Source: Escherichia coli (GTDB taxonomy: Bacteria; Pseudomonadota; Gammaproteobacteria; Enterobacterales; Enterobacteriaceae). From it: a stretch of 64,000 nucleotides of DNA. The DNA is taken from the NCBI RefSeq assembly GCF_024298765.1, contig NZ_CP101210.1; one strand, written 5' to 3'. Positions 1 to 64,000 of this stretch are shown in pieces. The notes below the pieces were generated by a model. It was not told the DNA's origin, searched no databases, and worked only from the letters and a program-made list of their open reading frames with translations. How positions within the stretch are numbered: position 1 is the stretch's first letter; each line of letters opens with the position of its first letter. Made by a program: the position numbers and the translations under genes.

Positions 1-129
1 GATCCGGACCTTATCTGGTCATTACCTGACGGAGAAATACGTCGCTACGACAGGCGTCAGAACATAATCTGCCGCGAGTGCCGGAAGAGTGAAGTTATGC
101 AGCGCATACTGGCATTTTATCAGGGATAA
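1..129 (+). CDS. 3' end of a hypothetical prophage protein (partial, continues left of window)
   Basis: Frame 1 is open from the window edge to TAA at 127-129; no recognisable motif. Confidence 0.25.
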   Translation, partial: DPDLIWSLPDGEIRRYDRRQNIICRECRKSEVMQRILAFYQG

Positions 130-190
130 TGTTAGATATTTTAGACGTTACTAGATTAAAAAGCATTAGTTCAGGAGTGAATTGACATTC

Positions 191-433
191 TCATTTTTCA
201 TGGCACAGGGTAGATCTGGCGTGGTTGTCCGCTTTGTGCCAACAGCGGACGTTACTAACGAAACTGTGAGTTAAAAACGGGAGCTGGTCACCTCCATCCC
301 GCGAAATGGAATTCAAAAATGCCCTCATGTACGGTACTTCTAGTCTGATGTGAGCATTTTCGTGGATTTTTTCGAGCCACTCCAACGAATGATTACATTC
401 AGTTTCGGGCACTAAAACGTCATAAATCCGCAA
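191..433 (-). CDS. hypothetical protein (80 aa)
   Basis: ORF in the six-frame track; no recognisable family; may be spurious. Confidence 0.2.
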   Translation of the reverse strand: MRIYDVLVPETECNHSLEWLEKIHENAHIRLEVPYMRAFLNSISRDGGDQLPFLTHSFVSNVRCWHKADNHARSTLCHEK

Positions 434-662
434 GTTGAGGAGTAGCGATCAGCCAATTGGTTAAAAAACAGCTTTAATTCCCTTTTTCAAGCAGGCTCCT
501 TGTCGCACGTCTGGTGCATCCAATTCATTTCAGTTACCCTGATGCCATACTGGCACGGACTAGCTCTCTTAATTGGCGCTGGTTTGTTAACCTTGTCCGC
601 TGTCGGGTCTTTGTAAGTTGTAATTCCTAAACTAGCATAATTTTATTATAAGGCCTCTTACT

Positions 663-1688
663 ATGCACATTTTATCTGTTTCAAAAAAGGAAGTTGGAAG
701 AGCTGGGGATAGATTAGTTTCTCAGTTTGGTACAGGTGAAAAATATAAAGAGGAAGATGTACAAATTCTTCATGAGTGGAGGATGTTGCATTTATATCCT
801 TTAAGTAAAATACAATTTTATATGGAAAGAGAGGCTATTTCCTTAAACAAAAATGCGTTACTATCCTCTAGAATTAAGAGGATGCCTTCCATTGTTACTA
901 AGCTTTCTAGATTTCCTGATATGAAGTTAAATAAGATGCAGGATCTTGGTGGGTGCCGGGCTATTTTAAATAATCTGGATCAAGTGTATGATTTAGTTAA
1001 TAAAATAAAATCATCTAAATTCTCACATGAACTAGTTAGAATGGATGATTACATGATAGACGTGAAAGATTCTGGTTATAGAAGCTTTCATATGGTCTAT
1101 TCATTCCAAAATAAAAAATTTCCATCTTTAAATGGGTTGCGCATTGAAATGCAAATAAGAACAGCTATTCAACATAGCTGGGCTACAGCAGTTGAAATGG
1201 TTGGTTTGTTTCGAAAGGAATCATTGAAATCTGGTTTTGGTGATGCAAGATGGCTTAGGTTTTTTGAATTGGTATCAGAGCTTTTTTATAAACTTGAGTA
1301 TGAAAAAGAACCATCTGGGAGTTATATAAAAATATCAGAAGAATTAAGTTATTTATCCGTCGAGTTGAATGTTTTCGATATATTAGCTGCTTACAATGCC
1401 GTAGTTAGCCATATTGAGGGTAGCAAAAAATATGATAAAGGACTTTGCATAATTGTTGTTGATACCATAAAGCGGAATATAAATATAAAGAGCTTCGAAA
1501 ATCACAATCATGCGAAGGCGGCAGAAGCTTATGTCGAGTCTGAAAAATACTGCGCGGAAAATAAAGGCTGTGAAGTGGCTATGGTTTCTGTTAGTTCAAT
1601 TAGTGAATTAAAAAATGCATATCCTGCTTACTTTTTAGATACGAAAACTTTTTTAAATTATCTCAGTAGGTATGTTTTTATAAAATAA
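663..1688 (+). CDS. RelA/SpoT-domain nucleotidyltransferase (small alarmone synthetase-like, toxSAS/CapRel-like) with fused C-terminal domain of unknown function
   Basis: 341-aa ORF. Synthetase-fold motifs visible in the translation: RIKRMPSIVTK (RxKxxxSxxxK), DLGGCRAI (DxxGxR), GYRSFHMVY (compare GYQSLH of Rel enzymes), EMQIRTAIQHSWA (E-x-Q-I-R-T...H). About 140 aa of C-terminal extension without a recognised motif. Visibly AT-rich relative to flanks. Confidence 0.7.
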   Translation: MHILSVSKKEVGRAGDRLVSQFGTGEKYKEEDVQILHEWRMLHLYPLSKIQFYMEREAISLNKNALLSSRIKRMPSIVTKLSRFPDMKLNKMQDLGGCRAILNNLDQVYDLVNKIKSSKFSHELVRMDDYMIDVKDSGYRSFHMVYSFQNKKFPSLNGLRIEMQIRTAIQHSWATAVEMVGLFRKESLKSGFGDARWLRFFELVSELFYKLEYEKEPSGSYIKISEELSYLSVELNVFDILAAYNAVVSHIEGSKKYDKGLCIIVVDTIKRNINIKSFENHNHAKAAEAYVESEKYCAENKGCEVAMVSVSSISELKNAYPAYFLDTKTFLNYLSRYVFIK

Positions 1689-2121
1689 AAAATGTTATCT
1701 GGAGTGGTCTGAATTCTACTAACTTAGTTTTTTCAGACCGCTTCTGACCACAATGGCCTGTGAGGTTCTGCTGCTAGTCAACATAAAATAACAAAGCCGG
1801 CAGGTGGTGGTTGTTGTAAAGTTATTCAATGACATTCATGGAGGCTTAAGCGAATTATTTGTCCCTGGTCGGTATGGTGGCAACAGCTTGTTGCGAGAAT
1901 TTGGCTAATTTGGACTGACTTCCGCTCCTTGCTCAAAGCGGACTAGAAGGTTAGCTTGTGTCGGACTTTGCGTATTAAAAGAAGTGCTGGTGGTGACTAG
2001 TGGTTGAGCCCCATTTCCACAGAAAAAATCAGAGAAACTATACCCAATAGTTGTATTGAATCACTGACGAGACAGCCTCATATTCATCAGGACTGGTGTA
2101 CGTCCAATACAGGAGGTTGTG

Positions 2122-2211
2122 GTGCTGGTTCTCAAATGTGCGCTGGCTATTACGGCTGTAATGGCGATTTATTGTCTTGCTATTGTTCTTATGGATCGCC
2201 TTTCTGACTGA
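2122..2211 (+). CDS. small hydrophobic peptide (29 aa, GTG start), candidate membrane/toxin-like peptide
   Basis: AGGAGG at 2111-2116, 5 nt upstream of GTG at 2122; translation VLVLKCALAITAVMAIYCLAIVLMDRLSD, stop TGA 2209-2211; one predicted transmembrane helix. Too short for the ORF track. Confidence 0.3.
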   Translation: MLVLKCALAITAVMAIYCLAIVLMDRLSD

Positions 2212-2422
2212 TTTCATATTGGCGAGGTAAAGGTAGTTAAGTAGAATGGCTGCGGGTGCTTGAGGCTATCTGCCTCGGGCATGAACACCAAAGGCAGATA
2301 GAGAAAAGCCCCAGTTAACATTACGCGTCCTGCAAGACGCTTAACATTAATCTGAGGCCAATTTCATGCTAGACACATGTAGGTTAGCCTCTTACGTGCC
2401 GGAAGGCAAGGAGAAGCAGGCT

Positions 2423-2578
2423 ATGAAGCAGCAAAAGGCGATGTTAATCGCCCTGATCGTCATCTGTTTAACCGTCATAGTGACGGCACTGGTAACGAGG
2501 AAAGACCTCTGCGAGGTACGAATCCGAACCGGCCAGACGGAGGTCGCTGTCTTCACAGCTTACGAACCTGAGGAGTAA
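2423..2578 (+). CDS. hokD: Hok-family type I toxin HokD (RelF)
   Basis: Translation MKQQKAMLIALIVICLTVIVTALVTRKDLCEVRIRTGQTEVAVFTAYEPEE matches HokD as I recall it; the track ORF 2366..2578 extends 19 codons upstream in frame. Confidence 0.8.
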   Translation: MKQQKAMLIALIVICLTVIVTALVTRKDLCEVRIRTGQTEVAVFTAYEPEE

Positions 2579-2646
2579 GAGACCCGGCGAGGGAGAAATC
2601 CCTCGCCACCTCTGATGTGGCAGGCATCCTCAACGCACCCGCACTT

Positions 2647-2678
2647 AACCCGCTTCGGCGGGTTTTTGTTTTTATTTT
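2647..2678 (+). terminator. intrinsic terminator downstream of hokD
   Basis: GC hairpin AACCCGC-TTCG-GCGGGTT followed by a T-run. Confidence 0.6.
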
Positions 2679-2794
2679 CAACGCGTTTGAAGTTCTGGAC
2701 GGTGCCGGAATAGAATCAAAAATACTTAAGTAGCGCGCAGGGATAAGAGGGATGGTCCCTTAAAGGGGAGAGCTAATTATCCGGAAGGATTCTG

Positions 2795-3046
2795 ATGATG
2801 AACATCGAAGAACTGCGTAAAATTTTTTGTGAAGATGGCCTCTATGCTGTGTGCGTTGAAAATGGAAATCTTGTTAGTCATTACCGCATTATGTGTTTGC
2901 GAAAGAATGGGGCTGCGTTAATTAATTTTGTGGATGGTCGAGTGACAGACGGATTTATCTTGCGCGAAGGTGAGTTTGTCACTTCATTACAGGCACTGAA
3001 AGAGATCGGAATAAAAGCAGGCTTTTCAGCTTTTGCAGAAGAATAA
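2795..3046 (+). CDS. rem: prophage protein Rem-like (83 aa)
   Basis: 83-aa ORF at the position and size of Qin rem, between hokD and ydfU; assigned by synteny and length. Confidence 0.5.
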   Translation: MMNIEELRKIFCEDGLYAVCVENGNLVSHYRIMCLRKNGAALINFVDGRVTDGFILREGEFVTSLQALKEIGIKAGFSAFAEE

Positions 3047-3112
3047 ACTCATCTACAATCTTGCGCGGGGCTGAACTCCCGCTGAGTAACACCGTGCCAC
3101 CGGAGAAAACCG

Positions 3113-3391
3113 ATGGCACGCAACGTAAAATATTACAATTCTGATAATTCGCCCGTTCTTGCCTGCACGCACGGGCGGTATTCTCACGCATTCAAGTCTG
3201 AATGGTTCCAGCACCCTCCATGCACTGCAGAACAGGCCGAATGGCTGATTCATTCTTACTGCAGGCGCGGGTTCGAGGTTAAGAAAGCTCTCAGTCTCGA
3301 CTATCGGCACTGGATAATCTCTGTCAGGCTGCCTTATTCCGAACGCCCACCACGTGCGTCCCGCACTTTCCAGCAACGGATCTGGAGGTAA
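3113..3391 (+). CDS. hypothetical protein (92 aa), overlaps the start of the ydfU-like ORF in another frame
   Basis: ORF with GGAGAAAACCG ahead of the ATG; non-repetitive, protein-like composition; ends inside the 5' end of the next ORF. Confidence 0.35.
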   Translation: MARNVKYYNSDNSPVLACTHGRYSHAFKSEWFQHPPCTAEQAEWLIHSYCRRGFEVKKALSLDYRHWIISVRLPYSERPPRASRTFQQRIWR

Positions 3392-4442
3392 CGTGCGGGT
3401 ATTACTTAGACCTGTTCTGGTGCCTGAGCTTGGGCTGGTGGTCCTTAAGCCGGGCCGTGAATCCATACAGATATTTCATAATCCTCGAGTGCTGGTGGAA
3501 CCGGAACCAAAAAGCATGCGTAATCTGCCATCCGGAGTCGTTCCTGCCGTTCGCCAGCCGCTGGCGGAAGACAAAACATTGCTGCCGTTTTTTAGTAACG
3601 AACGGGTGATTCGTGCTGCTGGCGGCGTTGGCGCATTGTCTGACTGGCTATTACGTCATATTACATCCTGCCAGTGGCCTAATGGCGATTACCATCACAC
3701 TGAAACAGTCATTCACCGTTATGGTACCGGCGCAATGGTGTTGTGCTGGCACTGCGACAACCAACTGCGTGACCAGACATCGGAATCACTGGAGCTGCTT
3801 GCTCAACAAAATCTGACAGCATGGGTGATTGACGTCATCCGTCACGCAATAAGCGGTACGCAGGAGCGGGAATTATCTTTGGCTGAATTATCCTGGTGGG
3901 CGGTCTGCAATCAGGTGGTGGATGCACTACCTGAGGCTGTATCGCGTCGTTCGCTGGGATTACCAGCGGAAAAAATCTGCTCGGTGTACCGCGAAAGCGA
4001 CATCGTACCGGGAGAGCAGACCGCCACCAGCATATTGAAACAACGCACAAAAAATCTTGCACCGTTGCCTTACGCCCACCAGCAACAAAAACCACCACAG
4101 GAAAAGACGGTGGTAAGCATCAACGTTGATCCAGAGTCTCCGGAATCTTTCATGAAGCTGCCTAAACGTCGCCGCTGGGTTAAGGAGAAATACACTCGTT
4201 GGGTTAAGACACAGCCGTGTGCTTGCTGCGGTATGCCAGCCGACGATCCGCATCATCTGATTGGTCACGGGCAGGGCGGAATGGGAACAAAAGCACATGA
4301 TCTCTTTGTGTTGCCTTTGTGCAGAAAGCATCACAACGAGCTGCATACGGATACAGTGGCATTTGAAGAGAAGTATGGCTCCCAACTGGAGCTGATATTT
4401 CGTTTTATCGATCGCGCGCTGGCAACTGGCGTACTGGCGTAA
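3354..4442 (+). CDS. ydfU: YdfU-like prophage protein with C-terminal Cys/His HNH-like motif
   Basis: Large ORF upstream of the Q gene as in Qin; C-terminus CACCGMPADDPHHLIGHG...LCRKHHNELH resembles an HNH/zinc-binding nuclease motif. True start uncertain (first 50 aa are low-complexity; an internal Met at 3516 is possible). Confidence 0.5.
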   Translation: MRPALSSNGSGGNVRVLLRPVLVPELGLVVLKPGRESIQIFHNPRVLVEPEPKSMRNLPSGVVPAVRQPLAEDKTLLPFFSNERVIRAAGGVGALSDWLLRHITSCQWPNGDYHHTETVIHRYGTGAMVLCWHCDNQLRDQTSESLELLAQQNLTAWVIDVIRHAISGTQERELSLAELSWWAVCNQVVDALPEAVSRRSLGLPAEKICSVYRESDIVPGEQTATSILKQRTKNLAPLPYAHQQQKPPQEKTVVSINVDPESPESFMKLPKRRRWVKEKYTRWVKTQPCACCGMPADDPHHLIGHGQGGMGTKAHDLFVLPLCRKHHNELHTDTVAFEEKYGSQLELIFRFIDRALATGVLA

Positions 4443-4455
4443 GTGGAGAACGAGC

Positions 4456-5208
4456 ATGAACCTTGAAGCCTTACCAAAATATTACTCCCCAAAATCTCCA
4501 AAATTGAGCGATGACGCTCCAGCGACAGGCACCGGTTGTTTAACAATTACGGATGTAATGGCAGCGCAGGGGATGGTGCAGTCGAAAGCACCACTTGGGT
4601 TGGCCTTATTTCTGGCAAAAGTTGGTGTTCAGGACCCTCAGTTTGCGATTGAAGGCCTGCTAAATTACGCGATGGCACTGGATAACCCGACATTGAACAA
4701 ATTGAGTGAAGAAATCCGGTTACAGATTATTCCTTACCTCGTGAATTTTGCCTTTGCTGATTACTCCAGGTCTGCGGCAAGTAAGGCTCGCTGTGAGCAT
4801 TGTTCAGGTACGGGATTTTATAATGTATTGCGCGAAGTGGTGAAACACTACAGACGCGGGGAATCTGTAATCAAGGAAGAATGGGTGAAGGAACTATGTC
4901 AGCATTGCCATGGTAAGGGCGAAGTCAGCACAGCGTGCAGAGGGTGTAAGGGTAAAGGGATTGTTCTGGATGAAAAAAGAACCCGGTTTCATGGCGTACC
5001 GGTATATAAGATTTGTGGGCGTTGTAATGGAAACCGATTTAGTCGTTTACCGACCACGCTGGCACGACGTCATGTCCAGAAGCTGGTACCAGACCTGACC
5101 GATTATCAGTGGTATAAGGGGTATGCGGACGTCATTGATAAACTGGTAACAAAGTGCTGGCAGGAAGAAGCATACGCGGAAGCGCAATTGAGGAAGGTGA
5201 CGAGATAA
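4456..5208 (+). CDS. quuQ: late-gene antiterminator Q-like protein with DnaJ-type CxxCxGxG zinc-finger repeats
   Basis: 250 aa, matching the length of Qin Quu[25 protein letters not shown] motifs; immediately upstream of a late promoter/terminator pair. Confidence 0.6.
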
Positions 5209-5239
5209 ATGATTTTTGCTGAAGATGGCGACATGATGT

Positions 5240-5268
5240 TTGCATTTTTCAAAAAACATGGATAAGAT
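5240..5268 (+). promoter_or_regulatory. candidate late promoter (PR'-like): -35 TTGCAT, 17-bp spacer, -10 TAAGAT
   Basis: TTGCAT at 5240-5245 and TAAGAT at 5263-5268, 32 nt after the Q stop codon. Confidence 0.45.
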
Positions 5269-5314
5269 TCTCTCAACGATGGGCTTTGTGTATCCGACGT
5301 TTAGAAAAAAGTAG

Positions 5315-5340
5315 AAAACCCGCTTATAAGCGGGTTTTTG
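5315..5340 (+). terminator. intrinsic terminator (tR'-like) downstream of the candidate late promoter
   Basis: AAAACCCGC-TTATAA-GCGGGTTTTT hairpin with T-run. Confidence 0.6.
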
Positions 5341-5883
5341 TGCTTTAAATGGGGCAATAGAGATATTGAATCTCATCCCGGGATAAACATTGGCAGTTGA
5401 AGGTCCACGCGAACCATTTATCCGGCAAAATTCCACGCGTAATCCTGTGGTAATTTCTTCTGCATCTCGAAGATTGAGAGCTGAAACGTGAAGCTGGGCA
5501 TCGATACGCCATCGGATGGGAATATAAGACCTTTGCTGCTTTTGTAGTCAAAGTTTTTGACAATTCCTGTCATTTTAGGGGACAGAAAAACTCCTTAATA
5601 CTGATAACCTGGTGCACCATACACACGTTCCTGGAGAAAACTACTTTTTTGATAGGGTTGAAGGTGGCTGGATGTCTAAAATAAACATTGCTTCATATGT
5701 TCAACTATGAGTTAATGACTGCGTCGGTTTGAAGAACAGACGATATACGAAGTAGTTTACTAAAGCAGTTCTCATTTCAGGTGTTATTCACTTATTCCTT
5801 CTTTGAGTCTCTCCAATTAAGTACGAAGTCGTTTCTGTTATGCAAACCATTTATGCCGAAAGGCTCAAGTTAAGGAATGTAGA

Positions 5884-6099
5884 ATGTCAAATAAAATGAC
5901 TGGTTTAGTAAAATGGTTTAACGCTGATAAAGGTTTCGGCTTTATTTCTCCTGTTGATGGTAGTAAAGATGTGTTTGTGCATTTTTCTGCGATTCAGAAT
6001 GATAATTATCGAACCTTATTTGAAGGTCAAAAGGTTACCTTCTCTATAGAGAGTGGTGCTAAAGGTCCTGCAGCAGTAAATGTCATCATTACTGATTAA
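5884..6099 (+). CDS. cspB: cold-shock protein CspB-like
   Basis: 71 aa [64 protein letters not shown]...; RNP-1-like KGFGFI motif; long upstream leader typical of csp genes. Confidence 0.8.
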
Positions 6100-6380
6100 A
6101 ATTCATCGCTCGTCTGTATACGATAACGAAGAAGGCTGATGCCTGAGTAGAGATACGGACAGAGTAGTGAATATTGGATCTCTTTAATAAAAAGTAAGGA
6201 GGTCCAATACATGAAACAATGGCCAGCATATTTGGCAAAATCTTAATCAGGAAAAGTATGCTAACCATTGTGGTGAAGTGCAGGTTTGCTGCATGAATAG
6301 TTTTACAGCAGAAGCTAACTGCTGGCATGGCAAAACAAAGTGCGTAAGTGGATGACTCCCACAAAAAGCACCACAATCTC

Positions 6381-6405
6381 AAACCCGCTCAGGCGGGTTT
6401 TTTAT
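6381..6405. terminator. GC hairpin with flanking A/T runs (possibly bidirectional terminator)
   Basis: AAACCCGCTCAGGCGGGTTTTTT between cspB and the minus-strand small ORF. Confidence 0.4.
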
Positions 6406-6462
6406 TATCTGCTTTAAATATATTATTAAAATATAAAAAATACTTGTTACTAATAAAATCAA

Positions 6463-6633
6463 TCAGGCTACAGCTTTAAGATTTGTCTGGAATACTTTGT
6501 TGCAATGAGGGCAGATCAAAAGGGCACCTTTTTGTACTCTTGAAAAACTGTGTTCTGACTCTTGGGTGCAGTTTGGGCAGGAACATTTAACGAGATAATT
6601 ACGGCGTGATTTTGAGTCTTTACGTTCTGACAT
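6463..6633 (-). CDS. small zinc-ribbon protein (56 aa from internal Met)
   Basis: CSCPNC...CPHCNK four-Cys ribbon with a basic N-terminus; AGGAAA ahead of the Met at 6633. Confidence 0.35.
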   Translation of the reverse strand: MSERKDSKSRRNYLVKCSCPNCTQESEHSFSRVQKGALLICPHCNKVFQTNLKAVA

Positions 6634-6852
6634 AGGCTTTTCCTGTATAAATGGCCGTATACAGTACACTAAATATGAAAACATTTCTCGTATTATTATT
6701 TTATATATGACTTTCTTTCAAAATAATTACTCACATTTTTAATGTGTATGTTTCTTTAGCGCCGTTGAGAACAACGTGTGCTGTCAAAACTACCCCGTAG
6801 ACTCCGATCTTTTCAAACATATTGCACCATCCGTGTACATCGGGGTGAGGAT

Positions 6853-7068
6853 ATGAAATCAATGGATAAGTTAACAACAGGTGTTGCCTATGGCACATCG
6901 GCGGGTAATGCTGGTTTCTGGGCATTGCAGTTACTCGATAAAGTAACTCCGTCACAGTGGGCTGCAATCGGTGTGCTGGGTAGCCTGGTTTTTGGCCTGC
7001 TGACGTATCTGACAAATCTTTATTTCAAGATTAAAGAAGACAGGCGTAAGGCTGCGAGAGGAGAGTAA
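6853..7068 (+). CDS. essQ: holin (lambdoid S-like, dual-start MKSM motif)
   Basis: 71 aa from ATG 6853 with GGTGAGG upstream; dual-start MKSMDKL, a hydrophobic helix region and a charged C-terminus; directly upstream of ydfR and the lysozyme. Confidence 0.7.
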
Positions 7069-7072
7069 TCCA

Positions 7073-7380
7073 ATGACTCAAGACTATGAACTGGTTGTGA
7101 AAGGAGTCCGTAATTTTGAGAATAAAGTTACGGTAACTGTAGCCTTACAGGACAAAGAACGCTTTGACGGTGAAATTTTTGACCTGGATGTCGCCATGGA
7201 CCGTGTTGAAGGAGCTGCGCTGGAGTTTTATGAGGCAGCAGCCAGAAGGAGCGTCCGGCAAGTCTTCCTGGAAGTAGCAGAAAAATTGTCAGAAAAAGTT
7301 GAGTCTTATCTGCAGCATCAGTACTCCTTTAAGATTGAAAATCCTGCCAATAAGCACGAGCGTCCTCATCATAAATATCT

Positions 7381-7384
<4 letters not shown>
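7073..7384 (+). CDS. ydfR: YdfR-like prophage protein (103 aa)
   Basis: ORF between holin and lysozyme, as in Qin; stop overlaps the lysozyme start (ATGA). Confidence 0.5.
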
Positions 7385-8408
<1,024 letters not shown>

Positions 8409-8771
8409 GGTAATATTAAATCGGAACATTTACATCGCGGAATGTAAAATTTAAATAAAAAGGACTCTTCCATGAGCCAAAATTCCTGAAATCTTAAGGG
8501 TAAGATAAAAGGTCTTAATCAGAATGACACGTTTTATTAATAAATAAAGCTATTCTTTCATTGCTGTGTTTTTCTTTACAAAAGTAATCCTTGCTATGGG
8601 TGGTTAATCATGCGTTAATGGTGTTCTGGTTTGTTACAAATTTATCTGAAGCAGTCATTTTTATAATTTTATTATTTGTACCTCTTGAGATTTCCTTGTT
8701 GGTTTTTCTCTCTGATATTTTTTTTTCGGACCATTCTGCCCAAGGGCTAATTTCTTCAAAAGGTAATAATT

Positions 8772-8984
8772 ATGTCTAACAAAATGACTGGTTTAGTGAA
8801 ATGGTTTAACCCTGAAAAAGGTTTTGGTTTCATCACGCCGAAAGATGGCAGCAAAGATGTGTTTGTCCATTTCTCAGCAATTCAGAGCAACGATTTCAAA
8901 ACATTAACTGAGAATCAGGAAGTTGAATTTGGTATTGAGAACGGACCTAAAGGTCCTGCCGCTGTTCATGTAGTGGCGCTTTGA
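8772..8984 (+). CDS. cspI: cold-shock protein CspI-like
   Basis: 70 aa [70 protein letters not shown]. Confidence 0.8.
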
Positions 8985-9015
8985 GGTAGACAATATTACA
9001 AACCATATTCACTTT

Positions 9016-9183
9016 AGATGCCCGTGTTGTCATGGTTCCCAGTATAGAACATCATCTTTTGATGTTTCTGACATGAATCCTTTCGGGGCAAAATGTATCT
9101 TTTGTAAATCAATGATGATTACATTTGATAATATTTCACAATACTTAAATGCCAGCCGTCTGTCGTTGGATTTAAAAAAGTGA
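9016..9183 (+). pseudogene. YnfN-like small zinc-ribbon ORF without a canonical start codon
   Basis: Open frame encoding ...RCPCCHGSQYRTSSFDVSDMNPFGAKCIFCKSMMITFDN...; no ATG/GTG/TTG between the upstream TAG (8971) and the first Cys codon; followed by a strong terminator. Confidence 0.3.
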
Positions 9184-9187
9184 AAAT

Positions 9188-9213
9188 GAAGGCTCCTTCG
9201 GGAGCTTTTTTGC
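9188..9213 (+). terminator. intrinsic terminator
   Basis: GAAGGCTCC-TTCG-GGAGCTTTTTT. Confidence 0.6.
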
Positions 9214-9255
9214 TTGGTGTCTATTCGATGGATACTCACATACTACGGTAACATC

Positions 9256-9486
9256 ATGAAAAAAATCATAGTTTTTTTTAACTCTGAACCAGCAGTGGTA
9301 GTGTCAGCGATGACTGGAGTTAACACCATCATGCGTGAATATCCAAATGGCGAAAAAACACACCTTACTGTAATGGCCGCAGGGTTTCCATCTCTGACCG
9401 GAGATCATAAAGTCATTTATGTAGCCGCGGATCGACATGTTACTTCAGAAGAAATTCTGGAAGCAGCAATAAGGCTCTTGAGTTGA
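9256..9486 (+). CDS. hypothetical small protein (76 aa)
   Basis: ORF from ATG 9256 (MKKIIVFF...); no recognised motif. Confidence 0.3.
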   Translation: MKKIIVFFNSEPAVVVSAMTGVNTIMREYPNGEKTHLTVMAAGFPSLTGDHKVIYVAADRHVTSEEILEAAIRLLS

Positions 9487-9654
9487 TTTGATGCTATTGC
9501 ATTGATAATTCAGGAAAATTCTCTTTGTCTGTTTGTGTAAAATTTAGACTATCGTATGTTGATTATTGCGATGTTTCATCTTATCTTTTACACGTTTGCA
9601 CCATATAATCGACTTACTGTGTAACTGGAAAGTCATAACAGACTAAAAGAGGAA

Positions 9655-9831
9655 ATGATGAATATTGAAGACTTAAAAACAAAAGCAGAAGCAGATATTT
9701 CTGAATATATAACAAAAAAAATTATTGAACTTAAGAAAAAGACCGGGAAAGAAGTTACCAGTATTCAGTTTACCGCACGGGAAAAAATGACGGGTCTTGA
9801 AAGCTATGATGTCAAGATTAATTTAATCTGA
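9655..9831 (+). CDS. gnsB: GnsB-like small protein
   Basis: Translation MMNIEDLKTKAEADISEYITKKIIELKKKTGKEVTSIQFTAREKMTGLESYDVKINLI resembles GnsA/GnsB; AAAAGAGG ahead of the ATG. Below the ORF-track length cutoff. Confidence 0.65.
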   Translation: MMNIEDLKTKAEADISEYITKKIIELKKKTGKEVTSIQFTAREKMTGLESYDVKINLI

Positions 9832-9982
9832 TGTATTCAATAATAAAGTTTATCCATAAACCTCGTTTTTACGGGGTTTTGTTATATTTGAATGGTTCCG
9901 AATATCTAAATCACAATTGTTGATGGTTTTTATTAAACCAATGCAGTCCGGCTCAGGAGTGAGAGAAGCCGGACGTTATGGT

Positions 9983-10507
9983 TTAGCGTGGTAAGATCTG
10001 TGTAGTTTTCTGGATGCTTTCAGTAAATAGTAATGAGTTATCAAAGGCATAGTAATATCTTTGGTGTTCCTGGATATTTGTAACCCATCGGAAAACTCCT
10101 GCTTTAGCAAGATTTTCCCTGTATTGTTGAAATGTGATTTCTTTTGATTTCAACTTATTATAGGAGGTCTCTATAAGATGTTTGTTTCTGGAGAATTTAA
10201 CATTTACAACCTTTTTGAGTCCTTTTACTAACACTATGTTGTCGTTTTCTAACACAATGTGAATATTATCTGTGGCTAAATAGTAAATATAAAGTGAGAC
10301 ATTGTGACGTTTTAGCTCAGAATAAAATAATTCACAGTTTAAATCTTTACGCACTTGATCGAATATTTCTTTAAAAATGGCAGCCTGAGCCATTGGTAAA
10401 CCTTCCATGTGATACGATGGCGCGTAGTTTGCGTAACAAAGTTGAGCCTTGCTGGCATCCAGGAGGGATATGCAACCGACAGATGTATGTAAGGTCGATG
10501 TACTCAA
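9983..10507 (-). CDS. ydfO: YdfO-like protein (DUF1398 family, as recalled)
   Basis: ORF at the Qin ydfO position; true start may be an internal Met (near 10408 or 10393). Confidence 0.45.
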
Positions 10508-10593
10508 ACTTTCATACTTTTCCTCTTTTATGCAGAAAGATTTGAAGTAATATTTTAACCGCTAGATGACGAGCAAACGCATGGAGCGACAAA

Positions 10594-10800
10594 ATGAATA
10601 AAGAACAATCTGCTGATGAACTCTCGTTGGATCTGATTCGTGTAAAAAATATGCTTAATAGCACCATTTCTATGAGTTACCCGGATGTTGTAATCGCATG
10701 TATAGAACATCAGGTGTCTCTGGAAGCATTCAGGGCAATTGAGGCAGCGTTGGTGAAGCACGATAAGAATTCGAAGGATTATTCCCTGGTGGTTGACTGA
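10594..10800 (+). CDS. hypothetical small protein (68 aa)
   Basis: Track ORF upstream of the packaging genes; possibly ynfO-like but not recognised with confidence. Confidence 0.3.
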
Positions 10801-11139
10801 GCACCATAACTGCTAATCATTCAAACTATTTAACCTGTGACAGAGTCAATGTCGCATTCTGTCACTGTCAGGCTAATACAGAGCTGCAATTCAACTACTG
10901 CAATGTCCTCGTAATTAGGTGAATTTACATATCGTCCTGTTCGGATGCCGGCTGCATTGCTGAAGATGAGGCATTTATGGTTCGCATATTTTCCCCTCAT
11001 GCTCGTCAGTCCTGTGCGTAGGAAGAAACAGGACACTCACACTAATTTGTGTGGGCATGCTGTGATGTCCTTCTGAATTATTCCTATGCCATTATGTAAA
11101 GCGCTGTATCAGATGCTCGTCACGGCTGTCAGGCTGTCG

Positions 11140-11235
11140 GGTCCTCCCGGTGGGGGCCCCTGCCACGGGGCGGGAGCGTCGCGGAAAAAGGCTAGTTTTT
11201 GAAATTTCATTCGTCATCACCACTACTGTAATAGA
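11140..11235. promoter_or_regulatory. candidate cos site (cosN/cosB-like)
   Basis: ACGGGGCGGGAGCGTCGCGGAAAAAGG...TTTCATTCGTCATCAC closely resembles lambda cos (ACGGGGCGGCGACCTCGCGGGTTTTCGC...TTCGTCATAAC, from memory), just upstream of the terminase small subunit. Confidence 0.45.
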
Positions 11236-11353
11236 TTGATATTACAGTGTTTTTATTTTTGTGGTGTCGATTTTGATTGTTTTTTGTTCATCACTAACAC
11301 CGTTTGCCTAAAGTTGTTCGCAAGATGCATGTTTAAAACATTCTGGAGCGGGT

Positions 11354-11848
11354 ATGGATCGAGAGTTAAAAAATCTGACGCTGAATATCAGTCAACTGGC
11401 GGCACTGTCAGGTGTACATCGCCAGACTGCTGCGGCAAGGCTGCAAAATCTACCCGTTGCAGGGGGGCATGAAAGCAACCTCAAGCTTTATCGGGTGGTT
11501 GATATTGTGTCGGCATTTCTGGCATTACCACCGCCGGTTGCAGAAAGCGAAATGGATGCGCATGAGCGCAAAGCCTGGTATCAGTCTGAACGTGAGCGTC
11601 TTAAGTTCGAACAGGAAACGGCACAACTCATTCCGGCCAGTGATGTCAGACGGGAGTTTGCCATCTGGGCAAAAGCGGTCGTGCAGGTGCTGGAGACATT
11701 ACCGGATATTCTTGAACGTGACTGCGGTCTGCAGCCTGCCGCTGTGAGCCGTGTTCAGTCCATTATTGATGATCTGCGCGATCAGATAGCCCTGCGGGTG
11801 ACTGAAGCAGGTGCGGATGATGAGGAGGAATTACAGCAGGAGGAGTAA
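11354..11848 (+). CDS. nohA: terminase small subunit (Nu1-like DNA-packaging protein)
   Basis: 164 aa with an N-terminal HTH-like segment, immediately upstream of and overlapping (TAATG) the large terminase gene. Confidence 0.6.
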   Translation: MDRELKNLTLNISQLAALSGVHRQTAAARLQNLPVAGGHESNLKLYRVVDIVSAFLALPPPVAESEMDAHERKAWYQSERERLKFEQETAQLIPASDVRREFAIWAKAVVQVLETLPDILERDCGLQPAAVSRVQSIIDDLRDQIALRVTEAGADDEEELQQEE

Positions 11849-13950
11849 TGCTGAATCAGGAAACCGCAAAGGCAGCACGAACCGATTCAGGTTATATCCT
11901 TCGCGCACCGAGACGAATGCGGGTTGCTGATGCCGTTGCTCAGTATATGCGGGTGCCCCTGGGGGCAGGGAACTCAGTCCCGTGGGATCCGCTGGTGGCA
12001 CCGTATGTTATTGAGCCGATGAACTGCCTGGCCTCGCGTGAATACGACGCAGTGATATTTGTTGGCCCGGCACGAACCGGCAAGACTATCGGCCTGATTG
12101 ACGGCTGGGTGATTTACAACGTGATTTGCGATCCTGCTGATATGCTGATCATTCAGATGACGGAGGAAAAAGCCCGCGAACACTCCAAAAAACGACTCGC
12201 CAGAACGTTTCGCGTCAGCCCGGAAGTGGTCAGTCGCCTGAGTCCGAACAAAAATGACAACAACGTTTATGACAGAACATTCCTTGCTGGTAACTACCTG
12301 AAAATCGGCTGGCCGTCAGTCAATATCATGTCCTCATCAGATTATAAATGCGTCGCGCTGACGGATTATGACCGTTTTCCGGAAGATATTGATGGCGAGG
12401 GGGATGCTTTCTCTCTTGCCTCAAAACGTACCACAACATTTATGTCCAGTGGTATGACGCTGGTGGAGAGTTCCCCCGGCAGGGATGTGAAGGATGTGAA
12501 ATGGCGACGGACTTCACCGCATGAGGCTCCACCAACCACGGGGATACTGTCGCTCTATAACCGTGGTGATCGCCGTCGCTGGTACTGGCCCTGTCCATAC
12601 TGTGGTGAGTATTTTCAGCCCTGCGGCGATGTGGTTGCTGGTTTCCGTGATATTGCCGATCCCGTGCTGGCAAGTGAGGCGGCTTATATTCAGTGTCCTT
12701 CCTGTTCAGGACGGATTATGCCTGAACAAAAACGTGAGCTGAACGGACGTGGGGTCTGGTTGCGGGATGGTGAATCCATCAATGCGGATGGCAGTCGTTA
12801 TGGTGATCCCCGACGCTCACGTATTGCGTCATTCTGGATGGAGGGGCCGGCAGCTGCTTACCAGACACTCTCGCAACTCGTTTACAAACTGCTTACTGCA
12901 GAACAGGAATACGAGACAACCGGAAGTGAAGAAACACTCAAGACGGTTATCAATACCGACTGGGGATTACCTTATCTTCCCCGCGCCAGCATGGAGCAAC
13001 GAAAAAGTGAACTGCTTGAGCAGCGGGCAGAGCCAGTTCCTTCCCGCAGTGTGCCGGATGGCGTTAATTTCCTTGTGGCGACAGTGGATGTGCAGGCGGG
13101 ACGTCATCGCCGTTTTGTGGTTCAGGTAACGGGCTATGGCAGCCGTGGCGAACGCTGGATTATTGATCGTTACAACATCACGCAGTCATTGCGCGGTGAC
13201 AGCGACGGGGAGAGCCAGCGAATTGATCCGGCCAGCTATCCGGAAGACTGGGATGTCCTGCTGACGGATGTTTTTCATAAAAGCTGGCCGCTGGCCTCCG
13301 ATCCTTCTCAACAAATGCGACTGATGGCAATGGCGGTGGACTCCGGCGGTGAAGACGGGGTCACTGATAATGCCTATAAATTCTGGCGTCGTTGCCGTCG
13401 TGATGGCCTTGGTAAACGTATTTACCTGTTTAAGGGCGACAGCATCCGGCGCGCAAAACTGATCACCCGTACATTCCCTGATAACACCGGACGAACGGGC
13501 CGACGGGCGCAGGCCGCAGGTGATGTGCCGCTCTGGCTTCTTCAGACGGATGCACTGAAAGACCGGGTGAATAACGCGTTATGGCGTGACTCGCCAGGTC
13601 CCGGCTATGTGCATTTCCCTGACTGGCTGGGGAGCTGGTTTTACGACGAACTGACGTATGAAGAGCGGAGCAGTGACGGGAAATGGAGTAAGCCAGGTCG
13701 CGGTGCCAACGAAGCTTTTGACCTGATGGTGTATGCCGAGGCTCTGGTCATTCTGCATGGATACGAAAAGATCCGCTGGCCGGATGCACCGGAGTGGGCG
13801 AGCCGGGAAACCTGGCTGGAGTGTGTCCCGGACAGTACCGAACCGTCACCCACACCGGAACCGGTATCCACGCCTGTTAAAAAACAAAAACGGAAGAAAA
13901 CAGTAACTGACGATGTTAACCCCTGGCTGACTTCCGGAGGATGGTTATGA
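11848..13950 (+). CDS. terminase large subunit (lambda gpA-like)
   Basis: 700 aa; Walker A-like VGPARTGKT; position between Nu1-like and gpW/portal genes. Confidence 0.8.
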   Translation: MLNQETAKAARTDSGYILRAPRRMRVADAVAQYMRVPLGAGNSVPWDPLVAPYVIEPMNCLASREYDAVIFVGPARTGKTIGLIDGWVIYNVICDPADMLIIQMTEEKAREHSKKRLARTFRVSPEVVSRLSPNKNDNNVYDRTFLAGNYLKIGWPSVNIMSSSDYKCVALTDYDRFPEDIDGEGDAFSLASKRTTTFMSSGMTLVESSPGRDVKDVKWRRTSPHEAPPTTGILSLYNRGDRRRWYWPCPYCGEYFQPCGDVVAGFRDIADPVLASEAAYIQCPSCSGRIMPEQKRELNGRGVWLRDGESINADGSRYGDPRRSRIASFWMEGPAAAYQTLSQLVYKLLTAEQEYETTGSEETLKTVINTDWGLPYLPRASMEQRKSELLEQRAEPVPSRSVPDGVNFLVATVDVQAGRHRRFVVQVTGYGSRGERWIIDRYNITQSLRGDSDGESQRIDPASYPEDWDVLLTDVFHKSWPLASDPSQQMRLMAMAVDSGGEDGVTDNAYKFWRRCRRDGLGKRIYLFKGDSIRRAKLITRTFPDNTGRTGRRAQAAGDVPLWLLQTDALKDRVNNALWRDSPGPGYVHFPDWLGSWFYDELTYEERSSDGKWSKPGRGANEAFDLMVYAEALVILHGYEKIRWPDAPEWASRETWLECVPDSTEPSPTPEPVSTPVKKQKRKKTVTDDVNPWLTSGGWL

Positions 13951-14159
13951 ATCAGAATGATATTGAAGCCATGATTCAGCGTTATACGGAAGCTGAAATG
14001 GCGGTGCTGGACGGAAAATCCGTCACTTTTAATGGTCAGCAGATGACCATGGAAAACTTATCTGAGATCCGGCAGGGGCGGCAGGAGTGGGAGCGCCGCC
14101 TTGCGGCTCTGATTACACGACGACGGGGGCATCCCGGGTACCGGCTGGCGAGGTTCTGA
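13947..14159 (+). CDS. head-tail joining protein gpW-like
   Basis: About 70 aa between terminase and portal; GGAGG upstream. Confidence 0.55.
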   Translation: MNQNDIEAMIQRYTEAEMAVLDGKSVTFNGQQMTMENLSEIRQGRQEWERRLAALITRRRGHPGYRLARF

Positions 14160-15667
14160 TGGCAATTCTTGATGATGTGATTGGCGTTTTTTCACCAGGA
14201 TGGAAAGCGGCAAGGCTGCGTTCCCGAGCGGTGATCCAGGCTTATGAGGCCGTAAAAACGACGCGGACACACAAAGCCCGACGGGAGAACCGAACTGCCG
14301 ACCAGTTAAGCCAGTACGGGGCCGTGTCGTTACGTGAGCAGGCCCGTTACCTTGATAACAACCACGATCTGGTCATTGGTGTATTTGACAAGCTGGAAGA
14401 ACGGGTGGTGGGGAAAAACGGGATTATTGTCGAGCCACATCCGGTATTACGCAATGGTGCCATTGCCCGTGACTTGGCAGCGGAGATACGTACCCGATGG
14501 AGTGAATGGTCTGTCAGTCCGGAAGTCACCGGGCAGTTTACCCGTCCGATGCTGGAACGTCTGATGCTGCGTACCTGGCTGCGCGATGGTGAGGTGTTTG
14601 CCCAGATGGTTTCCGGGCGCATAAACAGCCTGACGCCTTCTGCCGGTGTTCATTTCTGGCTGGAGGCGCTCGAGCCGGACTTTATTCCCATGACCAGTGA
14701 TGAGAGCAACAGGCTGAATCAGGGCGTGTTTGTTGATGACTGGGGGCGTCCCGAAAAATATCTGGTGTATAAAAGTCGTCCTGTATCCGGACGGCAGATG
14801 GAAACCAAAGAAGTGGATGCAGAGCGAATGCTGCATCTTAAATTTGTTCGCCGTCTGCACCAGATGCGCGGGACGTCTTTATTGTCCGGTGTGCTGATCC
14901 GCCTCAGCGCCCTGAAAGAGTATGAAGATTCTGAGCTGACTGCAGCAAGGATCGCCGCTGCTCTGGGGATGTACATCCGGAAAGGCGACGGACAGAGCTA
15001 TGAAACGGATGGTAATGACAGCAAGGAGAATGAACGCGAGCTTACCATTCAGCCAGGCATTATTTACGACGATCTGAAACCCGGCGAAGAAATCGGAATG
15101 GTGAAGTCGGATCGTCCCAATCCTAACCTTGAAACTTTTCGTAATGGTCAGTTGCGTGCCGTGGCGGCGGGCAGTCGTCTGAGTTTTTCCAGTACGGCAC
15201 GCAACTATAACGGCACTTACAGCGCCCAGCGTCAGGAACTGGTTGAGTCTACTGATGGCTACCTGATCCTGCAGGACTGGTTTATTGGTGCCGTCACCCG
15301 CCCGATGTATCGTGCATGGCTGAAACAGGCTGTGGCATCCGGTGTTATCAGGCTACCCCGCGATCTTGACCGTTCTTCACTGTATACCGCGGTGTATTCC
15401 GGACCAGTGATGCCGTGGATTGACCCTGTTAAGGAGGCTGAGGCCTGGAAAATCCAGATTCGTGGTGGAGCGGCGACAGAATCAGACTGGGTACGTGCTG
15501 GTGGTCGTAATCCGGATGATGTCAAACGTCGGCGCAAGGCCGAAATTGATGAAAACCGCAAGCTGGATCTGGTATTTGATACCGATCCGGCCAGTGATAA
15601 AGGAGGCAGCAGTGCCGCAACGAAACGACAGGAGCCGCAGCACACCGACGACCAGTCCGAAGAATAA
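14159..15667 (+). CDS. portal protein (lambda gpB-like)
   Basis: About 502 aa from the ATG that overlaps the gpW stop; position and size as lambda B. Confidence 0.7.
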   Translation: MAILDDVIGVFSPGWKAARLRSRAVIQAYEAVKTTRTHKARRENRTADQLSQYGAVSLREQARYLDNNHDLVIGVFDKLEERVVGKNGIIVEPHPVLRNGAIARDLAAEIRTRWSEWSVSPEVTGQFTRPMLERLMLRTWLRDGEVFAQMVSGRINSLTPSAGVHFWLEALEPDFIPMTSDESNRLNQGVFVDDWGRPEKYLVYKSRPVSGRQMETKEVDAERMLHLKFVRRLHQMRGTSLLSGVLIRLSALKEYEDSELTAARIAAALGMYIRKGDGQSYETDGNDSKENERELTIQPGIIYDDLKPGEEIGMVKSDRPNPNLETFRNGQLRAVAAGSRLSFSSTARNYNGTYSAQRQELVESTDGYLILQDWFIGAVTRPMYRAWLKQAVASGVIRLPRDLDRSSLYTAVYSGPVMPWIDPVKEAEAWKIQIRGGAATESDWVRAGGRNPDDVKRRRKAEIDENRKLDLVFDTDPASDKGGSSAATKRQEPQHTDDQSEE

Positions 15668-15680
15668 TTCCTGGTTCAGG

Positions 15681-17639
15681 ATGCAGGCTGGTCACCAGAG
15701 TGACGCGGATATTTATATTTATGACGAGATTGGTTTCTGGGGTGTTACAGCGAAGCAGTTTATCAGTGATCTGAATGCACTGGGCGATATCACCCACATT
15801 AATCTCCATATTAATTCACCGGGTGGCGATGTCTTTGAAGGCATCGCCATTTTTAATGCGCTGAAAACACATGGAGCGTCCATTACCGTTTATGTCGACG
15901 GTGTGGCGGCGTCAATGGCGTCGGTCATTGCGATGGTGGGAAACCCGGTCATTATGCCGGAAAACACTTTCATGATGATTCATAAACCATTTGGCTTTAC
16001 GGGCGGTGATGCGGAGGACATGCGCACCTATGCCGACCTGCTCGATAAAGTTGAGGCGGTTCTGTTACCCGCTTATGCACAGAAAACCGGGAAAACCACC
16101 GATGAAATTGCTGCCATGCTGGCGGATGAGACCTGGATGTCCGGTGCCGAATGTCTGGCACATGGATTTGCTGATCAGGTAACGCCAGCCGTTAAGGCAA
16201 TGGCATGTATTCAGTCAAAACGTACAGAGGAATTTAAAAAGATGCCGGAATCCATTCGAAACATGATTACTCCGCCACGCAACAGTGCTCCACGCGTACA
16301 GGATGATGAACCTGCAGCCTCCCGGACGCCAGTGCAGGCAGCAGCACCCGTGGTGGATGAAAACAGTATCCGTGCGCAGGTACTGGCAGAGCAAAAAGCG
16401 CGTGTAAACGGTATTAATGATCTGTTTGCCATGTTTGGCGGGCGTTATCAGACGCTGCAGGCTCAGTGTCTTGCCGATCCTGAATGTTCGCTGGAGCAGG
16501 CCCGCGAAAAGCTGTTGAACGAGATGGGGCGCGAGTCCACGCCATCCAATAAAAATACCCCGGCTCATATTTATGCCGGTAACGGTAATTTTGTGGGGGA
16601 CGGGATCCGCCAGGCGCTGATGGCGCGTGCCGGATTTGAAAAAACCGAACGTGATAATGTCTACAACGGGATGACCCTGCGTGAATATGCCCGTATGTCA
16701 CTGACTGAACGGGGTATTGGGGTTTCCAGTTATAACCCGATGCAGATGGTCGGTGCGGCGTTCACACACAGTACGTCTGACTTCGGTAATATTCTGCTGG
16801 ATGTTGCGAACAAAGCCATTCTGCAGGGCTGGGAAGATGCTCCTGAAACCTATGAACAGTGGACGCGGAAAGGTCAGTTGTCTGATTTTAAAATTGCCCA
16901 TCGTGTGGGTATGGGGGGCTTCAGTGCTCTGCGTCAGGTGCGTGAAGGGGCGGAATATAAATACGTCACCACCGGAGATAAACAGGCCACTATTGCACTG
17001 GCGACCTATGGCGAGCTGTTCAGTATCACCCGTCAGGCCATTATCAATGATGATCTGAATATGCTGACCGATGTCCCGATGAAGCTGGGCCGTGCGGCGA
17101 AATCCACCATTGCCGATCTGGTTTATGCCATTCTGACGTCTAACCCGAAAATCTCCACAGATAATGTAAGTCTGTTCGATAAAGCGAAACATGCAAACGT
17201 ACTGGAGAGCGCTGCAATGGACGTGGCATCGCTGGATAAAGCCCGCCAGTTGATGCGCGTTCAGAAAGAGGGGGAGCGTCATCTGAATATTCGTCCTGCG
17301 TTCGTACTGGTACCGACGGCGATGGAGTCTGTTGCTAACCAGGTCATTCGCTCCTCAAGTGTCAAGGGGGCTGACATTAACGCCGGTATTATTAACCCGG
17401 TGAAAGATTTTGCGACCGTTATTGCAGAGCCTCGTCTTGATGATAACAGCCAGACCACCTTCTACCTGGCTGCGTCCAAAGGCTCCGATACGATTGAAGT
17501 GGCTTATCTCAACGGTGTGGATACGCCATATATTGATCAGATGGAGGGCTTCAGTGTGGATGGCGTGACAACGAAAGTGCGTATTGACGCCGGTGTCGCG
17601 CCAGTTGATCACCGCGGTCTGGTGAAATGTACGGCGTAA
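15681..17639 (+). CDS. fused prohead protease (ClpP/S14-like), scaffold-like linker and major capsid protein
   Basis: About 652 aa; N-terminal region has ClpP-like motifs (INSPGGDV..., catalytic-Ser context GVAASMASVIA); C-terminal ~350 aa reads as a major capsid protein. Confidence 0.6.
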   Translation: MQAGHQSDADIYIYDEIGFWGVTAKQFISDLNALGDITHINLHINSPGGDVFEGIAIFNALKTHGASITVYVDGVAASMASVIAMVGNPVIMPENTFMMIHKPFGFTGGDAEDMRTYADLLDKVEAVLLPAYAQKTGKTTDEIAAMLADETWMSGAECLAHGFADQVTPAVKAMACIQSKRTEEFKKMPESIRNMITPPRNSAPRVQDDEPAASRTPVQAAAPVVDENSIRAQVLAEQKARVNGINDLFAMFGGRYQTLQAQCLADPECSLEQAREKLLNEMGRESTPSNKNTPAHIYAGNGNFVGDGIRQALMARAGFEKTERDNVYNGMTLREYARMSLTERGIGVSSYNPMQMVGAAFTHSTSDFGNILLDVANKAILQGWEDAPETYEQWTRKGQLSDFKIAHRVGMGGFSALRQVREGAEYKYVTTGDKQATIALATYGELFSITRQAIINDDLNMLTDVPMKLGRAAKSTIADLVYAILTSNPKISTDNVSLFDKAKHANVLESAAMDVASLDKARQLMRVQKEGERHLNIRPAFVLVPTAMESVANQVIRSSSVKGADINAGIINPVKDFATVIAEPRLDDNSQTTFYLAASKGSDTIEVAYLNGVDTPYIDQMEGFSVDGVTTKVRIDAGVAPVDHRGLVKCTA

Positions 17640-17725
17640 ACGTCGCAGACAACAACTCTGATGGCCCGTAAGGGCTTTTTTTGTACCTGAAATCAGCCTC
17701 TGAACGGGGCTGTGCGGAGACAGTT

Positions 17726-18049
17726 ATGGCAAAGAATTTTGTAGAAGAAGGAAAAACGGTGGCGATTGTTGCCAGTGCAGCCATCAGCAGCGGAGATCTG
17801 GTGCAGGTGGGTGATGTTTTTGCGGTGGCGCTGACCGATATTCCACAGGGTGAAACAGGCGACGGCATGACCGAAGGTGTGTTTATCCTGCCTAAACTGA
17901 AAACGGATGACATGAAAACGGGTAAGAAGGTTTATCTGAAGTCCGGAAAAGTTCAGCTGACTAACAGCGGCTCTGATCCGCTGGTCGGGGTTGTCTGGGC
18001 AGATGCCGGAACCAGTGCAGAAGAAGTGCCGGTAAAACTCAATGTCTGA
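17726..18049 (+). CDS. small head protein (decoration or head-completion, lambda FI position)
   Basis: 107 aa following the capsid gene; GGAGA ahead of ATG 17726. Confidence 0.4.
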   Translation: MAKNFVEEGKTVAIVASAAISSGDLVQVGDVFAVALTDIPQGETGDGMTEGVFILPKLKTDDMKTGKKVYLKSGKVQLTNSGSDPLVGVVWADAGTSAEEVPVKLNV

Positions 18050-18317
18050 TCCCTTTTCCCGGCTGGCAGCGCGTATGGATGCGATCACGGTCAGAAAGAT
18101 GGGAAAGACAGCCTCGATTAATGATGTCGATATGGCTGTGATCCCGGACGAAACACTTGCAGAGCTGAATGCTCTGTCCGGACCTGCGGTCTCTCTGGTG
18201 GTGTTTTCTTCGGGATACCGCCCACGGCGCGGGGATCGCGTTGTTTATGACGGACAACAATGGACGGTCACACGGCATGAACGTTTTAACGGTAAGCCAA
18301 TGATCTTTATTGAGTAA
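18042..18317 (+). CDS. head-tail connector protein (lambda FII position)
   Basis: 91 aa between head and tail-completion genes. Confidence 0.45.
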   Translation: MSDPFSRLAARMDAITVRKMGKTASINDVDMAVIPDETLAELNALSGPAVSLVVFSSGYRPRRGDRVVYDGQQWTVTRHERFNGKPMIFIE

Positions 18318-18328
18318 AGAGGTGTGGG

Positions 18329-18907
18329 ATGAAGGGGCTTGAGAATGCCATCCGCAATCTGAACAGCCTTGATACCCGTATGGTGCCACAGGCCAGCGCA
18401 TGGGCGATAAACCGTGTGGCACAGAAAGCGGTCTCGGTTGCCACCCGGCAGGTTGCCGGGAATACCGTTGCGGGAGATAACCAGGTGAAAGGGATCCCCC
18501 TGAAACTGGTACGTCAGCGTGTCCGGGTGTTTAAAGCCAGTCCGTCAGGAAAAATGACGGCCAGGATCCGCGTTAACCGGGGCAATCTGCCCGCCATTAA
18601 GCTGGGGACAGCCCGGGTCAGACTGGCCCGGCGTGGTGGAAAACTGCAGTACCGTGGCAGTGTGCTGAAGGTGGGTAAATATCTTTTCCGGGATGCGTTT
18701 ATTCAGCAACTGGCGAATGGTCGCTGGCATGTGATGCGGCGTATTGATGGCAAAAATCGTTACCCCATTGATGTGGTGAAAATCCCGCTTTCCAGACCGC
18801 TGACACAGGCATTTGAAGATGCCCGCGACCGCATCATTGCTGCGGAAATGCCGAAACAGCTGGGGTATGCACTGAAACAACAACTGAGGTTATGGCTGAC
18901 CCGATGA
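18329..18907 (+). CDS. tail completion protein gpZ-like
   Basis: 192 aa, same size and position as lambda Z. Confidence 0.6.
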   Translation: MKGLENAIRNLNSLDTRMVPQASAWAINRVAQKAVSVATRQVAGNTVAGDNQVKGIPLKLVRQRVRVFKASPSGKMTARIRVNRGNLPAIKLGTARVRLARRGGKLQYRGSVLKVGKYLFRDAFIQQLANGRWHVMRRIDGKNRYPIDVVKIPLSRPLTQAFEDARDRIIAAEMPKQLGYALKQQLRLWLTR

Positions 18908-19305
18908 ACCGACATACACAAATCCGCCAGGCCGTACTGGCACGCCTTCGGGAACAGTGTGGAGACAGCGCCACGTTTTTTGACGGGCTTCCGGCATTTA
19001 TTGATGCGCAGGAACTGCCTGCCGTGGCGGTGTGGCTGAGTGATGCTCAGTACACCGGAAAAATGACGGATGAAGATGACTGGCAGGCTGTTCTGCATAT
19101 TGCTGTCTTCATCCGGGCACAGGCACCGGATTCAGAGCTGGATATGTGGATGGAGAGCACCATTTTCCCGGCCCTGAATGATATACCGGCACTTTCCGGA
19201 CTCATCGACACCCTGATCCCTCTCGGTTTTAACTATCAACGTGATAATGAGATGGCCACCTGGGCGATGGCGGAAATCACGTACCAGATCACGTACACGA
19301 ATTAA
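18892..19305 (+). CDS. tail terminator protein gpU-like
   Basis: 137 aa; ...ATFFDGLPAFIDAQELPAVAVWLSDAQYTGKMTDEDDWQAVLHIAVF... resembles lambda U. Confidence 0.75.
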   Translation: MADPMNRHTQIRQAVLARLREQCGDSATFFDGLPAFIDAQELPAVAVWLSDAQYTGKMTDEDDWQAVLHIAVFIRAQAPDSELDMWMESTIFPALNDIPALSGLIDTLIPLGFNYQRDNEMATWAMAEITYQITYTN

Positions 19306-19316
19306 AGGAGGTGGCA

Positions 19317-30420: not shown

Positions 30421-33381
30421 ATGGCAGTAAAGATTTCAGGTGTACTGAAAGACGGCACAGGAAAACCGGTACAGAACTGCACAATCCAGCTGAAAGCAAA
30501 ACGTAACAGCACCACGGTGGTGGTGAACACGCTGGCATCTGAAAATCCGGATGAAGCCGGGCGTTACAGTATGGACGTTGAGTACGGTCAGTACAGCGTT
30601 ATTCTGTTGGTGGAGGGATTCCCGCCGTCACATGCCGGGACCATCACCGTGTATGAAGATTCTCAACCCGGTACGCTGAATGATTTTCTCGGTGCCATGA
30701 CGGAGGATGATGCCCGTCCGGAGGCACTGCGCCGTTTTGAGCTGATGGTGGAAGAGGTGGCGCGTAACGCGTCCGCAGTGGCACAGAACACGGCAGCCGC
30801 AAAGAAGTCAGCCAGCGATGCCGGCACATCTGCCCGTGAGGCGGCAACCCATGCGACTGATGCTGCAGACTCAGCACGCGCAGCCAGCACGTCAGCCGGA
30901 CAGGCCGCGTCGTCGGCTCAGTCAGCGTCTTCCAGCGCAGGAACGGCATCAGCAAAGGCCACTGAAGCGGAAAAAAGTGCTGCCGCTGCAGAGTCCTCAA
31001 AAAGCGCGGCAGCTACCAGTGCCGGTGCCGCGAAAACGTCTGAAACGAATGCTTCAGCGTCACAACAATCAGCCGCCACTTCTGCATCCACCGCGACCAC
31101 GAAAGCGTCAGAAGCAGCCACTTCAGCACGGGATGCGTCGGCCTCAAAAGAGGCAGCGAAATCATCAGAAACGAACGCAGCCTCGAGCGCCAGTAGTGCC
31201 GCTTCCTCGGCAACGGCGGCAGCAAATTCTGCGAAGGTGGCAAAAACGTCCGAGACGAACGCCAGGTCTTCTGAAACGGCAGCGGGACAGAGCGCCTCAG
31301 CTGCGGCAGGCTCAAAAACAGCGGCTGCATTATCTGCCAGTGCCGCGTCAACAAGTGCCGGGCAGGCCTCAGCCAGTGCCACCGCCGCCGGAAAATCGGC
31401 AGAAAGTGCTGCATCGTCTGCTTCAACAGCCACAACGAAGGCTGGCGAAGCCACTGAACAGGCCAGCGCAGCAGCGAGTTCTGCTTCCGCAGCGAAGACA
31501 TCCGAAACGAACGCGAAAGCGTCGGAAACCAGCGCAGAATCCTCAAAAACGGCTGCCGCATCGTCAGCCAGTTCGGCGGCGTCATCGGCATCATCTGCGT
31601 CTGCTTCAAAAGATGAGGCGACCAGACAGGCGTCAGCAGCAAAGGGCAGCGCCACGACGGCATCCACGAAGGCGACAGAGGCAGCTGGCAGTGCGACGGC
31701 GGCAGCTCAGAGCAAAAGTACGGCGGAATCCGCGGCAACGCGCGCCGAGACAGCGGCAAAACGGGCAGAGGATATTGCATCCGCCGTGGCGCTTGAGGAT
31801 GCGAGCACGACGAAAAAGGGGATAGTCCAGCTAAGCAGCGCGACCAACAGCACTTCCGAGTCACAGGCGGCAACGCCAAAAGCCGTTAAGGCCGCGTATG
31901 AGCTGGCTAACGGGAAATACACCGCACAGGATGCAACGACAGCACAGAAAGGGATAGTTCAGCTTAGCAACGCGACCAACAGCACATCTGAAATGCTGGC
32001 GGCAACGCCAAAGTCGGTAAAGGCAGCCTATGACCTTGCTAACGGGAAATATACTGCTCAGGACGCTACGACAGCACAAAAAGGAATTGTCCAGCTCAGT
32101 AGTGCAACCAACAGCGCATCTGAAACGCTTGCCGCGACACCGAAAGCAGTGAAAGCAGCTAATGATAATGCGAATGGTCGGGTACCTTCTGCCCGTAAGG
32201 TGAATGGTAAGGCGCTTTCAGCGGATATAACACTGACGCCGAAAGATATTGGTACGCTTAACTCAACAACAATGTCATTCAGCGGTGGTGCTGGTTGGTT
32301 CAAATTAGCAACGGTAACCATGCCACAGGCGAGTTCTGTTGTTTCAATTACGTTGATTGGTGGCGCGGGATTTAACGTGGGGTCACCTCAACAGGCAGGT
32401 ATATCTGAACTTGTTTTGCGTGCAGGTAATGGTAATCCGAAGGGGATTACTGGTGCTTTATGGCAGCGCACATCGACAGGGTTTACAAATTTTGCCTGGG
32501 TCAATACATCTGGTGATACTTACGATATTTACGTTGCAATCGGAAATTATGCGACTGGTGTAAATATTCAATGGGATTATACCAGTAATGCCAGCGTGAC
32601 GATTCATACGTCACCAGCATATTCTGCTAATAAGCCGGAAGGGTTAACGGACGGTACAGTTTATTCACTCTATACGCCATCAGAGCAGTTTTATCCGCCT
32701 GGCGCACCAATCCCGTGGCCATCAGATACCGTTCCGTCTGGCTATGCCCTGATGCAGGGGCAGGCTTTTGACAAATCTGCATACCCGAAACTTGCAGCGG
32801 CTTATCCGTCAGGCGTGATCCCTGATATGCGTGGCTGGACGATTAAGGGCAAACCTGCCAGTGGTCGGGCCGTATTGTCTCAGGAACAGGACGGCATTAA
32901 ATCGCATACCCACAGCGCCAGCGCATCCAGTACGGATTTGGGGACGAAAACCACATCGTCGTTTGATTACGGCACTAAATCCACGAATAACACTGGTGCG
33001 CATACCCATAGTTTAAGTGGCAGCACGAATGCGGCTGGTAATCACAGCCATAGAGATGGCCGTCGATTTAACCCCAGTGTTTTTAAAGATACTTATCAAT
33101 ATGGTTATACAAGCTCAGGTCAAAATACCTGGGGTGTACAAGGCTCAGTAGGTATGTCTACGGGGTGGTTAGCGAATACCAGTACAGATGGTAATCATAG
33201 CCACTCACTGTCCGGCACAGCAGCATCTGCAGGTGCACACGCGCATACTGTCGGTATTGGTGCTCATACGCACTCCGTTGCGATTGGTTCACATGGACAC
33301 ACCATCACCGTTAACGCTGCTGGTAACGCGGAAAACACCGTCAAAAACATCGCATTTAACTATATTGTGAGGCTTGCATAA
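30421..33381 (+). CDS. stf: side tail fibre protein Stf-like
   Basis: N-terminus [37 protein letters not shown]... and C-terminus ...[31 protein letters not shown] resemble lambda Stf; long Ala/Ser-rich low-complexity region and tandem repeats. Confidence 0.85.
31807..32195 (+). repeat. three tandem ~129-132 bp repeats within stf (43-44 aa units, ...[41 protein letters not shown]...)
   Basis: Repeat units begin near 31807, 31936 and 32068; visible at both nucleotide and protein level. Confidence 0.7.
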
Positions 33382-33983
33382 TGGCATTCAGAATGAGTGA
33401 ACAACCACGGACCATAAAAATTTATAATCTGCTGGCCGGAACTAATGAATTTATTGGTGAAGGTGACGCATATATTCCGCCTCATACCGGTCTGCCAGCA
33501 AACAGTACCGATATTGCACCGCCAGATATTCCGGCTGGCTTTGTGGCTGTTTTCAACAGTGATGAGGCATCGTGGCATCTCGTTGAAGATCATCGGGGAA
33601 AAACCGTCTATGACGTGGCTTCCGGCGACGCGTTATTTATTTCTGAACTTGGCTCGTTACCGGAAAATGTCACCTGGTTATCCCCGGAAGGGGAATATCA
33701 GAAGTGGAACGGCACAGCCTGGGTGAAGGATACGGAAGCAGAAAAACTGTTCCGGATCCGGGAGGCGGAAGAAACAAAAAACAGCCTGATGCAGGTAGCC
33801 AGTGAGCATATTGCGCCGCTTCAGGATGCTGTGGATCTGGAGATCGCAACGGAGGAAGAAACCTTGTTGCTGGAAGCCTGGAAAAAGTATCGGGTGTTGC
33901 TGAACCGTGTTGATACATCAACTGCACCGGATATTGAATGGCCAGCCCTACCGTATGGTAAGATATATAAATTCTATAATTAG
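33381..33983 (+). CDS. tfa: tail fibre assembly protein Tfa-like
   Basis: 200 aa starting in a TAATG overlap with the stf stop. Confidence 0.75.
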
Positions 33984-34053
33984 AAGTATCTTTCCATTTA
34001 AGGCTAGGAAGGGGGGCTTGGAAAACGTAAGGAATCTCACACCGAGATTATTT

Positions 34054-34644
34054 TTATATATCAGGCGTCTGATTTTTTGCTTTAGCTCTTAAAATGGTTT
34101 GCCGCGAGGTTTTGAATTCTTGGGCAATGTCACTTATATTTATACCTGACTTAATTTGCTCTAGTACCCTCTGTATTTGTTCATCATTTAACACAGGTGG
34201 GCGACCAAATCGCTTTCCTGCGCCCCGTGCTCTTAATATCCCTGAATGAGTACGCTCAAGTAAAAGGTCTCGCTCAAATTCAGCGACTGCTGAAATTACT
34301 TGCATCATCATTTTTCCAGGTGGACTGGTCAGGTCAACGCCCCCCAATGCTAAGCAATGCACTTTGATACCTGCTTTGGTCAGTTGTTCCACCGTTTTAC
34401 TGATATCCATTGGATTACAACCGAGGCGATCCAGTTTTGTGACAATCAATGCATCACCTCTTTTCAGTCGATCAAGCAACTGGTTAAAACCAGGACGCTC
34501 ACTGGTTGCTGCTGAGCCGCTAATTTGTTCTTCAATTATTTGCTGAGATTTGATGTTAAAACCTGCACTTTCGATTTCCCGACGTTGATTTTTGGTTGTC
34601 TGTTCCAGAGTTGATACCCGACAGTAAGCATAAATTCGAGACAT
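34054..34644 (-). CDS. pin: serine DNA invertase (Pin/Gin/Hin family)
   Basis: 196 aa; N-terminal [12 protein letters not shown] with catalytic-Ser context and a C-terminal HTH; adjacent to tail fibre genes. Confidence 0.8.
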
Positions 34645-34962
34645 AGTGAGATCTTCTATACGAAATTGGTGTACATATCATAATGCATCTCAGAAAATAA
34701 TTTTGATTATTTTTGTACATATTTGTATGTACACGTTCGAAAATAAACGAATGCGTATGCAACCCCGTAATTTTGGTGAGACCCAAAATCGATTTTGTGA
34801 AAAATGGCCTTAACTCGGTTTGTTTTTCGAGTTCCGGGCGGACTCAAGGAAGAAGAATAGTGTTGCGTGTTATTTTAACCAGATTTCAAGTTGTTTGGTC
34901 GTGGAAAAGTGGAGCAAAATGTTGTTAAAGTGGAAAAATGATAAAAAAGTAAGTTTATTATA

Positions 34963-35196
34963 TTACATTTTACCATTTAAATTTTTGTTGTCTTTAAGAA
35001 CTGATATCGCTGTTTGTAATAATTCTTTGTTATCCAGCCATGACTTTTTCTTTATGTTTCCTTCAATGTAATCAAGCAATGTTCTGGTATTGATAGGTCT
35101 TCCCTGTTTTGCTACTTCCACTACAGCATCCCCTAGGATAATTCTTACTTCAGGAAGCTGCGCAGGGAACCACTTTAGGGTGTCTTTTGATTTCAT
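34963..35196 (-). CDS. ydfK: YdfK/YnaE-family small prophage protein (77 aa from internal Met)
   Basis: Position next to pin as in Qin; length from Met-12 matches the recalled 77-aa YdfK. Confidence 0.45.
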   Translation of the reverse strand: MKSKDTLKWFPAQLPEVRIILGDAVVEVAKQGRPINTRTLLDYIEGNIKKKSWLDNKELLQTAISVLKDNKNLNGKM

Positions 35197-35982
35197 GAAG
35201 ATATTCCTTAAAATATTATTGATTTTCATTGCGATATTGTATGTCTGATTCAGGATATGTTGACTTATACATCGGTTTTGTCTGGGTTATTGGATATGCC
35301 AATCCCTAATTTTATTAGAGCATGACTAAAAATGCTGAATATGATAAGGAGCGAAGTGATTATCAGTATGCTGTTCATATAGCCTCGAATTAGTAATGTG
35401 TTATATATGATATAGTTGACAATTTTTATCTTGGGTGTTCTTAAAGTTCGTAGATAAACATTGTCGTTTCAGGTATACAGGAATGCTAACAGGTGGCGGC
35501 AAAAATCAGGCGGTTTATGGCGCAAGCTGAAGTGGCAACTGCAAACTATCTTATGCAGAGACTCTACACGGATTGGGTTTAAAAGTATACATAGATAACA
35601 GTTTTTATCTGAAGAAGAAAAATATCAAGGTGATATAGCCTATATGCCTTTGATGCGGAGGAATGAATGTGATGGGAGTGATGTATCTGAATAGTTGAAA
35701 AACCGCAGACACGCCTTATGCAAGAACGTGCTGCGGTTGGCTGGTAAATTTTTCGATAGTGCGAGTATTGAATGATTTCCAGCCGTTATTGATTTTACGC
35801 GTAAATCCATGAAAAAACTACTTATCTGTTGGGGAGTTTTTTTTGGGGCATATATGGGACAGGAATCGGCCCCAGATAGACACTGAGATCGAACTTAGGA
35901 TGCTTTTTAAAAAATGCAACTATCTGAAAAAACCTAGAAAACGCCAAGGAAACCACAGGATGGGAAAAAACACCTGTGAATT

Positions 35983-37266
35983 ATGGATTTCCAGTTATAT
36001 TCGCTCGGTGCAGCGTTAGTGTTTCATGAAATATTTTTTCCTGAATCATCAACGGCAATGGCGTTAATTCTGGCAATGGGAACCTACGGTGCAGGTTATG
36101 TGGCGCGTATTGTCGGAGCATTTATTTTCGGCAAAATGGGCGACAGAATAGGGCGTAAAAAAGTGCTCTTTATTACCATCACCATGATGGGGATCTGTAC
36201 CACCTTAATTGGTGTGTTACCGACCTATGCACAGATTGGTGTTTTTGCACCCATCTTGCTGGTGACGCTGCGTATTATTCAGGGATTGGGTGCAGGTGCG
36301 GAAATTTCCGGTGCCGGTACGATGCTGGCGGAATATGCGCCAAAAGGTAAGCGCGGAATTATCTCCTCATTTGTGGCTATGGGAACTAACTGCGGAACCT
36401 TAAGCGCAACGGCAATCTGGGCCTTTATGTTCTTCATTCTCAGTAAAGAGGAACTGCTGGCGTGGGGATGGCGTATACCGTTCCTGGCGAGCGTTGTCGT
36501 GATGGTCTTTGCTATCTGGTTGCGTATGAATCTGAAAGAAAGCCCGGTCTTTGAGAAGGTTAACGACAGCAACCAACCGACAGCAAAACCTGCACCTGCT
36601 GGTAGCATGTTCCAGAGCAAATCCTTCTGGCTGGCAACAGGACTGCGTTTTGGTCAGGCAGGTAACTCCGGGTTAATTCAGACTTTCCTTGCAGGCTATT
36701 TAGTACAGACGTTATTGTTTAACAAAGCAATTCCAACAGATGCATTGATGATCAGTTCGATTCTCGGCTTTATGACCATTCCGTTCCTTGGTTGGTTATC
36801 CGATAAAATTGGTCGCCGGATCCCGTATATTATTATGAATACCTCTGCGATTGTGCTGGCGTGGCCAATGCTTTCTATCATCGTAGATAAAAGCTATGCC
36901 CCGAGCACCATTATGGTTGCACTGATTGTGATTCATAACTGTGCGGTGCTGGGATTATTTGCTCTGGAAAACATTACCATGGCAGAAATGTTCGGCTGTA
37001 AAAACCGCTTTACCCGGATGGCTATTTCAAAAGAAATTGGTGGTCTTATCGCTTCCGGTTTTGGTCCTATCCTGGCGGGTATTTTCTGCACCATGACGGA
37101 ATCCTGGTATCCGATCGCCATTATGATCATGGCATATTCAGTGATTGGTTTAATCTCTGCGCTGAAAATGCCAGAAGTGAAAGACCGTGATTTAAGTGCG
37201 CTGGAAGACGCTGCGGAAGATCAACCGCGTGTTGTAAGAGCTGCGCAACCTTCCAGAAGTCTTTAA
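35983..37266 (+). CDS. ydfJ: MFS (metabolite:H+ symporter family) transporter YdfJ, N-terminally truncated
   Basis: 427 aa starting within the conserved WYDF-like region (MDFQLYSLGAALVFHEIFFP), lacking the usual ~25-aa N-terminus; in-frame TGA 6 nt upstream of the ATG. Confidence 0.7.
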   Translation: MDFQLYSLGAALVFHEIFFPESSTAMALILAMGTYGAGYVARIVGAFIFGKMGDRIGRKKVLFITITMMGICTTLIGVLPTYAQIGVFAPILLVTLRIIQGLGAGAEISGAGTMLAEYAPKGKRGIISSFVAMGTNCGTLSATAIWAFMFFILSKEELLAWGWRIPFLASVVVMVFAIWLRMNLKESPVFEKVNDSNQPTAKPAPAGSMFQSKSFWLATGLRFGQAGNSGLIQTFLAGYLVQTLLFNKAIPTDALMISSILGFMTIPFLGWLSDKIGRRIPYIIMNTSAIVLAWPMLSIIVDKSYAPSTIMVALIVIHNCAVLGLFALENITMAEMFGCKNRFTRMAISKEIGGLIASGFGPILAGIFCTMTESWYPIAIMIMAYSVIGLISALKMPEVKDRDLSALEDAAEDQPRVVRAAQPSRSL

Positions 37267-37354
37267 ATCCTCAATCCCTTCTCTTACCGGAGAGGGGATT
37301 TTTATTCATATAACAAAACATGTAGCTTGCCATATTTATATTTAAGGAATTGTT

Positions 37355-38815
37355 ATGGGAAATAATTTGTTATCAGCAAAAGCGACACTCCCTGTTTATG
37401 ATCGTAATAACCTGGCCCCAAGAATTGTTCATTTAGGCTTTGGTGCATTTCACCGTGCGCATCAGGGTGTGTATGCCGATATTCTTGCTACGGAACATTT
37501 CAGTGACTGGGGATATTATGAGGTCAATTTAATCGGCGGCGAACAGCAAATTGCCGATTTACAACAGCAAGATAATCTTTATACCGTTGCGGAAATGTCG
37601 GCCGATGCGTGGACGGCTCGCGTCGTTGGCGTCGTTAAAAAAGCCTTGCACGTACAGATTGATGGCTTAGAAACCGTGTTGGCTGTGATGTGTGAACCGC
37701 AAATCGCGATTGTCTCTCTGACAATCACCGAAAAAGGGTATTTCCACTCTCCGGCGACCGGACAGTTAATGCTCGATCACCCGATGGTCGTTGCCGACGT
37801 ACAAAATCCCCACCAGCCGAAAACTGCAACAGGGGTGATTGTCGAGGCGCTGGCTCGCCGTAAAGCGGCAGGACTTCCCGCATTTACCGTCATGTCATGT
37901 GACAACATGCCAGAAAACGGTCATGTTATGCGTGACGTTGTCACTTCCTACGCGCAAGCTGTTGATGTAAAACTGGCACAATGGATCGAAGAAAACGTGA
38001 CTTTCCCATCAACAATGGTGGACCGTATTGTGCCCGCAGTGACGGAGGATACGCTGGCGAAAATCGAACAACTTACCGGTGTGCGCGATCCTGCGGGCGT
38101 TGCCTGTGAACCTTTCCGCCAGTGGGTAATAGAAGATAACTTTGTTGCCGGACGTCCGGAATGGGAAAAAGCGGGAGCCGAACTGGTTAGTGATGTGCTG
38201 CCTTATGAAGAGATGAAGTTGCGCATGCTCAACGGCAGTCATTCATTCCTGGCGTATCTGGGGTATCTTGCCGGATATCAGCACATTAATGACTGCATGG
38301 AAGATGAACATTATCGTCATGCAGCGTATGCCTTGATGTTGCAGGAACAAGCGCCGACGTTGAAAGTGCAGGGCGTTGATTTGCAAGATTACGCTAACCG
38401 ATTAATTGAACGCTATAGCAACCCGGCGCTACGTCATCGAACCTGGCAGATTGCGATGGATGGTAGCCAGAAATTGCCACAGCGGATGTTGGATTCTGTT
38501 CGCTGGCATCTGGCGCATGACAGCAAGTTCGATCTGCTGGCGCTGGGCGTCGCAGGTTGGATGCGTTATGTCGGTGGTGTTGATGAACAGGGAAATCCGA
38601 TAGAAATCAGTGACCCACTGTTACCTGTTATTCAGAAGGCTGTACAAAGTAGTGCCGAAGGGAAAGCGCGCGTCCAGTCATTGCTGGCGATTAAGGCGAT
38701 CTTTGGTGATGATTTGCCAGACAATAGCTTGTTTACTGCAAAAGTGACGGAAGCGTACTTGTCTTTATTAGCGCATGGTGCGAAAGCGACCGTGGCGAAA
38801 TATTCCGTGAAGTAA
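37355..38815 (+). CDS. ydfI: mannitol dehydrogenase-family oxidoreductase YdfI
   Basis: 486 aa; N-terminal Rossmann [12 protein letters not shown]; uxaB/mtlD-like family. Confidence 0.75.
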
Positions 38816-38850
38816 AAAAAGCAATGCCGCCATCGGCGGCATTCACACGC

Positions 38851-39054
38851 TTAGTTCATGCCGAGACGAATCAGGTCCAGAGGTGCCAGTTTCTCTTCAC
38901 AACCTTCAACAACTACGGTTTTTCCGCGGCGGATTTGCTCAGCGGTCAGACCTTCAGTATCAATCGACAGGATCTTGCCAGTGTGACCGGTGCCGCTAAC
39001 CATAACACGGCTGCCAGTGGTGATTGCGTTACGGTTACGATCGTAGGTCGTCAT
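38851..39054 (-). CDS. ydfZ: putative selenium-binding protein YdfZ
   Basis: 67 aa [32 protein letters not shown]..., matching recalled YdfZ. Confidence 0.75.
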
Positions 39055-39230
39055 AGGTGTTTTCTCCTTTCTGATTTACAGTCGAAGCCCACGTAACGGG
39101 CGCACTATAAATACTCCTGTCGAGTGAAATATTTTTTGTTTTTGATCAAGCTCACATCTTTTTTGATGCATGCATGAGCCATATGACGGAGGGAAAAACT
39201 CTCACCCCGGATGGGATGAGAGGAAATGAA

Positions 39231-39917
39231 TTACTCTTCGCTAAACCAGTCGCTGTTTTCCTGACGGATCTGGCGCACGGATTCGCTGATTTCCTGCAAA
39301 TGGTGCGTCATTGCACGTTCTACCGCATCGCCATCACGTTTTTGCAGGGCAGAGAAAATCTCAAGATGCTGGCGTAACAGCATTTCTGGTGGAGAAACGT
39401 GGTCGAAACTCATATAGCGCACGCGATCAACGGTCGCTTTCAGGTTCTCAATGGTATCCCACGCCAGTTGACAGTCGGCAATCTGCGTCAGGAGTTGATG
39501 GAAGTTGTCATCAAGTTCAAAAAAATCATCCAGTTGCTTGCGCTCTATGGCAATGCGTTGCTGGTGAAGATTTTGTTCCAGTTGGTAGCACTGGCTTTCG
39601 GTAATCATGCTCGCCGCCCGACGCGCCACCGCGCACTCAATGGCCTGACGGATAAAACTGCCGTTGCGCACCTGGGCCATGGAAATTTTGTTGACGTAGC
39701 TGCCACGCTGCGGACGAATTTGAATCAGGCCGTTTTCCGCCAGTTTAATAAAGGCTTCACGAACCGGCTGGCGTGACACATTGAAACGAACAGAAACTTC
39801 TTTTTCCGACAACGGTGTGCCTGGTGCAATCAGGCAATGGACAATGTCGCGACGAAGAATACGATAAATCTGCTGATTGACAGGCTGTGTGGGATTAAGT
39901 TGCGTTTCGACGGTCAT
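39231..39917 (-). CDS. ydfH: GntR-family transcriptional regulator YdfH (RspR)
   Basis: 228 aa; N-terminal winged-HTH with an FadR-like C-terminal domain; synteny. Confidence 0.75.
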
Positions 39918-40005
39918 TCGTTCTTGCTTGTGAGTGAGTTAACTGCATGAGTCTACCACTTTTTTGTGACAAGCAATAACCCGGCAGTTACGCCGGGTAT
40001 AAAAA

Positions 40006-40752
40006 TTACTGACGGTGGACATTCAGTCCGGCATAGCTTTGGGTAACCGGCATCATTTCCAGGGTATTGATATTGACGTGAGCAGGCAGCGTTGACACCC
40101 ACCAGACGGCTTCGCTGACATCTTCCGGCGTCAATGCAACGGTATTTTGATAGGTTTTTTCCGCTTTACTGTCATCGCCTTTAAAGCGGACATTGGAAAA
40201 CTCGGTGCCACCCACCAGACCCGGTTCGATGTCGGTGACGCGCACCGCCGTACCATGCAGGTCCGTACGCAGATTCAGGCTAAACTGACGAACAAACGCT
40301 TTCGTCGCACCGTAAACGTTACCACCGGCATACGGCCAGCTGCCTGCCGTTGAGCCAATGTTAATAATATGACCATGATTACGTTCAACCATACCCGGTA
40401 AGACGGCGCGCGTCATATATACCAGGCCTTTGTTGTTGGTATCAATCATCGTTTCCCAGTCTTCAACGCTGGCTTTATGCGCAGGCTCCATGCCCAACGC
40501 CAGGCCGGCATTATTTACCAGGATATCAATATTGCACCACTCGGCAGGAAGCGATGCCAGCATCTCTTCAATAGCGGCGCGGTTGCGAACGTCCAGTTGG
40601 GCGATATACAGATTATCTCCCAGTTCGTCTTTTAACTCCTGCAACCGCTCCTGGCGACGGCCAGTGGCGATAACTTTATGCCCTTGTTGAATAAAACGAC
40701 GAGTAATGCATTCACCAAAACCTGCCGTTGCTCCAGTTACTAAAACGATCAT
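40006..40752 (-). CDS. ydfG: NADP-dependent 3-hydroxy acid dehydrogenase YdfG (SDR family)
   Basis: 248 aa from MIVLVTGATAGFGE...; SDR glycine motif; matches recalled YdfG. Confidence 0.85.
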   Translation of the reverse strand: MIVLVTGATAGFGECITRRFIQQGHKVIATGRRQERLQELKDELGDNLYIAQLDVRNRAAIEEMLASLPAEWCNIDILVNNAGLALGMEPAHKASVEDWETMIDTNNKGLVYMTRAVLPGMVERNHGHIINIGSTAGSWPYAGGNVYGATKAFVRQFSLNLRTDLHGTAVRVTDIEPGLVGGTEFSNVRFKGDDSKAEKTYQNTVALTPEDVSEAVWWVSTLPAHVNINTLEMMPVTQSYAGLNVHRQ

Positions 40753-40888
40753 CTCACTGTTCCTCAACGCTTTTGTGTGTCAATAACATAGCACGTGATG
40801 CTTAAGAGCGGGTAATACTGGTTTGCAAGATTGCACTCCGTTATCAGTAAGCCTACGCTATGGAACACCTCGCGTTCAGGAGAAGAAA

Positions 40889-42934
40889 ATGACAACAATG
40901 AATCCTTTCCTTGTGCAAAGCACACTGCCGTATCTGGCTCCCCATTTTGATCAAATTGCCAATCATCACTATCGCCCGGCATTCGATGAGGGAATGCAGC
41001 AAAAGCGGGCTGAAATTGCTGCCATCGCGCTTAACCCGCAAGCGCCTGATTTCAACAATACTATTCTGGCACTGGAACAAAGCGGAGAATTACTTACCCG
41101 CGTTACCAGCGTCTTTTTTGCGATGACTGCGGCGCATACTAATGATGAATTACAGCGTCTTGATGAACAGTTTTCCGCTGAACTGGCGGAACTGGCTAAT
41201 GATATCTATCTGAACGGTGAATTATTCGCGCGGGTAGATGCTGTCTGGCAACGCCGTGAATCCCTGGGACTTGATAGTGAATCCATCCGCCTGGTGGAGG
41301 TCATTCATCAACGTTTTGTCCTTGCCGGAGCCAAACTTGCACAAGCTGATAAAGCAAAATTAAAAGTACTGAATACAGAAGCTGCGACCCTGACCAGCCA
41401 GTTTAACCAGCGGTTACTGGCAGCAAATAAATCCGGCGGTCTGGTTGTGAACGATTTCGCGCAGCTGGCAGGAATGAGTGAGCAAGAGATTGCGCTGGCG
41501 GCAGAGGCGGCTCGCGAGAAAGGTCTGGATAACAAATGGCTGATTCCGTTGCTGAATACCACCCAGCAACCAGCGCTTGCTGAACTGCGCGATCGCGCGA
41601 CGCGTGAAAAACTGTTCACTGCGGGCTGGACGCGAGCGGAAAAAAATGATGCCAATGATACCCGCGCTATCATTCAACGTCTGGTGGAGATCCGCGCGCA
41701 GCAGGCGAAACTGCTTGGTTTCCCTCATTATGCCGCATGGAAAATCGCCGATCAGATGGCAAAAACGCCAGAAGCAGCACTCAACTTTATGCGGGAAATT
41801 GTTCCAGCGGCGCGTCAACGTGCGAGCGATGAATTAGTCTCCATACAGGCGGTTATTGATAAGCAGCAGGGCGGGTTTAGCGCGCAGCCGTGGGACTGGG
41901 CATTTTATGCCGAGCAGGTAAGACGTGAGAAATTCGATCTCGATGAATCGCAGCTCAAGCCATATTTTGAATTAAACACGGTGTTGAATGAAGGTGTATT
42001 CTGGACCGCGAATCAGCTCTTCGGTATTAAGTTTGTCGAACGTTTTGATATTCCTGTCTACCATCCTGACGTTCGTGTGTGGGAAATTTTTGATCATAAT
42101 GGCGTGGGGCTGGCGTTATTTTACGGTGATTTCTTCGCCCGTGATTCAAAAAGCGGCGGTGCATGGATGGGCAATTTTGTTGAGCAATCAACGCTGAATG
42201 AAACGCATCCGGTAATTTATAACGTCTGCAATTATCAGAAACCCGCCGCTGGGGAGCCTGCGTTGTTACTCTGGGATGATGTCATAACCTTATTCCATGA
42301 ATTTGGTCATACGCTGCACGGCCTTTTTGCCCGCCAGCGTTATGCCACGCTTTCCGGCACCAACACGCCGCGTGATTTTGTCGAATTTCCGTCGCAAATC
42401 AACGAACACTGGGCAACGCATCCGCAGGTATTCGCTCGCTACGCCCGGCATTATCAGAGCGGGGCAGCAATGCCTGATGAACTGCAACAGAAAATGCGTA
42501 ATGCCAGCCTGTTCAATAAAGGGTATGAGATGAGCGAACTGCTTAGCGCCGCACTTCTCGATATGCGCTGGCATTGCCTGGAAGAAAACGAAGCAATGCA
42601 GGATGTCGATGATTTTGAATTGCGGGCGCTGGTGGCGGAAAATATGGATCTTCCTGCTATACCGCCACGCTATCGCAGCAGTTATTTCGCCCATATTTTT
42701 GGTGGCGGATATGCCGCAGGTTATTACGCTTATCTGTGGACGCAAATGTTGGCCGATGATGGTTACCAGTGGTTTGTTGAGCAGGGCGGATTAACGCGTG
42801 AAAATGGGCGGCGTTTTCGCGAGGCGATTCTTTCCAGAGGTAACAGCGAAGATCTGGAACGCCTGTATCGACAATGGCGCGGTAAGGCACCTCAGATTAT
42901 GCCGATGCTGCAACATCGTGGCTTGAACGTATAA
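40889..42934 (+). CDS. dcp: peptidyl-dipeptidase Dcp (M3 family zinc metallopeptidase)
   Basis: 681 aa from MTTMNPFLVQ...; HEFGH zinc-binding motif. Confidence 0.9.
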   Translation: MTTMNPFLVQSTLPYLAPHFDQIANHHYRPAFDEGMQQKRAEIAAIALNPQAPDFNNTILALEQSGELLTRVTSVFFAMTAAHTNDELQRLDEQFSAELAELANDIYLNGELFARVDAVWQRRESLGLDSESIRLVEVIHQRFVLAGAKLAQADKAKLKVLNTEAATLTSQFNQRLLAANKSGGLVVNDFAQLAGMSEQEIALAAEAAREKGLDNKWLIPLLNTTQQPALAELRDRATREKLFTAGWTRAEKNDANDTRAIIQRLVEIRAQQAKLLGFPHYAAWKIADQMAKTPEAALNFMREIVPAARQRASDELVSIQAVIDKQQGGFSAQPWDWAFYAEQVRREKFDLDESQLKPYFELNTVLNEGVFWTANQLFGIKFVERFDIPVYHPDVRVWEIFDHNGVGLALFYGDFFARDSKSGGAWMGNFVEQSTLNETHPVIYNVCNYQKPAAGEPALLLWDDVITLFHEFGHTLHGLFARQRYATLSGTNTPRDFVEFPSQINEHWATHPQVFARYARHYQSGAAMPDELQQKMRNASLFNKGYEMSELLSAALLDMRWHCLEENEAMQDVDDFELRALVAENMDLPAIPPRYRSSYFAHIFGGGYAAGYYAYLWTQMLADDGYQWFVEQGGLTRENGRRFREAILSRGNSEDLERLYRQWRGKAPQIMPMLQHRGLNV

Positions 42935-43298
42935 ACACCACCAATGGCTGGCCTGGATTTATCGCCAGACCAGCCTCGTTATAGCAGTAATTGCAGCAGC
43001 TGGGTGAGGGCAAACTTCACCGCTAATGCGAATGCCGTTTCGCAGTCGCCAGCAAAATTACTTTTTTTGTATACCCTTCCGTTATAATAATTTTCAAATT
43101 TATAAATCTGATTGTTCTGAAATATGTTTAAGACTCTTTAATCTTCTTCTTACTTTAGTGAGTAAAATTCTCTGAATATTTGACAGCTAGTTGCCTGATT
43201 TTAAATGCCTTATAACAATTGGCAGTATTCTTATTTGTCAATTATAAAAATAGCAACCAGACTTAATAAGTCAAACCAAACGCAATTAAGGAGTCAGT

Positions 43299-43691
43299 AT
43301 GAAATTTCAGGCCATTGTATTAGCAAGTTTTCTTGTCATGCCTTATGCGTTGGCAGATGACCAGGGCGGATTAAAACAGGATGCAGCGCCACCGCCGCCT
43401 CATGCAATAGAAGATGGCTATCGCGGAACCGATGATGCAAAAAAAATGACCGTTGATTTCGCAAAAAACATGCACGATGGCGCTTCGGTTTCACTACGCG
43501 GTAATTTGATTTCTCACAAAGGAGAGGACCGTTACGTTTTTCGCGATAAGAGTGGTGAAATTAATGTTGTTATTCCTGCGGCAGTCTTTGATGGACGAGA
43601 AGTTCAGCCGGACCAGATGATCAACATTAGCGGCAGTCTGGATAAGAAAAGCGCGCCGGCCGTCGTTCGGGTCACTCATTTGCAGAAATAA
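43299..43691 (+). CDS. ydeI: YgiW/BOF-family periplasmic OB-fold protein YdeI
   Basis: 130 aa with signal peptide; matches recalled YdeI. Confidence 0.75.
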
Positions 43692-43945
43692 AAATAAATT
43701 AGCCTGATGGCCTGAACTACTGGGCCATTAGGGTATTGGGTTATGCTATTTGTCATCCTTTTATTTACGATAATGCAGAGGTAATTTACAGAATTAAACA
43801 CTTTTTTATCCGCTGATTTTGTTTTAAATCACAATGTTATCTCAGAGATGACTCATAACTTCGGATTTCTATGAAAATATTGACGTAATTTTGCTTTTCT
43901 CTCGTTAGAATAGCGCGCACAAGGAACTGTGAAAAAGGAGTGGCA

Positions 43946-44836
43946 ATGATCAAGAAGACAACGGAAATTGATGCCATCTTGTTAAATCTCAATAAGGCTA
44001 TCGATGCCCACTACCAGTGGCTGGTAAGTATGTTTCACAGCGTGGTCGCGAGAGATGCCAGTAAGCCAGAAATAACGGATAACCATTCTTATGAACTGTG
44101 CCAGTTTGGTCGGTGGATTGATCATCTGGGACCACTCGATAACGATGAATTACCTTACGTTCGGCTAATGGATTCTGCCCATCAACATATGCATAACTGT
44201 GGTCGGGAATTAATGCTGGCTATTGTTGAAAATCACTGGCAGGACGCGCATTTCGACGCCTTTCAGGAAGGGTTGCTTTCTTTTACTGCGGCATTAACCG
44301 ATTACAAAATTTATTTGCTGACGATCCGTAGCAATATGGATGTTTTGACGGGATTGCCGGGTCGTCGGGTTCTTGATGAATCCTTTGATCATCAGTTACG
44401 CAACGCTGAGCCTCTGAATCTTTATTTAATGTTGTTGGATATTGACCGATTTAAATTGGTTAATGATACCTACGGGCATTTAATCGGCGATGTAGTATTA
44501 CGCACCCTGGCAACTTACTTAGCCAGTTGGACGCGCGATTACGAAACGGTTTATCGCTACGGTGGCGAAGAATTTATCATTATTGTCAAAGCGGCTAATG
44601 ATGAAGAAGCATGTCGTGCAGGTATCAGAATTTGCCAGTTAGTCGATAACCATGTCATCAAACATTCTGAAGGGCATATCAACATTACCGTGACTGCAGG
44701 TGTGAGTCGCGCATTTCCTGAAGAGCCTCTGGATGTGGTCATTGGAAGAGCGGACCGGGCAATGTATGAGGGTAAGCAAACCGGAAGAAATCGCTGTATG
44801 TTTATTGACGAACAAAACGTGATTAACCGAGTTTAA
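43946..44836 (+). CDS. dgcZ: zinc-regulated diguanylate cyclase DgcZ (YdeH)
   Basis: 296 aa from MIKKTTEID...; GGEEF motif (RYGGEEFII). Confidence 0.85.
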   Translation: MIKKTTEIDAILLNLNKAIDAHYQWLVSMFHSVVARDASKPEITDNHSYELCQFGRWIDHLGPLDNDELPYVRLMDSAHQHMHNCGRELMLAIVENHWQDAHFDAFQEGLLSFTAALTDYKIYLLTIRSNMDVLTGLPGRRVLDESFDHQLRNAEPLNLYLMLLDIDRFKLVNDTYGHLIGDVVLRTLATYLASWTRDYETVYRYGGEEFIIIVKAANDEEACRAGIRICQLVDNHVIKHSEGHINITVTAGVSRAFPEEPLDVVIGRADRAMYEGKQTGRNRCMFIDEQNVINRV

Positions 44837-44879
44837 GCTCCGTTTAACATTCATTGAGAAAACTGATGCTAATGTGTCA

Positions 44880-44980
44880 ACGATCCGTTATCAGTGCAGG
44901 AAAATGCCTGTTAGCGTAAAAGCAAAACACAAATCTATCCATGCAAGCATTCACCGCCGGTTTACTGGCGGTTTTTTTTC
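44880..44980 (+). ncRNA. mgrR: candidate small RNA (MgrR-like), ending at an intrinsic terminator
   Basis: Downstream of dgcZ: GTTTAA element at 44842-44847 and extended -10-like TGCTAATGT at 44866-44876, then about 96 nt to the hairpin CCGCCGG-TTTACT-GGCGG plus T-run (44952-44980). Assigned from memory that MgrR lies next to mgtS; could be only the dgcZ terminator. Confidence 0.35.
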
Positions 44981-45054
44981 GCCGTCATAAAAATCAGGCC
45001 CCTTGTACACAGTTGTAACAAGGGGCCGGTTAGGTGAGGGATTATCTCCGTTCA

Positions 45055-45150
45055 TTAGTCATCCCATTTGTGGCTGAAATACGCGGCCAGAAAACCAGAA
45101 AATAAAATTATTCCCAGTACGGCCATAAAAACATTCATATTACCCAGCAT
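45055..45150 (-). CDS. mgtS: small membrane protein MgtS (YneM), 31 aa
   Basis: Minus-strand translation MLGNMNVFMAVLGIILFSGFLAAYFSHKWDD; GGAGG ahead of the ATG; GC hairpin downstream (44997-45031). Confidence 0.75.
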   Translation of the reverse strand: MLGNMNVFMAVLGIILFSGFLAAYFSHKWDD

Positions 45151-45276
45151 TATTTGCCTCCGTTTATGGTGTGGTGTGTTTCCTCGCTTACCTTAATTTT
45201 CATCTCAATGAGAAAGATATTAGCAGAGGTAACCTAAACGAAGGCTGAATTAAATTTTTATTGTGTTCGACTTAAA

Positions 45277-46464
45277 TCAACAAAGCGCGGGCTGCCCCCA
45301 CGGTCTTGCACGAATTCCTTTTAACATAAGCACCCACGCAGCAATGATCACCAACGCTAAGATGATAAACAGCGAGAAAGGCGGCAGACTGGTAAGCACT
45401 ATGCCACTCACTAATGGGTTAATCGCCGCACCAAGCCAGCCTAAAGACTGAGCGGAAAAATAGCTGGCTTTCATTCCTGGCGGCGCAATATGGTCAATCA
45501 ACATATACTCGCCCGGCGCATAAATGATTTCACCGACAGTAAATACCGCAGCTGACATACCCCACAATAGCAGGCTGTTGCCGGAAAAAATAAAACCGAC
45601 CAGCCCAATGACGAAACAGAGGGTGCCTGCTGTCATCAGCGCGCGGATGTTAGCCGGGTTAAGTCGGCGGCCCACGGAATATTGCAACGTAACTACCATG
45701 GCAGCATTAACCGGAAGAACAACCGCAACCACCTTTTCGGCAAAATCACCATCAGCAATCACCATCACATATTGTGAAATGCACGAGGCAAATGCGCCGC
45801 TAACAAAGGAAGCCAGAAAACCAGAGCAGGTAAACCACAACAGTGCTTTATCTTGTAATAAAACTTTCGGCGACCAGGCACTGCCTGTTTCCGTGGCGAT
45901 GATTTTCTCGCTGCGCTTTACCCAAATTTGAATGAAAAGCATGGGAAACGCGGAACAGATAGCTGCCAGCCAAAAGGGCAGATTGATGCTCTGCATCACC
46001 AACAGCGTGCCGAGCGGCGGACCGATGGTCCACCCAATGTTGAGCATGGTGTAGTTGATTGAGAAGATTTTCGTTTTGCTGGTGGAGGAAAGATTGTCGG
46101 CAAACCAGGCTTTCAACACGGTAGCAAAAACGGAATAGGCGCAGTTAATAAGGGCAAAAAAGAGCACCACCAGCGTCACGTTATTCACTAAAGGAATGGC
46201 AATAAAACCGCTGGCGAAGGCGGTAATTGCCAGTAACATATAGCGTTTCTTGTCGAACTTATCCGCCAGGATACCAAAACCGAGGCTAAAAACGACGCCA
46301 ATAGTGAGCGCAATTGTCATCGCATAACCGATTAGATCGACACTCAGGCTGTACTGGCGACTCAAGTAAATGGTCATAAACGGCAGCGTAGCGCCGCGTC
46401 CGATGGTTAATAACAACGACGAGGCAAGAAGGGCGCTGGTAGAGCGTCGTAGGGATAAGTTCAT
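45277..46464 (-). CDS. ydeE: MFS transporter YdeE
   Basis: 395 aa, multiple transmembrane segments; synteny next to eamA. Confidence 0.8.
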   Translation of the reverse strand: MNLSLRRSTSALLASSLLLTIGRGATLPFMTIYLSRQYSLSVDLIGYAMTIALTIGVVFSLGFGILADKFDKKRYMLLAITAFASGFIAIPLVNNVTLVVLFFALINCAYSVFATVLKAWFADNLSSTSKTKIFSINYTMLNIGWTIGPPLGTLLVMQSINLPFWLAAICSAFPMLFIQIWVKRSEKIIATETGSAWSPKVLLQDKALLWFTCSGFLASFVSGAFASCISQYVMVIADGDFAEKVVAVVLPVNAAMVVTLQYSVGRRLNPANIRALMTAGTLCFVIGLVGFIFSGNSLLLWGMSAAVFTVGEIIYAPGEYMLIDHIAPPGMKASYFSAQSLGWLGAAINPLVSGIVLTSLPPFSLFIILALVIIAAWVLMLKGIRARPWGQPALC

Positions 46465-46658
46465 TTGTCTGTCCGGCAGTGCGTTTCGTTATGTTTTGTT
46501 TTAGAGATGTAAAGAAATAGCATGGCAAAAATCCGAAGTATAGCGACTTATTTGCGCATTAATGCCGTCGTAATCGCCGACTAACGAATCAACTGTTAAA
46601 GAAAAGTAAATTCAGCTAAGTTGATTGCTTACAAAAGATGAAATTCAGAGGCGGTAGA

Positions 46659-47558
46659 ATGTCGCGAAAAGATGGGGTGTTGGCGCTACTGGTAGTGGTC
46701 GTATGGGGGCTAAATTTTGTGGTCATCAAAGTGGGGCTTCATAACATGCCACCGCTGATGTTGGCCGGTTTGCGCTTTATGCTGGTTGCTTTTCCGGCTA
46801 TCTTTTTTGTCGCACGACCGAAAGTACCACTGAATTTGCTGCTGGGGTATGGATTAACCATCAGTTTTGCGCAGTTTGCTTTTCTTTTTTGTGCCATTAA
46901 CTTCGGTATGCCTGCTGGACTGGCTTCGCTGGTGTTACAGGCACAGGCGTTTTTTACTATCGTGCTTGGCGCGTTTACTTTCGGTGAGCGACTGCATGGC
47001 AAACAATTGGCGGGGATCGCCTTAGCGATTTTTGGCGTACTTGTGTTAATCGAAGATAGTCTGAACGGTCAGCATGTGGCGATGCTCGGCTTTATGTTGA
47101 CCCTGGCGGCAGCATTTAGTTGGGCGTGTGGCAACATCTTCAATAAAAAGATCATGTCGCACTCAACGCGTCCGCCGGTGATGTCGCTGGTAATCTGGAG
47201 CGCTTTAATCCCAATCATTCCCTTCTTTGTTGCCTCGCTGATTCTCGATGGTTCCGCAACCATGATTCACAGTCTGGTTACTATCGATATGACCACCATA
47301 TTGTCTCTGATGTATCTGGCGTTTGTGGCGACAATTGTTGGTTATGGGATCTGGGGGACGTTACTGGGACGCTATGAAACCTGGCGGGTTGCACCGTTAT
47401 CGTTACTGGTGCCCGTAGTAGGACTGGCAAGTGCGGCACTATTGTTGGATGAACGCTTAACGGGTCTACAATTTTTCGGTGCGGTGCTCATTATGACCGG
47501 GCTGTATATCAATGTATTTGGCTTGCGGTGGCGTAAAGCGGTAAAAGTGGGAAGTTAA
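46659..47558 (+). CDS. eamA: cysteine/O-acetylserine exporter EamA (YdeD), DMT family
   Basis: 299 aa from MSRKDGVLALLVVVVWGLNFVVIK... Confidence 0.85.
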   Translation: MSRKDGVLALLVVVVWGLNFVVIKVGLHNMPPLMLAGLRFMLVAFPAIFFVARPKVPLNLLLGYGLTISFAQFAFLFCAINFGMPAGLASLVLQAQAFFTIVLGAFTFGERLHGKQLAGIALAIFGVLVLIEDSLNGQHVAMLGFMLTLAAAFSWACGNIFNKKIMSHSTRPPVMSLVIWSALIPIIPFFVASLILDGSATMIHSLVTIDMTTILSLMYLAFVATIVGYGIWGTLLGRYETWRVAPLSLLVPVVGLASAALLLDERLTGLQFFGAVLIMTGLYINVFGLRWRKAVKVGS

Positions 47559-47588
47559 TAAGCCCCGAGATGTCGGGGCCAGAACAAA

Positions 47589-47807
47589 CTACATAGCGTG
47601 TTGATTATAATAGGGCACGCCGAGCGCATCCGACTTATCACTGCCAGTACCCATGTGATTTAAATCAAACGGTGGTTGTTCCTGCGATGGGGGAACAACC
47701 ACGACATTGGCACAGGAAGTAACAACCTGCTGCGTGGTTTGTTCCGCAATGCCCTGCGTGGAAAAGAGAATAAACGCAGGTGCTATTGCGGATAAAAGTG
47801 GTTTCAT
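47589..47807 (-). CDS. marB: multiple antibiotic resistance protein MarB
   Basis: 72 aa with signal peptide, downstream of marA. Confidence 0.8.
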   Translation of the reverse strand: MKPLLSAIAPAFILFSTQGIAEQTTQQVVTSCANVVVVPPSQEQPPFDLNHMGTGSDKSDALGVPYYNQHAM

Positions 47808-47838
47808 GATTGCCTCAGTGACGTTGTCACGTTATCAA

Positions 47839-48222
47839 CTAGCTGTTGTAATGATTTAATGGATGTAAAAAGCGCGATTCGCCCTGCATATTGGTCATCC
47901 GGTATTTATGCGGCGGAACATCAAAGTAATTTTTGAAGGTTCGGGTCAGAGTTTGTTGCGACTCGAAGCCATATCGTTCTGCCAGATAGAGTATCGGCTC
48001 GTTACTTTCCTTCAGCTTTTGCGCGATTTCCGTCATCTTACGGCTGCGGATGTATTGGCCTAATGAATGACCGGTTTCTTTTTTAAACATCCGTTGCAGG
48101 TGCCATTTAGAGTAACCCGAACGCTCTGACACTTTCTCCAGTGACAGTGGCGATTCCAGGTTGTCCTCGATCCAGTCCAAAATGCTATGAATGGTAATAG
48201 CGTCAGTATTGCGTCTGGACAT
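47839..48222 (-). CDS. marA: AraC-family transcriptional activator MarA
   Basis: 127 aa from [28 protein letters not shown]... Confidence 0.9.
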
Positions 48223-48242
48223 CGTCATACCTCTTTTTTTGT

Positions 48243-48677
48243 TTACGGCAGGACTTTCTTAAGCAAATGCTCAAGTGTTGCCACTTCGTCCGCCGTCAGG
48301 TTTTTTGTTAATTCTTGATGCAGGTCCTGGCCAACTAATTGATGGCATTGTTCACATATTGCCGCGCCGCTGGTGGTAAGTTTTACCAGTACGCCGCGCT
48401 TGTCATTCGGGTTCGGCAACCTTTCCACCCAGCCTTTACAGACCAGGCGATCCAGCATACGGGTCAGCGCCCCCAGGTCGACCGACAATACCTTTTTCAG
48501 TTCAACCGGAGTAATACACGCCGCGCAGCGGATAGAGCAGAGCACCTTAAACTGTGCCGCGGTAATATCCAGCGGAGACAGATACTCGTTAAGCAGGCGA
48601 TCTTTCTTCTGATTAACCATATGGATTAAGCGACCTAATGGAATAATTTCATTGAACAGATCGCTGGTACTTTTCAC
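48243..48677 (-). CDS. marR: transcriptional repressor MarR (GTG start)
   Basis: 144 aa; winged-helix repressor; start codon is GTG on the minus strand. Confidence 0.9.
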
Positions 48678-48888
48678 ATTAGTTGCCCTGGCAAGTAATT
48701 AGTTGCAAGGGATAATATTGCCCAGGCAAGTATAAGTCAAATGAATGAATTGACCGATGCCACGTTTTGCTAAATCGGTTCAAGTTTTGGTCAATGCGAT
48801 GCAAGGTTAGCTAAAGAGTGACACTTTATCGTTGTTTACCCCTTATACTTTTCGCTGATAAACCAGATACACAGGATAACAACCACCA
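48678..48888. promoter_or_regulatory. marO: marO operator/promoter region between marR and marC
   Basis: Two palindromes TTGCCCTGGCAA (48683-48694) and TTGCCCAGGCAA (48718-48729), consistent with MarR sites; marbox-like ATGCCACGTTTTGCTAAATC at 48757-48776. Confidence 0.65.
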
Positions 48889-49554
48889 ATGTTAGATTTG
48901 TTTAAAGCAATAGGCCTGGGGCTGGTGGTGTTACTGCCGTTAGCTAACCCATTAACAACTGTCGCGTTATTTCTTGGCCTGGCAGGCAACATGAACAGTG
49001 CTGAACGTAATCGTCAGTCGTTGATGGCCTCGGTGTACGTATTTGCCATCATGATGGTGGCGTATTACGCCGGGCAACTGGTGATGGATACATTTGGCAT
49101 TTCGATTCCCGGTCTGCGAATTGCAGGCGGCTTAATCGTCGCGTTTATCGGTTTTCGGATGCTCTTTCCGCAACAGAAAGCGATTGATTCACCGGAAGCG
49201 AAAAGCAAGTCGGAAGAGCTGGAAGATGAACCCAGCGCCAATATTGCTTTTGTACCACTGGCAATGCCAAGTACCGCCGGTCCGGGAACCATAGCGATGA
49301 TTATTAGCTCGGCGTCCACAGTGCGTCAGAGTTCAACCTTTGCTGATTGGGTACTGATGGTTGCGCCGCCGCTGATCTTTTTCCTGGTGGCGGTTATTTT
49401 GTGGGGAAGTCTACGCAGCTCTGGCGCAATTATGCGGCTGGTGGGTAAGGGGGGCATTGAAGCGATCTCCCGTCTGATGGGATTCCTGCTGGTATGTATG
49501 GGGGTGCAGTTTATTATTAACGGCATCCTGGAAATCATTAAAACGTACCACTAA
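48889..49554 (+). CDS. marC: inner membrane protein MarC
   Basis: 221 aa, divergent from marRAB. Confidence 0.85.
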
Positions 49555-49578
49555 AAAAGGCCCAAATGGGCCTTTCAA

Positions 49579-50769
49579 CTATTGCGTCTGTTCTTCGAGT
49601 GTCACTGGCCAGCGGCGGAAAATGATGATTGACCATATTAACGCGGCAAAGGCAGGCACCGCGCCCACATAACCAATCATCGACATTGACCAGTGCAGAC
49701 TGACCTGATTACCTACCAACGCACCCGCGCCGATTCCAATATTAAATATCCCGGAGAATAGCGCCATCGCGACGTCGGTAGCATCTGGTGCCAACGCCAG
49801 CACTTTAACCTGCATACCAAGCCCGATGATCATCATCGCTATCCCCCAGAAAATACTCAGCACCCCGAGGTGTATTTCACTGTTCGCCGCAGGTAGCAGC
49901 AGTGCCAGGCACACCAGCAACAACGCAATCGCCGTACTCACCAACGCAGACGCATACTGATTACCCAGTTTACCGAAAATCACGCTGCCAATAATGCCCG
50001 CACCACCGAGTAATAACAGTAATGCCGTGGCAAAGTTGGCGCTGAATCCCGCAATGTTTTGCACAAAAGGCTCGATATAGCTGTATGCCGTGTAATGGGC
50101 GGTGACAACCACCACAGTTAACAAATAAATGCTCATCAATGCCGGGCGGCGGAATAATAGCGGGAGGCTTTTCAGCGAACCGGAATGCTCACTGGGCAGT
50201 AAGGGAAGTAACTTAATCAGGCACAAAAGGGTGATAAGCGCCCCGATACCAATCGCGAAGAAGGTCATTCGCCAACCGAAATACTGCCCCACAATGCGCC
50301 CGAGAGGTAAACCTAAGACCATCGCCAGTGCAGTACCGGTGGCAATTAAACTCAATGCCTGTGCTCGCTTCCCGGCCGGAGCCATACGGATCGCCAGAGA
50401 CGCCGTAATCGACCAGAAAATCGCATGTGCAAAAGCCACACCAATGCGACTGATCACCAGAACGGTAAAACTCCACGATAAAAACGACAGTACGTGGCTG
50501 GCAATAAACACCACAAACAGGCAGATCAGTAATTTGCGCCGTTCAACCTGGCTGGTCATTAACATAAAAGGCAATGACATTAGCGCTACTACCCATGCGT
50601 AAATGGTCAACATAATGCCGACCTGAGCGGTTTGCATGTGAAAACTCTGCGCAATGTCAGAGAGCAGGCCAACTGGGACAAATTCGGTGGTGTTGAAGAT
50701 GAAGGCGGCGACTGCCAGCGTAACGACCCGTAGCCACGCTACTTTGCGGGAAACAGTGTTTGTTGTCAT
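49579..50769 (-). CDS. sotB: sugar efflux MFS transporter SotB (YdeA)
   Basis: 396 aa, 12-TM-like. Confidence 0.8.
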
Positions 50770-51113
50770 AACAGATTATCGGGTGAGTTGCGAAAAAGTG
50801 ATGAAATGATCTTAAAACGGTTAATGATGTGAATACAATGCATTTGTGATCTGGATCGCATTTCCATCTCTCTGACGGTTGTTCTGTCACGCATCAGAGA
50901 GTTGTTAACATCACATTTTAATGACGATCAGGAAGGGGGCCTGTTCTTCTTTTACCTGAGGTGCAATATTACGAACGGGAAAATCATCAGGAAGTGAGAT
51001 GAAATTGCTGATGCTTACTGGCGTAACCATATTTGCCCCATATAGTCATAAGTCATCGGAGCATCACTATATAGAGCATATTAGCCGCAAGAACTATCAA
51101 AAATAGCTCATTA

Positions 51114-51989
51114 CTAACTCTGTTTTGCCGAGTCAGACACATCCAGTAGTTGAATAAATGCCTCAAGCGGACGCGTTTTCGCACCGCGACGCCAGACCAG
51201 CCAGGTTGTTAACCAACGCCATTGCTCAGCTAACGGCCACGCTTCAACCTGGTGATGCCCCGGCATACTTTCCAGCATTGAGCGTGGAATAAGCGCAATG
51301 CCTGCTCCTGCGACCACACAGGCCAACATCCCGTGATACGACTCCATCTCGTGAATAGTTCCCGGAGCGGCACCGTCAGCATGAAACCAGCTCTCGAAGT
51401 GGCGACGATACGAACAATTGGCGCGGAAGGCATAAATGTTACTGCCATTAACCTGACTGGCACGGGTTACTGGCGCATGTCCTTGTGGCGTGACAATCAT
51501 CAGCTCCTCGCGGTACACCGGTATCCCGTCAATGGCAGTATGGTTAATGGGCCCATCAATAAACGCCGCATTCAGTTTTCCCTCCAGCACCCCTTCCAGC
51601 ATAGTGCCGGAAGGGCCGGTGGAAAGTGAAAACTGAATTTTGGGATAACGACGGTTAAATTCCGCCAGCATGGCCGGAATGCGCACTGCAGCGGTGCTTT
51701 CCAGCGAACCAAGAGAAAATAAACCTTGCGGCTCATCGCCAGCGACAATGCTCCGCGCTTCATCCACTAATGCGAGAATTTGTTGGCTATAGCGTAAAAA
51801 GTTATGCCCGGCAGGCGAGAGACGTAAACGCTGATTCTCGCGAATAAACAGATCAACCCCCAGTTCTGTTTCCAGCTGACGTAGACGGGTAGTGAGATTC
51901 GACGGCACGCGATGCACTTTTGCTGCAGCCTGGGTAATGCTGCCAGCTTCGGCAACCGCGTTGAACATCTCCAGTTGGGTCAGATCCAT
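51114..51989 (-). CDS. yneJ: LysR-family transcriptional regulator YneJ
   Basis: 291 aa; N-terminal HTH; divergent from sad. Confidence 0.7.
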
Positions 51990-52089
51990 AACATTCTCGA
52001 TTCGTGAATAAGTGGCTTAATATTATTCATTTTAAAGCAAGAGTAAATCTGCGTATCTTCATACCATGACTCATAAAGGAGATACCCCG

Positions 52090-64000: not shown

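Follow-up and report, generated by a model that had tools for sequence, protein, structure and literature searches.

[quoted passage not shown] In HK97 gp5 and the D3 capsid protein, a phage protease cuts away an N-terminal scaffold "delta" domain that is fused 1:1 (PMC12749128, PMC10275583). Phage JBD30 makes its scaffold (gp33), protease (gp37) and capsid protein (gp38) as separate proteins (PMC11445458), unlike the fusion protein that we describe here from a window of 64,000 nucleotides of Escherichia coli DNA (contig NZ_CP101210.1). The features of its gene are collected in Table 1.

Table 1. Coordinates of the fusion gene, its parts and its neighbors in the window. All amino acid numbers of the fusion protein are counted from ATG 15681.
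Feature	Position	Strand	Details
Portal gene (lambda gpB family)	14159..15667	+	Pfam Phage_portal_2, E = 5e-82; 21% identical to lambda B
Shine–Dalgarno sequence AAGGAGG	15600..15606	+	5 nt upstream of GTG 15612
Full protease–scaffold–capsid coding sequence, most likely start	15612..17639	+	675 aa, 73.5 kDa, stop TAA; ATG 15681 is residue 24
N-terminal 23 residues including conserved SWF motif	15612..15680	+	Overlap with portal 3′ end up to 15667
ClpP-fold (peptidase S14-like) prohead protease domain, aa 1–170	15681..16190	+	Pfam, NCBIfam, Foldseek
Predicted catalytic residues	Ser78 15912–15914; His101 15981–15983; Asp165 16173–16175	+	
Conserved junction, aa 171–200	16191..16280	+	F-x-x-x-P motif (FKKMP here); alignment of relatives
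Candidate internal start, Met188	ATG 16242–16244	+	SD-like GAGG 11 nt upstream, −6.0 kcal/mol
Pro/Ala-rich disordered linker, aa 201–223	16281..16349	+	pLDDT <50; hypervariable
Three-helix scaffold-like domain, aa 227–284	16359..16532	+	Helices pLDDT 89–96; conserved
Second disordered segment, aa 289–299	16545..16577	+	pLDDT <50 in both models
HK97-fold, Mu-gpT-like major capsid protein domain, aa 304–652	16590..17636	+	Pfam, profile search, Foldseek
Capsid cement/decoration gene	17726..18049	+	Pfam Phage_cement_2, E = 1e-20; also Phage_cement (E217 gp24/Pam3 gp6)

The reading frame is open, with neither a stop nor a frameshift, from position 15420 to the TAA at 17637–17639 on the plus strand. 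Counted from the ATG at 15681 it encodes exactly 652 residues, which bears out an earlier note on this DNA that had described a single ORF of about that length. Translation of the fusion gene most likely begins at the GTG at 15612 and not at this ATG. The energy of the duplex with the anti-Shine–Dalgarno sequence is −11.6 kcal/mol at the GTG as against −2.2 kcal/mol at the ATG, and the duplex formed by AAGGAGG is the strongest among all in-frame start candidates of the gene. Neither the Shine–Dalgarno sequence nor the GTG varies in loci L004 and L005 (77% identical), and no other in-frame start lies between 15612 and 15681. The N termini of the family follow the pattern M-x(1-8)-W-[FY]-x-[IM]-x-A, and the W-[FY]-x-[IM]-x-A motif is retained by relatives at 36–54% identity; here it reads SWFRMQA and begins upstream of ATG 15681. 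GTG 15612 is the start chosen by the RefSeq and DDBJ annotators, while phage records annotate the ATG (652 residues). With translation starting at the GTG, the last 56 nt of the portal gene are shared with the fusion gene, whose product is then 675 residues long.

At the N terminus, the ClpP-like protease that the earlier note had read from sequence motifs is upheld by domain models and by fold. Pfam CLP_protease covers residues 23–168 (E = 4e-36), with 216 bits the domain clears the cutoff of 120 set for NCBIfam NF045542 ("head maturation protease, ClpP-related"), and Foldseek superposes about 170 residues on ClpP structures with target-normalised TM scores of 0.78–0.82 and an rmsd of about 2 Å. 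The Ser, His and Asp of the GxAAS(M) and MIH(x)P motifs are all present in the protein, at Ser78, His101 and Asp165, which we take to be the canonical ClpP catalytic positions. Ser78 and His101 occur in all 53 protease-bearing relatives (35–54% identical). Asp165, the third residue of the putative triad, is kept in only 76% of them, a point against the polyprotein reading given below. Peptidase_S49 has no Pfam match in the fusion protein, and the SppA_dom model reaches 22 bits against a cutoff of 155.

The protease domain is followed by a conserved junction, in which Pro189 is nearly invariant among relatives, and then by a disordered stretch at residues 201–223 (NSAPRVQDDEPAASRTPVQAAAP) whose length and sequence both vary extensively among relatives. 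What had been called a charged, Pro/Ala-rich linker is indeed rich in these two residues (43%, compared with 16% over the whole protein), but its charge is not distinctive, with 22% charged residues, which is not above the protein average. Nor is the segment between the two ends simply a linker: besides the disordered residues 201–223, it holds a conserved three-helix domain (residues 227–284), with helices at residues 227–250, 257–265 and 271–284 in the AlphaFold model and with Arg241 invariant across 55 sequences. This domain may serve as a scaffold, to judge from where it lies, how well it is conserved and how it aligns, short of significance, with the C-terminal portion of lambda Nu3; the register is the same in two alignments, with Nu3 alone giving an E value of 0.1 and a probability below 1%. 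The second disordered segment, residues 289–299, may be the zone in which maturation cleavage frees the capsid domain.

The C-terminal part is a capsid protein, as the earlier note had also read it. Pfam Phage_capsid_4 matches residues 352–649 (E = 7e-55) and Mu-like_gpT residues 512–584, the modeled structure has the HK97 fold, with spine helix and A and P domains, and a profile search with the domain finds the JBD30 capsid protein (8rkc, E = 1.4e-12). The full-length AlphaFold model (pLDDT 88) has two folded ends, a three-helix middle and two disordered segments. Because Foldseek gave only ClpP matches with the full-length model, a second model was needed, which spans residues 225–652 (pLDDT 80). 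Foldseek matches of the capsid part are phage capsids (phiXacJX1, D3, HK97 Head II and P4/P2) and encapsulins, with E values of 4e-9 to 1e-7 and a probability of 1.00. The head module of mEp460_4F5 has no other annotated capsid gene, suggesting that this domain forms the icosahedral shell of the virion. The presence of protease, scaffold-like segment and capsid protein in one polypeptide is thus supported by domain HMMs, a full-length family HMM and two structure models.

There is nothing unusual about the fusion gene, nor does it represent a new kind of system: its family is curated, is annotated as a matter of routine and has members in more than a third of complete E. coli genomes. The fusion protein scores 985.2 bits, against a cutoff of 475, with NCBIfam NF045540 (scaf_prot_MCP1), the [quoted passage not shown], its residues 9–651 falling on positions 2–651 of the 652 in the model. 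It also matches PHROG 133 over its full length; PADLOC gives no match to it. Compared with NF045540 members, the order of domains and the slot between portal and cement genes are the same, and there is no difference of substance beyond the annotated start. At least 80% of the gene is found in 2002 of 5426 complete E. coli genomes, and in some 2000 E. coli genomes RefSeq labels it as the fusion protein. In the cultured or viable phages mEp460, cdtI, Tritos and Ayreon the gene is 99–100% identical, and no separate capsid gene is annotated in the head module. Long-tailed Stx2 phages and many prophages of E. coli, Shigella and Salmonella (RefSeq proteins) carry members of the family as well. The same continuous architecture appears in 77 deposited phage records, and it is kept at full length in more than 100 cluster representatives, down to 35% identity. 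The only two split representatives, P0165 and P0228, each a seemingly natural stand-alone scaffold–capsid protein, proved to be artefacts; in locus L006 there is a frameshift and the capsid frame runs on upstream into homologous sequence, and in L007 the gene is cut by the end of the contig. In many phage records the gene goes by no more than "protease", "Nu3" or "head-tail preconnector", names from which the major capsid protein cannot be recognized. Our literature searches found no experimental work on the fusion family (by mass spectrometry of virions, N-terminal sequencing, mutation of the active site or structure determination); the family is abundant yet apparently experimentally unstudied.

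We are confident, if not certain, that the gene encodes a single head-assembly polyprotein of 675 residues, in which a ClpP-fold serine protease is followed by a flexible linker, then by a small helical domain resembling a scaffold, and last by an HK97-fold capsid domain. The polyprotein would assemble as a self-contained unit and then undergo autoproteolysis. Direct support comes from the open frame, the identities and folds of the domains, the conservation of Ser and His, the membership in the family and the position between the portal and cement genes; autoprocessing, the positions of cleavage and a 1:1 stoichiometry are what we infer beyond this. In such a pathway, the C-terminal domains would come together as hexamers and pentamers around the portal, each subunit bringing a protease and a scaffold of its own to the inside of the procapsid. 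The proteases, concentrated in the closed shell, would then cleave the disordered segments and one another, and the fragments would exit, leaving behind the mature capsid protein, about 38 kDa in size. Its N terminus may lie somewhere in about residues 285–345, although this placement is uncertain. DNA packaging would lead to expansion of the shell, which would be stabilised by the cement protein of the adjoining gene.

ClpP activity normally requires heptameric rings, a requirement that does not obviously fit hexameric and pentameric capsomers. If no internal start is used, each of the roughly 415 subunits of a T = 7 procapsid, a triangulation number suggested by the ~45-kb genomes of these phages, would bring its own ClpP-fold protease, which would need to be activated in the geometry of the hexamer or pentamer and not in a heptameric ring. 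We put this forward tentatively, with slightly less than even confidence. If true, a very common E. coli prophage gene would by itself make up a natural system for assembling and maturing a capsid.

A minor alternative is that the locus makes nested products, as do lambda C/Nu3 and herpesvirus UL26/UL26.5. Initiation at Met188 would yield a 465-residue scaffold–capsid protein that forms most of the shell, with the protease present on a minority of subunits. Its ATG falls exactly at the boundary between protease and scaffold and has an SD-like GAGG, but the spacing of 11 nt is long, and these SD-like bases are explained by protein constraint because they are codons of a conserved E-E-F. The Met is kept in Pseudomonas phage BR204a (56% identical), with an SD-like GGAG 9 nt upstream, and also in a Providencia phage, and gene callers choose Met188 where the upstream part of the gene is missing. 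However, Met stands at position 188 in just 6 of 98 family representatives (the nearest subclade), with Ala, Val, Thr or Ile usual there; a start at this codon can therefore not be essential across the whole family. In a sliding scan, synonymous divergence from an Stx2d phage reaches its minimum around Met188 (1 of 18 codons), in a single sequence pair for which recombination and selection are not separable; the low divergence covers residues 138–197 and may instead be a recombination block. Since HK97 and D3 use only about 60–90 protease copies per procapsid (PMC12749128), a 1:1 ratio of protease to capsid protein would be unusual. Taking both sides together, we regard nested products as unlikely and prefer the undivided polyprotein.

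It is highly improbable that the N-terminal domain acts as an ordinary ATP-dependent ClpP subunit partnered by the host's ClpX or ClpA, for instance on host or regulatory proteins. Its closest matches in the PDB, by sequence and by fold, are cellular ClpP proteins, yet all cellular ClpP equivalog models score it far under their cutoffs (TIGR00493, for example, gives 59.7 against 308.6 bits), whereas the phage head maturation model places it above its own. The domain is, moreover, covalently attached to a capsid protein whose gene sits between the portal and cement genes. We give practically no credence to the long ORF being an artefact or pseudogene, with protease and capsid genes joined by a lost stop or a sequencing error: chimeric single-member database entries do occur in the same neighborhood (such as 1135-residue portal+fusion proteins) and offer nothing specific, and this reading is effectively refuted by comparative data, namely the continuous architecture in the 2002 genomes, 77 phage records and more than 100 clusters, a curated full-length HMM for the fused form, and the finding that it is the split versions that are the artefacts.

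The undivided fusion gene sits in a head module ordered as terminase (gpA family), a small W-like ORF, portal (Phage_portal_2), fusion gene and Phage_cement_2. That the prophage is a mosaic, with a tail but not a head of lambda type, was proposed earlier and agrees with our comparisons. Identity to the lambda counterparts is 50–55% for the tail proteins Z, U and V and 33% for G, against 24% for TerL and 21% for the portal, both of which Pfam nevertheless places with lambda gpA and gpB; neither hhalign (E = 0.65) nor BLASTP relates the capsid domain to lambda E. The cement protein shows no similarity to lambda D, and a PDB sequence search with it is without a match. By type, the protease is S14/ClpP and not S49, the capsid protein is Mu-gpT-like, and the decoration protein is Phage_cement_2 and not gpD. 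The slippery heptamer GGGAAAG of lambda G/T occurs in the window at a chance-level count and is absent from the G/T junction. A full-length CapRel-type homologue is encoded at 663–1688. A capsid protein first made as a 73.5-kDa precursor would be relevant to testing capsid-triggered activation, or self-tolerance, of this toxin. The capsid gene of the Qin-site prophage is herewith identified, and its probable start corrected.

The fusion gene resembles lambda in overlapping the 3′ end of a lambda-family portal gene, as C overlaps B, and its product resembles lambda gpC in having a protease of the ClpP/crotonase-type clan followed by a helical, scaffold-like segment. The similarity to gpC is remote and shows only at profile level: an hhalign comparison of the family profile with gpC gives a probability of 92% and an E value of 5.7e-7 across both parts (BLASTP E = 0.064). 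In lambda, however, gpC is an S49 protease with the nested scaffold Nu3, and gpE is separate; here the protease is S14-type and the capsid domain is attached. The decoration gene follows the capsid domain here, whereas it precedes the capsid gene in lambda. With HK97 and D3 the protein shares the fusion of a scaffold, here a putative one, to an HK97-fold capsid domain. The earlier comparison with HK97-like phages as fusing these functions holds to that extent and fails for the protease, which in HK97 and D3 comes from a separate gp4 gene of the herpesvirus-protease type (the 60–90 copies mentioned above); here a ClpP-fold domain lies on the same chain. Among proteins of solved structure, Mu gpT and JBD30 gp38 (PDB 8RKC) are nearest in sequence to the capsid domain. 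MD8 gp5 has the same ClpP-like N terminus, a middle with a Nu3-like pattern of helices and a Mu-gpT-like HK97-fold C terminus, in a lambdoid genome with a lambda-family terminase, and differs in its host and its longer linker; the related protein of Pseudomonas phage BR204a is 56% identical to the fusion protein over its full length.

The reading frame of 15681-17639, on the plus strand, has no stop codon or frameshift between 15420 and the TAA at 17637-17639 and encodes 652 residues from the ATG at 15681, from which residues are numbered here. In Pfam, residues 23-168 match CLP_protease (E 4e-36) and residues 352-649 match Phage_capsid_4 (E 7e-55); a Mu-like_gpT match lies within the latter. 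The score for the NCBIfam family NF045540, aligned over its whole length, is 985 bits (curated cutoff 475), and that for the NCBIfam domain model "head maturation protease, ClpP-related" is 216 bits (cutoff 120); PHROG 133 matches over the full length. The agreement of Pfam, NF045540 and PHROG 133 confirms the proposal of the earlier note that a single ORF joins a protease to a capsid protein, both domains being supported by the profiles.

The fusion protein was modeled with AlphaFold from an alignment of 55 diverse relatives (mean pLDDT 88), and its segments are collected in the table. Ser78 (GVAAS-M) and His101 (MIH-KP) are kept in 53 of 53 protease-bearing relatives, and Asp165, present in the window protein, in 76% of them. 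The linker, which varies in length and sequence even between close relatives, had been described as charged and Pro/Ala-rich; the second attribute holds and the first is not distinctive, its share of charged residues being no higher than the average of the whole protein. The three-helix segment is, in the model, a domain and not linker. When residues 225-652 were modeled separately (pLDDT 80), Foldseek matched phage capsids (phiXacJX1, D3, HK97 Head II and P2/P4) and encapsulins with a probability of 1.00, and a profile search matched the capsid protein of JBD30 ("Mu GpT domain"), a solved structure (E 1.4e-12).

Features of the window and segments of the fusion protein
Feature	Window position	Strand	Residues	Remark
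RelA/SpoT-domain protein, 341 aa	663-1688	+		Same prophage as capsid gene
Recombinase-family gene	34054-34644	-		Near right end of prophage
ClpP fold			1-170	Foldseek against ClpP structures, target-normalised TM 0.78-0.82
Conserved junction			171-200	F-x-x-x-P motif; Pro189 nearly invariant
Linker			201-223	Disordered, pLDDT <50; Pro+Ala 43%
Three-helix domain			227-284	Confident prediction; Arg241 invariant
Second disordered segment			289-299
Capsid domain			304-652

The ATG at 15681 is probably not the true start. Of all in-frame candidates, the GTG at 15612 is served by much the strongest ribosome-binding site, a perfect AAGGAGG 5 nt upstream with an anti-SD duplex of -11.6 kcal/mol; the duplex at the ATG is worth -2.2 kcal/mol. 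Two phage loci with only 77% identity over the gene retain this SD and the GTG unchanged, and the flanking bases differ there. Relatives at 36-54% identity begin with M-x(1-8)-W-[FY]-x-[IM]-x-A, and because the window counterpart of this conserved motif, SWFRMQA, begins upstream of the ATG, the GTG is favored. In RefSeq and in the DDBJ records of Stx2 phages the gene begins at the GTG, 69 nt upstream of the ATG; GenBank phage entries (mEp460, cdtI, Tritos and others) have the ATG as its start. With the GTG as start, the most likely product has 675 aa and 73.5 kDa, and the gene shares 56 nt with the 3' end of the portal gene, similar to the overlap of C with B in lambda. Of the span first assigned to the gene, 15681-17639, the end and the length counted from the ATG stand, and the start probably does not.

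In hhalign, the family profile aligns to both the protease and Nu3 parts of lambda gpC (probability 92%, E 5.7e-7). The scaffold region by itself aligns to Nu3 in an unchanged register at an E of 0.1, and because this is not significant, a scaffold role for the middle part is one that we infer from its position, conservation, helical character, weak Nu3 similarity and the curators' label for NF045540, scaf_prot_MCP1.

The best-supported reading is that the fusion protein is a self-contained assembly polyprotein, all of whose enzymatic steps we infer; no protein-level data on the family were found in the literature. That an internal start at ATG 16242 (Met188) gives a nested product like that of lambda C/Nu3 seems to us improbable. 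This codon lies exactly at the protease/scaffold boundary with a weak SD-like GAGG in front, and Met188 is retained in Pseudomonas and Providencia relatives, but only 6 of 98 family representatives have Met at this position and the SD-like bases are codons of conserved residues. The site also falls within a stretch of low synonymous divergence, although that scan is based on one sequence pair. In this pair, with the Stx2d phage copy, divergence is unusually low at 16092-16271 (residues 138-197) and 15675-15851 (residues -2 to 57), down to 1 of 18-20 comparable codons compared with 40-79% in the rest of the gene, which could be due to a recombined block or to a signal embedded there. In the self-contained polyprotein, capsid domains would build the shell around the portal with the protease and scaffold parts turned inward, the proteases would presumably cleave the flexible segments and one another, the fragments would exit, the shell would expand upon packaging, and the cement protein (gene 17726-18049) would then bind it.

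As annotated by RefSeq in a genome of 99.9% identity, and by comparison with NZ_CP024138, the prophage lies at the Qin site, flanked by dicB and a truncated ydfJ. It occupies ~1-37300, with the dicB side beyond the left edge and the truncated ydfJ at 35983-37266, and carries Qin-type cargo (hokD, rem, ydfU, cspB/cspI/cspF, essD and rrrQ). Its RelA/SpoT-domain protein matches PDB 7ztb_A and 9erv_A over the full length (E 2.6e-34) as well as the PADLOC candidate system PDC-S33. Because 7ZTB is the CapRel(SJ46) structure, this gene is assigned to the CapRel type, with a predicted fused toxin-antitoxin as its product.

Identity to the lambda counterpart is 50%, 54% and 55% for Z, U and V, 33% for G, 24% for TerL, still in the GpA Pfam families, and 21% for the portal, still in Phage_portal_2. 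BLASTP of the fusion protein against lambda C, Nu3 and E returned nothing significant, the decoration gene belongs to Phage_cement_2, not gpD, and the head-closure gene to the Gifsy-2 family. Judged by these identities and families, the head module is a distant relative of lambda's in terminase and portal and of a different type in protease, capsid and decoration proteins, and the tail module joined to it is clearly lambda-like, in support of the mosaic prophage proposed earlier, with a head that is not lambda-type and a tail that is. The G-like and T-like tail chaperone ORFs (20121-20845) lie side by side, as they do in lambda. Their junction, where the sequence reads ...CCGGAAAAGTCCTGA, lacks lambda's slippery heptamer GGGAAAG, so a frameshift site, if any, is other than lambda's.

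Of the 5426 complete genomes of E. coli, 2124 have a match to the gene and 2002 contain at least 80% of it; RefSeq names it there as the fusion protein. Copies 98.6-100% identical occur in the cultured or deposited phages mEp460, cdtI, Tritos, Ayreon, HannyBb and phi458, and long-tailed Stx2 phages have a version at 77%. Among 1.8 billion cluster representatives searched, 6757 matched at E <1e-30, with full-length fusions at 36-54% identity making up more than 100 of the best 150; at least 80% of the protein is present in 77 phage records, Providencia and Pseudomonas phages among them. Two representatives that appeared to be stand-alone scaffold+capsid proteins, P0165 and P0228 (loci L006 2411-4386 and L007 1-1442), both start at the Met equivalent to Met188 and are artefacts, one of a draft-genome frameshift and the other of a contig end. 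Four further representatives, P0033, P0034 (1135 aa), P0006 (1027 aa) and P0061 (796 aa), combine the fusion protein with domains of the portal, terminase or minor tail proteins within one ORF. The first three come from 1-2 contigs each and P0061 from 37; all four are probably frameshift or assembly chimeras.

The likeness to HK97 drawn in the earlier note extends to the scaffold, which is fused to the capsid protein in that phage, but not to the protease, which is separate and unrelated there (PMC12749128). The three-in-one arrangement has been proposed for gp5 of Pseudomonas phage MD8 (PMC8508860, PMC9855967) and is standard annotation in actinobacteriophages (bioRxiv 10.1101/2020.01.10.891226; PMC12760985). 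The fusion is of a kind already known, and the window gene is an ordinary member.

Follow-up and report, generated by a model that had tools for sequence, protein, structure and literature searches.

A pin gene beside the tail-fibre genes of an Escherichia coli prophage is probably a resolvase gene left over from a mini Tn3-family element now decayed

A serine recombinase gene of the pin type lies next to the tail-fibre genes of a prophage in an Escherichia coli chromosome, and the question raised by this locus is why such a gene is found there with no fibre segment to invert. The window, i.e., the whole stretch of DNA that was analysed (64,000 nucleotides of contig NZ_CP101210.1), takes in the right-hand end of a lambdoid prophage whose insertion point, ydfJ, is the Qin site of E. 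coli. Gene order on the plus strand is J (26274-29687), lom, stf (30415-33381) and tfa (33381-33983), after which pin (34054-34644), ydfK and ynfT follow on the minus strand; truncated ydfJ and ydfI lie beyond. The 3' end of pin, not its 5' end, points toward tfa. The gene and its two neighbours are as follows:

33381..33983, plus strand: tfa, tail-fibre assembly gene (Pfam Caudo_TAP, 1.6e-44), the sole tfa in the window; a neighbour, outside the element described below
34054-34644, minus strand: pin (PinQ/PinR-type), tnpR-like serine recombinase gene, 196 aa (Pfam Resolvase and HTH_7)
34963..35229, minus strand: ydfK, cold-shock gene, annotated as such in the RefSeq record of an identical genome; it adjoins the element on the side away from tfa

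As an allele of pinQ, the gene is already known. Many avian and human E. coli genomes matched positions 33300-35400 at 100%, and E. coli strain 104 (NZ_CP029164) is one of the strains that carry the prophage. A terminator scan detected no terminator in the gap between tfa and pin, and no tRNA genes were found in the window.

The Gin, Hin, Cin and Pin systems have paired inverted 26-bp crossover sites, an invertible segment at the 5' end of the recombinase gene, and a Fis-dependent enhancer within the 5' part of that gene. The original prediction, made from the letters of the sequence, had described an intact recombinase gene 70 bp past tfa (which ends at 33983) on the opposite strand, a single stf/tfa set, and no recognisable pair of inverted crossover sites. 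All three observations were borne out. The open reading frame (34054-34644, 196 aa) is intact and was matched by the Pfam models Resolvase (1e-37) and HTH_7 (1.8e-11); tblastn gave a single match each for tfa, for the stf C-terminus and for a serine recombinase in 64 kb; and the window was scanned with a gix/pix/hix dyad consensus, for which the best match was 16/20 at 28515, inside J. With this consensus real sites score 18-19/20 and shuffled windows 14-16, and not even a single Gin/Pin-type crossover site stood above chance in the 64 kb. An inverted-repeat search over 28-38 kb, around stf, tfa and pin, yielded pairs at chance level only. No significant DNA similarity to pinE or to its enhancer-bearing 5' region was detected, Fis sites being too degenerate to exclude by sequence. 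The dyad TTCC-N11-GGAA that had been pointed out in the tfa-pin gap is present (33992-34010), but its 4-bp arms carry no statistical weight, and the GGAA arm is part of an AGGAA repeat that flanks one of the terminal repeats described below.

The label of Pin-family invertase, also part of the original prediction, had to be dropped. The window Pin is only 35-37% identical to PinE, the true invertase of e14, as against 70-80% to transposon and plasmid resolvases, and its gene lies inside a mini-transposon remnant. Protein alignment gave 72-80% identity to plasmid- and Tn3-linked resolvases, 60-77% to family members from 80 genomes, and 85% to K-12 PinQ, with which the recognition helix is identical. 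Plasmids are rich in homologues at 70-80% identity (1565 plasmid records, Klebsiella and E. coli foremost), and many of the protein clusters of Pin homologues carry the name 'resolvase'. Among the 80 best homologue loci, scanned with one genome per species, a Tn3-family transposase gene adjoins the homologue in 27, ten of which have the divergent tnpA-res-tnpR layout; the tfa/ydfK context was met at the E. coli locus only. On a Vibrio furnissii plasmid, for example, a 74%-identical homologue is divergent from a 994-aa transposase (DDE_Tnp_Tn3 and DUF4158), and the intergenic region of 159 bp conforms to the classical tnpA-res-tnpR layout.

Against solved structures in the PDB, the window Pin scored 99.5 bits with Gin and 83-85 bits with gamma-delta or Tn3 resolvase. 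A genuine transposon TnpR from Pin's clade has a like profile, with Gin slightly above gamma-delta (97.7 versus 88.7 bits), and because a true TnpR gives an equal profile, these matches are uninformative on invertase function. In the viable phage Tritos the pin gene and ynaE adjoin a different tail-fibre module, and in an Erwinia phage a 57%-identical homologue stands between terminase and portal; as these two contexts show, the resolvase family is not tied to fibre genes. No NCBIfam model attained its cut-off, and a scan of IMG/VR returned close E. coli relatives only, with no further context. As judged from pairwise identities and gene neighbours, Pin groups with the resolvases of Tn3-family transposons and plasmids in one clade, outside that of Gin/Hin/Cin/Pin.

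A unit of 836 bp (34011-34846) was delimited in which two inverted, degenerate 38-bp terminal repeats of Tn3 type enclose a res remnant and pin, without a transposase gene. An intact unit of the same build (repeat, res, tnpR, inverted repeat) is present on the E. coli plasmid pS30-1 (locus L023), with its intact res at about 44.9-45.1 kb of NZ_OY757114. The features used for the comparison are:

34006..34010, unstranded: AGGAA, left copy of a direct repeat of 5 bp that is a putative target-site duplication; abuts the outer GGGG of the terminal repeat; also in K-12-type copies
34011..34046, plus strand: terminal inverted repeat, degenerate, on the 3' side of pin, outer GGGG at 34011; matches the right repeat of pS30-1
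34809..34846, minus strand: terminal inverted repeat, degenerate, on the 5' side of pin, outer end TGAG instead of GGGG; matches the left repeat of pS30-1
34847..34851, unstranded: AGGAA, right copy of the 5-bp direct repeat, directly outside the repeat at 34809-34846
L023 3868-3905: pS30-1 left repeat, 38-bp Tn3-type, GGGGTCAG...GTTAAG
L023 4083-4673: pS30-1 tnpR
L023 4682-4719: pS30-1 right (inverted) repeat

The repeat at 34011-34046 matched the right repeat of pS30-1 at 25/38 positions ungapped and at 27/38 with a 2-nt gap, and the repeat at 34809-34846 matched the left repeat at 27/38; in a shuffle control, run with the left repeat only, the best scores in 20 shuffled windows were 21-24/38. 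Full transposons of Pin's TnpR group have matching terminal repeats at 34-38/38. Global alignment of the window with pS30-1 ran from repeat to repeat (836 versus 852 bp), and homology ended at both outer ends. Tn3-family transposition creates a 5-bp target duplication, and AGGAA flanks were found in both prophage alleles of the element. The AGGAA repeat depends on where the 2-nt gap is placed in the right-hand repeat, with about three placements available, which puts its chance occurrence at a rough estimate of ~0.003.

Prophage copies of the element share one context, and the empty site, reconstructed as a tfa-AGGAA-ydfK junction, had no match in 5426 E. coli genomes. The insertion event is thus inferred rather than observed; it would be old and has become fixed in the phage module. 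The whole is most readily explained as a decayed, non-autonomous mini Tn3-family element flanked by AGGAA, a reading that we consider probable jointly with the resolvase identity and origin of its gene. The mini-element of pS30-1 itself has unmatched 5-bp flanks, TTAGC (L023 3863-3867) and AAGGA (4720-4724), and either underwent rearrangement after inserting or came in by recombination.

In 12 transposon and plasmid relatives, three subsites occupy the region upstream of tnpR, with G(A/T)(C/A)CGAAA as their half-site. Site I reads GACCGAAA-N8-TTTCGTAC, site II reads GTCCGAAA-N14-TTTCGTAC, and site III consists of two direct copies near the start codon; a TATAAT box separates it from site II. 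The 12 intergenic regions were set in ungapped register with the window, measured from the ATG, and the following were predicted from that register:

34658..34758, minus strand: res remnant
34658-34678, minus strand: site III remnant
34677-34682, minus strand: -10-like TATGAT
34689-34718, minus strand: site II remnant, arms GTACAAAA and TTTCTGAG
34735-34742, minus strand: site I right arm, TTTCGAAC
34751-34758, minus strand: site I left arm, lost (3/8 mismatches)
34714..34733, unstranded: perfect dyad TGTACATA-TTTG-TATGTACA, overlapping the site II left arm; the only match in 64 kb

The other subsite arms of the window have 1-2 mismatches each. Conservation within the element is lowest in the stretch that holds the left arm of site I, where 18/40 positions are identical and a 12-nt deletion adjoins. 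By alignment, then, the sequence upstream of pin is a remnant of res and not an intact res, and its subsites are predicted ones. A dyad of the site I type occurred once elsewhere in the 64 kb against 2.6 expected, i.e., nothing beyond chance. The idea that a degenerate site remains was therefore right in respect of this remnant at 34658-34758 upstream of pin, and wrong in respect of the dyad in the tfa-pin gap.

Two further candidates in this region were rejected. The TGTACA dyad upstream of pin could have been a crossover site, and it has no partner in the window and overlaps the site II remnant; the three TATGTACA octamers of the window all fall within 34670-34733 (the dyad and a third copy). 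A junction made by the resolvase, with homology to transposons ending at the centre of site I, was also considered, and was discarded because the repeat-to-repeat alignment continues past that point and the terminal repeat lies further upstream. A 16-nt inverted repeat (34534-34549 and 34687-34702, 94% complementary) was noted that may be due to chance; its first arm falls inside pin (codons 32-37), its second inside the right arm of the site II remnant, which lies upstream of the promoter. Different transposon copies have the central 6 bp of site I in opposite orientations, CGACCG or CGGTCG, the arms on either side being otherwise conserved (loci L033 and L056 versus L036, L037, L052 and others).

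The active site of the protein was compared with that of Tn3 and gamma-delta resolvase, in which the DRLGR motif holds D67, R68 and R71. Two codons are of interest:

34417..34419, minus strand: Cys76, codon TGT, at the R71 position of Tn3/gamma-delta resolvase (DRLGR to DRLGC; CGT to TGT)
34612..34614, minus strand: Ser11, catalytic serine codon, equivalent to S10 of resolvase; retained (alignment to Gin and homologues)

The window Pin does not have the complete Tn3 catalytic set (Y6, R8, S10, D36, R68, R71). Y, R8, S10 and R68 are present; the D36 position is Glu throughout Pin's clade, and the change from R71 to Cys is confined to the prophage lineage. DRLGC is common to the window Pin, K-12 PinQ and phage Tritos, and among family members of different species DRLGR was found in 72 of 75, with DRLGC in the E. 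coli prophage copy only. Of 26 protein clusters retrieved, every one of lambdoid-prophage type has the Cys, and nearly all of plasmid type have DRLGR. The mutants R71A and R71K of Tn3 resolvase showed no detectable recombination and cleaved approximately 1000-fold more slowly while DNA binding was kept (PMC2794168). By extrapolation from these mutants, the window Pin would no longer carry out efficient res x res resolution.

The unit is widespread, and its gene is still under constraint. The unit was present at full length (836 bp) in 2676 of 5426 complete E. coli genomes, with one to three copies in each, and 3372 of the 3378 copies are chromosomal. The window allele (≥99% identity) occurs in ~130 complete genomes and the K-12 type in ~2500; the two alleles are 90% identical in DNA. 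The element is always accompanied by ydfK in lambdoid prophages, and the ydfK-pin spacer is 95% conserved across 10 aligned loci. Between the two prophage alleles dN/dS was 0.36, and between a prophage allele and the plasmid gene 0.15-0.19, values that point to a constraint on pin that is relaxed yet still present. Together with the intact reading frame, a dN/dS below 1 shows that the protein keeps some function. The spacer that carries the element's repeat and res remnant (34847-34962) was ~95% identical across loci while the coding regions of pin differ by 10%, from which it appears that recombination has shuffled pin alleles within a conserved frame. One protein of an E. coli chromosome (P0008, 196 aa) is chimeric, being mostly of plasmid type with DRLGR and of prophage type in its C-terminal tail, which suggests recombination between plasmid-borne and prophage-borne copies.

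Taken as a whole, these comparisons make it probable that pin is the tnpR of a decayed mini Tn3-family element and not a tail-fibre invertase. The element would most likely have transposed to a position just downstream of tfa in an ancestor of the Qin/Rac-type lambdoid phages and would since have been inherited together with the tfa-ydfK prophage end, its adjacency to tfa being an accident of insertion. Decay would then have damaged the outer ends of the repeats, removed the left arm of site I and turned the R71 equivalent into Cys. Several points weigh against this account: both repeats are degenerate, AGGAA hinges on the gap placement, an empty site was found in none of the 5426 E. coli genomes, and the protein has kept some function. 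On this account it is the origin of pin as a transposon relic, and not the loss of a segment, that leaves it without fibre DNA to invert, and no invertible stf/tfa segment is to be expected since pin would never have partnered the tail-fibre genes. The likeliest remaining activity of the protein would be sequence-specific DNA binding, i.e., autoregulation and possibly other regulation or modulation, with recombinase activity at most weak; we infer this DNA-binding, autoregulatory role from the purifying selection on pin and from the overlap of subsites II and III with its promoter.

That pin is instead an orphaned member of the Gin/Pin family, left behind when the second of two ancestral stf/tfa cassettes was deleted along with the crossover sites between which they lay, is extremely improbable. 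Adjacency to stf and tfa, the annotation 'DNA invertase' in several phage records and the ~36% identity to PinE all fit such a history. They are outweighed by the 3' rather than 5' end of pin facing tfa, the lack of any gix/pix-type site in the window, the transposon-type terminal repeats and res remnant that enclose the gene, the different tail-fibre module next to the unit in phage Tritos, the transposon and plasmid resolvases that are its nearest relatives, and the lack of DNA similarity to pinE or its enhancer region. The original prediction had also suggested an orphaned invertase, and it was correct that no partner segment is present here; a lost or separated fibre segment forms no part of the history proposed for this gene, which would be a transposon relic. 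The chances are somewhat better, though still slim, that Pin works as a resolvase on the residual res and resolves dimers of the circular phage genome or promotes deletions: the reading frame is intact, Ser11 and other catalytic residues are kept, subsites II and III are recognisable and pin is under purifying selection, but the left arm of site I, with 3/8 mismatches, falls where the element is least conserved, Cys has replaced the R71 equivalent, and the window holds no second dyad of the site I type.

A more substantial challenge comes from published work on the K-12 protein. Kirigo et al. (NAR 2025, PMC12529663) reported that PinQ overproduced from a plasmid lifted inversion of the e14 P segment from ~30% to 88% and protected against phage T2, the resistance depending on stfP, stfE and e14. 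A PinQ-type protein might on these grounds act in trans as an invertase on the pix-flanked P segment of e14 elsewhere in the genome, changing the tail-fibre-like proteins and blocking T2 adsorption, and the recognition helix shared between the window Pin and K-12 PinQ speaks for extending the effect to the present allele. The suggestion in the original prediction that the invertase acts on a distant site corresponds to this published claim. In the same report (PMC12529663), BLAST showed no inversions in Qin or Rac and deletion of pinE locked the P segment, which indicates that native PinQ by itself does not suffice for the inversion; a catalytic mutant of PinQ, whether of the serine or of another residue, is not reported there, and Tn3 is unmentioned. 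The window Pin moreover has no arginine equivalent to R71, the half-site type predicted for its clade, TGT(C/A)CGAAA, is unlike pix (TTCTCCCAAACC), and the window has no pix-like site. A complete e14 P segment with pinE was found at ≥80% query coverage in 170 of 5426 genomes, an underestimate since isomers of the other orientation fall below this cut-off, as against ~2700 with the pin element.

Action in trans on e14 is compatible with a transposon origin of pin, and we regard it as rather unlikely. Direct inversion of the P segment by PinQ would sit uneasily with the Arg-to-Cys change and is questionable; if the effect is direct, the protein is catalytically active, which would count against the proposed loss of catalysis. 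It is possible, and is put forward tentatively, that PinQ/PinR-type proteins are catalytically crippled descendants of Tn3-family resolvases kept as sequence-specific DNA-binders, the effect on the P segment being indirect, by modulation of PinE or of expression, or by selection. A preprint (10.1101/2022.03.29.486199) ascribes transcriptional repression to PinR. In the literature searched, no paper linking pinQ to Tn3 was found.

The preferred identification, tnpR of a decayed mini Tn3-family element, can be set beside four known systems. PinQ of Qin and PinR of Rac in K-12, which currently go under the names of putative site-specific recombinases or 'DNA invertases', have the same arrangement of tfa, opposite-strand pin, ydfK/ynaE and prophage end at ydfJ, and share with the window 85% protein identity, the recognition helix, Cys at the R71 position, remnants of the terminal repeats and AGGAA flanks; the window gene differs from K-12 pinQ as a diverged allele with 90% DNA identity. 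The TnpR proteins of a Tn3-family group from Vibrio, Pantoea, Shewanella, Xenorhabdus, Kluyvera and others (e.g., NZ_CP040989) are 70-77% identical with equal length and domains, and have a homologous res layout upstream at an equal distance from the start codon and terminal repeats of one family, whereas the window has no transposase, a degenerate site I, degenerate repeats and DRLGC in place of DRLGR. PinE, Gin, Cin and Hin resemble the window Pin as small serine recombinases with an N-terminal catalytic domain, a C-terminal HTH and a GRPP-type arm motif, and differ in their 35-37% identity, in the 26-bp crossover sites and invertible segment that the window lacks, and in orientation, the window gene being turned the other way with respect to the fibre genes; nor does the window pin have similarity to the 5' region of pinE in which the enhancer lies.

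A published precedent for the proposed structure is TIME-RES, a mobile, non-autonomous Tn3-derived miniature element of Pseudomonas in which a resolvase gene and res are the sole cargo (Szuplewska et al. 2014, PMC4133298). Its resolvase has 309 aa and is related to that of Tn5563, and the element was shown to move (PMC4133298). The pin element is like it in having nothing but res and tnpR between Tn3-type terminal repeats and in the 5-bp target duplication usual for the family, putative here, and unlike it in belonging to a different resolvase and repeat lineage, in being decayed and in being probably immobile. It would thus exemplify a mini-transposon turned fixed passenger of phage genomes. 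The point has some practical weight, as pin is present in about half of the complete E. coli genomes and is treated as a Pin-type invertase in annotations and in a recent paper. If the gene is such a relic, the puzzle of an invertase without a segment in Qin/Rac-type prophages vanishes, there is no point in looking for fibre switching at these loci, and the claim of direct catalysis by PinQ needs a catalytic-mutant control in a strain deleted for pinE.

Some minor observations were made on related loci and on the surrounding DNA. In the record of Erwinia phage LS-2018a (CP013974) the 57%-identical homologue at 6880-7606 has a normal DRLGR and is placed between the large terminase gene and DUF4160/portal genes. 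The 120 bp upstream of it contain six (A/T)GTAC(A/T) half-sites and resemble a full three-subsite res within a phage morphogenesis cluster, and a second homologous place is present in the record. In the E. coli window, Rfam matches over 33500-36200 were confined to IS009 inside tfa and two weak ones. The IS009 match (RF02111; 33724-33922, plus strand) covers the full 199-nt model within the 3' part of tfa and scored 224 bits against a gathering score of 117. CssrB, a Shigella sRNA family, gave a weak hit below threshold (28.7 bits, gathering score 76) at 35598-35735 (plus strand), a position flanked by ynfT and the truncated ydfJ and close to the end of the prophage.

Follow-up and report, generated by a model that had tools for sequence, protein, structure and literature searches.

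The right-hand end of a Qin/mEp460-type prophage within the start of ydfJ in Escherichia coli

Prophages at ydfJ and at related sites

Phage lambda integrates between gal and bio; its attP and attB share a short common core, and attP carries a long P arm beside the tail-fibre end and a P' arm beside int. At the 5' end of ydfJ, one described resident is the Qin prophage of E. coli K-12 (attR at ydfJ, attL at ynfP/rspB), annotated at 1632277..1652745 together with a ydfJ of 427 aa and with ynfP, a 36-aa 5' fragment of ydfJ; its integration has been described as removing the promoter and 28 N-terminal codons of the gene (PMC6379469). The same attB is used by the PPydfJ prophages of STEC and EPEC (Nakamura et al. 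2021, PMC8112680), for which attP was obtained by PCR and the att of ydfJ prophages was given as 18-19 bp (S7 Fig legend). Rac, at ttcA, likewise enters a host gene at its 5' end, with a different integrase and target, and alters the N-terminus of TtcA rather than merely truncating it (PMC6379469). Among deposited phage genomes, the temperate lambdoid phage mEp460_ev081 (LR597641.1), Tritos, PhiR42_1 and HannyBb carry a contiguous attP in the order P arm, core TTATGGATTTC, P' arm, int and xis.

Positions 1-35991 of the 64-kb stretch of DNA analysed here (the window) are almost certainly a lambda-like prophage of the Qin/mEp460 type, whose right-hand end is an attR within the start of ydfJ, and no evidence contradicts an integration event. 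The junction is already annotated in the K-12 reference (Qin, ydfJ, ynfP), has been published (PMC6379469, PMC8112680) and is common to most sequenced E. coli.

The window prophage resembles Qin of K-12 in integration site, core and P arm, in the pin-ydfK-ynfT end module and in the 427-codon ydfJ remnant, with 98.4% identity over window 34900-36000. Qin, however, is heavily decayed at ~20 kb, with its structural genes deleted, its tail fibre truncated and an IS2 in intQ, whereas the prophage in the window (~36 kb of it) retains a full late region (terminase, portal, capsid, tail, J, lom and a 988-aa tail fibre) and has a RelA/SpoT-domain gene roughly at the place of relBE in Qin. The phages of the mEp460 group end in stf-tfa-pin-ydfK as the window does; mEp460_ev081 (locus L008) is 96.0% identical over 3309 bp (blastn, 32687-35994), but its attP is contiguous and not split into attL and attR, and the comparison concerns the end region, so that the remainder may be mosaic. 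PPydfJ prophages carry a dinI-like gene and effector cargo (nleG, DUF1076) beside attR, where the window has pin-ydfK-ynfT and has lost the dinI-like gene. Rac has a homologous ynaM-ynaE end module (YnaM/YnfT and YdfK families) beside its attR, but its homology to the window ends at ~35741-35755, short of the ydfJ-specific P arm.

The features of the junction are as follows (window coordinates).
32687..35994, + strand: prophage right end, colinear with mEp460_ev081 (tail fibre 3' end, tfa, Ser recombinase pin, ydfK, attP P arm, core)
34963..35196, - strand: ydfK, 77-aa cold-shock protein, the final sizeable phage gene before the junction
35265..35378, - strand: ynfT, 37-aa small protein of the YnaM/YnfT family, 5' of ydfK on the same strand
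35701..35738, - strand: terminator-type RNA hairpin with a five-U run, the first two U inside the stem
35822..35844, strand not applicable: deletion scar, where 22 bp replace a dinI-like gene (~219 bp in the O157:H7 TR01 prophage)
35843..35980, + strand: attP P arm, the phage-derived half of attR, a block common to all the different prophages found at ydfJ
35844-35850 (TGGGGCA) and 35855-35861 (TGGGACA), + strand: candidate integrase arm-type sites, repeat motif TGGGRCA
35977..35979, + strand: in-frame TGA, phage-derived (in attP, not in attB), shutting the ydfJ frame one codon 5' of the ATG
35981..35991, strand not applicable: att core TTATGGATTTC, 11 bp identical in attL, attR, attB and attP (three-way and attP alignments)
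35983..37266, + strand: truncated ydfJ, codons 29-455 of an MFS transporter of the metabolite:H+ symporter (MHS) family, TIGR00883, lacking 28 N-terminal codons and severed from the rspAB promoter region
37273..37300, + strand: terminator-like hairpin (12-pair stem) and T-run, just 3' of the ydfJ stop

The att core and the site of crossover

The preliminary description of this DNA had proposed that prophage integration truncated ydfJ, a proposal that would fail if prophage-free genomes had the same 5' end. They do not: in the prophage-free strain MSB1_1A, rspB is followed after 57 bp by a ydfJ of 455 aa and then by ydfI, uninterrupted, and this intact allele has 28 additional N-terminal codons, MTIEKHERSTKDLVKAAVSGWLGTALEF, while its residues 29-455 match the window ORF. 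The prophage-free locus is the same as the window from 35981 rightward except for 1 SNP, and leftward of 35981 the two are unrelated. The displaced 5' fragment of ydfJ was found at the opposite prophage end, adjoining rspB, in both K-12 (where it is ynfP) and strain 64.1; at attL of these two strains the missing fragment is followed by the same core and then by phage DNA. The 455-aa allele and the comparison of the att sites thus uphold the truncation.

The core TTATGGATTTC occurs at 35981-35991 of the window (attR), at L007 3707 and L006 47600 (attL), at L002 4006 (attB) and at L008 3653 (attP), and is single-copy in the window. The attL and attR matches overlap at L002 4001-4019 (BLAST), an imperfect extension of the core spans ~35977-35994, in agreement with the published att of 18-19 bp, and the edge of the Qin feature in K-12, 1632277, corresponds to window 35991. 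We reconstructed attP (314 bp) from the P arm and core of the window and the P' arm of attL; this sequence is contiguous, at 97.8-99.4% identity, in the four phage genomes mEp460_ev081, Tritos, PhiR42_1 and HannyBb, and in mEp460_ev081 it sits between ydfK and int-xis. The aligned sites place the crossover inside the 11-bp core, which includes the ATG of ydfJ codon 29.

Recombination by the tyrosine integrase of the prophage would have joined the phage attP to an attB on the chromosome, inside ydfJ codons 28-32. Strand exchange inside the core would yield an attR in which the core joins the phage P arm to ydfJ codons 29-455; in the reciprocal attL, ~45 kb leftward and beyond the window, rspB and ydfJ codons 1-31 would be followed by the P' arm of the phage, with int. 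The start codon of the window ORF is Met29 of YdfJ, located in the att core, and the TGA just 5' of it is phage DNA. The left prophage end lies outside the window, and attL and int are known from relatives only (strain 64.1, K-12 and mEp460); a sequence search of the 64-kb window found no second copy of the core and no rspB or ydfJ 5' fragment.

A genome search found the junction identical base for base in thousands of genomes, and because of this recurrence it is not a chance feature. Counting a genome as uninterrupted when it covers at least 80% of a 131-bp query spanning the junction, the site is uninterrupted in 2012 of 5426 complete E. coli genomes, and the majority of the remainder are split at the same base. 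The ydfK-ynfT-ydfJ arrangement of the window, that is, a Qin/mEp460-type end, is present in 1970 genomes.

Phage DNA between ydfK and the core

The roughly 700 bp preceding ydfJ had been described as non-coding and A/T-rich. The second part holds, with a GC content of 38.1% for 35230-35980 against 49.4% for the window and 46.7% for ydfJ; the first does not, since ynfT is present. The 750 bp 5' of ydfJ hold ynfT, the terminator hairpin, the dinI-deletion scar and a P arm of ~140 bp with candidate integrase arm sites, and what remains of the region besides ynfT is the upstream region of ynfT-ydfK and phage att-arm DNA. Both genes are placed from the RefSeq annotation, ydfK by way of a 99.9%-identical locus (L001); in the program-made ORF list the ydfK ORF reaches 35229. 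YnfT matches Pfam PF23676 (YnaM-like) over its full length, positions 1-37 of 37, with E = 6.5e-28. On the - strand, a promoter match at 35613-35584 might serve ynfT-ydfK but is no better than chance.

The hairpin at 35701..35738 folds at -20.7 kcal/mol (z = -3.84), and 0 of 200 shuffles were equally stable. It probably ended the dinI-like gene found at this place in other ydfJ prophages. A search of Rfam, run over the whole window at the gathering threshold and over 34900-36100 at E <= 1, found no family at threshold in 34900-36100; a match to CssrB (28.7 bits against a gathering score of 76) was rejected, being due to the hairpin alone. In the O157:H7 TR01 prophage (L005; blastn), window 35717-35822 corresponds to 4001-4105 and window 35844-36000 to 4324-4480, with a DinI-like CDS at 4089-4331. 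Homology thus resumes at 35844, where the P arm begins, at 98.7% identity. The P-arm block is near-invariant in four different prophages, and the four deposited phage genomes have it joined without a break to the core and the P' arm. The preliminary description had put attR within 35230-35980; the P arm (~35843-35980) does lie there, but the core, 35981-35991, falls at or just past the right edge.

Two copies of the motif TGGGRCA stand at the beginning of the P arm, and in the attP of mEp460 four copies in a single orientation occur at -137 and -126 (P arm) and at +70 and +81 (P' arm), with an exact IHF consensus at +26, in the P' arm. TGGGGCA occurs only five times in the 64-kb window, counting both strands; the Poisson probability of at least three copies within 230 bp is ~1e-7, clustering far beyond chance. 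TGGGRCA may be the motif bound by the integrase at its arm sites. The layout of a short common core, a long P arm beside the tail-fibre end and a P' arm beside int is that of lambda, and so would be the candidate arm-type motifs repeated in each arm, with the IHF consensus falling between the core and the repeats of P'. The core and the arm motifs differ from those of lambda, and the target lies within a coding sequence that is left unrepaired.

The truncated ydfJ and its fate

The window ORF has 427 codons, with an ATG at 35983 and the opening MDFQLYSLGAALVF (MDFQLYS...). The in-frame TGA that had been noted just upstream is indeed read in the sequence: it starts 6 nt 5' of the ATG, with the single codon ATT in between. 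Profile alignments with TIGR00883, ShiA and ProP likewise confirm that the ORF begins inside a conserved N-terminal motif. Residue 1 of the window protein aligns with position 7 of TIGR00883, whereas residue 23 of the intact 455-aa protein aligns with position 1, and the matches of the truncated protein to the ShiA and ProP profiles start at profile positions 37 and 40, with 36-39 profile positions preceding this point. The ORF starts inside LEF|MDF, which leaves incomplete the N-terminus with the first transmembrane helix and the E-[WF]-x-D-F motif; in the hydropathy profile, the junction at 28/29 cuts a hydrophobic stretch of intact YdfJ at ~residues 14-46. The window ORF scores 453.5 bits against TIGR00883 (positions 7-400 matched) and the intact allele 462.9, with a cut-off of 443.45; Pfam MFS_1 matches the ORF at 2.6e-37, and a search of PDB sequences with intact YdfJ gave no match at E <= 1e-5. 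PGAP (RefSeq) annotates the gene as 'incomplete; missing N-terminus'.

We take the rspAB-ydfJ-ydfI cluster to be linked to L-gulonate catabolism, as Wichelecki and colleagues reportedly described in Biochemistry in 2014. At the intact locus, the interval from rspB to ydfJ contained neither a promoter-like nor a terminator-like site in a consensus scan. The terminator consensus scan covering the hairpin at 37273..37300 found 2 sites against 0.2 expected, and this hairpin is likely the end of the ancestral rspA-rspB-ydfJ transcript.

Integration would have removed from ydfJ about half of the first transmembrane helix, its own ribosome-binding site and the link to the rspA promoter region. In view of these losses, the truncated gene is most likely a silent or non-functional remnant. 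It had been suggested that its expression would depend on phage-end sequences, a suggestion that the analysis does not support: the consensus scan found no + strand promoter-like site in 35215-36100, and inspection of the sequence 5' of the ATG at 35983 found no Shine-Dalgarno sequence. Promoter-like sites in 34900-36100 number 5, against 4.5 expected by chance, and since none lies on the + strand upstream of ydfJ, a phage-end promoter for the gene is unsupported.

A different consequence of the same integration event, at which the preliminary description had hinted and which we consider unlikely, is that the truncated ydfJ still works: read-through or an unrecognised phage-end promoter would supply transcription, translation would start at Met29, and a protein with a shortened first helix would keep some activity. 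In each of the four lysogen copies examined the reading frame is uninterrupted, and the copies differ by 9-15 synonymous changes against 0-1 non-synonymous ones. This pattern is, however, uninformative on selection, because the differences may predate integration and the truncated ydfJ of K-12 shows no difference from an intact allele; repeated or recent entry of prophages into a conserved gene would be equally expected to produce it. Other points in favour are a TIGR00883 score above the MHS family cut-off, the status of ydfJ as a CDS and not a pseudogene in the current K-12 reference, a change in ydfJ RNA upon DicC induction, and an azithromycin-tolerance phenotype of the Keio ydfJ knockout in one high-throughput screen (PMC9405208). 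Against these stand the lack of both a + strand promoter-like site and a Shine-Dalgarno sequence over the stretches scanned above, the ancestral promoter region now ~45 kb distant, the loss of MHS profile positions 1-6 along with one half of the first hydrophobic segment, and the PGAP assignment as incomplete, while a phenotype seen in one screen may reflect polarity or noise. Less probable still, and in our view improbable, is the fuller form of this proposal, in which the truncated gene is maintained and expressed in the ~60% of E. coli that have a prophage here, with Met29 supplied by the att core as start and transcription coming from the phage end, e.g. by late-operon read-through. If true, the crossover point of the phage would leave a usable start codon, and a regulated host transporter would become phage-controlled.

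Two further explanations, which would replace truncation by site-specific integration, are both extremely improbable. The 427-codon ydfJ could be the native gene, with the longer form or the rspB-side fragment secondary, and older annotations do give the 427-aa protein as the gene product, which is still a CDS in the current K-12 record; but the 28 extra residues are ancestral, because they fall within the N-terminal portions of the MHS, ShiA, ProP and related profiles, the extra codons are fused to phage DNA at attL, and the DNA 5' of 35981 is phage DNA present in deposited phage genomes, so that the intact MSB1_1A allele, the att alignments and the profile alignments refute this explanation. 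An IS-mediated rearrangement, a deletion or illegitimate recombination in place of the integrase might be thought of, given how often IS elements turn up in prophages of this group (strain 64.1 has IS66 copies, including one within the ydfJ 5' fragment, and K-12 intQ has an IS2), but it is refuted by the four-way att comparison, which finds one core in attL, attR, attB and attP; further points against it are a breakpoint that does not shift by a single base across thousands of genomes with different prophages, an integrase-excisionase pair adjoining attP and no IS end at the window junction.

With site-specific integration as the preferred reading, little of this is new beyond the K-12 reference annotation and the published accounts (PMC6379469, PMC8112680), and its value is one of annotation. 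In lysogens, ydfJ should be read as what is left of a 455-aa transporter gene after truncation at the 5' end; the core at 35981-35991 fixes the prophage boundary to the base; and the 750 bp upstream are phage DNA (ynfT, the ydfK leader and the attP P arm) and not an empty intergenic region. The survey also gives the occupancy of this integration hot spot, uninterrupted in 2012 of 5426 complete genomes and holding a Qin/mEp460-type end in 1970, and the link to the mEp460 group indicates that the ydfJ site is still in use by phages known as separate deposited genomes.

Truncation of ydfJ by the prophage

The feature is an ordinary prophage-chromosome junction, already documented, at which a lambda-like prophage meets the host transporter gene ydfJ.

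Features of the window (coordinates, strand where assigned, description; Rfam matches lie above the gathering score)
1 to ~35991, lambda-like prophage with hok/sok, cspB and cspI with their leaders, lysis genes, terminase, portal, capsid, tail genes, J and lom
2254-2428, sok antitoxin RNA of hokD (Rfam)
5723-6146 and 8625-9011, cspA-type thermoregulator leaders of prophage cspB and cspI (Rfam)
30415-33381, tail fibre, 988 aa
33381-33983, tfa
33724-33922, IS009, within tfa (Rfam)
34054-34644, minus, serine invertase
34963-35196, minus, ydfK, 77-aa form starting at 35196 (RefSeq and K-12 annotation)
35265-35378, minus, ynfT, 37 aa (RefSeq annotation)
35738-35701, minus, hairpin then U run, -20.7 kcal/mol, z = -3.84
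35983-37266, ydfJ, chromosomal, followed rightwards by ydfI, ydfZ and rspR/ydfH
37273-37300, plus, terminator-like hairpin with T-run, between ydfJ and ydfI
44848-45061, Hfq-binding sRNA STnc560, chromosomal part (Rfam)

The mechanical ydfK ORF is longer than the annotated form (88 aa, 34963-35229, minus strand, ATG at 35229), and the left limit of 35230 used in the preliminary description follows it. At about the place taken by relBE in the K-12 cryptic prophage Qin, the early region of the prophage has a 341-aa ORF with a RelA/SpoT domain (663-1688, plus strand). It matched the PADLOC candidate defence family PDC-S33 over its full length (E = 5.3e-119) and may be an anti-phage gene of the toxic small alarmone synthetase type.

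The preliminary description had proposed that prophage integration truncated ydfJ. Its reading of the ORF start (ATG 35983, MDFQLYSLGAALVF) was correct, as was the in-frame TGA just upstream (35977-35979), which a single codon separates from the ATG. In a megablast of window 35000-36600, 1970 of 5426 complete E. coli genomes matched over the full length and had ydfK, ynfT and ydfJ arranged as here; matches to other prophages start at ~35703, 35717 or 35844, and a further class starts at 35977, for example in strain MSB1_1A. This strain is without the prophage and carries, in order, rspA, rspB, a 57-bp spacer, ydfJ (455 aa) and ydfI. The N-terminus of its YdfJ reads MTIEKHERSTKDLVKAAVSGWLGTALEF followed by MDFQLYS, and the window ORF therefore represents residues 29-455. 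Thus the prophage-free 5' end, checked for identity with that of the window, is a different one, and truncation is borne out by the 28 additional N-terminal residues of the MSB1_1A allele. On the evidence of the profile alignments these residues are ancestral and no artefact, because the profiles extend into them: the MHS profile TIGR00883 aligns from residue 23 of intact YdfJ, the truncated protein entering at profile position 7, and for ShiA, ProP and related profiles the alignment begins at residues 5-12 of the intact protein.

The attachment core and the phage arm

Aligned without gaps, attL (K-12 JB41), attB (MSB1_1A) and attR (window) share a perfect core, TTATGGATTTC, of 11 bp at window 35981-35991, with the imperfect extension TGAA(T)TTATGGATTTC(C/A)AG; core and extension together agree with the att of ydfJ prophages given as 18-19 bp in the S7 Fig legend of PMC8112680. 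On the prophage-free locus (L002), the lysogen match from rspB into the ydfJ 5' fragment ends at 4016-4019 and the ydfJ side starts at 4001. By comparison with attP, base 35980 of attR is phage and base 35992 is host, which confines the exchange to the 11 bp; the TGA is phage sequence, and the ATG, host codon 29, lies inside the core. The preliminary description had placed attR within 35230-35980; the core is not strictly inside that interval.

The window contains one copy of the core but lacks both rspB and the ydfJ 5' fragment, and attL therefore lies beyond its left edge. The 5' fragment at attL runs directly into phage sequence, in K-12 as a 36-aa ORF (MTIEK...EFMDFKSHAC) that the reference annotation names ynfP. 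The closest relative is strain 64.1 (NZ_CP059917.1), where 46.9 kb, IS66 insertion included, separate the two copies of the core. An IS66-family element sits in the 5' fragment of this strain at about codon 3 (~47600-47800 of its locus, L006) and a second copy interrupts tail genes; neither insertion was seen over the part covered by the window.

Joining the core to the phage arms of the window and of the strain 64.1 attL gave a hypothetical attP of 314 bp. Four phage records, those of mEp460_ev081, Tritos, PhiR42_1 and HannyBb, contain it without interruption at 97.8-99.4% identity. In mEp460_ev081 the order is tail fibre, tfa, Ser recombinase, ydfK, attP, integrase, excisionase and exonuclease, and window 32687-35994 follows it colinearly (96.0% identity), the match ending 3 bases past the core. 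The sequence from 35843/35844 to the core is near-invariant across four different prophages at ydfJ, and homology to the O157 prophage resumes at the same point with 98.7% identity; we take these 138 bp to be the attP P arm. TGGGRCA occurs in the mEp460 attP at -137 and -126 (window 35844-35850 and 35855-35861), +70 and +81, in a single orientation, with an exact IHF consensus at +26, and the heptamer TGGGGCA has only 5 occurrences on both strands of the whole window. In lambda attP each arm carries arm-type sites, with an IHF site separating the core from the P' repeats. The motifs of the mEp460 attP follow this layout and are candidate arm-type and IHF sites, to which integrase and IHF, respectively, may bind.

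The phage end upstream of ydfJ

The 700 bp preceding ydfJ had been described as non-coding and A/T-rich. The interval is A/T-rich (35230-35980, 38.1% GC vs 49.4% for the whole window) but not non-coding, as a small gene and functional phage DNA lie in it. The gene, ynfT, matches Pfam PF23676 over its full length (E = 6.5e-28); ydfK follows it on the same strand, and the sequence from 35379 onward is therefore the upstream region of both. The minus-strand hairpin at 35701-35738 looks like an intrinsic terminator. A sub-threshold Rfam match to the Shigella sRNA CssrB (35598-35735, plus strand; 28.7 bits vs a gathering score of 76) has most of its well-aligned, high-confidence part in this hairpin, and the homologous phage end in Shigella may be the source of CssrB.

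The ydfK-ynfT module with its hairpin (35000-35755) recurs at other prophage ends, as ynaM-ynaE at Rac-type ends and also at ends adjoining a SAM-dependent methyltransferase gene; homology with these stops at ~35741-35755, so the module has been exchanged between phages of different integration specificities. Just right of the point corresponding to the hairpin, the O157:H7 TR01 prophage (L005) carries a dinI-like gene adjoining attR, whereas the window has 22 bp at 35822-35844 in place of L005 4105-4324, by alignment a deletion scar in which the gene's flanks alone are left. K-12 Qin likewise is without this gene.

Consequences for ydfJ and occurrence of the junction

In the intact locus no promoter-like or terminator-like site was found between rspB and ydfJ, and a terminator-like hairpin follows ydfJ; rspA, rspB and ydfJ were therefore probably transcribed together, ydfJ last. 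The position of the hairpin suggests that ydfI is transcribed separately and is maybe less affected by the prophage than ydfJ. Integration would separate ydfJ from the rspA-side promoter region by ~45 kb of phage DNA and strip the gene of its ribosome-binding site and first 28 codons. By hydropathy, residues ~14-46 form a single hydrophobic segment, and the junction falls in its middle.

Several observations favour residual function of the remnant: the four lysogen copies sampled all have an open ORF, the product scores above the TIGR00883 family cut-off, DicC induction changed ydfJ RNA, and the Keio ydfJ knockout raised azithromycin tolerance in one screen (PMC9405208). Differences among ydfJ copies are also mainly synonymous (9-15 vs 0-1 non-synonymous), although variation older than integration explains this pattern equally well, since one intact allele has exactly the sequence of the K-12 remnant. 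The proposal that phage-end sequences drive the remnant is unsupported, since no plus-strand promoter-like site was found in 35215-36100 and no Shine-Dalgarno before ATG 35983.

Using 131 bp centred on the core as query, we found the site uninterrupted (coverage of at least 80%) in 2012 of the 5426 genomes, with most others split at the same base. The K-12 reference record lists 'cryptic prophage Qin' at 1632277..1652745, its right boundary equal to window 35991, together with ynfP and a ydfJ of 427 aa, and PGAP labels lysogen ydfJ 'incomplete; missing N-terminus'. According to PMC6379469, insertion of Qin at the ydfJ 5' end costs the gene its promoter and 28 N-terminal codons. In PMC8112680, ydfJ is a standard prophage integration locus with a defined att sequence and an attP obtained by PCR. 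Taken together, the original observation is confirmed and its interpretation as a prophage truncation is supported, with two corrections; what is added here is the base-level anatomy of attR in the window, the link to mEp460-type phage genomes, the candidate arm-type sites and the counts of site occupancy.

Follow-up and report, generated by a model that had tools for sequence, protein, structure and literature searches.

The spacer between dgcZ and ydeE in this Escherichia coli genome raises a simple question: are two short elements recognised there from the letters alone, an mgtS-like ORF on the minus strand and a putative small RNA on the plus strand, the PhoP-regulated pair that they appear to be, and what else does the spacer encode? 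We put at roughly 95% the probability that it is the E. coli mgrR / CDS58-mgtS-mgtT locus, with two convergent low-Mg2+-responsive transcription units; no observation speaks against that identification. This mgrR–mgtS locus is already known and thoroughly characterised, and in the window (the whole 64-kb stretch of DNA analysed) it is ordinary except for one private base in the mgrR promoter. The identities and coordinates of all four genes, the promoter architecture, the RNA structure, the intact seed and the conservation are read from sequence. The result is mainly useful as a sanity check: a real, experimentally characterised pair of small RNA and small protein was recognised from sequence alone, and its coordinates are now fixed.

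The spacer is bounded by dgcZ (43946..44836, plus strand, stop codon TAA at 44834-36) and ydeE (45277..46464, minus strand), and the RefSeq annotation gives the order dgcZ, mgtT, mgtS, ydeE across it. In K-12 MG1655, mgtS (b4599), mgtT (b4775) and mgrR (b4698) lie between ydeE and dgcZ, mgrR being curated on the same strand as dgcZ, so that it and mgtS converge, in agreement with the original prediction that mgtS and MgrR are neighbours here. The window and the corresponding MG1655 stretch are 99 % identical in alignment, and K-12 mgrR aligns at the same place and on the same strand as the putative small RNA, neither elsewhere nor on the opposite strand. The region 44700..45350 is found by megablast in 5,416 of 5,426 complete E. 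coli genomes, and a separate search gives 5,414 of the same set. The span initially proposed for the pair, 44840..45150, does hold both genes but cuts off an upstream half-site of the mgrR promoter (44831-35) and the whole mgtS promoter and leader (to ~45250).

Alignment to K-12 b4698 places mgrR at 44882..44979 on the plus strand, with its 5' end position taken from the K-12 RefSeq annotation; the small RNA foreseen on this strand is therefore real in position, but is 98 nt long rather than the ~96 nt first estimated. The RNA is identical to that of K-12 at 97/98 positions, the sole difference being nt 4, C here and U in K-12. Of ten records taken at even intervals along the ranking, 7 match the full 98-nt sequence, with its C at nt 4, at 100 %; the K-12-derived strain BW25113, also among the ten, stands at 99.0 %. 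Length, strand, position relative to dgcZ and mgtS, seed, ARN stretch, terminator, U8 tail and PhoP-type box are all shared with K-12 mgrR, and apart from nt 4 the present gene differs in its −10 hexamer, which carries the private A discussed below. A gathering-threshold scan of the region against Rfam returns a single match, RF01407 (“STnc560 Hfq binding RNA”; 278.1 bits where 55 is the threshold, E = 1.7e-63, covering the full model, 1-214), whose span of 44848..45061 on the plus strand exceeds the RNA itself, beginning in the promoter and ending past the second hairpin. No paper naming “STnc560” and “MgrR” together was found in the literature searched; they are equated here because the Rfam match overlaps the curated K-12 mgrR.

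The predicted minimum free energy fold of MgrR (-25.9 kcal/mol, z = -2.89, equalled by 0/200 shuffles) has two hairpins, one at the 5' end (nt 5-35) and a terminator hairpin (nt 72-91) followed by the U8 tail, with a mostly single-stranded centre, and enzymatic probing of the K-12 RNA agrees with this two-hairpin fold (PMC6239178). The K-12 anatomy described in the same paper puts an A-rich/ARN stretch at about nt 36-52 (44917-44933) and the 14-nt seed, U55-A68, at 44936-44949; both stretches and the U8 tail are the same as in K-12. The terminator, an 8-bp G+C-rich hairpin at 44953..44972 with a T8 run at 44972..44979, is flagged by a terminator rule; the three plus-strand elements first noticed, a GTTTAA element, an extended -10 and a strong terminator, can all be found at 44831..44979. 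The sequence determinants of Hfq binding by a Class II sRNA are also in place: AAAAGCAAA, inside an A-rich stretch, supplies three perfect ARN repeats (nt 37-45), in addition to the U8 tail.

Pairing with the known targets was evaluated with the K-12 eptB and ygdQ sequences, not those of the present genome. Folding of full-length MgrR with these targets gave long duplexes, meaningless because intramolecular structure is ignored, and was replaced by use of the single-stranded centre (nt 36-70, seed included). This pairs with eptB at -20.5 kcal/mol, in a duplex that starts from -8 and spans the start codon, and with ygdQ at -20.9 kcal/mol, from -2 relative to the ATG. Between 24 and 57 of 1000 shuffles do equally well or better, so that these duplexes beat only 94-98 % of shuffles: the predicted pairing is marginal against that background, and taken alone is consistent with the known regulation rather than decisive.

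PhoP-activated promoters such as those of mgtA, mgrB and phoP carry a (T/G)GTTTA direct repeat in place of a -35 element. The putative mgrR promoter fits this class: a PhoP-type box at 44842..44857 on the plus strand (GTTTA 44842-46, N6, ATTGA 44853-57), with 12 nt between its proximal half-site and the -10 hexamer, is followed by an extended -10, TGcTAATGT, at 44867..44875 (TG 44867-68, TAATGT 44870-75). A pattern search finds one further, distal GTTTA at 44831..44835, overlapping the dgcZ stop codon, and the resulting GTTTAAGCTCCGTTTA (44831..44846, plus strand) is the sole perfect GTTTA-N6-GTTTA in 64 kb, with 0.17 expected by chance and at least one in 14/100 shuffles. This striking repeat is not what is conserved. 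A GTTTA lies ~40 nt upstream of the MgrR start in 70/74 MgrR loci of other Enterobacteriaceae, and in all 70 of these it is followed 11 nt downstream by a pentamer resembling (A/G)TT(G/T)(A/G), then by 12 nt, then by TGnTAnnnT. In the loci displayed, the distal half-site reads GTTTA in the window and in E. whittamii alone; it is GTTTT in the divergent E. coli L020 and AGTTT in E. albertii. A GTTTAA element upstream of mgrR had been rightly noticed, but as judged from these alignments the conserved PhoP box is the GTTTA/ATTGA pair and the distal GTTTA, with the perfect repeat that it forms, is Escherichia-specific.

The mgrR and mgtS promoters share with the mgtA, mgrB and phoP type the 11-nt periodicity of half-sites, the spacing of 12 nt between the proximal half-site and the -10, and the lack of a -35. 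They differ in that each box here has one degenerate half-site (ATTGA in mgrR, ATTCA in mgtS) and in that Escherichia mgrR adds a third phased half-site further upstream. A generic sigma-70 scan of the region recovered neither promoter, because PhoP-activated promoters have no -35.

The one private base lies in this promoter. Position 44872, the third base of the mgrR -10 hexamer, is A here, giving TAATGT; other E. coli have TACTGT. It is the only difference in 651 nt from the closest genome, that of strain 104, and it is the sole feature of the locus absent from databases: the exact 60-nt mgrR promoter has no match in the complete E. coli genomes, and a 30-mer centred on the A allele is found in 0/5,426 of them, against 4,180 at 100 % for the corresponding C-allele control. 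One possibility is that the change from C to A alters expression of MgrR in the present strain, and hence repression of eptB and modification of lipopolysaccharide (LPS): the base lies within the -10 hexamer, where a private A could alter promoter strength, and this allele is absent from all the complete genomes compared. The sigma-70 consensus at the third -10 position is T, however, which neither A nor C matches, and A, C and G are all found at the equivalent position in mgrR promoters of other genera, across which TGnTA is kept. An effect on expression is accordingly unlikely, the A being most likely a sequencing error or a private SNP without effect. It would be relevant if the polymyxin or LPS phenotype of the present strain were ever of interest.

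On the minus strand, mgtS occupies 45055..45150 (31 codons, MLGNMNVFMAVLGIILFSGFLAAYFSHKWDD). Its product is identical to that of K-12 over 31/31 residues (YP_001165319.1) and scores 80.6 bits against the NCBIfam equivalog NF033842 (cutoff 35; residues 1-31 of 31). A Shine-Dalgarno sequence, GGAGG, lies at 45161..45157, 6 nt upstream of the start codon, and a terminator-like hairpin follows the gene, so that the 31-codon ORF stands as predicted, with its ribosome-binding site and its terminator. Amino acid sequence, Shine-Dalgarno, leader and promoter are all identical to those of K-12 mgtS (yneM, b4599), with no coding difference. The predicted promoter, at 45217..45250, is a mirror image of that of mgrR (ATTCA 45250-46, N6, GTTTA 45239-35, N12, TAATAT 45222-17), and the pattern (A/G)TT(C/A)A-N6-GTTTA-N12-TAnnAT recurs in 30/43 MgtS loci of other Enterobacteriaceae. 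The published leader is 58 nt (bioRxiv 10.1101/2021.06.30.450655), and transcription would start at about 45208-45210. The downstream G+C-rich hairpin spans 45027..44997 on the minus strand and is followed by UGAUUUUUAU, with an interrupted U-run at 44993..44989; a 121-nt stretch folds at -39.7 kcal/mol (z = -4.25). The terminator rule that flagged the mgrR terminator did not flag this hairpin.

Taken with the K-12 literature, this layout suggests a coherent circuit. In low Mg2+, PhoQ/PhoP would induce both convergent units, as is described for the two genes in K-12 (bioRxiv 10.1101/2021.06.30.450655; PMC6239178), in line with the regulation first attributed to them. From the plus strand, the PhoP-type box and extended -10 would drive the 98-nt MgrR, which with Hfq would pair over the sites where translation of eptB and ygdQ begins, repressing both, and repression of eptB would in turn alter LPS modification; in K-12, MgrR is a Class II Hfq-dependent sRNA that represses both targets through U55-A68 (PMC6239178, bioRxiv 10.1101/2021.06.30.450655). 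From the minus strand, the mirror-image promoter would yield an mRNA for MgtS, with CDS58 upstream and mgtT downstream, and MgtS would stabilise the MgtA importer and act on PitA, raising intracellular Mg2+. Three sources describe MgtS as an inner-membrane protein that raises MgtA levels and acts, with MgrR, on PitA to give higher intracellular Mg2+ (PMC11429745, bioRxiv 10.1101/511675, bioRxiv 10.1101/2021.06.30.450655). PhoQP dependence, Hfq binding, repression of eptB and ygdQ, the effects on MgtA and PitA and the detection of the MgtT and CDS58 proteins all belong to the K-12 literature; the present strain is presumably alike in these, and its expression of the locus would be expected to follow K-12.

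Two further ORFs, unnoted earlier, share the mgtS transcript: three small ORFs (CDS58, mgtS and mgtT) are stacked on it, with a TAATG stop/start overlap at each junction. The second translated ORF, mgtT (44951..45055, minus strand, 34 codons, MNGDNPSPNRPLVTTVYKGPDFYDGEKKPPVNRR), appears in the ORF list and corresponds to K-12 b4775. It starts at an ATG whose A is also the last base of the mgtS stop codon; it reads through the mgtS terminator hairpin, so that the hairpin, correctly noticed as such, sits within a coding sequence, and it stops inside the mgrR terminator, lying antisense to the 3' end of MgrR over 29 nt (44951-44979). K-12 mgtT has the same overlap with mgtS, the same 34 codons and its stop likewise in the mgrR terminator. 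The present MgtT is identical to it at 33/34 residues, the one difference, V15T, being due to two substitutions in the loop of the hairpin, which are also the two differences from K-12 within that structure. Upstream, the CDS58 leader ORF (45150..45203, minus strand, 17 codons, MKIKVSEETHHTINGGK) has a TAA whose last A is shared with the mgtS ATG and, given the published 58-nt leader, an AUG only about 5-7 nt from the likely mRNA 5' end. It is unannotated in RefSeq, and is identical, with no difference, to the 17-aa ORF upstream of mgtS listed as CDS58 by PIRT-Seq (PMC12350097, supplementary file 5).

Both ORFs are translated in K-12. Ribosome profiling first revealed MgtT, and epitope tagging confirmed it (Weaver et al. 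2019, bioRxiv 10.1101/511675). An independent detection came from PIRT-Seq (Nucleic Acids Res 2025, PMC12350097), in which 93 reads support CDS58, with a faint SPA-tag signal. The mgtT gene is co-transcribed with mgtS and under PhoQP control, its product is not membrane-associated, and neither deletion nor overexpression has a phenotype (PMC11429745). NCBIfam holds no model for MgtT.

Are they kept as proteins? Neither purifying selection nor a reading frame kept among relatives is seen for MgtT, on counts that are small: nonsynonymous and synonymous changes stand at 5:1 against the divergent E. coli L020 and at 7:1 against E. albertii, where neutral change would give about 3:1. The E. whittamii gene has a frameshift, and in other genera the corresponding ORF varies from 6 to 46 codons, with none in Salmonella. 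For mgtS the same comparisons give 0-5 changes, only two per comparison being protein-altering in E. albertii and E. whittamii. A TAATG or TGATG junction and an N-terminus of the form MNGDNPxPNRPL do recur across loci, and this N-terminus coincides with the DNA of the terminator stem. A CDS58-like ORF is present in only 2/43 other loci. Because of the nonsynonymous excess, the frameshift, the varying length and the scarcity of CDS58, and with the numbers small throughout, MgtT and CDS58 are not kept as proteins outside Escherichia, nor CDS58 outside E. coli, and both have the look of translated ORFs that are either young or free of constraint. That two ORFs translated in K-12 should evolve like unconstrained sequence bears on the wider issue of how many “small proteins” found by ribosome profiling are functional.

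Another possibility is that the convergent overlap is itself regulatory. A read-through mgtS-mgtT RNA would be complementary to the final 29 nt of MgrR, and its transcription would collide with that of mgrR, so that the two units could tune each other by interference or by RNase III cleavage of the duplex, while translation of mgtT through the hairpin could modulate the read-through. The position of mgtT, across one terminator and ending within the other, is what such a model needs, and the detection of MgtT protein (bioRxiv 10.1101/511675, PMC12350097) means that some transcripts must read through; translation of mgtT would itself require read-through of the mgtS hairpin. A gene with no deletion or overexpression phenotype (PMC11429745) and a product that is not protein-constrained also suits a model in which what matters is that the stretch is translated or transcribed, and not the peptide made. 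On the other side, no report of cross-talk between mgtS and MgrR was found in the literature searched, and MgrR and MgtS function when separately expressed from plasmids (bioRxiv 10.1101/2021.06.30.450655). Comparison among genera points the same way. The convergent arrangement of mgtS and mgrR is seen in Escherichia, Citrobacter, Salmonella, Kluyvera, Kosakonia, Phytobacter, Pluralibacter and Yokenella; in Kluyvera, as little as 6-30 nt separates the two genes, and a search for an ORF that overlaps the mgtS stop codon came up empty. Some 30 genuine MgrR loci, in Enterobacter, Lelliottia, Leclercia, Silvania, Siccibacter and Huaxiibacter, have no MgtS in the stretch fetched, and in E. cloacae mgrR is flanked by unrelated ORFs. 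By these counts, linkage of mgrR and mgtS is common but not obligatory, and since the overlapping arrangement is absent in many genera and in Kluyvera, it is not required for either gene. A regulatory overlap is therefore improbable, a little more so than an effect of the private promoter base.

A narrower version would confine such coupling to Escherichia, with the three stacked ORFs and the 29-nt antisense overlap as the device: ribosomes moving from mgtS into mgtT would melt the terminator hairpin, the resulting read-through would tune MgrR by collision or duplex formation, and the A at 44872 would shift the balance. We regard this as a long shot.

That the plus-strand element is instead simply the 3' UTR and terminator of dgcZ, any small RNA being processed from the dgcZ transcript, is highly implausible: the distal GTTTA does lie over the dgcZ stop codon, and there is no terminator between that stop (44836) and the hairpin at 44953-44972, so that dgcZ transcripts probably end at the mgrR terminator, but a PhoP-type box and extended -10 stand at a fixed distance in 70/74 loci, including those of Enterobacter with a different upstream gene, the curated K-12 record treats mgrR as a 98-nt ncRNA in its own right, and PhoP-dependent mgrR transcription is reported in the literature (PMC6239178).

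For the comparative survey, 100,044 species genomes were scanned for exact matches to a 19-mer over the seed, giving 84 loci; invariance of the seed among these is a product of the seed-based selection and is uninformative on conservation. About 76 of the loci are in Enterobacteriaceae, five are chance matches and one is a contaminant. The chance matches (Atopobium, two Moraxella, a member of the Mycoplasmataceae and a RIFCSP gammaproteobacterium) have no MgtS, T-run or box, and a contig from a “Caldithrix” MAG is E. coli contamination. An alignment across all genera (77 sequences, MAFFT and RNAalifold) recovered only the terminator, with 7 pairs, owing to the many indels in the 5' hairpin; one terminator pair covaries from A-U to G-C in 21 sequences. 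For a subgroup of 20 sequences from Escherichia, Citrobacter and Salmonella, and with the caveat that one of the aligned sequences supplied the structure tested, the two-hairpin structure has 93.7 % of its cells paired, against at most 48.5 % in slid registers, and compensatory change is seen at 6 MgrR pairs, five of them in the 5' hairpin.

An unusual feature of mgrR, the gene for the 98-nt sRNA MgrR (44882..44979, plus strand) between dgcZ and ydeE, is a single base in its promoter. At position 44872, inside the -10 hexamer, the window has A (TAATGT) where other E. coli have C (TACTGT). A 30-mer carrying the A allele matched none of 5,426 complete genomes, while the corresponding control with C was present in 4,180 of them. 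The A could affect promoter strength, could be a neutral SNP, or could stem from a sequencing error. A second single-base difference from E. coli strain 104, the closest complete genome in the promoter comparison, lies within dgcZ at 44655 (T vs C); across 3,651 nt, these two positions are the only ones at which the window and strain 104 differ.

The Rfam match to the MgrR family (RF01407, 44848..45061) is not the same in extent as the RNA itself: on the 5' side it takes in 34 nt ahead of MgrR, starting within the promoter, and on the 3' side a further 82 nt that cross the antisense of the mgtS terminator. PGAP does not annotate the mgrR ncRNA in non-K-12 genomes, and the only annotated feature under the match is mgtT, the 34-codon ORF just downstream of mgtS. 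Upstream of mgtS, which encodes a 31-aa protein convergently to mgrR, is a 17-codon leader ORF, MKIKVSEETHHTINGGK (45150..45203, minus strand), its stop codon overlapping the mgtS start (TAATG). It exactly matches the “CDS58” published from PIRT-Seq, and has no RefSeq annotation. With only some 5-7 nt between its AUG and the inferred 5' end of the mRNA, CDS58 would be nearly leaderless.

Among the loci recovered by an exact 19-mer MgrR seed scan of 100,044 species genomes, linkage to mgtS is variable. The MgrR homologues of Enterobacter, Lelliottia, Leclercia, Silvania, Siccibacter and Huaxiibacter (L007 and about 30 other loci) keep the PhoP-type promoter, and do not have mgtS, dgcZ or ydeE as a neighbour. 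In L007, from Enterobacter cloacae, the homologue (about 5020..5140, minus strand) is flanked by a 120-aa ORF and a 336-aa ORF, the latter a putative AraC/GlxA-type regulator from its appearance. In Citrobacter amalonaticus S646 (L044; 639..745, minus strand), no MgtS was found in the approximately 640 nt downstream of the homologue, unlike L034, L045 and L058, labelled C. amalonaticus or Citrobacter sp., where mgtS is 79-80 nt away. Enterobacteriaceae bacterium RIT691 (L016) has two MgrR-like copies on the same strand, about 1.6 kb apart (1402..1508 and 2996..3102, both minus): no GTTTA box is present at about -40 in the copy adjoining mgtS; its counterpart has the canonical box. One further locus, on a contig labelled “MAG: Caldithrix sp.” (L010, SMXE01000224.1), carries mgrR, an MgtS identical to that of E. 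coli and a K-12-type MgtT, and is almost certainly E. coli contamination in a metagenome bin.

Elsewhere in the window, four further Rfam matches reach the gathering threshold (2254..2428, 5723..6146, 8625..9011 and 33724..33922): the sok antitoxin RNA, two cspA-type thermoregulator leaders and IS009, all probably in prophage or cold-shock-paralogue regions.
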